64,000 bases of DNA from Pecten maximus. Lineage: Eukaryota. Below are positions 1-64,000 of this stretch, one piece after another. The translations under genes and the position numbers were made by a program. The notes below the pieces were generated by a model. That model was not told the DNA's origin. It did no database searches and was given only the letters and a program-made list of their open reading frames with translations. The first letter of the stretch is position 1; every line of letters begins with the position of its first letter. The stretch lies in contig NC_047021.1 in the NCBI RefSeq assembly GCF_902652985.1, forward strand, positions 43,958,001 to 44,022,000, read 5' to 3'.

Positions 1-13201: not shown

Positions 13202-14851
13202 GGTTTGGTTTGGTTTATTTTGTTTAACGTCCTATTATAACAGCCAGGGTCATTTAAGGGGTGTATCTCTGAACGCCAACATTTTGAATTTACATGTAGG
13301 GCAGTTTGTTTTGATAGTGATTATAGTCTTTTTCCAAAAAGGAGTCTCAATGCCAACAGGTAAATTTACCTGTAAAAGTTTCCTGTTGATACTCACTTGT
13401 AGGTAAATTGAAGGATTTTAAATTAAACATCATGTACTTTTTTTTTTTTAAATTTTATAGATCATTTCTAAAAAAAAAATGCAATACAATATTATATTTG
13501 TGAACATGATTTTTATGTAAAAAAATATTATTTTAATTTATCAAAGTCTTAAAATTAAAGTCTTAAATTATAACTGTTTTTTTTTCCAAAAAATGTTTAA
13601 TGAGATAAATGAAATAGTTAAATATATGCAGCTTTATATAGAAAAGTGTGTCCAAACAGCAATATACGTATAGGTTGAGTGCACATTCGTTGAATTTTGA
13701 TACTGGTAGATACTCCATGTGAAAATAATTAAGTTGTAGATGAAAATCATCTTATATTGTTGGTTGTGTCAAACTTATTCAGAATCAAGAGTTACAATAT
13801 ATCAATTCATACTTTTATCACCGACCATCGGTTTACAAAATAACGGAACTACAATAGTATTAACTTTAAGGAGTTTTGGAAGATATTGATTCATGCTACG
13901 CTTTGGAGAAAATCACTTTTGAATAGCTAATATATCATTTATATTTGCCATCTTTTTAACGTAATGTATTTTTGTCTTGTTGTTTACAAATACAAGATGC
14001 TTATGCAAAGCGTACGATTTTCAAATGAACTCCATTTCGATATTACATTAACAGTTTCTTTGGAATTTTTGAAAATAAATATTAAGAGAAGATGTTTTCC
14101 TACTTTTCAATTTCCTACTTTTCAAAACGTGATTATGTATTTACTCATTACTGAAAAACATAAAATATTAGTTTTTCTTATTAAATCATGATAATTGTAC
14201 ATATTGTATTTTGAATGAAATTTACAGATTTTTGTCACAAGAAACTGAAAAAGCTTATCCAAAATCTAATTGGCTAGAGTTTGTAAAACAGAAACTTTTT
14301 GAACTTGGATTGGGTTTTACATGGGTGAGACTTAATCCTCAGTTTATTACCCTTGATCAAACAACGTTTAGAGGATCAAGCTAAGTAAATTATATTTAAC
14401 TCTTTGAATATTTCTAGTAAATGTGATCTGTATAAGTATATAGACAAAAAAATGATGTTATTACATGGTACATTGTATCATATATTTGTTGCTATTTGTT
14501 GAATGTGGGCATGTACAAAAAGTTGGAAAAAATATAATTCTGATATATGCCTAGTGAAACACAGGTAAATCTCAGGTGACTGTACAGGTAAAAAAGGACA
14601 ACTTATATGAAACAGTATATAATTGCATCCCCATTGTTTCCTGAAACAACACCTATCTATTGTTAAAAAAAAATGTTGGCGTTCAGAGAACACCTCCATT
14701 TAAGGACGTGCCAGGTTTTGGAGGTGGAGGAAGGCCGGAGTACCCGGAGAAAAACCACCGGCCTACGGTCAGTACCAGGCAACTTCCCCACGTAGGTTTC
14801 GAACTCGCAACCCAGAGGGGGAGGGCTAGTGATAAAGTGTCGGGACACCTT
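13202..14851 (-). mobile_element. V-domain SINE copy split in two (13202-13258 tail; 14697-14851 body) by a DNA transposon
   Basis: Joining the two halves restores the sequence of the intact copy at 34065-34296 (...CAGCCAGGGTCATTTAAGGACGTGCCAGG...). Confidence 0.85.
13259..14696. mobile_element. Non-autonomous DNA transposon (~1.44 kb, ~27-bp TIRs) nested in a SINE
   Basis: The left end GGGTGTATCTCTGAACGCCAACATTTT and the right end AAAATGTTGGCGTTCAGAGAACACCTC are inverted repeats. They are flanked by duplicated CATTTAA(GG), a 7-9 bp TSD with an ambiguous boundary. Confidence 0.8.
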
Positions 14852-15329
14852 AACTTTGTCAATCTAGGATATGTAGTCAAAAACATTACCATTTGAACCA
14901 ATAAGCTTTTGATACAAACCACGTACCAAATTTGGAGTTAACATCGGCAATGACTTATAATAATGTATTTTGAAGTTCATGGTATCGGTTAGTTAACGAA
15001 TAAATAAATTCGATTTGGCTTCGACAAGGAATACTTCTTTTTGTTGAGAATGTTTTTTGTCTTTTTTTTTTTATCGCAAAAAGGCACTTACATTCACTAG
15101 CGCAAACCATGCCGTTCATGGATTTAGTCTTTATCAGAGGCAACTGACAAGTTCCATTTTGTGCAGCCCGAATGAAGTTTGTTTAAAGTGGACATGGTTC
15201 CCTCAGTAGTGGCTGACAATATTAACATTATTATAATTACTTTTGGCAAAAGCTTTTGAATTTAAGATGAAAAATTCTTTTTCTGTCATTATGTTAGACG
15301 ATCATTGTTTATTTACACTTAAGATTAAA

Positions 15330-15745
15330 CATTTGTTTGTTTTCAGGGTTTATCGCCCCGTGAACAGCCAATGTCATGTTGAGGCGGGGGGCTCCGTGTT
15401 GTAGTTGGTGACTACCTCACAGAAAAAGACACAAGAGACCAGTCATCTCTACCGCGGTGTCTTGTTAGCATAAAGATAACGATTTCCATTTTGAGGCGGG
15501 GCACCGTGTAGTAGTTGGTGACTACATCACTGAACAACATACGAGAGGCTCGTCGCATACCATCATGAGCAATAAGGGTAATGTGTCTTGCCCAAGGACA
15601 CAACCACGACAGCACAGACCTGACCGTTTCTAAACTTCCCGATAAACATGCACAAGCCAACACGGAGCGTCAAACAACGCGGCTATCGATTTTCAGCGGA
15701 TATTACGTAGGCGGCGCTCTAAACGACTGAGCTATCGCGGTTTAT
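15330..15745 (-). mobile_element. CORE-type tRNA-derived SINE (with internal partial duplication)
   Basis: The minus strand has head GATAGCTCAGTCG, CORE-like GTGTCCTTGGGCAAGACAC and a (CAAA)n tail. It is homologous to 31810-32060 and 38962-39250. Confidence 0.8.
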
Positions 15746-16329
15746 CTTAAAGACCTTATTCCTTTTACGCTAAAGGTCAAAGCATTATACGTTAAGGTTA
15801 AAAACAAGAAATATTTTTTAAAAAGATAAACGGCATAGTTTTAACGCTGGTGATTATAATGTAAAACTGCTGGGGGGAAAATTAACGAACAAATGCGTTT
15901 CAGAACGAATAACAAAATTATATCAGTTTGAATCATTTTTGGTGATAATAAGACTGCATTTGAATCAGGAATATAATTTTATTAATGTGTCATTTGAAAA
16001 GAAACATGCACTTATTCAGCTTGCATTCAATCTTAACTTTGTTTCGTTTTTAACTGCATATCAGCATTTTGCATCTACCGCTACATTGACCAATCACATA
16101 CTTTATCTTGACCAGTAACGCCACCTGTCGCGTCATATCCGGGACCAAAAGAATATTATACGGCTATGCCGAAAAAACAAACTACGATGGCCGATTGAGG
16201 ACACCAAAACAATTAAACGAGTTAGTATATCGTTATAACGTCTTAATGCGTTAACTATTAACTATATCTATGCCTATAGGATATTACCCAACTTCAACAA
16301 ATTGAAGATAACTAGCAAAATTGAGAGAT

Positions 16330-17555
16330 AAAAAAAATACTGGTTTAAAATGAATACATTTTTTGGTTTACTGATATGATTGAAGAATAGCTGATTTGAA
16401 AGAATCTAGAGAATCAAAGGATGTAATTTGTGGTGATAAAGCATTTCAGACGGTGATTGTTCTGGGAAAGAAAGAGAATTTTCTAATGTATGGAAATTGA
16501 TATGATTGAAAGTGGGAATTCTGTGAGAAAAACACATGACTTGAATAAAAGTTTTTCTTTACCGCCATTAGGTCATGCTTGGTTGAAAAATGATGCAAGC
16601 CTTGTGTCTTTTCGTCTATTTGCTAAAGAGCGCCACTCTAGGATGTTAACATAACTCCAACGCTATAGTCGTTTATACATTTATTGGAGAAAGAATGGGA
16701 AGCTCTGAGTTCAACCTTATTTATGTAATTTTTCAAGTATGGATCCAAGACAGAACTAGCATACTCTAAGATTGGTCTTACTAAGGAGAAGTATGTTTGC
16801 GTTTTGACTTTCTTGGAACCTATTTTGATATTTCTTCTTAAAAAGCCCAGGTTTGAGTTTGCCTTTGCACAGATATTACTAATATGTGCTTCCTACTTGA
16901 GATTTGACTCGAGAGTTGCTCCAAAGAATTTTGCTTCTGTTACATGATTGAGTTCCTTTCCATGTATTTTGTAAGAGAAATGCTGTGGGTTTTTATGGAT
17001 GGAGATTGATAGGATTTATGAGGATGTAATGACATATCCCACCGACTTTCTCAGAGTGTCAACTTGTCTAGGCTTTCTGTAAGCTATCTGAATCTGACTT
17101 AGAACTTACTGTCAGATACATGATGGTCAACAAAAAAGCCAAACAGTTAATCTAGAGTTAGGGTTATTGGGGATGTCATTTGTATATAGAAGAAAAAGTA
17201 TGGGCCGATGACAGAGCCTTGAGGCACTCCACATGTTAGTTTGAAGGGTTCAATTTTTGGCCACTCATAAATATACACTGTTTTCTGTATGTAAACTTTC
17301 TATCCAGATGTTGACTAAATAGTTTCTAAGCTCGTAACAGAGTAGAAAAAAAGGTCAACAATGAGGACATCGCCTGCTCTCCGTCATCTACAGTCTATGA
17401 AAGCTGAATCTCGCATTATCTTAATTTGAGAAAAACGTGTCGGAGTGGGTAAATGATGTTTATGTTGTCAGCATAGTTCATAATGATGGATACTATAATG
17501 TGTTCTAGGATTTTACAGCATGCATAGGTTAATGTCATTGGCCTATAATTGTTAG
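16330..17555 (-). mobile_element. 5'-truncated, degraded CR1/L2-group LINE RT fragment
   Basis: The minus strand gives NPNNYRPMTLTYACCKILEHI, GVPQGSVIGP..NDIP and YFSLVRPILEYASSVLDP, with frameshifts and stops. Confidence 0.85.
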
Positions 17556-20500
17556 GATTGTACTAAGTTCAAAAATTAACACTAAACAGGACAAAGAAGG
17601 AACGGATAAGGAGCGTCGCACACAATTCACCGTTTAAGAAAAGGACTATGTAGTCCGTCCCCGCATCGACCACCGTCTAGTGATAATTTGAACTTAGTCA
17701 TGTTGCTGACGAATACAAAACCATCGTCAAAATGTGTCGACGATATCCCATTTATTTTGGAGTACTATCGATATAATTTTGTTTAGGTTGATTGTTTTTC
17801 TTTTAAAATACAACATTCATGTTTTGATACATTTAGATTAATCGGAGGATAGAATGATTTCAATATATAGTGCGATCATGCCATTTATAGCCAATTTCAT
17901 GAAAAATCGTCGAGTGTGTTACCTATATCCATATATGATTTTATATTAAGTGTTTTTTTTTAGTTTTTGGTGTAGATCTTCAATAGGCTATGTGTCGATA
18001 ATATAACTTGAACGGAACACAACACTAATATGCAAAAACCTACTCCGAAACCGGCCATGGAGACGCCATTTTTGTGTTTCCGAGTCCATACATGTGACGT
18101 AGGTTCCTACACCTGTAAAATTAGATAAAATACTGAAATTCAAAATACTCATTACATAGGCTTTTCATAGTTACGAGTATATAGTATACTTTAAACATAT
18201 CCTTGCTCAATCAATTTAAAGCCACAATCGTGAATAAACTTTGATACTGTTGTATCTCCAAAAAATGCAATACCATCAAATGTAATAACGGGACGCTAAA
18301 AGAGTTTATATTTATGCCAATCAGTATTTGGCAAAATCAGTTTGTATGAAAATTTGAGAAATTTATCGCAGTTGACTAGCCAACGAACGTTTGGTCTGAA
18401 TGGAAACGCTCGTGCACTTTTCCCATGTCGTCTGTGTCAAGACAAGCCTGGAATAAGTCTACACGGGTTAGCCACACGCTTACCTTTGTATGGTTAACTA
18501 ACAAGCCTATGTATTTTGTGTGCATTGTAAAACTAAAGAATTCAGAGAATTCAGAAAAAAAATCAATATGAAAAGGCTCAAATTAGACAGTTTTCTAGTA
18601 TATTTTTCATGAAAATTGTCAATACAACAATATTTTGACCATTTGAACAGAAAACAAGCCAGGCACGACATAGATAAACACTAATACAATGATATTATTG
18701 TAACTGTGTCACAAAACATATTTTAGATAAGCTCTCTGAATTCCGTAAATTCTGATTATATACCAATTATAACAAAATCATTGTATCTAATTTAGATGTT
18801 TTTATATTGAAATATCTATTTTTTCATGTTTGTGTAACTATCCCTTGACAAATAAACGACATCAAAACATTTGAGGGGGGTTCATCATTGATTAAAAATC
18901 GTTTTGTTATTTCTCAAATCTTACTCGGCACAAGTGTATTGAAGCACCCTAGCCAGAAGAAGCATACTCAAGATACATCTATATGTAAATTGGATGGCAT
19001 TCAGCTTGTGTCTAAAAACGTGACTTTAGAAGAATTAATATGTGTGAAAAACCTTTGTTCCAAATATATACAGAAGTGCCGTTATGGTTACAACGTTTGT
19101 CGTACATTGAACATCACATTGAAGCTCCCACTAGCATTGAGGAAGTAATTCACCAAGTGGAATCTATATTTCAATATACCAATGTATTACAAACATTAAA
19201 ATAGTCAAAAGTAAAATAGACACAATTCTGGTTAATTTAAGTTTACATTGTAGTAAGCATTGACATTATCATTAGTATGAAATATGTTCGGCTCTGGGAA
19301 ATAATAGTTAACTTAACCTCCACAGCAACCCTCAAGCCAAATATTAAAACGCTAGCTAGTACAATTATCAAGGCGTTTGCTGATGCATTCCAACACTCGA
19401 ACCAGTGAATTAATATTTATAAATCAATGTTGGGGCTGATACAAGGGTAACGACATAAAACCCCCTCTCTTGGGAGAGACTACTATGCAGTACTTTACCA
19501 TGACAGATAATTTAATATGTCATAAATATTTTATATATGCAAAGTTTCTTTGCAATTTAAGAGAAACAACGACATTTGTCACGAGATGTACTTTGTTTTA
19601 AACCCTCATGCATCACTTACCTGTAACTTAATTTAACCCTGGTTGTTACAGCAATACAAGTCGGTATTTCTGAATTTTGATTACACCAAGTCATTTTTTT
19701 TTCAAATGTGATGTAAGCATTGAATATTAATAATTCTCTGCGCTTAATTCAAATAAAAACATGTTAATTACTTTTAACAGTTGTATAATTTAATTAGATT
19801 AAACATACAGTACATGCAATATCACGATGTATCTATCATGCTGTGAAATAATAAAAAAAAAAGGTAAATAATCACCTACCTACCCTACTCACCTACATAC
19901 CTGCTTGCTTACTTACCTTCCCAAGTTCATAATTCTGAGCAAGAATAGGACAAACGATATTTTAATCAAGGCTCTATATCCCTTATGACGTCAAATGAAG
20001 CTTTCTCAAATTTCTCATCTTTTCTGCAAGTAAACTGGCCAAGCCAGTGATAATTGTTATGTATTTGACAAATCAAGACAAAGTTAGGATATTTCTCTAT
20101 CATATGTAAACAAATTACTATGGCCAACCAAAGTAAGATAAATCGGAAATGGTTTCTTCACACACAAACATATTTACCTGAGTTGCAGGGTAGACACAAA
20201 AATATAGGGTCGGTAGGGTTAGGCCTAAGCTAAAAACTATCAAACGTGAAAAAGCCTCTACCCGACTTGCAGACGTACCAGCTTATTAAAGTTGATATGT
20301 GACTTTCGTTTTCATATTCAACTCAAAATCATATTTTCGACATTCTCATAATTAATTTGGTGTGGGGTATTTTAACCATCTCTTGGACAGTAAATAATCT
20401 TTTGATCAGTGATTTGAAGTTGAAATTTCAATTAGTTTGAATTCGTTCAAGGCTTGATCTAAGTTTAAGAGTAGGAAAATATCATGGGCGTCATTTGTTG

Positions 20501-21325
20501 GGACTTGAAGAGTTTTAACAGAGACGTGGAAAAATATCTAAAATGGTGGTCGTCACCAACGTAAAAAATATCAAGATGTCCATTCCTACTTTCATTGACT
20601 TTATTGGACTGTCTATTGTCCAGCTTGACCAGAAAACATACTTTCTTACAAAAAGACCCATCAAAATGCTATATTCGAGCTAGTGATGTGATAATATTGA
20701 AAGCATGGTAGCAGTACCCAGTAGGATTGCCTGGCTGTGGTCACTTATTAACTGTTCATGAACAATGAAGTGGCTGATAGAGAATCATCTTGGATTTTCA
20801 CAATTAAAGCTCGCACACTAAGTGGTATACATTTCACTTGCATTACTCCTGCTTTAGTGCATCACAATTTCTCTATCGGTTTTTAAAATGATATAGAGCA
20901 ATTTTTAGTTTAATCCTTACCTCAAGTTGTTCATGTTTAATTTTGGCGCTGAACAGAAATAGAAGATTTCTGTATGAAGAGGACAAAAATACAGAAAAAA
21001 TCCGATTCATATACAGTACTAGTACCCAGGTAAAACCAAAATGCTATAGCATCATACACTTGTGGGCGTCAAAATCTCTCCGAGATATGTGTTATATTAT
21101 GAAAACTGTTTCAGGATTATTCACAAAATTGTTATAACTTACAAAGTATTCAATTGATATAATATTAGCTATTTTGATAACTAAAGTACTTTATCAACCT
21201 TTGAAGAGCTCACAGGATCATCCATGGCTGAAAGACCGAGCCCTAATTTTGGAAACAGTAGAGAAGACGTCGGGAATTTTCACTCAATATAATTATAGAG
21301 TTGGAGGACTAATAGCAAAATGTCT

Positions 21326-21422
21326 CAGATGGTACATTTAGGCATTGAACGACTTTCAGTTGGCATTCATATTGACTATGAATGCCAACTGAAAGCCGTT
21401 CAATGCTTATATTTACCATCTG
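21326..21422. repeat. Long imperfect palindrome (~46-bp arms), probably a MITE
   Basis: Arms CAGATGGTACATTTAGGCATTGAACGACTTTCAGTTGGCATTCATA and TATGAATGCCAACTGAAAGCCGTTCAATGCTTATATTTACCATCTG surround a 5-nt loop. Confidence 0.8.
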
Positions 21423-22032
21423 CGATTTTTTATTTATCGTGCGATTTTTTTCTGAAATTTTCAAATTCAAATTTCAGTTGGCAGTTCATAAGCTGATGAA
21501 CTCGCAACTGAATTGGTAGGGTTATATAGTGGCAGTGCCATACAATGGTAAATATAAAGTAATACATATTGTACTTTATATGTGAAGCTGGGAATAAATT
21601 GAAATATTTTTTTTTTTCATATCTGTCACACTTTTTTTGTCATCACTCTAGTAGCTGTTTGACCGACATATTTAGTTTTAATGAAACTTCAAAGGTATGT
21701 TTGCAAGGAACATACTTTGGTCAAATTTGACTACCAGTAGTATTAGCATCAGCTTAGTCAAGCAATGTCATTGACACTATCACAGGTTTATATTGCCGTC
21801 ACCATTTGACATATTTACTGATTTTTTTTTTCAAGACTTGACTGTGGTATGGGCGAAATCGGTCATTGATGGTCAAGGTCATTGAACAAAGTCGGAGTAT
21901 AGTATTAAAAATGTGTACGATCAGTTACACATATTATTCTCTACCCTTGCTACTCTTGTATTTCAGTATTTGATTCTTGTCTGTCAGGAGATCTCTCCTT
22001 TCAGACTATAACAGATTGCTTTGAAGTTGGTA

Positions 22033-22358
22033 GACATTTTGAATGGTGATATATTGTAGCATTCTCCTGACATTTTGAATGGTGATATATTGTAGCACTC
22101 TCCTGACATTTTGAATGGTGATATATTGTAGCACTCTCCTGACATTTTGAATGGTGATATATTGTAGCACTCTCCTGACATTTTGAATGGTGATATATTG
22201 TAGCATTCTCCTGACATTTTGAATGGTGATATATTGTAGCACTCTCCTGACATTTTGAATGGTGATATATTGTAGCACTCTCCTGACATTTTGAATGGTG
22301 ATATATTGTAGCATTCTCCTGACATTTTGAATGGTGATATATTGTAGCACTCTCCTGA
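22033..22358. repeat. 36-bp minisatellite, 9 near-identical copies
   Basis: Unit GACATTTTGAATGGTGATATATTGTAGCA(C/T)TCTCCT. Confidence 0.97.
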
Positions 22359-23104
22359 CCAGCGTTTCATTTTGAACTATTTTTACACACGTTATAAACT
22401 AAATAATATGTATTTTAACATGCTGAAAGGGTCATTGCTTTTTCTTATCATTTCAGTACTCTTAACTTTGTATACATCTTGCAGTATTTTGTTTAAAAAT
22501 TGTATTTCAGTATTTGTGTGTATCAATACAAGAATTAAAAATACAAACTGACTGGGAAAAGACACCGACTAATCGTCTTTGTTGTGACGGGAACTAGAGG
22601 TAACTCATCAAAAGTAAAGTGAACGGTTCTTTATTTATTTATTTATTTAACGGGTTTTACGTTCACTATTAAGGCCTTGCGGTCTTTCAGCTGAGGAGCA
22701 GTGAACGGAGTCTGCAGCCCTTTATATAGAGTCCCGGCTGCATAGAGTGGCGCAAGATGGCAGAGGATGGCGTAGTGTTGCTGTTGAATGTGGTATTATT
22801 ATTGTATGACTGCACTGAAAGTGGAAAAATTGGAACAAATGTGGGAAATGAGACAAAGGTTTAAGTTTATATATTTTTGTTTTGTGAAAACAAGAAAGAA
22901 TTGGCAATGTTACTAGAAGGAAGATCGGCGTGTCTTGACGTAAGAGAATTGTGTCTAAGACAGAGTTGTAGTGGAACGGAGGAGTGATATGTTGGTGTAT
23001 GATGAATACCTTTGTTAGTGTATTGTATTAGAGGTGGTTCTAGTGGCCCTGTTCACGTTTATTTGTTGTCGTCTGCAGTCCACGTGGCAAATATGACTGA
23101 CTGT

Positions 23105-23310
23105 GGATGCAACAGTTACCCTTGGACATTACTCCCTAGTGGTGTCATAGTAAAGAGTTGGTGTATTTGGTAGGATACAACAGTTACCCTTGGACATTGC
23201 ACCCTTGTGGTGTCATGATAAAGTGTTGGTTTATCTAGTAGGATACAACAGTTACCCTTGGACATTGCTCCCTAGTGGTGTCATGGTAAAAAGTTGGTGT
23301 ATCTAGTAGT
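23105..23310. repeat. ~67-bp tandem repeat, 3 copies
   Basis: GGATACAACAGTTACCCTTGGACATTG..GTGGTGTCAT..GTTGGTGTATCTAGTA, repeated three times. Confidence 0.85.
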
Positions 23311-23825
23311 ATTCCGATCGTTTCAAGTTTGTAGAGTGATTGGAAGTTGAAATGGCGTGCTACTGTACTGCCTCTGTGTTGTCTCATGTGGAAAACGGAA
23401 TCTAAGTTCATGTTTAATTTCCCCAATGTATTATTTGTATTTTAGACTAAGAGCAGGTTATCAGGTAAACCAGGATGTGGAGAATGTAGCGACATTGAGG
23501 TCCGCATAATTCTAAATACAGATGTACAATAGCATTTGCCGATGAAACATTTACAATGCAGAGTTTGTACAATTGCATTATTTGAAATCAATGTAGGCCT
23601 TAATGAAGTGCGTATTGTTGCCAATTAAGAGACCTTTCGGCTATGTATTCCAGTGAAGGCTGTTTTTATAACGACAATCTAACAGTAACGAAAACTGTAT
23701 CCTAATCATGCTTAGTTAGCAGAATCTGGCTTCTTTAAAAAGTGCCATAGCTTAATTGAAAGCTTGTTCGTTTTTGTGGTTTTAATTGGAAGGCATTGGT
23801 TGTCGCCTGTTTTGCGTTTCCAGTC

Positions 23826-24041
23826 ACCAGTGGTTACCGAGTGGATTAGGTTTCACAACACTTTATCACTAGCCCTCCACCTCTAGGTTGCGAGTTCGAA
23901 ACCTACGTGGGGCAGTTGCAAGGTACTGACCGTAGGTCGGTGTTTTTTCTCCGGGTACTCCGGCTTTCCTCCACCTTCAAATCCTGGCACGTCCTTATAA
24001 ATGATCCTGGCTGTTAATAGGACGTTAAAGAAACCAAACCA
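23826..24041 (+). mobile_element. V-domain tRNA-derived SINE
   Basis: B-box GAGTTCGAAACC, V-domain-like TTTTCTCCGGGTACTCCGGCTTTCCTCC and tail GGACGTTAAAGAAACCAAACC. Confidence 0.88.
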
Positions 24042-25954
24042 GTAAAGACCTGGTTGTCTGAGACAGATGATTGGTTGATAAATACTTACGTTATAAAAAA
24101 AGATCCACATAGCTCCAAAATGACATCAAAATTTCAATTCAACAGACCGTAAGGTCCAATAATAGAATTGACAACAACATGTAAATTAATTGTAATATAG
24201 TCACAAAGAAAAAAGAAATGATTTCATAAAATAGATAGCAACAATTGCCTAAAACAGTACTTCTTTCAGCTTTTTCTTAAAAGTTGACAGAGAGTGACAC
24301 AGAATGTCTATATTGTAAGTGCCCATGAAACATTTAAATATGTTTGACTTCTCATAAAAAGGCTGAATTTACGAACATTAAATTTGCTAAATGAGTTGTA
24401 AAATAACGATTTTGCACTCTTCCTAAGATGTCGACTATGTATATGTAAGATACAGAAATGATCACTGATTTGAGACTGATTGGAACCTAAGATGGCCAAC
24501 AGGTAGCCATTTTGAATTTTGTCAAGTAAAGATTGTTAAAGCTATTTCTCAGAAAATTTTTCATTAATATTTTTTATTAAATATATTTTTGCTGTTACTT
24601 TTAATATAAGTAACCAGAGTGGTCAAAATAAAAGATAAAAGTCAGATATAATGATCAACTTTATATTTCCCAACTGGAAGTATTTTATTTAAGTGAATCA
24701 GAATTATTTCAGTTGAAGAACAAAACGCAACATGGTCATCCGTGCAGATTGTGGGTTGAATATTAGGTCAATCGGTAGTCATCTTTTGTAAGAACACCAA
24801 ATGTAAGGCGTGTTCATCATGAACACATTTTTCTAGCCATAAAAAGCAAAATGTTAAAGTTTGTCTTAAAATGTTAAATTGACTAATACAATTATCAAAA
24901 CCACAATGTGCCAATGTATTATTCATTTTTATTAACGTTTATTTCAAGCTTCCCGAATCATCGAGCGCGTTGGTGGGCTCGATGACACAGATGTCTAAAA
25001 TGGTGACCGTGTTATACATTGTTTTTGTAAAAATTTTATTTGTGATAATGTGACCTAATTTCAACCAATCAGGAATTGCTAAAAAATATAATAAAGAAAG
25101 TAATTGCATGGATGTAATATGAATAAAAGCAAAGCCTTAGAAGAACGCAGACCTGACTCGACTCACTCAATGTTAATCAGGAAGGAAACACAGGGACCTG
25201 AGTTGATATTTGGATATCGCATTTTCAGATTTTCATACCATTGTGTGTGTGGTGGTGGGGGGGGGGGGGGGGGGGCGTAACGAAGTGCAATCAACCGTGG
25301 GTCTCCGACGATGACAAAAACTGACATAACAAGGAAAGTGAAGTAATCATTTTTTTCCCGGTACATTGAAATCGCAGTAACCAAGAGCATAATTATTGAG
25401 CCTAACCATAATAACGAATTTACTTTATTCACATACATACATATTGTTTAAAGTAGACATAAAATATAGCTCACGATAATAATCAATATACGTACGTCTT
25501 GGGTATGTGACCATGGTAGCCCGTCAAATACGTTCGTCATCGTAGCTCTATATAATAGAATATAGAGATATCTCTATTTTATACATAAATACAATCTATA
25601 TGTATTCAAAATACAAATACCTCTAATCTGTAATTTTGATACAGATATCTGTATTTTGTCAATCAAAAGATATCTACTCAGTACCAAAGACGTGTATATC
25701 AGATAGCTGATATAGAAATCTACATGTACACGTTTCTGCCAGTACCGATATAAATTGATACAAATATCTGAATAAATGGGTAAACATCCAAATGGCTTGT
25801 CATACAGTAAATAATACCAGAAATAACATATTTCTTTTAGATATAATGCTTATATATTCTAATATGCTTTAAAAAGTAAATGTATGCTGGTCAACCACCC
25901 GAAACCGGACTCTTTATACCGTCTGGTAAACGGAATTCTGGTTTTTACTCCAAG

Positions 25955-25990
25955 CTCTTGACTTCCGGTCTAATTTTCCGGTTTGTCCTC
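25955..25990 (+). promoter_or_regulatory. ETS/GABP-type motifs immediately upstream of the MRPL42 ATG
   Basis: ACTTCCGG and TTTCCGG within ~35 nt of the start codon. These motifs are typical of housekeeping and mitochondrial gene promoters. Confidence 0.45.
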
Positions 25991-25993
25991 AAC

Positions 25994-28900
25994 ATGTCTG
26001 CCCCAACACGGAATTTGACATTTTCTTCTTTACGATATTATCGATATCTCCTACGAGGTATGTATCGCATGGTATTATTTCGTAAGTTAAGTACATATTG
26101 AATATCTTCCTTTTGTTTAGCAACAAGCCAAATTAGCCGACTTGGACATCTATACCAAGTGAATCTTTTTGACAGAACATGCGCATCGTCCTCTTCAAAA
26201 ATAATAACATTAAACCAGAGACCTATATACTATATAGGTCTCTGATTAAACTTAGTTACTATAATATATACATTATATAGCTTTTTACATGTAGGTGAAG
26301 AAATCATGCCACCATTATCACTTACCAATAATTGCAGTGTAAAACCAGGTCAGATGAACATCATATATGCAATTTTCATAAATGAAATAAAATAATTAAC
26401 ATTTAAAAGAGGAGAGTAGATCAAAATCATATCGGATAGAAAAAGAGCCGACCAGCGGCCTCTTATGTTACAGGAGTAGGTACGTAACGATGTCTGAATA
26501 TAAAAAATAGCCTCGATATACTGCTTGGTTAGAGAGAAATTATCTTCGGCTCTATAAATTCCAATAATTTTTTGACTAACTTAGACAGGTGCTTCGTTAT
26601 CAAGTCAAGAAGCATTAGTGGTAACACACTCGCTTAAGTTACCTAAGGTTGATTCCCCTATAGGATAGGAAAGGTAAAGGTGCCGTGGTCAATTTTTTCT
26701 CCACAGTAAGACTCGAGCTTGCATGCTTTCATTTGGGCCAACAAGAGTGATTATCATAAGTTAACATTATATATAACTTGTTTCAGATTTGTTGTGAAAT
26801 AAATAAAATTTATTTGTTACAATACAAAGTCATGTAAACAGTTTTAGATTTGAATTATCTGTTTTGAATTGTTTTTGTCTAATGCATTGTTTAAAATATT
26901 TTTTTGAAGTTAGGAGAGGGTATTTGAGAAGTTAATGGTAAAGTTGTAATCTAATCACTTTGCAAATGCAAACTTAAAGCTCCCCCCCCCCCCCCCCCCC
27001 CCCCCCCCTCCCCTACCCCACCCAAAGTAAAAGATAAAAAAAAATTAACACTTCTGGGTACTGAGTTGAGAGTTGTACGTTATTCCATCAAACTATACTA
27101 TGTTGAAGCTTGTGTTATTATTGAATCGTGTGAGAACTTCAATCCTGTACTAACAATAATTCTATCAGACTATACTAAATTCTTCTGTCTTAAAGGAGTT
27201 TCCAAACCAGTGCAGTCTAGGGCAGCGTCAAGTTCATCAAGTGATGACCACACTGATAGGTAAGTATATATTTAGGAGGTATAGATCTGCACTAACAAGC
27301 TGAGATTTATCAGAAATCTTTAAGTTTTATTTGTCATGCTTTGACTATTTCCTCAACACTTGAATGTGTATCGATAATGACACTTTAAAACATCAAGTTG
27401 TAGGCAGCTTTAGCTTCTGTTGCATTGTCGTTGGTAACCCATGTTTGATTGTACTGTCACTTATGTTAAATTTATAGATGTGTAACGAGTCAAGGGTGTG
27501 TTACTAATAATATGCCTGTTGATAAGTCACCAATCAGGGTTGGTTCATTAATATAACATCCAGCAGGGAACCCAGTAGACCTTGACAGTATGTTTTTGAC
27601 TCTCCAAAATCATATTTGACTCTTGGGATTGAAGGAACATGTCTATTTGACATATGTTTCGACCCTTCAAATTTCTGAGAAATGACCGTTTGACTTCTGA
27701 AAACGCTAAAAATCAAGAGTCAACTGGATGCCCCTAATCCAGTCTTTACTTGTAACAGAGCTCAAAGTAGATATTTTTTACCAGGTGGCCTATTAATTGG
27801 CTACCAATTGCAATTAAGTCATAAAATCTAGGTGCCAATTGGAAAAGTTAGTCATCTGGTCTAGTTCGTTGTCGTAAGTTTGGGTAAAAAAACAACTCTT
27901 AATTCTTTAGATCAGCATAACATCTCTGTAACTTTTTTTTATTGTGATCATCATTTTAGCGTTGACTGCAACCTTTGAAAGATTAACCAAATCGCAAATT
28001 CACACAAATTTTTTAGTGGCCATGCAGGCGCCTTATAGGTCAATAACTGGTCGCCAATGTTGAATTTAAGGCGACATGGCCACTGAAATAGGTGCCACTT
28101 TGAGCCCTGTTGTACCATTATATTATACTGAATATTTGTTAAAATTTGTGGAGCTAAATTAAACAATTAATATTTCTCAGTGGTTCAAGGCGGTACTAGT
28201 TTGTAGGTATTAATTTCACACATAACCAACCTGTAACATTCGGCAGAATGTACTTCTACTTATTTTTCTATCAAGGTACAAATTTTCTTGGTGTTAATTT
28301 TGTTGGTGCTATATTCAAACGGCAACGAATGTAGTGAAATTAAATCCCCTAGGCAAATAACCAACCATGTAATAAGTCAAGCTAATTGTAACTTCCGACA
28401 TTTGTATTTCAGGAATTGTTTGCCTCAAGTTGGGAAGTCTTCAAAAACTGGTACTATTGTCTGTTTCCATCCAGAACCAGTATATCCATATGAATACACC
28501 TTGGTAAGCGATACATTATTAGAAATGAGGTCTTTGAGATGTTGTCCAAATTGTTCCGATGTTTGAACAACTTTTTCATATTGGTCTTGTAATGCCAAAA
28601 CAACATGGTAATATTGATAATATGTCATGATTATTTAAAAGTTTTTGAGATGTTGCTGTAATTGAAGATATGTGCTTTCATTTGTTGATAATTAGAGGGG
28701 GAGGAAGACACGCTTGATAGGGTAATAATATAACGAAAATATCTATACCAGCAACAAGCTTCAGAAAACAATGGTTTACACATCACGGATGCATAGAAAA
28801 AATGATGCAACAGTAAATTTGTATATTGATTTTGATATTGTAAGATGTTGACTTTTCCCATTACATTTCTTGCAATCCACCACATCTAGTGATCCACTGC

Positions 28901-30742
28901 GTCTTGCAATCCACCATATCTTGTGATCCACCGCGTCTTGCAATCCACCACATCTTATGATCCACTACGTCTTGCAATACACCAAATCTTGTGATCCATC
29001 GGGTCTTGCAATCCATCACATATTGTGATCCACCAAATCTTGTAATCCACCACATATTGTGATCTAACGTCTTGAAATCCACATCTTGTGGTCCACCACA
29101 TTTTTCAATCCACCACTTCTAGCAATCATCCATGTCTTATTATCCCTTGTGCCGTGTGATGTCTTGACTTGTTATGTTTTACATTTCAGCCACTGCCCAG
29201 GAATGAAGTAGAACTAGGGGAGGTAATTCATAACTTTTCTACATTCTGATTAAATGCCTGTGATTTTGTTCAGGACAGTAACACTTTGTTATATATATAT
29301 ATGTATAGATTTTCTATGATTTTATGGTTTGTGGGAATATCTTGTGTACAATGTTGTGCAGCTGTGTATCTACAGACTTACAAGGTCTGATTTTAATATC
29401 AGACTTATTTGTAATTTTCAGTTTACTCCCCGCATTTGACGACAATTGTTCAAAATGATACAAAGAAAAAGACTATACACAGAGGTGTAATTTAGTAGGA
29501 TACAATATTAAAATCTCTGACATAGGTTAGCAAGGGTCAAGCTGTATATTTAAATATCTCTCATAATATCATCAATTTGAATCTTAGATTCTTTCAAATT
29601 ATGTTTTTCTTAACAAAATATCAAAAACATACACAAAATGTATTTTATTGTGAACTTCATTGTTTGATTGAGCATTTCCTGGAAGATTTTATAAAGATGG
29701 ATTAATCAGGAATTGTTGTTTTGTTCCAGGGAGATTCTGCATTGAGTGTGCAGGCTCAGCGCCAACAATTGCTGAGGTTCCGAGAGGACGGACCAACGCG
29801 ACATGAACTGGCTAATATGTTCCACACGACCAAACATCAATGGTACCCAAAGTAAGTATATCTGTCTTCTACATTAAAATATATACGTAAGTTTTATGGA
29901 GAACATTTCTAGAACAATACATGTGAGGACTCAAATTAATGTTATCTGAAGAGTTATCTGGTACCCAAAGTAAGTATATCTGTCTTCTACATTAAAATAT
30001 ATACGTAAGTTTTATGGAGAACATTTCTAGAACAATACATGTGAGGACTCAAATTAATGTTATCTGAAGAGTAAGATCCCAGACAACTTGTGGATTTGTG
30101 TTGATAAACAGGAACCAAGCGTCACTGGTTGTAAACAAACATCTGTTGTAAGAATTCTCCTTCATTGATTTATGACTGTTCCTGAATTTAAATTAGAAAA
30201 TACACTGTATACAAGACGATTCTAGCTGGACTCATATATTACAATGTAAAAGGCCTAGCAACCACATGGACTTAATATTACAATGTAAATACCATTTTCA
30301 TACATTCATCAAGGATGGGGTTGCCATTTTAACCAAATGTTGGTCTAACCCCTTAGTTTAACAATTGGCTTTTAAACACATGGGGGAGTGCCCTAATTCA
30401 TCTAGACTGTTTTCAACACACGAGGCCACATACTACAGCAAAAATACTTTGGGCAATTGTATGAACCTTAATCCCCCTATAACTGAAGGTTAAGTACACT
30501 CCCCCCTATAACTGAAGGTTAAGTACACTCAAGTTGGTACCCCATTCCAAATCAGTCGGAGACCTCAAGGTACAGAATCTTTTAAATATCGTATATTATA
30601 CAACCACATGAAAATGCCATGGGGAACAATATATTGTGGTAAGTTCGTGTAGTATACAAGTTGTATTTTTTTTCTTTTTTTTTTCAGTACGGCAGACAAG
30701 TACAGGAAACCCAAGCCACCAAAAGATCGTGAAGCAATTTGA
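25994..30742 (+). CDS. MRPL42: Mitochondrial ribosomal protein mL42 (MRPL42/MRPS32 family), 142 aa, 6 exons
   Basis: Exons 25994-26057, 27196-27259, 28413-28503, 29190-29222, 29730-29851 and 30688-30742 are all GT-AG and in frame (429 nt). The protein has an Arg/Ser-rich presequence-like N-terminus, then TGTIVCFHPEPVYPYEYTLPLPR, DGPTRHELANMFHTTKHQWYP and PKPPKDR. These match human MRPL42 motifs (TIVCYHP..PYEHTKP, LSKMFFTTKHRWYP, PPKDR). AATAAA at 30755. Confidence 0.93.
26216..26244. mobile_element. 29-bp palindromic micro-transposon with 7-bp TSD
   Basis: CAGAGACCTATATA-C-TATATAGGTCTCTG, flanked by ATTAAAC on both sides. Confidence 0.8.
28868..29130. repeat. Degenerate ~17-bp minisatellite in MRPL42 intron 3
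   Basis: Repeats of TCTTG(C/T)(A/G)ATCCACCACA. Confidence 0.8.
29841..30073 (+). repeat. 118-bp tandem duplication spanning the MRPL42 exon 5 donor
   Basis: TGGTACCCAAAGTAAGTATATCTG...GTTATCTGAAGAGT is present at 29841 and 29959. Confidence 0.95.
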
Positions 30743-31485
30743 TGGAGATATCTTAATAAATTTTTGCATTTTTCTTTTAATTGTTCAGTTGTTTGTATGG
30801 GCAGCAAACTTACTAGTAAAATAACAAGACAAATTGGTGAATTACTGTCCCCTACCAGATTTGAAAGTACAAATGTATGGTATATGGCAAGTATGCACAA
30901 ACAATGAATTCATAAAAACAATCTTGTCTATAAGGTACAACCCCGACCAACCTTTTCTTTGATGTTGGTCAAAGGTAAATAGGTCCGTGTGAATATGTGA
31001 TAAGCTTGGACAAATTTTCTTTGATGTAGGTTTAAGATCTAATGTAGGTCAGAGTGACCCAATTTTGACAAATGACACACCACCTCACCTAGGTGAACTT
31101 AGGCCAAAAGTATGAAGTTCCCGGGTCAAGTAGTGTACGAGGTAGACCCCAAATAACGTTTTCTCTTCAATAATGAAGTTTCTGTGTCAAAGTGCAAGAG
31201 ATAAAGCCTAGACAAGATAATGTGTGGACGGACGGACAGACGGACAAATTGCAAGATTAGGCCCCCTTGCCCAATGGGAACAGCGACTAATAAATATCTA
31301 ACAAATGTTTTCTATTTTCCTGACTAGATCATGAAGTTGGAGCTTTGTGAATAATGCTCAGGAGATATGGGGAGATAGCTCACCACCACAAACTGTTACC
31401 ATCCAAGAGGATAAAACGCACTATACAGTACAAAGAAGTCTGGACAAAATATACATTGTAATACTGACATTAACAAAGAGAAATA

Positions 31486-31765
31486 ACTGTCATAATACAG
31501 CTAAATCTATTATAATACTGTTGTAATACAGCTAAATCTATTATAATACTGTCATAATACAGCTAAATCTATTATAATACTGTCGTAATACAGCTAAATC
31601 TATTATAATACTGTCGTAATACAGCTAAATCTATTATAATACTGTCGTAATACAGCTAAATCTATTATAATACTGTCGAAATATAGCTAAATCTATTATA
31701 ATACTGTCGTAATATAGCTAAATCTATTATAATACTGTTGTAATGCAGCTAAATCAATTATAACT
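31486..31765. repeat. 31-bp minisatellite, ~9 copies
   Basis: Unit TACTGTCGTAATACAGCTAAATCTATTATAA. Confidence 0.95.
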
Positions 31766-31809
31766 ATTGCAGAAAAAGTGGAATCAAAATGCTGGTCCGG
31801 TTTCGTTTA

Positions 31810-32060
31810 TTAGTTAGGTTTTTAGTCCCATGAACAGCCAGGGTCATTTTGAGGCTCTTTGTCGTAGTTGGTGACTACCTCACTGAACAACATAGGGTAG
31901 GCCCGTCGCATTCCATCCATGGCAGTAAGGGTAAAGTGTCTTGCCCAAGGACACAACCATGACAAAATAGACCAGTCTGTTTCTCAGCTTCCTGGAACAC
32001 AGATCTTCATCTGAGGTTACGTGGCCGGTGCTTTAACCCACTGAGCTATCATGGCTGCTT
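31810..32060 (-). mobile_element. CORE-type tRNA-derived SINE
   Basis: Same family as 38962-39250, with GATAGCTCAGTGG head and GTGTCCTTGGGCAAGACACTTTACC core. Confidence 0.82.
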
Positions 32061-33617
32061 AGGTTAATTCAATCGCAAATGTACATAATCTTGATTGTAA
32101 AGCCTACTTAATTTCAAAGAGGTTGGTTGAAAAATGAAGATGTCTATATATACAAGGGCATGCAGGTTTACTACGGACAGACAATGCCACAATACCTACA
32201 AATGTTTGAACGGTGAACAAAGAATCAGAAAGACAAAGAAATACAAATGTAAATTTATAGATAATGATATCATTACATGTACAGTGTACCTTTCAGCATG
32301 TTCCTGCTCTAAACGTAGCCGATATTTTTCACTTAATTTTACTGCTGTCGATTGACCTCTCAGTGACAAGTTGAAAGATGTTATTATAATATACTAGATA
32401 TTTCACAGGGCCTTGCCACAATTTCGTAATCCATAGTCTGCATCTCTTGATACATATAGGGAGAAGGTTATAAGGAAATTGTACCAAGTCCCTGTGATCA
32501 ATTCCAGAAAAAAAATATGTATAACAACAGTTGATGAAATATTTGTGTGCATATAAAACTCTTTATATTTGAGTAATTGATAGCCAGAATTTGTTTTTCA
32601 AGGGACAGAATCTATTGCACAATTATCCAAAACATGCCAGCGAACTTGGATTTCATCTAAAAAGTTGAAATAAAACCCAAAATTATCCCTTAGTTTGTAT
32701 ATATCATCTAAAACAGATCACCAAGTTAGTTCTTTGATTTCAGAAAACAATTGTTCATAATTATACAATTAATAGTAATACTGGACAACATTATGGCTGC
32801 CACAACTGTCATGATGGTTTCGAATCAACCCAAAAATGTATTAAAAATCTCTTAGTCTTAACTAGTAATTCCTACCAAGTTTCGGTTAAACCGGTATAAC
32901 TATATCAGCCATAATTAAATAAATTATTAATAAACACATGGTATCGATCCCCTAGGGTTCTGTAAGGTATGCCCTTGAGAAGTTTGAAATAAAAATTGCA
33001 AAAATTATTGCATATTATGAGAATGTTAAAATTTAGCACCATTATTTTTTAAGTGATGGCCTTCTTTGACTGTTGATTGAACTGCAAAATATCTCTTTGG
33101 TTGCATATCATTTCAGAATCCTAACATTGGAAGTTTTAAGGTAAAGCTTTCAACATTTAGCAGACTGATATAATGTTCGGAGTGGGTTGATACTCAAATA
33201 TGGACAATTTTCTTTCCAGGAACTTTTCAGGCACATATCTCATTTAAGGTACAAAGTCAAACAATACCATGCTTCAGTAGCCTATTGCTCAGTAGTATGA
33301 AAGTTTATTTTCTAGTACAAACTTGTAGGAAAATATATTTTCCATTTGATGGCAGTCTAAAAGTTCATTTCCAAGTAGTACCACCGGAACAATAATTCTT
33401 TGCGGTAATTAATTTAAACCAGCACAACGGTGCACATTCAGCTTTAAGGGCGAAATCACACCTAAGAACAACGCACCAATTGACACTAATCTAGTTTTCT
33501 TCAATTTCAAGGAACAGAAAAACGAAAATTGTTTTGTTCTGAAGTGCTTATTGGCCTAAAGAATTTAGTTCCTACAGACACAAGTTTAACATTTAACAAC
33601 AACTAAATGTCGATTGG

Positions 33618-36600
33618 TCAAGTGTCCATTGGTTTGTCCGTGCTAGGTTTGGTGTCAGCGGTCTGGTTAAGTGTGGACTGGTGTGCAGAAGAAGTATCCA
33701 TCTTGAGAACTTCGCGGAGAGCCATGGTCGCATAGCAAGCTGGCGGCAGTGTCATCACCAGTTTCAGGGCCTTCAGAGCAGCACCTGCAACATAGGGTTA
33801 TCGGCTTCAAAATTTGATGTAAAAATAAATACACAATCTACGATCCAGGTTTTCAACTGTCAGCAAACAAGAAATGAGTTGGACTGCATATTTCTGAGTG
33901 CAAGATGATACAATTTTTGTATCCTCTCCAAATTCATTTAAATTAATTTTACATACAGATGGATAGGAAACATGGTCCTTGGAAATACACAATCTTAATC
34001 AGGATTTCTTTGAATCTAAGAAATCACAATTTGTTTTTTTCACTTTTTAATACCACCCCATCCCTTTGGTTTTGTTTGTTTGTTTGTTTTTGTTTAACGT
34101 CCTATTAACAGCCAGGGTCATTTAAGGACGTGCCAGGGTTTGGAGATGGAGGAAAGCTGGAGTACCCGGAGAAAAACCACCGGCCTACGGTCAGCACCTG
34201 GCAACTGCCCCACGTAGGTTTCAACCTCGCAACCCAGAGGTAGAGGGCTAGTGATAAAGTGTCGGGACACCTTAACCACTCGGCCACCGCGGCCCCACAC
34301 CACCATTCCTATGTTATCGAAAGACAAACCTATCTGGTAGACGACTATCATGCTACTACAGTGGTTTTCCAGACCAGACCTTGCTTTATAGTTGTAATTA
34401 CTCATTAGAATTCCTTGCAAAATTTTAAGAAAAGAACTACTGGTGATTTTTTTTTTTTGAGGAGTTCAAATATATCAATTGAAACAACATTCAACAGGGG
34501 CTAATCTAGGATTTGGAGAATACTACCCATTATGAAATTTAGGGGAAATGAAGGGGCCAAAGTGTCTTGAGTTATTCTTTAAATTTTAACATTTGACAGC
34601 TATAATTTGCTATAATTCTTACATATTTCATCAAAATTTGAGGGATTTCCCCTCTTTTGGAAAACTTTTCCCCGGTTTTATGGCATTTTTTCTTGATGGG
34701 GAATTTGTTTTTATTCAGTGGGGAATACTAACTAATTTCAGTTGTAAAAATGGTCTAGATTAACATCTGTTCAATGTGGATGAAGACTCGGTAACCAAAA
34801 AATGCAGGTTCACAAGATCTACCTGGTATAGACTTTGGTTCAGACATGCCCTCGAGCCTGTCAACGTCGCTCAGCACTAACGGCAGCGTCACATCGTCAT
34901 ACTTGTAGATCTGCCAGGTGACGTCCGTCGGCCGAGCCAGCATCTTCCTGTACGTCCCCTTCAATGTGTACTGCCTGGTATAGAAAACAGAAAATGCGTG
35001 ACGAGACTGATGATAGAATCGATTCCACAGATATTCAGTGTTTGTTTACAACTTTCTTGTTAAAATAGTATAGACTTATTATAATACAACAATTGCAAAA
35101 CAATTTATCAACTGAAATTAATTACTCATGTTGGCACAGATGGAAGGTGCGTGAGGGGTTTCACTATTGGAGGAAACTGGATACATGGAGTACCCAGAGA
35201 AACTTACATGGTCATGTCGGTGATACTCCTTCATTAAGGCCTAGGAGATAGCAAATGCATTATAACTGGTTCACCATCCGACCACAACTTTTTATGTATG
35301 ACATTTAAAGGTTTTTTAAATACACTGGTTGTTACACATGGATGTACACACTCTACCTTAATCCCTTTTACGCTTTCTTACATTATCAAAACATGTACAT
35401 CATATTTCTCTCTTCAATAACTTGGCAATTATGTTACAAAATAAACATTGACAAAATCAATAACTGTTTATGATAATAGAAAAGAAACCAGGGTAGATTA
35501 AAAACCAGGAAAAGTGTCCAAACGATGGGCAGTGGGGAAAGTGTCCGAACGATGGGCAGTGGGGAAAGTGTCCAAACGATGGGCAGTGGGGAAAGTGTCC
35601 GAACGATGGGCAGTGGGGAAAGTGACCTAACGATGGGCAGTGGGGAAAGCGACCTAACGATGGGCAGTGGGGAAAGTGTCCAAACGATGGGCAGTGGGGA
35701 AAGCGACCTAACGATGGGCAGTGGGGAAAGTGACCAAACGATGGGCAGTGGGGAAAGTGTCCGAACGATGGGCAGTGGGGAAAGTGACCTAACGATGGGC
35801 AGTGGGGAAAGCGACCTAACGATGGGCAGTGGGGAAAGTGTCCAAACGATGGGCAGTGGGGAAAGTGTCCAAACGATGGGCAGTGGGGAAAGTGTCCGAA
35901 CGATGGGCAGTGGGGAAACAGACCGCACGATGGGCAGTGGGGAAAGCGACCTAACGATGGGCAGTGGGGAAAGTGACTGAACGATGGGCAGTGGGAAAAG
36001 TGACTGAATAATTATGAGACAACAATTAGATGAAACCTCTGGTAATGTGCAATTTAGAATATGTACTAACTTGTTTTTATGTCGGAAACTCTCTATAGTG
36101 AGTTTATCCTTCTCCAGAATCTCCGTAATCCAGTCCTTTGCTGTGAAACAGAAGGAAAAACTTTTACTATGTAATATCTTGACTTGTGATATATAACTAA
36201 GTAAAACTTCGTAATTTGATAGTGTGTTCAGTAATAACAGTTAGTGGCTTATCATTTCACTATACTAGTGCTGCACACGACGAAAAGATCAAAATATACG
36301 CAAAACAAGTGAAACATTTTTATTCTATATATATACCTTACACATATATTTCCATATTCAAACATAAAAAAATCACATGAATTTTAAAAGAGTACTTGAT
36401 ATTAAATCAATATAGGAATCTATTAGTATCATATTTGATATCATTTATCTAATATGAAAATTCCCTGTCATCTCACCAAAAAGTCTGTTACTTATTTAAA
36501 AGCCAGGAAATTATCATTTTGTAACATACCATAAATATCCGGCAATAACCTCATGTCTATAAATAAAGCCCATGTCTGTTGATAAGCCAATGTCTGTTAA

Positions 36601-39600
36601 TAAGCCCATGTCTTGTAATAAGTCCTTGTCTGATTTTAAGCCCATGTCTTGTAATAACTTCTTGTCTGAATATAAGCCCATGTCTGGTAATACCATGTCT
36701 GTTAATAAAATCATGTTTGATAAAAAGCCAATGTCGTGTAATAAGCCCATGTCTGGTAATAAGCCCATGTCTGGTAATAAGCCCCTCCATATATATACAA
36801 TGCAGTCCAGCCAAAATGCTAACAAATATCATAATTTCATTGTCCAGCAATAATCCTCGCCTTTTCTTTGAGTCAAAGTATGGTGTTGGTCCCCTGGGCT
36901 TACAGCAGAATAAATATGGTATCTTTTAATCCTTGAATTGCAAAAATTCTGCGAATACTTTTTTATGAAACAGATGGATATTTAATATACAATGGTCCTA
37001 GCTATCATATAATCATTTTGACATATACATTATAACCTACCAGCATTCTCCGGAAACATCACATCGTAACCGGGAATCGTCATAACAACATCGTAAATTG
37101 TGTAGTCCTTGATGTTGGACTCGTTCACTACGATGGGCTGCATCTGGAATCTTTTCCCATCCCCCTCATCCTCATCTGGAAACAGATAATGTGACAGATA
37201 TGTAAGAGTTTTTATTACAAAACACAAACCTGAAGAAATCATTCTCCAGCTGTCATTAAAGATCCATTGCGATTGCCCAGCAGATTGACAAACCTTGAAC
37301 TAGTAACAAGGCCCATGTCAGTTCCAGAATTGTTTTTATCAGTGTATTTGCCATTACTCCTAGAGTGCCCCTTTCCCTATACCTATTGTTAAGATTTTTC
37401 TGTAAAAATGAACCCAACTCTATTCCTGACCAGATAATTAATAACAATTATTTACTGATGTGTGACACAGTTATCACCCCTACACTGACCACTGAGAAAA
37501 AGCTGAATTTTACAATTTTTTTTATTTCCTATTTTAGCAGCCTAGGTGCTAAAGTACTTTGGAACCACCAGATTTTTTAAGCTTTAAAACTTTACCGTAA
37601 TGAACTCAAATAAACTGGAGTGTTATCAAATATGAATGATATGTGTTAAAATTGTCAAAATGATTATTTTCACTGAAAACTTTCTACTGATTTGAACTGA
37701 ATCATCTAGGATTATCATAGTTTCAGCCATGGACTGTTATTAATTCTGACTTTATAATGGAGGGCTATTCCATTAAAATATCTACCTGACACCATGACTC
37801 CACAATAAATCACTTTTATCCATGGTTGGATTGCCTTCCTATAACCACAATTCAATTTGTTAAATAAATTCTACAATAGGTGGTGCCCTATAACCAAAGC
37901 ACTTTTATCTCCCATTCTATGACTGGATACCCCGATGGGTACAGACGGTCCCAGCATACCTTCATCTCCGTCCAGACTCTGCTCCATATCTGCGGACTGT
38001 GACGGAAGCACTAGGTCTCCTTTAACTGGCCTCATCCCGAACTCATGAATCCGGCGTGACACAACACAGTTCCATATATAGCTCTGGTAACTATGGAGAT
38101 ACATCAGCCGTGTGTTCCTCGGTATCTACAGAAAAAAAACATTTCACACAATAAAGTGTCTCCGATTACTGAATATATTCATGGCATTGGTTTGTGGTTT
38201 GGTTTGTTTTTGTTTAACGTCATATTAACAGCCAGGGTCAATTAAGGATGTGCCTGGTTTTGGAGGTGGAGAGGCGGAGTACCCGGAGAAGAACCACCGA
38301 CCTATGGTCAGTACCAGGCGAGTGCCCCACTTGGGTTTTGAACTCGCCATCCAGAGGTGGAGGGCTAGTGATATTCATGGCATATGTTATAGTCTATTTC
38401 AAATATGTTACTTGCTGTGTGAGGTCTATTTTTCATGCAGTTATAGCTTTTGTATAAAAGTGATAGTAACAGAAGCCAAAAAAAAAAAAAAAAGTTTTGT
38501 TCTCAGGCCAATTTTTTTTCCCCAAAATGGATGCAAAAGGGAGGCATATTTTTTTTCATTTTACACTTTGGATTTTCCTCTAACCTACCAAAACAGTGTG
38601 TCTCCCTAAATACCCTTAAGGACACCACATACTTTCAGTCTGACTTACCATTCCGAAGGCCCCACAAAAATTCTTGCTGTTCTTTTTGAGGCCAGTGAGG
38701 AGGGTGCGTTCTATTCCGTAACGTTTGGGGAAGGACTTCAGGGCAGCGCTACAATCCCGCTTTTCCCACCACAAACGACGACACTCTGCAATATCTCCGT
38801 GTTCTGGAAATTATCACACATAGATTATCATCAAATCCATCATGTCTACGAAAACCATTGACTTCGAAAGCTAGTGGATCCTCTGCTTGTACAACATTTT
38901 CACACTACAATTCCTCTAAAAAGAATTTTACACTCTTTCCTATTGATTATAAATGATGATCAGTTTGTTTTGTTGTTTGTTTGCTGGATTTATCATCCCG
39001 TGAACAGCAAATGTCATTTTGAGGCGGAGTCTCCTTGTAGTAGTTGGTGACAACTCACTGCACAACATACGAGAGACCCGCCACATGCAATCCAGATCAA
39101 TTAGGTTAAAGTGTCTTGCCCATGAACACAACCATGACAGTACAGATCAGCAAGTTTCTCCCCCTCCTGAGATCCAACCACACAAATCGGATCTTCACCT
39201 GAGATTACGTGGCCAGGCACTCTTACCGACTGAGCTATCGTGGCCCCCAGGACAACGATCAGATTGACTTACTCATCGTTTAACATCAGTTCATCTGATA
39301 ATTGACTGTAATTTTTTTCACAATTGATCACTTTATATAAATACTTCCACAAATTTCAAAGTCCATATATACAATAATATCCATAATAAGGATATCCATT
39401 GTTGAAACAGTTCATTCATAAATTCAAATTCTAGCTAAGTAGGGCATTAAAGTTAAATTCACAACATAAATAAATATAATATGACTGCAACCAAGAATGT
39501 ACATTTTCTAGATATAGAACGAACAGTTAGCTAATTATGAAAATCAATTAATTACATCGGAAGGCCTTTCCAATCATAATTGATTTAATGGTCTGTGAAT

Positions 39601-42600
39601 TTGCTACCAGCATCCCATCACTACTTTTTGTAGGTAAATAACTCAGTGTAATATGACAATAATACCTACCCCATAGTCGAGGTTTCATGATAAGATTCAC
39701 CGTCTCCTCCCACTCACTGTTAAGTACCGCCCTGTAAAATAAACGTCATTATCTTGTATCCAAGTCGTGATTATAATACTTTTAGTAGTCAATCTTATCT
39801 CTCATCAAAGGAATCCAAACTTCTCTGATTCTCAATCTTTTAAGACAAGTGTAAAAGAATCCACGTGTCTGGATTGCTGTGAATTTGTTGATTTTCAGGA
39901 ACGATTATTTTAATTCAAATGACTTATTGGTAATCGGGTAAATCATTGCCAAAATACAATTCCAGCCGGATCCTGGCACCCACAATTGTAAAATCGTTTT
40001 GTTCTGAGTTGTAAAATTCATAATTACATTTCTTGTAATTACATTACACTGAGCACAATAATATCAATTCTATTTTGAATGATTCAAACAGTTATTAACT
40101 TTTTCTGAATTTTTATCGCTGAGTTTGTAACCGCCCATACTATACATACCTTCCTATATGGTACGTGGGAATGGTTGTGGTGCCGAATCTCTGCATTCCA
40201 AAGTAGTTGATGAAGCCGTAGTCACGAAGAGAGGCCAGTGATTGGTTGATCTTCGTGTCGTCAGGCTCGGTTACATTTCTGTCACAACAAAACAAGAGGT
40301 CAATGGGACCTGTACTGCATAAACATGTACTAGATCTATTCTACAAAATGAAAATAAATTAAAAAATAATTAAACACTAGATTTTCTTCTGAGGAATTTT
40401 GATGGCAAAATCTTTGTATACATTAGCATGTTATTAAGATCCTGACAGTTCCTCTGACTGCAAGACACAAGGGTTATCCTCATACACATTCTGATTACCT
40501 CCCTTGATCTGGCACCATTGGCCCCTGGTCAAATCCATGTATATTAAGAGTTAAATAAGAATGTATGCAGACTGTGCATATCGTCTTACATTTTTGTATC
40601 TTTAATTTATATATATATGTATACAAGTACATGTATACTGGTAGGATCATTGTTAAAATTACGTAAGTATCAACTTAAATATCTTACTGCAGGACAATTA
40701 AAAACTTGTTTGTCTTAATGTAGGACAATTAAAAACTTGTTTATCTTATCGTAAGACAATTGAAAACTTGTTTATCTTAATGTAGGACAATTAAAAACTT
40801 GTTTATCTTACCGTAGGACAATTAAAAACTTGTTTATCTTACTGTAGGACAATTAAAAACTTGTTTATCTTACCATAGGACAATTAAAAACTTGTTTATC
40901 TTACGTAGGACAATTAAAAACTTGTTTATCTTACTGTAGGACAATTAAAAACTTGTTTATCTTACCATAGGACAATTAAAAACTTGTCTATCTTACCATA
41001 GGACAATTGAAAACTTGTTTATCTTATCGTAAGACAATTGAAAACTTGTTTATCTTAATGTAGGACAATTAAAAACTTGTTTATCTTACCGTAGGACAAT
41101 TAAAAACTTATTTATCTTACCATAGGACAATTAAAAACTTGTTTATCTTACTGTAGGACAATTAAAAACTTGTTTATCTTACTGTAAGACAATCTAAAAC
41201 TTGTTTATCTTACCGTAGAACAATTGAAAACTTATTTATCTTACCGTAGGACAATTGAAAACTTGTTTCCACATATCTGCCCAAGCCGCAGAGGTTTGTC
41301 CACATATCTACAATCACAAGCAAGTTTCATGGTAAACAGTTCAATTTCTTCGTGATTACTAAAATGGCTGCTGCATCACTTTTACATGTAACACTATTGT
41401 GGGTTAAAGAATCGTAGAATCTGTTAAAATTCGGAAATGTGTTAAAATTTGAGTGTGTCAAATAAAGCACGCCTACAGTAGCCCTTTCAGTGTTTTTCTA
41501 TTGGATCGTTAAAACAGTCTTTGTCTGTTTAAATTAGGAAAATAAAGTTATATTTTCTTAAAACGGATAATATCTTTTTTTAAAAATTCATTTTGTGAAG
41601 ATAAGCAATCTGATTAAAATTATCTGTTTATGGCTCCGTTGACTTGGTACTACGCCTGAACATCTGAATGTGCCCCAATCAGGGTCACGTCCTGGTGACC
41701 TTTAGAGTATCCAATCAGGGGGACGCTGGCAAAAACCACGACAGCGAATCGGAATACCATAGCTGGTAGCTAAATGCAGAGGGGTATCAAACGTAGTCTG
41801 TTTTCAAAACAAATATGGTTATCTGATTGGTCAAAATTTAATGAGTATTTACAACTTGAAAGGTCACCTGGACGTGACCCTGTTAGGGGCACATTCAGAT
41901 GTTCAAGCGTAATACGAAGTCAATGGAGCCATGAACAGATGGTTTTAATCAGATTGTGAAGATAAGTCACTTTTTATCTCGAGAAAACAGTCTGTCTCAG
42001 ATGTAAAATCCCTGACATTACCTGTAGTCTCCCAGTTTCATATTCCAAAGCGTTGGACTGACAGCTTCCAGTTTTTCTATCCGTAATCTGAAAGGAACAT
42101 TTACATGTACGTGAATTGGATTTGTTCTTGTATACAAATCATATGGTGTAATTTATCAGTAGTAAACATAGAAAAAAATAACTTGTTCACAATTACATTG
42201 TATAACATCAAAAAGATCCATGATGACCATTTATGATCTTAATTATCAAGTGAATATCCTATTAGTTGCCTGATCTGCAATATCCAAAATACATTCATGG
42301 TCCGTGTTTTAAGCAGGTTTAAAAAATGGGCGCTCAATTCATGGTCCATGTTTTAAGCAGGTTTAAAAAATGGGCGCTCAGATATGATTCTGAATCTTAT
42401 TAAAAAAAAACAGAAAATGTCAATAAGACATAAATGCTCCTGCTGCCACTTGACACCCTGAAACAAAATTGTTGAGGATTGCATCAGCAGTTTATGGCGG
42501 GGGCATAAAAAAAAGAAATATATCACAACACACACAAGACCTTATGAGCTGCATCTGACAGATCAAAGTACCTCAATTCAACGGAGACTTACTTGAAAGC

Positions 42601-45600
42601 GGTAATTTCTTGTGTAGTTTTGGCCCGTCTGTCCTTGGTTCCACCATACTGGAAGATTCCCTTGTTGACACTAAATCAGACAAGCAGTGACATGTCAATA
42701 TTCCTCATCATTCATATTGGTCAATTAACGTCTACAACTCCTCTGTACCAGTCTAGCATAAAATGGATACTGTAAAGTCACTTAATTTTATTGTAGTCCG
42801 AATGGGATATGAATGAATCTACATTCGTTTGTGTAAATTCTGGTTGAACATTGCACATATTTGGAGATGTATACAGTTGTTGAATGAAATATTTGCGATT
42901 TCTTGAAAATAACACTGCATAATTATATCATTTACGGTTAAAATTTCTTAACAATCAGCTCAACATGACATAAGCTAGTTAGGGCTGTTCTAGGAAAACT
43001 TATATGGAACGGGGGGACAGTACTTTAATAAAATCACATCGATGGATTGGTGGGGTTTGAAATAAATTTATTCTGGGTGTATCTGATATTTTTGTACCAT
43101 TTTTTACATTAAAATTGCTTCTATACCAGGGTACCGTTCACAAAAAACTGGATATAAGGGAGGGTCATACAAATTTTAAATCCCCCGTCCCCTGTGTGTT
43201 TTCCTGGAACAGCCCTTAGGGCTATTCCAGTAAAATATCTACCCCACCCCAGGACTCCAGGTTTGGTTAAGGGGTACCACCTATAGAATATATTTAACAA
43301 ATTACAAAGAAGTAATAGTAAGGAAATCCAACCACGGATAAAAGTGATTTATTTTGGAGTCTTGGGGTCAGGTAGACATTTTAATGGAAAAGCCCTTATT
43401 GTTTTACCACCTTCATGACTCCACCTACTGAGCATGACAGAATCAATACAACTTGATCCTTACAACGAAAAGTATTCACACAGAAACCTGTAACAGACAC
43501 TGGAGGACTCGTCCCTGACCAACTTCTACTCAACCAGGCTTATTGAGTCTGAGCAAGAAAAACTTTTTTCTCTGAAAACTTGGCGCTGACACAGGAATAT
43601 GATGAAACTCTCATCATTTACAGGAAGGCCTGAGAGTGAACCATGCAGCTTTCTCATATACTCCACAGGGAGATCCTGTGGTTGCTCGGAATCGGATAAA
43701 TTGATGTCACATTGGGTAGAGAAAGACAACAGCTGGAATGTGCTATATTGCCAATCATAATAGTGTAACGTCATCATTTATGTAGTGTAACCACGTCACA
43801 AACTGATGACATCATTAATTACGATGCACATTTGATGGGATGTTGATGATGGTGAGATGGTTTCACAACACTTTACATTCCGTTACTTTTTTAAGTAGAG
43901 TTGTATGTGAGAAAAATAATCAAACATGGGCCTGTGCCATGAATATGTAACCCTGGTAAATACTAGCTGCAATATACCGCTCGGCTAGAGAGATCTTCTC
44001 TTTAGCTCGATCGGTTGAGTGTAAGACTAGTAAGCCAGAGGTCCCGGGTTCGATCCCTAGCGGAGGCAGTGATTTAAATTTAATTAATCATGCGCTCTGT
44101 TACATTGGCGCCCACGTAGGGACTCGGGAATGATACTCATCGCTGCTTGCGAAAGCATCGCTGTTACCCCTGGAAACTCGAGGACGAGTTCTTTCCTGGA
44201 GGGGGAGTATGTAACCCTGGTAAATACTAGCCGCAATATACCGCTCGGCTAGAGAGATCTTCTCTTTAGCTCGATCGGTTGAGCGGGAGAATAGTAAGCC
44301 AGAGGTCCTGGGTTCGATCCCTAGCGGAGGCAGTGATTTGAAATTAATTAATCATGCACTCTGTTACAGACAGGGATATCTCAACCCTTGTGTAAGATTT
44401 TGGCCATTCAGCACTTTACAAACCTCATGATGACCAGCCAAACTCTTACATTTGGGTTGAGATGTCCCTGTCCACAGCACGGGCCAATGTAAGATTCTAT
44501 TAATCTAAATCTCTCCCATCTTCGCTAGCCACGGCTTCTGATTATGTTACACTCCACGAACCCTTGGCAGATATAGTTGTGTTTAAACTGTCGCGCCCTG
44601 AAATCCCAGGTTATCCAATCAAATCACGTTTTACATTCTGGCTTGGTTTCCCAGTAAACAAAAATACAGAGACATACAATCTTTGGGGAAACATTCGCAG
44701 TGTTTGATAAATCCATTTAAGTTATTGATCACATATCTCATCGAAATGACACAAGCCTCCATGTGTGTTTGTTAATATCACTGATGAAGTAAATTGGTAA
44801 CGCTCGTTGTGATTGGTCGAAAATTTCATGCGTAAAGGGTGGTAATTTTGAATCTCGGCTAGAGGGCAAGAACTGTCGCCTATATCTGCCAAGGGTTCGT
44901 GGAGTGTAACGTAATCAGAAGCCTTGGCTAGCGAAGATGAAGCGAAGATGAATCTATCCATACAGTTGAGACAGATGCATTACTTACTGTAACATATGAG
45001 CAAGTTTAAAGATAGCATCCATAGTGTCTTTGTTTTCCTTGTAGAGGGTGAAGCGACAGTAATCACCTTGTTCACCAGACCAGCGTCGTTTTCGATGATG
45101 CTTCCCATGGCGATGACCCGGATTACTTTTACCTGAAATCAAAAACATGAAACTACTCTTTAAATCTGTATCTTAGAACAAAGATGAGATGTCTAGAGGA
45201 AAACTCAAAAGAAATAAATATATGAAAATTTCACTGTGTTGAATTGAAGAGGAAAACAACTTGATATCTAAATGAACCCCCAATTATTATATAAATGGCT
45301 ATACTGTATTTGACCCAATATACCCAGTGTGCACTTACAAAAACACAAAAGGAAGCTCTTACTAAAACCATGTAAATTTTCCATATGAAATGAGTGAGAA
45401 AATCTTTTTTTCCATTTATATATACAATGTATATTTTTCATGGTTAAAAGTCTGAAGGTTACATTAGCAGATTAGTAACATAAAGATCTATTTATATGTT
45501 TCAATTATAGCGCACCTGTCCACTTTTCCTGAAAAAAGGTGGGGTGAACTTATAGGGGCAAATGTGAATATTAAGTGAAATATGGTATATATATTTGTCA

Positions 45601-48600
45601 CATTGTGTTCATGAAACTAAGGCACTGTGCATGGTGCATGATTAAATAATTATATATCATCCCCAACAAATCAGGACGTTCCCTTGACCAACACCTATTT
45701 ACATACCTAGTGTTAGTTAATATATACTATTAAGCCTGAGTACAGATCTCTGTATACTCTTTATTTGACAATATATGAAATAACCCTATCCAAGGGTTCA
45801 TGAAATATCTTGTGCATGACCTTTGACCTATAACCTGGATCGATAACAGCAAAATCTTCTCAGGTGTAGACTTTCATGGCATGATGTTTTGGTAAGAATA
45901 AGAACTTAATCTGACCCGAGGGTTCATGACAAAACTTTTACACAAGCTTTTCATGGACAATTCATGCACACACAGTGATTATACTAAATACCCTGTTTAG
46001 TGGAAGGTAAAGTCACATAAGTTAAATTAAAAAAAAAAAAAAAAATTATCCACAGTAGTATCTTTGTTATATAGTGTAGAAGACAATAAGACAAGATAGG
46101 TTCAGATCATAATCACCTTTCTTAGGAGGAGGTATTTTTTTCACTTGAATGACTTTCTGTCCATCCACATCCATAGTGGTACTTTCCAGGTTAGGAAAGC
46201 ATGTCCTTATGGCCCTATGAATGCCACATCTCTTTTCCTTGTCATCACCTGCCTGTAAGTCAATATTTCATGGTTAATGTATGGTATGAGGTTCCAGGTT
46301 AGTTTGACAGAATCTGTTGTTAATATTTGTGATTTGATATCTGGTTCAAGAATTTACGGTAAATTGAATTGACCCAGATAAAATTGACATTTATGTTTGA
46401 ACCTTCTCTTGTTAAACTGGTACGCACCTGAAGGTTGACTGTCAGAGATGTGTCTGTAGAGAGAATGAGTTTGTTGAGTTCATCTACTTCAGCATCAGGA
46501 AGCTGACTGCACTTAATGGGTTCAACAGGCTTTACTTCTGTCTCAACCTACAAGACAAAACTCAAAAATAGCAAATACAATACTGATGACAATAGCAAAT
46601 CGTAAATAGTAGCTAAATATTAAACTAATGACTGGGACAATAGCAATTAGCAAATAACTAAATAGCAGCTGACGATTAAACTGATGACCGAGACAGCAAA
46701 TTGCTAAATAGTAGCTAAATATTAAACTAATTACTGGGACAATAGCAATTAGCAAATAGCTAAATAGCAGCTGAAAATTAAACTGATGATCAAGACAATC
46801 GCAAATTGCTAAATAGTAGCTGAATATTAAACTAATGACTGGGATAATAGCAAATAGCTAAATAATAGCTGAAAATTAAACTGAAGACAATAGCAAATCG
46901 CTTCATATTGTCATGCTTGTATGATGACTTTGTGTTTACCCATGATAATTTCTGTATAGTATACTATTTAGATCACAGAACATGTATAAGCATAACTGAT
47001 TTCTGACCTTTTCAACTTTGACCTCTGAACTAAGACTGCATTAGAGACTTCTAACTTTGTAAGCCTTGACATTTGTACATAATATATTTAAATACATTAA
47101 AACATTAGTGATTTGTGACCTTTTCAACCATGACCGTGTTTATACTTAGACCACATAAGTGACCTTCAAACTTGTCAACTTTGACCTCTGTACCTATAGA
47201 CCACATTACATGCACAGTATATGTGACCTCTGACCTTGTCAACCATGACCTCTGTACTTGTATTAGACCACATGTACGGTACATGTATTGTATGGGTTAT
47301 CTCTGACCTTTTCAACCTTGACCTCTGTACTTACACTACCGTACACGTAAAGTATGGGTACATTCTGACCTTGTCAACCTTGACCTCTTTACTTAGACCA
47401 GAGTATATGTACAGTATAAGTGACCTTCAAACTTGTCAACTTTGACCTTGGACCACAGTACAAGTACAGTATGGGTGATCTCTGACCTTGTCAACCATGA
47501 CCTCTGTACTCGGACCACAGTACATGTACAGTATGAGTGATCTCTGACCTTGTCAACCTTGACCTTGGACCACAGTACAAGTACAGTATGGATGATCTCT
47601 GACCTTGTCAACCTTGACCTCTGTTCTTTGACCACAGTTGGACCACAGTTGGACCACAGTACAAGTACAGTATGGATGATCTCTGACCTTGTCAACCTTG
47701 ACCTCTGTTCTTGGACCACAGTTGGACCACAGTTGGACCACAGTACAAGTACAGTATGGGTGATCTGTGACCTTGTCAACCTCATTCACCTGAATTTCTG
47801 TTGGTGGAGAATTCTTGGTGGTTTCTGTATCTTGTACCGAGTTGGCCGTTTCTGTATCTGGTACTGACTTGTCGGTCTCTGTATCTGGTACTGACTTTGT
47901 GGACAAAGTTTTCAGATGAACTACTTCTCCCTTTTCATTTACTTCATTCACAATGAAATCTGAGAATCTGAAAGATGAACATGTTGTTTCTTGTTTTGAA
48001 TATGACCTTTGCTTTTCAGTTAAGAATACAAAGTCTGACTATGTATCCTTATTTAAAAACTGAGAGATCAGGACAAAAATCTCCTAAATATAGGAAATTA
48101 ATTGATAGAAGCTACTTGCATTGTTAACCAGATCCTGTATGGACACTTGTATAAATTTAAACCATACCCTGTATAAACTGAACACTAGTAATTTATAAAC
48201 CAGACCATGTATAATTTTAACACCTGTATAAACCAGACCCTGTATAAACTGAACACTAGTAATTTGTAAACCAGACCATGTATAATTTTAACACCTGTAT
48301 AAACCAGACCCTGTATAAACTGAATACTTGTGTAAACCAAACCCTGTATAATCTTAACACCTGCAGGGCATCCAGTTGACCCTTGACTTTTAGCAATTTC
48401 AGAAACCAAATCACCATTTCTCAGAAATATGAAGGGTCAAAACATGTCAAATAGACATGCTCCTCCAATCTCAAGAGTCAAATCTGATTTTGGAGAGTCA
48501 AAAACATACTCTCAAGGGTATACTGGATGCCCTGACCTGTATAAACCAAACCCTGTATAAACCAGACCCTGTCTAAACATGGCACCTATAATAAATCTTA

Positions 48601-48842
48601 TAAACAGTGATATTAAACGTGTTACTCTACCTCTGTTTTATGATGCCTTGAAAACCTGGTAAATCACTAATGAAGGCCAGTATTCCGACATCTGTCTCTT
48701 TAAAATGTTCCACTTCTTCAATATCATCTTTTGAATTCTGAACCTCCTCTGATTTGATGGCATCTTTGGAAGCAACACCGTTTCCATTGCCCTCTTCAAA
48801 TTCCAGCTTCATTTTCTTTTCTGCTGGCTCCTGTCCAGCCAT
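33618..48842 (-). CDS. PUS7: Pseudouridine synthase 7 (TruD family), 677 aa, 16 coding exons
   Basis: Exons (minus): 48842-48631, 47967-47790, 46547-46428, 46252-46117, 45132-44988, 42670-42593, 42087-42022, 41307-41245, 40278-40150, 39731-39670, 38803-38649, 38125-37960, 37175-37041, 36140-36071, 34974-34823 and 33784-33618. All are GT-AG with consistent phases, 2034 nt in total. Motifs: [33 protein letters not shown], catalytic [60 protein letters not shown] and [13 protein letters not shown]. Confidence 0.96.
34065..34296 (-). mobile_element. Full-length V-domain tRNA-derived SINE
   Basis: The minus strand reads GGGGCCGCGGTGGCCGAGTGGTTAAG (A box), GGTTGAAACC (B box), GGTTTTTCTCCGGGTACTCCAGCTTTCCTCC (V domain), then a (CAAA)n tail. 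Confidence 0.92.
35505..36008. repeat. 21-bp G-rich minisatellite, ~23 copies, PUS7 intron 14
   Basis: The core AACGATGGGCAGTGGGGAAAG is separated by TGTCC(A/G) or (T/C)GACCT. The translation repeats MGSGES(V/D)xT, so the true period is 27 nt (~18 copies) around a 21-nt invariant core. Confidence 0.9.
36545..36785. repeat. Degenerate 18-bp minisatellite
   Basis: Unit AAGCCCATGTCTGGTAAT. Confidence 0.88.
38188..38372 (-). mobile_element. 5'-truncated V-domain SINE
   Basis: Homologous to 34065-34260. Confidence 0.85.
38962..39250 (-). mobile_element. CORE-type tRNA-derived SINE
   Basis: The minus strand has head GGGGCCACGATAGCTCAGTCGGTAAGAG, CORE-like GGGCAAGACACTTTAACC and a (CAAA)n tail. 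Confidence 0.85.
40681..41268 (-). repeat. 31-bp minisatellite (19 copies) built from the PUS7 exon 8 3' end plus donor site
   Basis: The minus-strand unit is AAACAAGTTTT(C/T)AATTGTCCTACG|GTAAGAT. The first copy is the real exon end (NKFSIVLR). Confidence 0.95.
41606..41956. mobile_element. Mutator-like MITE (~105-bp TIRs, 10-bp TSD)
   Basis: Ends are CAATCTGATTAAAA... and ...TTTTAATCAGATTG. TGAAGATAAG is duplicated at 41596-41605 and 41957-41966. Confidence 0.9.
42982..43395. mobile_element. Two adjacent PIF/Harbinger (Tourist-like) MITEs: 42982-43215 and 43219-43395
   Basis: TIRs are GGGCTGTTC..GGAAAAC/GTTTTCC..GAACAGCCC and GGGCTATTCCA/TGGAAAAGCCC. TTA occurs at 42979, 43216 and 43396. 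A fragment of the second family is at ~37762-37840. Confidence 0.85.
43925..44490. mobile_element. Palindromic MITE interrupted by the TRIM at 43946-44368
   Basis: The left arm ACATGGGCCTGTGCCATG..[TRIM]..GACAGGGATATCTCAACCC mirrors the right arm GGGTTGAGATGTCCCTGTCCACAGCACGGGCCAATGT. Confidence 0.75.
43946..44368 (+). mobile_element. TRIM (miniature non-autonomous LTR retrotransposon) family 1 with tRNA-like sequence in its LTRs
   Basis: 159-bp LTRs at 43946-44104 and 44210-44368 (TGTAAC...GTTACA, 9 differences). PBS TGGCGCCCACGTAGGG at 44106. PPT GGAGGGGGAG at 44198-44207. A/B boxes TAGCTCGATCGG and GGTTCGATCCC lie inside each LTR. Confidence 0.92.
44517..44950. mobile_element. Mutator-like MITE (~60-bp TIRs, 9-bp TSD)
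   Basis: CATCTTCGCTAGCCACGGCTTCTGATTA...GCAGATATAG is inverted at 44880-44939. The flanks are AATCTCTCC and AATCTATCC. Confidence 0.85.
46575..46900. repeat. Degenerate tandem repeat next to the PUS7 exon 3 acceptor
   Basis: Recurring CAATAGCAA..GCTAAATAGTAGCT..ATTAAACT blocks. Confidence 0.75.
47000..47782. repeat. Degenerate minisatellite starting at the PUS7 exon 2 donor
   Basis: Recurring CTCTGACCTTGTCAACCTTGACC...GGACCACAGTACAAGTACAGTATGG units of variable length. Confidence 0.85.
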
Positions 48843-49189
48843 CTTGGTGATCTTAAATGCAAAACGTAAAATAATTCCATCAAGAAAAAAAACAATGAAT
48901 ATTATTGGTATACCTTCAATATGAATTCTATAACATATGTCCATATACTAAAAAATATTTCAAGACATTTCTAATAACTTCTAGCATTTTACTTTGAAAA
49001 ATATACATATACATGTACTTGTACAAGTTACATATATACAGAAGAAGGAATAATAAAAAATTTCAGCCCTTGCAGTAAAATAAAATAGTGAGGGAATAAT
49101 ACAATTAATTTATTAAAGGGAATTAGTGATCTTTTGCTCTCTTATATTAGTGGACATCCTATAACTAGGGAGCAGGTGGTTATTAGGTA

Positions 49190-50526
49190 AAGTCAAACTC
49201 CCACCAGCCTACACTAATCACATGACTGTCAAACTCCCACAGGCCTACGCTAATCACATGACTGTCAAACTCCCACAGGCCTACGCTAATCACATGACTG
49301 TCAAACTCCCACCAGCCTACGCTAATCACATGACTGTCAAACTCCCACCAGCCTACGCTAATCACATGACTGTCAAACTCCCACAGGCCTACGCTAATCA
49401 CATGACTGTCAAACTCCCACCAGCCTACGCTAATCACATGACTGTCAAACTCCCACCAGCCTACGCTAATCACATGACTGTCAAACTCCCACAGGCCTAC
49501 GCTAATCACATGACTGTCAAACTCCCACAGGCCTACCCTAATCACATGGCTGTCAAACTACCACAGGCCTACGCTAATCACATGACTGTCAAACTCCCAC
49601 CAGCCTACGCTAATCACATGACTGTCAAACTCCCACCAGCCTACGCTAATCACATGACTGTCAAACTACCACAGGCCTACACTTATCACCTGACTGTCAA
49701 ACTCCCACCAGCCTACGCTAATCACATGACTGTCAAACTCCCACCAGCCTACACTAATCACATGACTGTCAAACTCCCACAGGCCTACACTAATCACATG
49801 ACTGTCAAACTCCCACCAGCCTACGCTAATCACATGACTGTCAAACTCCCGACAGCCTACGCCAATCACATGACTGTCAAACTCCCGACAGCCTACGCCA
49901 ATCACATGACTGTCAAACTCCCACAGGCCTACACTAATCACATGACTGTCAAACTCCCACAGGCCTACACTAATCACATGACTGTCAAACTCCCACCAGC
50001 CTACCCTAATCACATGACTGTCAAACTCCCACCAGCCTACGCCAATCACATGACTGTCAAACTCCCGACAGCCTACGCCAATCACATGACTGTCAAACTC
50101 CCACAGGCCTACACTAATCACATGACTGTCAAACTCCCACCAGCCTACGCTAATCACATGACTGTCAAACTACCACAAGCCTACGCTAATCACATGACTG
50201 TCAAACTCCCACCAGCCTACACTAATCACATGACTGTCAAACTCCCACCAGCCTACACTAATCACATGACTGTCAAACTCCCACAGGCCTACACTAATCA
50301 CATGACTGTCAAACTCCCACAGGCCTACCCTAATCACATGACTGTCAAACTCACACCAGCCTACGCCAATCACATGACTGTCAAACTCCCACAGGCCTAC
50401 CCTAATCACATGACTGTCAAACTCCCGACAGCCTACCCTAATCACATGACTGTCAAACTCCCGACAGCCTACCCTAATCACATGACTATCAAACTCCCAC
50501 CAGCCTACGCTAATCACATGACTATG
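49190..50526. repeat. 36-bp minisatellite, ~37 copies
   Basis: Unit ACTGTCAAACTCCCAC(C/A)(A/G)GCCTAC(G/A/C)CTAATCACATG. Confidence 0.97.
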
Positions 50527-50607
50527 TAATCTCTATATAACAAATGTAATATCTTTTTAATAAATGTATCATATCATTTATCAATGTATGATTTCTCGTA
50601 AGTTTTA

Positions 50608-50730
50608 CTGGAGAGGAAAAAAGCAACAGCCAGACCGGGACTTGAACCTGGGACCACCAAAGTCTAAATGGATACATGTATGGTCACCAGCCCTCAGCCA
50701 AGTCCAATTCTGCTACATTTCTCCCTCTTC
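50608..50730 (-). mobile_element. Degenerate PPT + LTR of TRIM family 2
   Basis: The minus strand reads GAAGAGGGAGAAA-TGTAGCAGAATTGGAC...GGTGACCA...GGTCCCAGGTTCAAGTCCCGGTCTGGC, aligning with the LTR at 50911. Confidence 0.7.
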
Positions 50731-50910
50731 TAACAAATTTTTCAACAAGAAAAAGACAAATGCCAGACTGGGTTTTGAACTCACTCCAACCAAAGTCAGA
50801 CACCCTAACCATTTGAGATAAATACCTGACCACCAACCAACCGATTCCACCCACTCCAGTTATACAATAACAGTAAATCAAATACCCATATCACTATTGA
50901 CCAGTACATA

Positions 50911-61424: not shown

Positions 61425-61927
61425 GTGGTGGGACAGAAAAGGTAGTCAAATAGGGGAAATAATGGACCCTCATGGGGACAGAAAGAATGTCCAGTAAGGG
61501 AAACGGTGAACCCTCCTGGGGACAGAAAGAATGTCCACTAGGGGGGAAAATGGACCTTTCTTGGGACAGAAAGAGTGTCCATATGGGGAAATAGTGGACC
61601 CTTCTGGGGATAAAAAGGTGGTCAAAAAGGGGAAAATAGTGGACTCTCCTTGGGACAGAAAATGTGCTCTAATAGGGGAAATTGTGGACCCTTCTTGGGA
61701 CAGAAAATGTGCTCTAATAGGGGAAATAGTGGACCCTCATGGGGACAGAAAGAATGTCCAGTAAGGGAAACGGTGAACCCTCATGGGGACAGAAAGATTG
61801 CCCAGTAGGGGGAAAAATGGACCTTTCTTGGGACAGAAAGAGTGTCCATATGGGGAAATAGTGGACCCTTCTTGGGACAGAAAATGTGCTCTAATAGGGG
61901 AATTAGTGGACTCTCCTTGGGACAGAA
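61425..61927. repeat. ~39-bp minisatellite
   Basis: Variants of GGGACAGAAA..TGT..A.TAGGGGAAATAGTGGACCCT, ~12 copies. Confidence 0.9.
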
Positions 61928-63190
61928 TATAGGTATTTCTGACAATTTTTTTAAAATATAAAACTAGACATGCCCCTGTGGTGCACGCACATAATTTCGT
62001 CTCTGCTCAGTACCGTCGAGATTTCGGATACATTCCCGGATCACAAGAATGTAATCAACGCACATAAATTATCATTCAAACCCGCAAAAATAAACGATAT
62101 TTTTTGTTGATTTGATTTCAGTTTAAATTTCTAGAAGAATGAACGGATACCGACAGCAAAAACATAAATATAAATAACATCCATTTAGGTTTCCTGAAAT
62201 CAACATTGATCTCTAAGTAAGGATCTGTACTTTCAGTTTCGTTATGTGAGCTATACCTGGAATAGAGGTAAAAAAATTAAACAACGTCTGTCTGAAGGCA
62301 TTTTCGGGAGAGTTCATTAGTAGTGAGACTGAGGCGTGCTTGAGAAAAGGCAGGTAAGTAATGTAAACCAAACAGCGACATCTGGGGAGCCCGAGTTTCC
62401 TCTGGCCCTGACACCATGTCGGGACACTCGGGCTAGTACGCGACGTGTACATAGTAATTTTGACTGGCTATTCTCTGTATACCCGATTTGTACCCGTTTT
62501 AATTGCCAGAGGCCGTAGTACCTTATGTTTTCAATGTCCGATAGATACTGTACCAAACCAGGAACCTATATATATGGCTTACATAGTTACTAGTCTCGGC
62601 TGAACCGTCCAATCGAGGCCAAGATCTCTATAGTTAGCTTGACCGGTTTCAAGAGCGTAATACATTGAAATGCATTCTAATAGGGATCTATGTTACATTA
62701 ACAGCAGCTATCAGTATCTCTAGTTAGTTCAACAATATATTTATTCAAAATTAATTCAAACATGCATCAATATCTTTGAATCAACTGCCGGTGAAATGTC
62801 ACTCATTTCAGGTTAATGTTCTAAATATTCGACGACAAATAAAGTTTCTTGTACAATGTATCTTGTATCTTGTATGAAGGTGAAATATCTGTCTACTGCA
62901 TACTAGACAATTACTAACTGTACATTTTTGTCGCGTCACAAGGGACATAGAAATGTTGCATTCGGCTCACCTCGGCCGATTCCGGTACCCTACAGATGAG
63001 AAATGCTGGTATCCGTTCGTGCGTTCGTGTCATTGATGCAATCGGAAAACCACTCCGGTCTTTCCGTCATATATTCGGAAGTGGTTTTCTGATTGGTCAT
63101 TGATGCTGTTACCGCTATCAAATCTACATCAGTTGATGGATTTTAATCAAAACTAAGATATATATATATTGGCAATACCTTGATTGAGTT

Positions 63191-63651
63191 ATAGGTGCTT
63201 AGCACGTTTATAAATCAAAGACCGATTATAGACTAATATATCAAGAGAAAGGTCTGAAACTCCTCCGACCAAAAGAAAATGTCTTTTCGCTACACAGAAA
63301 ACGCAATGGTCTACAATTCAATTTACGTTTTCTGTGTAGCGAATAGACATTTCCGTTTGAAAAAAATGTTCTCGATCGTGTCCGACTAAAGAAAATCCAT
63401 CCCTTTTCAGCGTCTCGAAGCTGCGCGTAAAATTAATAGACTATTTAGGTATGATTTCTTGGTGTCATGTTAAAAATTACTATCTTAACTTTTGATTAAG
63501 ACTATCGCCATTGAAAATCTTTTTTGGTAAAGTTTTGACACTTTGAATGAAATTGACCAATTTTTGCAGGACGGAGCAGTTCCAGACCTTTCTCTATATA
63601 TTAGTCTACTCTGTAATCGGTCTTTGACTTATAAACGTGCTAATCACCTAT
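63191..63651. mobile_element. Mutator-like MITE (~80-bp TIRs, 9-bp TSD)
   Basis: Ends are ATAGGTGCTTAGCACGTTTATAA... and ...TTATAAACGTGCTAATCACCTAT. GATTGAGTT is duplicated at 63182 and 63652. There is an internal hairpin at ~63275-63352. Confidence 0.9.
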
Positions 63652-64000
63652 GATTGAGTTCGAAAATGAGATCTCTGAGATAATTTTTGTAGGAGTTACT
63701 GTCCTTAGTTGTTTTTTCCTAACAACTCCTTTTGGGTTTTTTATCGCCATATAGCGGTTGGGATACATGATTACTCTGTAGCAGTCTTGTTAAAACAATA
63801 AATTGATTATAGAAGGAATATGACCAAAACTTGACCGCAACTTGTCTGCAACAAAATGTCCGCCACGATCACATGCGCGTCAGTCTTAAGTTTAATTGGA
63901 CAGCCCAAAGGCACGGTACGGATTCAAATTTCAGATTTTCAGTGTTTACTAAGAGGTCACACATAAAAAGCAAATTTTACAAATGGCGGAACACATAACA

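Follow-up and report, generated by a model that had tools for sequence, protein, structure and literature searches.

Structure of the PUS7 locus and its exon 8 minisatellite

The window (the whole 64-kb stretch of scallop DNA that was analyzed) carries on its minus strand the coding region of PUS7. The gene model has GT-AG boundaries in all 15 introns and an open frame, and its 677-aa product is identical to P0001, which bears the NCBI name Pecten maximus PUS7. Pfam TruD (PF01142) was matched by exons 6, 8, 9, 11, and 12, five of the 10 exon peptides scanned, and the product also contains the TruD motifs GTKD, GNxF, and NYFGxQRFG; domain and motifs together place it in the TruD family. The stretch GNxFxIVLR is kept across eight aligned homologues. 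In exon 2 (window 47814-47897, minus strand) we observed an in-frame 27-bp coding repeat in three copies, encoding SVPDTET-like peptides, at a place where scallop homologues differ from one another. The features of the locus are listed below, with a slash marking the exon-intron boundary.

33618..48842, minus strand: PUS7 (TruD-family pseudouridine synthase) coding region, 16 exons, 677 aa (GT-AG introns, open frame, NCBI protein identity)
41245..41307, minus strand: coding exon 8, 63 nt, 21 aa, whose last 23-24 nt open repeat unit 1 (gene model, Pfam, homologue alignment, RNA contigs)
40150..40278, minus strand: coding exon 9 with the NYFGMQRFG motif, acceptor AG at 40280-40279 (gene model, Pfam, RNA contigs)
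41237..41247, minus strand: true 5′ splice site ACG/GTAAGATA, first intron base 41244 (RNA contigs exit here into exon 9)
40680..41268, minus strand: 31-bp × 19 minisatellite across the exon 8/intron 8 boundary (Tandem Repeats Finder, unit phasing)
40680..41216, minus strand: 13 GT-retaining donor copies and 5 dead copies (unit-by-unit sequence)
41213, 41182, 41151, 41120, 41089, 40996, 40965, 40934, 40904, 40873, 40842, 40811, 40687, minus strand: first G of the GT-retaining copies
41058, 41027, 40780, 40749, 40718, minus strand: dead donor copies
40672..40676, minus strand: AAGTT motif of the unique flank that shares the register of the AAGTT in unit 1 (41264-41260), a candidate seed microhomology (sequence)

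Tandem Repeats Finder placed the array at 40680-41268 with a period of 31, 19.0 copies, 90% matches, and a score of 940. On the minus strand, unit 1 consists of the end of the 63-nt exon, coding ...NKFSIVLR, followed by GTAAGATA. This first unit is the genuine exon end and the remaining copies are intronic, as established from the gene model (the NCBI protein) and the RNA contigs. Because one A is common to the exonic and intronic parts, the unit can be phased as either 24+7 or 23+8; one of the 19 units is 30 bp long. The array accounts for ∼565 of the 966 bp of intron 8. GTAAGA is kept in 13 of the 18 downstream units, and the G of the GT is lost in the other five, where it reads TT (units 7, 16, and 18) or AT (units 8 and 17). 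The true 9-mer, ACG/GTAAGA, recurs in units 2, 6, and 15, and ATG/GTAAGA is found in units 5, 9, 10, and 13, while the −1 G is lost in units 3, 4, 11, 12, 14, and 19. The initial annotation had described a 19-fold repeat of an exon end plus 5′ splice site with 13 GTAAGA copies and five lacking GT; Tandem Repeats Finder and the unit phasing agreed with the repeat, and the count was exact.

Predicted strength and consequence of the downstream donors

We compared the donors by predicted pairing with the 5′ end of U1. The true donor gave −8.2 kcal/mol, seven copies −8.0 to −8.2, six about −4.5, and the five dead copies −1.5. The description of the copies as equivalent U1 sites therefore holds for seven of the 13, which are predicted to pair like the true donor, but not for the other six. 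Since the 15 real donors of PUS7 span −3.1 to −11.9 kcal/mol, a range in which the exon 8 donor is not strong, the weaker copies are still possible donors.

Translation through the true donor gives CGG TAA, as had been noted, and the exon 9 acceptor does lie at 40278. Any later donor joined to this acceptor cuts the 677-codon frame short after codon 333, the stop lying 896-1422 nt ahead of the last junction, and by the usual rule a stop this far before the last junction makes an mRNA a substrate of nonsense-mediated decay. The proposal that distal donors yield truncated or decay-targeted mRNA was thus borne out by these computed products. There was one exception, in which an AG located 31 nt inside exon 8 is combined with donor 2 to give an in-frame product of 677 aa with 11 conserved residues replaced; this acceptor is weak, with a score of 1.4 versus 8.5 on a crude matrix trained on PUS7. 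Its source is an exact 11-bp repeat on the minus strand, present at window 41309-41299 (acceptor and exon start) and again at 41278-41268 (inside exon 8), with a spacing of exactly 31 nt and its end at the array start. The repeat may be due to chance or may be left over from an earlier slipped copy. Acceptor-like CAG sequences in five array units (possible mini-introns of 63-558 nt) and folded RNA hiding the donor copies were also examined, and nothing testable came out of either.

Splicing of exon 8 in RNA contigs

The last PUS7 exon was found in 18 runs from eight studies, all in the form of assembled contigs, and we aligned the contigs of eight runs, one per study, to the two flanks of the array. 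X11 alone is recorded as RNA; the other runs are guessed to be RNA or are unlabeled, though spliced. At the upstream flank, exon 7 was joined to 41307 in 4/4 runs. In X1, X3, and X11, exon 8 ended at 41245 and the letters of exon 9 came next, and a contig piece of X14 also ended at 41245 and continued, the aligned rows listed for it covering the part up to that point. At the downstream flank, the letters preceding the exon 9 acceptor in X7 and X15 were those of the true exon 8 and not of a later unit; the X4 contig ended short of this acceptor, and X10 had no aligned contig. Use of the first donor was thus seen in six of the eight runs, from six studies, at the level of contigs, which represent the dominant form only. 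This matches the strict choice of the first donor that the initial annotation had offered as one possibility, and it agrees with the precedent of human F7 discussed below.

A joint from a later donor was seen in none of the eight runs, as judged from contigs at the array flanks, from which rare and decay-sensitive forms drop out. Contig depth was absent over unit 2 (41200-41233) in 4/4 runs and over intron 8 at 40288-40712 in the downstream-flank runs; because contigs show presence only, these gaps were given no weight as evidence. Later-donor splicing amounting to a few percent or more is compatible with the data, since contigs drop rare forms and decay would destroy later-donor transcripts.

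The contigs also contained a second common exon 8 allele, a synonymous A at −2 on a divergent haplotype, in X3, X11, and X7 (three studies). With the intron side assumed unchanged, this allele is predicted to raise the pairing of the true donor from −8.2 to −9.5 kcal/mol, and it could represent compensation. A low-depth contig of X15 had a G at −3 of the donor, a change that unit 19 also carries; it may reflect exchange of the exon with a copy, or it may be an error. The exon 8 allele positions listed for these contigs (X3, X11, X7, and X15) are window 41246 and 41248.

Origin and decay of the copies

The array units have a mean pairwise identity of 0.91 and fall into 14 distinct types among the 19. 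Units 7-8 are the same as units 16-17, which constitutes a block duplication, and units 4, 11, and 14 are identical; such blocks are expected of growth by unequal exchange. AGATAT is present in both the exon and the intron start, and from the sequence either this motif or the AAGTT microhomology could have seeded the first duplication.

Among the 14 distinct derived alleles over the 31 columns, two lie at the GT (p = 0.23 versus uniform), and two mutations, spread by duplication, account for the losses of GT. We considered whether selection has acted against GT in the copies; these figures do not support it. The commonest changes in the donors are G>A at −1 (8 of 18 copies) and C>T at −2 (4 of 18). 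These are the two products of CpG deamination.

Donor-spanning arrays in other genes

The genome scan for repeats spanning exon-intron junctions that the initial annotation had called for did find more of them, in an MRP-S32-family gene, FANCD2, arrays of contig C1, and an excess of one donor motif. The MRP-S32-family neighbor of PUS7 (Pfam PF10210, presumably MRPL42) has a perfect 118-bp duplication at window 29841-30072 (plus strand) that contains the last 11 exon bases and a GTAAGT donor. FANCD2 (L116-L120 on G000:C7, ∼43.767-43.806 Mb, minus strand) was mapped with two scallop orthologues, 1/39 junctions being dropped as unresolved, and has five donor-spanning and two acceptor-spanning copies among its 38 resolved introns. 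In its 74-bp × 3 acceptor-spanning array, the frame is kept from the last copy alone. For PUS7, the MRP-S32 gene, and FANCD2 together, a tandem junction copy was present at 7/57 donors and 2/56 acceptors, compared with 2.7% and 3.3% of intronic control points in the donor and acceptor comparisons, respectively. The difference between donors and acceptors in these three genes was not significant (Fisher p = 0.16), and the donor rate of 12% is inflated because the genes were chosen for showing arrays.

Among 15 donor-motif arrays from contig C1, four begin exactly at a Pfam-matched exon end (EGF, CUB, trypsin, and cupin), and ∼4 more come after an acceptor and an exon-like open frame for which Pfam gave no match; none of 10 downstream control frames of these arrays had a Pfam match. 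The arrays found behind exons or exon-like frames are as follows.

L038, L039, L043, L044, L046, L047, L048, L050 (G000:C1): long donor-anchored arrays of 7-61 copies behind exons, four of them Pfam-matched
L077, L079, L082, L086, L091, L099 (G000:C4 and C6): arrays whose first unit closes an exon-like open frame, with a Pfam match (WD40) for L091 only

We further scanned 137 peptides flanking the arrays of an 864-kb sample with Pfam, at a low sensitivity that missed PUS7 exon 8 itself. The 82 donor-side peptides gave seven matches (four FancD2, WD40, MRP-S32, and one weak KH) and the 55 acceptor-side peptides one (FancD2); the arbitrary blocks of the sample supplied only the WD40 and the weak KH match.

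Comparison with known junction minisatellites and interpretation

The minisatellite in intron 13 of human CBS reportedly has a 31-bp unit. As described by Borensztajn et al. 2006 (PMC1557585), the most upstream of the identical donors in the 37-bp VNTR of human F7 intron 7 is used exclusively, minigenes with 1 to 12 units showed unchanged donor choice in mammalian cells, and the first donor was also chosen over moderately stronger copies. The scallop array resembles F7 in that unit 1 lies across the exon-intron boundary, the donors are repeated downstream, and the first is used. The F7 array, however, is made of 5-9 copies with 4 exonic bases each (PMC1557585), compared with 19 copies and 23-24 exonic bases in the scallop, where the units are diverged, an in-frame stop lies at intron +2, and the host is a mollusc; polymorphism and copy function have been tested in F7 (PMC1557585), whereas the scallop array is known from sequence and RNA contigs. 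The same paper summarizes minisatellites of like architecture and similar copy numbers (15-25) in human CBS intron 13 and 6-16 (IFI6) intron 2, where one or two further donors are used, and in LMNB2 and PDGF intron 4, where the first is used exclusively (PMC1557585). Unlike CBS and 6-16, the scallop contigs show the first donor alone.

Tandem duplications of exon-intron boundaries have also been described in an invertebrate as lancelet "mirages," with units of 10-160 bp, in Adh3, the globins BflGb6/BflGb9, troponin C, and PGBD5 (PMC3087553, PMC3902484). According to these reports, which treat one gene at a time, mirages are of donor and acceptor types, leave splicing undisturbed, and are suggested to be general in lancelets (PMC3087553, PMC3902484). 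Human repeats have been linked to splicing or gene structure as well (PMC10078293, PMC2812944), and splicing-associated tandem repeats (spl-TRs) likewise lie near splice sites and potentially alter splicing; to be called an spl-TR, a repeat must have a length that has been measured to associate with splicing (PMC10078293). A literature search whose coverage took in few subscription journals gave no genome-wide count of junction minisatellites and no mollusc case. The PUS7 array is a further case of a described class, and the arrangement is not special to PUS7.

We consider it likely that the locus carries a junction-spanning minisatellite of the F7 or mirage type, in which the first donor is used and the copies are neutral passengers and not a control device. 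Such an array would arise by slipped or unequal exchange aided by short microhomology and would expand by unequal exchange, as the identity of units 7-8 with 16-17 suggests. The spliceosome would settle on whichever donor lies closest to the acceptor of the same exon, through exon definition and/or 5′-to-3′ cotranscriptional scanning, so that later copies are ignored. Scanning as the sole rule is disfavored by the FANCD2 acceptor array, in frame only from its last copy, which suggests pairing across the exon and not scanning alone. Any leak would be cleared by nonsense-mediated decay, because CGG TAA comes at once after the true donor, and the copies would erode by ordinary mutation, mostly of the CpG at −2/−1, with no sign of selection at the GT. 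A minisatellite-rich genome would carry many such arrays because duplications of this kind leave the mRNA intact and presumably survive.

The initial annotation had instead raised the possibility that array length is a tunable, polymorphic dial, with the share of later donors rising with copy number, feeding nonsense-mediated decay, and thereby setting PUS7 output. Such a device would make sense of the seven copies that equal the true donor in predicted U1 pairing and of the early stop in every later-donor product, and it has parallels in the one or two further copies used in human 6-16 and CBS (PMC1557585) and in the splicing-associated tandem repeats catalogued in humans (PMC10078293). However, the contigs of six studies show the first donor alone (presence-only data, hence no disproof), and unit number was without effect in the F7 minigenes (PMC1557585). 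In the human genes that do use copies, it is the nearest that are involved, and any length past two or three units would then be immaterial. The recurrence of the arrangement in the MRP-S32 family, FANCD2, and EGF, CUB, trypsin, cupin, and WD40 exons is easier to reconcile with a generic process than with a device of PUS7, and the length itself is known from one assembly. A dial is thus unsupported and, in our judgment, highly improbable. We also regard as unlikely a slightly harmful leak, in which donor 2 would draw a small constant share of splicing whatever the array length, with weak selection for weaker copies or a stronger first donor. Donor 2 does have the identical 9-mer 31 nt downstream, 11 of the 18 copies are weakened (five without GT and six without the −1 G), the allele with the stronger donor is common in the RNA from three studies, and 6-16 and CBS provide precedents (PMC1557585). 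But the GT losses are two mutations spread by duplication and within chance (p = 0.23), the changes at −1 and −2 fit CpG decay, and the nearest copy, which is the most important one, is intact. That the array is a mis-assembled duplication has hardly any likelihood; it is known from assembled sequence alone, but its units are diverged (identity 0.91; 14 types among 19) with nested block structure, and similar arrays occur all over the scallop genome.

With a junction-spanning minisatellite of neutral copies, there is little consequence for PUS7 itself, which is spliced normally. As a class, such arrays indicate that first-donor choice in a mollusc is robust enough to tolerate 13 extra donors, and in practice both read alignment and gene prediction can go astray at junction arrays.

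Frequency of donor-anchored arrays in the scallop genome

We analyzed 864 kb, made up of the window, 200 kb beside it, and three arbitrary 200-kb blocks, and found 324 arrays, 194 of them with three or more copies. The window contributed 33 arrays of period 15 or more, a number typical of the four other blocks sampled. A triple AGGTAAGT pattern with a spacing of 15-44 nt had 11,655 matches genome-wide, 4- to 12-fold more than three octamers matched to it in composition (1,103, 2,794, and 978). The single-copy background of AGGTAAGT was similar to that of the controls (31 versus 34, 24, and 37 in 648 kb). The first 100 AGGTAAGT matches formed 8 arrays over 5.1 Mb and those of the reversed control 12 arrays over ∼89 Mb, which scales to roughly 900 versus 130 arrays genome-wide. 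For GGTAAG (75,580/26,017), AGGTATGT (19,612/8,595), and AGGTGAGT (6,732/2,292), the ratios of pattern to reversed pattern were 2.3- to 2.9-fold. We counted only AGGTAAGT as beyond noise because these ratios do not exceed the 2.9-fold difference between two nondonor controls (2,794/978). A deficit of acceptor patterns (2,675/4,852 and 429/866) was likewise within or near noise. At the level of arrays, donor motifs were not enriched over dinucleotide-shuffled units (GGTAAG, 9 observed and 8.9 expected among the 324 arrays in 864 kb, a comparison of low power), which counts against a hot-spot reading.

Taken together, these data allow the safe conclusion that donor-spanning arrays are common in this scallop genome. 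A neutral rate of 2.4-2.7% alone would give thousands of arrays, given the number of introns, and an excess of donor arrays over neutral is suggested by one motif. A stronger reading is that the PUS7 array is one of about a thousand or more donor-anchored minisatellites and that 5′ splice sites, but not 3′ splice sites, have been amplified several-fold over comparable intronic DNA, making donors hot spots of minisatellite birth or retention; we put this forward tentatively and lean slightly against it. If it were true, the genome would hold a natural experiment on how the spliceosome chooses among identical donors. An excess of donor arrays, if it holds, would suggest that exon ends are subject to some mutational or selective bias. 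It would also provide hundreds of natural F7-like constructs varying in unit length, exonic share, and relative donor strength, with which ordinary RNA-seq could test exon definition versus scanning. Other minisatellites of the window lie at 2-2535, 4160-5169, 35511-36008, 47171-47782, and 49192-50523.

What the first reader, a model, noticed from the sequence alone, without database searches (positions are those of the whole stretch)
43946..44368. Second, sequence-unrelated TRIM family also carrying a tRNA-like promoter in its LTR
Seen: 159-bp LTRs (~94% identical, 9 differences by hand count) and a 105-bp interior with a small hairpin (TGCTTGCGAAAGCA). The PPT is GGAGGGGGAG. The LTR holds TAGCTCGATCGGTTGAG..CTAGTAA..GAGGTCCCGGGTTCGATCCCTAGCGGAGGC. 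Knowledge: the CTAGTAA loop and the CC(C/T)GGGTTCGA.CCC.AGCGG end resemble metazoan tRNA-Thr(AGT). The PBS TGGCGCCC-ACGTAGGG resembles the tRNA-Lys(CTT) PBS TGGCGCCCAACGTGGGG. Unlike family 2, there is no T4+ terminator right after the tRNA-like part, so Pol III could run through the PBS and interior.
Basis: partly seen in the sequence, partly recalled or inferred. Interest (0 to 1): 0.72.

Follow-up and report, generated by a model that had tools for sequence, protein, structure and literature searches.

The report
Known scallop mini-retrotransposon; Gypsy helpers traced
This is an ordinary copy of a tiny, gene-less jumping element published in 2024 (Helenus-1_PeMa), but other copies in the genome are fused to the ends of several full-size Gypsy retrotransposons, which likely identifies the helpers that copy it.

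Summary
Real, and already known. The 423-bp element (159 + 105 + 159 bp) is a copy of Helenus-1_PeMa (Kojima 2024), differing from the published sequence at about 10 of 423 bases by eye. The scan met this family before on other DNA (e1-9360355). The genome holds hundreds of copies; 45 of 60 complete ones have 4-bp target duplications, though this copy's is degenerate.

Three additions were not found in print by my searches. (1) The primer site matches host tRNA-Lys(UUU) at 21 of 21 bases, not Lys(CUU) with a gap. (2) Young Ty3/Gypsy elements share that primer site, the purine tract and an AGGA-loop hairpin 29 nt before the 3' LTR, with different but complementary stems. (3) In 10 of 103 copies a foreign LTR replaces the Helenus 5' LTR exactly at the primer site. 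Three of these have a clean target duplication at a homology-fixed Gypsy LTR start, and one carries a full tRNA-copied primer site absent from its donor family's normal copies. These are likely fossils of reverse transcription in shared particles.

Pol III transcription remains untested: only assembled RNA contigs were available.

The parts
43946..44104 (+). 5' LTR (159 bp, TGTAAC...GTTACA)
   Evidence: 2 differences from the published Helenus-1_PeMa LTR, by eye
43996..44068 (+). tRNA-Thr(AGT)-like segment of the 5' LTR: box A about 44003-44014, anticodon loop CTAGTAA 44027-44033, box B about 44048-44058; anticodon stem broken
   Evidence: 48 of 74 identical to host tRNA-Thr(AGT); not called by ARAGORN or Rfam
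44106..44123 (+). Primer-binding site, complementary to the 3' end of host tRNA-Lys(UUU); the match runs on to 44126
44144..44157 (+).
44175..44190 (+). AGGA-loop hairpin (AACTCG-AGGA-CGAGTT), loop starting 29 nt before the 3' LTR; same place in Gypsy families A, B, C and E with other stems
44198..44209 (+). Polypurine tract GGAGGGGGAG plus TA
44210..44368 (+). 3' LTR (159 bp), tRNA-like part 44260-44332
   Evidence: 7 differences from the published LTR, by eye
43942..43945 (+). Left flank AATA: degenerate or missing target-site duplication (right flank GACA at 44369-44372)
43903..44500 (.). Older foldback repeat that the element interrupts (limits approximate)
   Evidence: RNA contigs join about 43930-43940 to 44369-44371; 13 of 14 paralogues read straight through from a homologous left arm

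Best explanation
This is one copy of Helenus-1_PeMa, a non-coding LTR mini-retrotransposon (TRIM) that is likely transcribed by Pol III from the tRNA-derived boxes in its LTR and likely reverse-transcribed and integrated by proteins of Lys-primed Ty3/Gypsy elements. Shown: structure, family identity, copy number, 4-bp duplications, an exact primer match to host tRNA-Lys(UUU), same-primer Gypsy elements with long ORFs and near-identical LTRs, a shared hairpin and purine tract, and hybrids joined at the primer site. Inferred: Pol III starts near the tRNA-like 5' end and runs through the interior into LTR2; the RNA enters Gypsy particles; tRNA-Lys primes the minus strand and the purine tract the plus strand; sometimes the plus-strand strong-stop DNA of a co-packaged Gypsy anneals to the Helenus primer site, giving Gypsy-LTR/Helenus hybrids; the hairpin is a cis signal read by the helper machinery. 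The tRNA-like part is a promoter relic, not a working tRNA.
For: Family: motifs from the window found in Data S1 of PMC10886601; Table S1 gives LTR 159, interior 105, total 423, TSD 4. TSD in 45 of 60 complete copies against 2.2% for shuffled flanks. Primer: 26 host matches, 9 of 10 fetched called tRNA-Lys(TTT); both isodecoder variants occur in primer sites (55 T, 5 C of 60); one copy (L008) has a 17-nt Lys(CUU)-type site. Helpers: 11 of the first 100 primer-site matches follow a non-Helenus LTR end; of 7 fetched, 6 have pol ORFs of 1330-1500 aa and LTR pairs 99.2-100% alike; the 5 scanned show RT-RNaseH-integrase order; families A and C have 4-bp TSDs. Hairpin: the only AGGA loop with a stem of 5 or more Watson-Crick pairs in each of 5 of 7 Gypsy loci, 29 nt before the 3' LTR, against 3 in 295,890 nt of background. 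Hybrids: 10 of 103 elements; TSD at a homology-fixed Gypsy LTR start in L231, L236, L237; L231 has the full 18-nt Lys(CUU) complement whereas 8 normal 5' ends of its donor family have 12 nt; that family is Gypsy.
Against: No direct evidence of Pol III transcription: the RNA runs are contigs, and those carrying the LTR are mostly 0.2-3.7 kb host transcripts on both strands. There is no T4 terminator in LTR2 either, so the 3' end of the RNA is unexplained. Conservation of boxes A and B within the family is weak evidence: shared variants are few nearly everywhere except the U5 tail. 15 of 60 complete copies, including this one, lack a TSD. Of the 10 hybrids one has no TSD (L230), three could not be judged (L232, L234, L235) and two rest on a candidate LTR start (L233, L239). 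The C/T primer-site variant lies in a CpG and could be methylation decay. No hairpin was found by my scan in family D or in the deleted B copy L176, and the Helenus stem shows no compensatory change within the family.
Confidence: 0.85

Rival explanations
1. Same element, but the transposing RNA is made by Pol II (from U3 or by read-through from host genes); the tRNA boxes are an inert relic of an old SINE insertion.
For: RNA contigs holding the LTR are mostly long host transcripts on either strand. No Pol III terminator in LTR2. Kojima states that only Cassandra is validated as Pol III-driven.
Against: Boxes A and B are intact in both LTRs while the anticodon stem is broken, and the paper reports the same pattern across Helenus families.
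Confidence: 0.1
2. The Gypsy-LTR/Helenus hybrids arose in the genome after insertion, by deletion or recombination across the shared 18-bp primer site, and say nothing about co-packaging.
For: L235 reads foreign LTR, primer site, Helenus unit, primer site, foreign sequence, which a DNA crossover could give. L230 lacks a TSD. Recombination products are common in TRIMs (PMC13570524 passages).
Against: A TSD encloses the whole hybrid in L231, L236, L237 and the inverted-LTR composite L238. The full-length tRNA-Lys(CUU) complement in L231 is not in the donor family's normal copies. Head-to-head joins through the self-complementary primer site (L247/L248, L136) point to annealing of strong-stop DNAs.
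Confidence: 0.15
3. The LTR encodes a functional tRNA-Thr(AGT) that the element spreads.
For: The AGT loop sits at the anticodon position and the D-stem pairs in most copies. The paper predicts a possible tRNA-Thr for seven bivalve families.
Against: By my reading only 2 of 5 anticodon-stem pairs form (one a wobble). ARAGORN and Rfam call nothing here. The host has its own intact Thr(AGT) genes.
Confidence: 0.02

Closest known systems
Helenus-1_PeMa (Pecten maximus; Kojima 2024, PMC10886601, Data S1, Table S1, Fig. S2C)
   Same: Identical lengths (159/105/423), 4-bp TSD, about 413 of 423 bases identical by eye.
   Different: Only copy-level mutations. The paper files its primer under tRNA-Lys-CTT of Aplysia with a gap and pairs it with an oyster element, Gypsy-125_CGi; here it matches host Lys(UUU) exactly. 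The main text names no helper in this genome, no hairpin before the purine tract and no hybrids.
Helenus-3_MiYe and Helenus-1_MiYe (Mizuhopecten yessoensis; same paper)
   Same: Same LTR ends, primer site with the C variant, and a hairpin before the purine tract, by eye.
   Different: Sister families in another scallop. The second interior subfamily seen here (about 83-88% to the window copy) resembles Helenus-3_MiYe by eye.
Cassandra TRIMs (as described in PMC10886601; original paper not read)
   Same: Non-coding LTR element with a small-RNA-derived Pol III promoter in the LTR.
   Different: 5S rRNA-derived, plants, transcription shown by experiment; helper unknown.
Template-switch complex insertions (Sabot and Schulman 2007, PMC1950507)
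   Same: TSD-flanked composites explained by two RNAs in one particle.
   Different: There the switch is at R between close relatives and the outer LTRs are alike; here the join is at the primer site between unrelated elements and the two LTRs are wholly different.

Membership tests
Helenus (TRIMp3) | Short (about 0.3-1.3 kb), two LTRs, no coding capacity | tested here: met
   423 bp with a 105-bp interior
Helenus (TRIMp3) | [quoted passage not shown] | tested here: met
   TAGCT, CGG and GGTTC in both LTRs; definition
Helenus (TRIMp3) | Primer-binding site complementary to a tRNA 3' end, and a purine tract | tested here: met
   21 of 21 to host tRNA-Lys(UUU); GGAGGGGGAG before LTR2
Helenus (TRIMp3) | 4-bp TSD in animal families | tested here: met
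   45 of 60 complete copies, chance 2.2%; degenerate in the window copy itself
Helenus (TRIMp3) | tRNA-like part unlikely to be a functional tRNA | tested here: met
   No ARAGORN or Rfam call; broken anticodon stem
Helenus (TRIMp3) | Transcription by RNA polymerase III | not testable with these tools
   Only assembled contigs were served; not validated in the paper either
Helenus-1_PeMa | Sequence and lengths match the published family | tested here: met
   Supplement search and Table S1 row; difference count by eye, consistent with per-site counts
Gypsy-mobilised TRIM | Autonomous Ty3/Gypsy elements with the same primer, purine tract and TSD length in the same genome | tested here: met
Gypsy-mobilised TRIM | Mobilisation in trans shown by experiment | not testable with these tools
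   Only fossil hybrids
tRNA-derived SINE | No LTR pair, A-rich or simple-repeat tail, variable TSD (recalled definition) | tested here: not met
   Two LTRs, primer site, purine tract, fixed 4-bp TSD

The most novel reading that the evidence does not exclude
Helenus-1 is a generalist hitch-hiker. It shares no LTR homology with its helpers but is packaged by several Lys-primed Ty3/Gypsy families through three short cis signals: the primer site, a hairpin fixed 29 nt before the 3' LTR, and the purine tract. Hybrids joined at the primer site, about a tenth of the copies examined, are a fossil record that names the helpers, and the same read-out could assign helpers to orphan TRIMs such as Cassandra.
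Probability: 0.6. Interest if true: 0.55.

Novelty: already known. Interest (0 to 1): 0.33.

Why it matters
The element itself adds nothing: the exact family is published. What matters is the side result. Kojima 2024 says it is not known how a TRIM's dependence on its autonomous partner is maintained, and a 2026 sugar beet study could link only 30 of 115 families to an autonomous element by similarity and suggests generalist use of helpers. Hybrids joined at the primer site give a homology-free way to name helpers, and the fixed-position hairpin is a concrete candidate for the signal they recognise.

Tried and rejected
RNA evidence: 24 runs listed, all Logan contigs, only 2 on record as RNA. 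Four were laid. LTR depth is far above interior depth, and with both LTRs summed by eye there is no clear step at the tRNA-like start. One X12 contig spans interior, purine tract and LTR2 without differences. Contigs cannot show start, strand or polymerase, so none of this is used as support.
Host tRNA-Thr: three patterns found nothing or only decayed Helenus copies; a looser one found the genes.
Window copy as an unusual chimera: its 9 LTR differences looked extreme among the 30 best hits but lie within the 0-19 range of the wider set, and six of the seven LTR2 variants are rare in other copies. Rejected.
Selection on boxes A and B from variants shared by both LTRs: too little variation.
Reciprocal hybrids (Helenus LTR plus Gypsy interior): L178 and L179 are not such; L235/L263 unresolved, no second foreign LTR within 9.7 kb. 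No 5' LTR or primer site was found for the Gypsy interior upstream of L232.
Mapping the R region from linkage between LTR variants was considered and dropped: a single RNA carries U3 and U5, so no breakpoint is expected.
Literature searches for the hairpin and for primer-site hybrids listed no direct description; I saw only listings for most hits, and subscription papers and Repbase entries are outside the library.

Full report
Observation. The element is as described. LTR1 (43946-44104) and LTR2 (44210-44368) are 159 bp each and differ at 9 sites without gaps; the interior is 105 bp; the + strand has no T4 run. ARAGORN and Rfam call no tRNA here, though both call the tRNA-like LTRs of the other TRIM at 50942 and 51190. 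A search of the own genome gave 42 full-length matches at 95% or more from only 40 of 2383 candidates scored. Exact patterns give 851 LTR and 311 primer-site matches, with none for the reversed controls.

Identity. The first literature search returned Kojima 2024. I read its whole main text and, of the supplement, passages of Data S1, part 10 (Fig. S2 and the start of Table S1) and one Table S1 row. Helenus-1_PeMa from Pecten maximus has LTR 159, interior 105, total 423 and a 4-bp TSD. By eye the window copy differs from the published sequence at 2 sites in LTR1, 1 in the interior and 7 in LTR2; per-site counts in 59 other copies agree that these are the minority states.

Copies. I pooled 29 loci from the best-hit search with loci around the first 100 of the 311 primer-site matches (contigs C1-C6), dropping five duplicate loci: 115 loci, 103 elements with LTR and interior, 60 complete at both ends. 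45 of the 60 have a perfect 4-bp TSD (2.2% for shuffled flanks), mostly AT-rich, and LTR pairs differ at 0-19 sites. The window copy has AATA and GACA. It interrupts an older foldback repeat whose paralogues read straight through, so the flanks are probably a decayed or imperfect GACA duplication (inference). Interior positions 20-48 split into two subfamilies, while the primer site and positions 49-105 are shared.

Primer. The reverse complement of the primer site plus a T-loop found 26 host sites; 9 of 10 fetched are tRNA-Lys(TTT) genes of two isodecoders. The window site matches one at 21 of 21 bases counting CCA. The two isodecoders mirror the C and T variants in primer sites (5 and 55 of 60), though CpG decay could also give T. 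One complete copy with identical LTRs and a TSD (L008) has a 17-nt Lys(CUU)-type site, as expected if the site is copied from whichever tRNA primed.

tRNA-like part. Host tRNA-Thr(AGT) genes were found at the fourth answered pattern. The LTR matches at 48 of 74 with one gap, including the anticodon loop and the acceptor core; Lys, Arg and Gln genes give 44, 42 and 32 of 73 ungapped. Thr origin is therefore the best of four tested, not proven. Boxes A and B fit the motifs that define Helenus; the anticodon stem is broken.

Helpers. Thirteen primer-site matches had no Helenus interior; 11 follow a foreign LTR end. I fetched 7 of the 11. Six have pol ORFs of 1330-1500 aa and LTR pairs 99.2-100% alike, in five families (A-E); one is a deleted B copy. 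The five scanned have RT, RNase H and integrase in Ty3/Gypsy order. A and C have 4-bp TSDs; the B copy has none. None shows LTR similarity to Helenus beyond short ends.

A shared hairpin. Helenus has AACTCG-AGGA-CGAGTT, with predicted pair probabilities 0.86-0.98 for five of six pairs. A, B, C and E have AAGACG/CGTCTT, ATGGCG/CGCCAT, AAGATG/CATCTT and TGACG/CGTCA around the same loop, each the only such hairpin in about 10 kb and each 29 nt before the 3' LTR; background is 3 in 295,890 nt. A pattern with variable spacing gave 43 matches, 35 at distance 29. It was built from these families, so it is not independent. In the 30 loci fetched, all 26 non-Helenus hits pair for 4-6 bases although only the closing pair was in the pattern; the 4 Helenus hits were selected for a mutated stem. 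D and the deleted B copy gave no hit. By eye, a Lys(CUU)-primed family (G) has a GGGT-loop hairpin at the same distance, and several published Helenus interiors with other primers have purine-loop hairpins at 28-32. It is thus probably a general signal rather than a specificity tag.

Hybrids. In 10 of 103 elements (8 of the 74 from the primer-site set) a foreign LTR ending in CA stands exactly where the Helenus 5' LTR should be. L237 carries a family C LTR (97.7% over 310 bp); L231 and L236 carry family G LTRs (best 97.9% and 89.0%), and G is a Gypsy family with identical LTR pairs. In these three the 4 bases before the homology-fixed LTR start equal the 4 after the Helenus end (ATCA, TTTC, TTTG). 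L238 is a TSD-flanked composite with an inverted LTR. L233 and L239 have a TSD at a candidate start only; L230 has none; L232, L234 and L235 could not be judged. The strongest sign is L231: its primer site is the full 18-nt complement of host tRNA-Lys(CUU), whereas 8 normal 5' ends of family G have only 12 nt. From established LTR replication (recalled), plus-strand strong-stop DNA copies 18 nt of the primer tRNA, so this join is what transfer of a Gypsy strong-stop DNA onto a Helenus minus strand would give. Head-to-head joins through the self-complementary primer site (G with G in L247/L248; Helenus with the L233-type LTR in L136) fit the same chemistry. L003 fuses a family B LTR to Helenus, followed by inverted B interior.

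Transcription. Not resolved. All runs were contigs. The absence of T4 allows read-through, but it also leaves termination in LTR2 unexplained.

Comparison. The element is a member of a published family. Template-switch composites are known (PMC1950507, whole text read), but at R and between close relatives. Chimeric TRIMs and generalist helper use are proposed for sugar beet (PMC13570524, passages). No partner was found for biv-TRIM (PMC6934838, passages). A 2025 meeting report only mentions Helenus (PMC12859917, passages). My searches for the hairpin, for primer-site hybrids and for Helenus follow-ups listed no description; most hits were seen as listings only, and Repbase entries, subscription papers and unread supplement parts could hold one.

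Verdict. Already known; interest 0.33. Family identity is near certain. The full mechanism, Pol III RNA carried by Lys-primed Gypsy particles, I put at 0.85, with the Gypsy link well supported by fossils and the Pol III step inferred only.

Noticed in passing
window 50911-51285: The other TRIM ('family 2'): about 127-bp LTRs 91% alike, TSD CATA, His-type primer site, T5 after the tRNA-like part. Its LTR resembles Helenus-2_PeMa by eye but the interior does not, and its primer motif had 0 hits in the supplement. ARAGORN miscalls both LTRs as tRNA-Thr genes.
   Followed up: partly
window 52246-52360: Intron-containing tRNA gene, by its sequence tRNA-Leu(CAA), followed by a T-run.
   Followed up: no
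window about 43903-44500 and 44517-44900: Foldback repeat with many paralogues (827 candidates for its right part) hosting the Helenus copy; a second inverted-repeat element follows and is deeply covered in RNA contigs.
   Followed up: partly
window 26501-26555: Weak 55-bp match (about 75%) to the U3 part of the Helenus LTR; possibly an old fragment.
   Followed up: no
L003 (G000:C9:38443612-38446082): Family B Gypsy LTR fused to Helenus at a 2-bp microhomology, then 1158 bp of inverted B interior joined precisely at the Helenus CA end; looks like an aberrant integration product.
   Followed up: partly
L247/L248 (G000:C17:21162676-21163615): Two family G LTRs head to head, joined through a full-length self-complementary Lys(CUU) primer site.
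   Followed up: partly
L035-L038 (C9) and contigs C400, C401: Tandem clusters of tRNA-Lys(UUU), Gln and Arg genes; 18 of 26 primer matches are the U6-A67 isodecoder.
   Followed up: no
L165-L168 (C15, C3916) and L173 (C15:35872500-35875600): Decayed Helenus LTR pieces amplified inside larger repeats or tandem arrays; ARAGORN gives spurious Tyr and Asn calls in L173.
   Followed up: no
window 1-2400, 4100-5000, 22000, 31450, 35400, 40550, 49050-50400: Many minisatellite arrays with periods of 17-36 bp.
   Followed up: no
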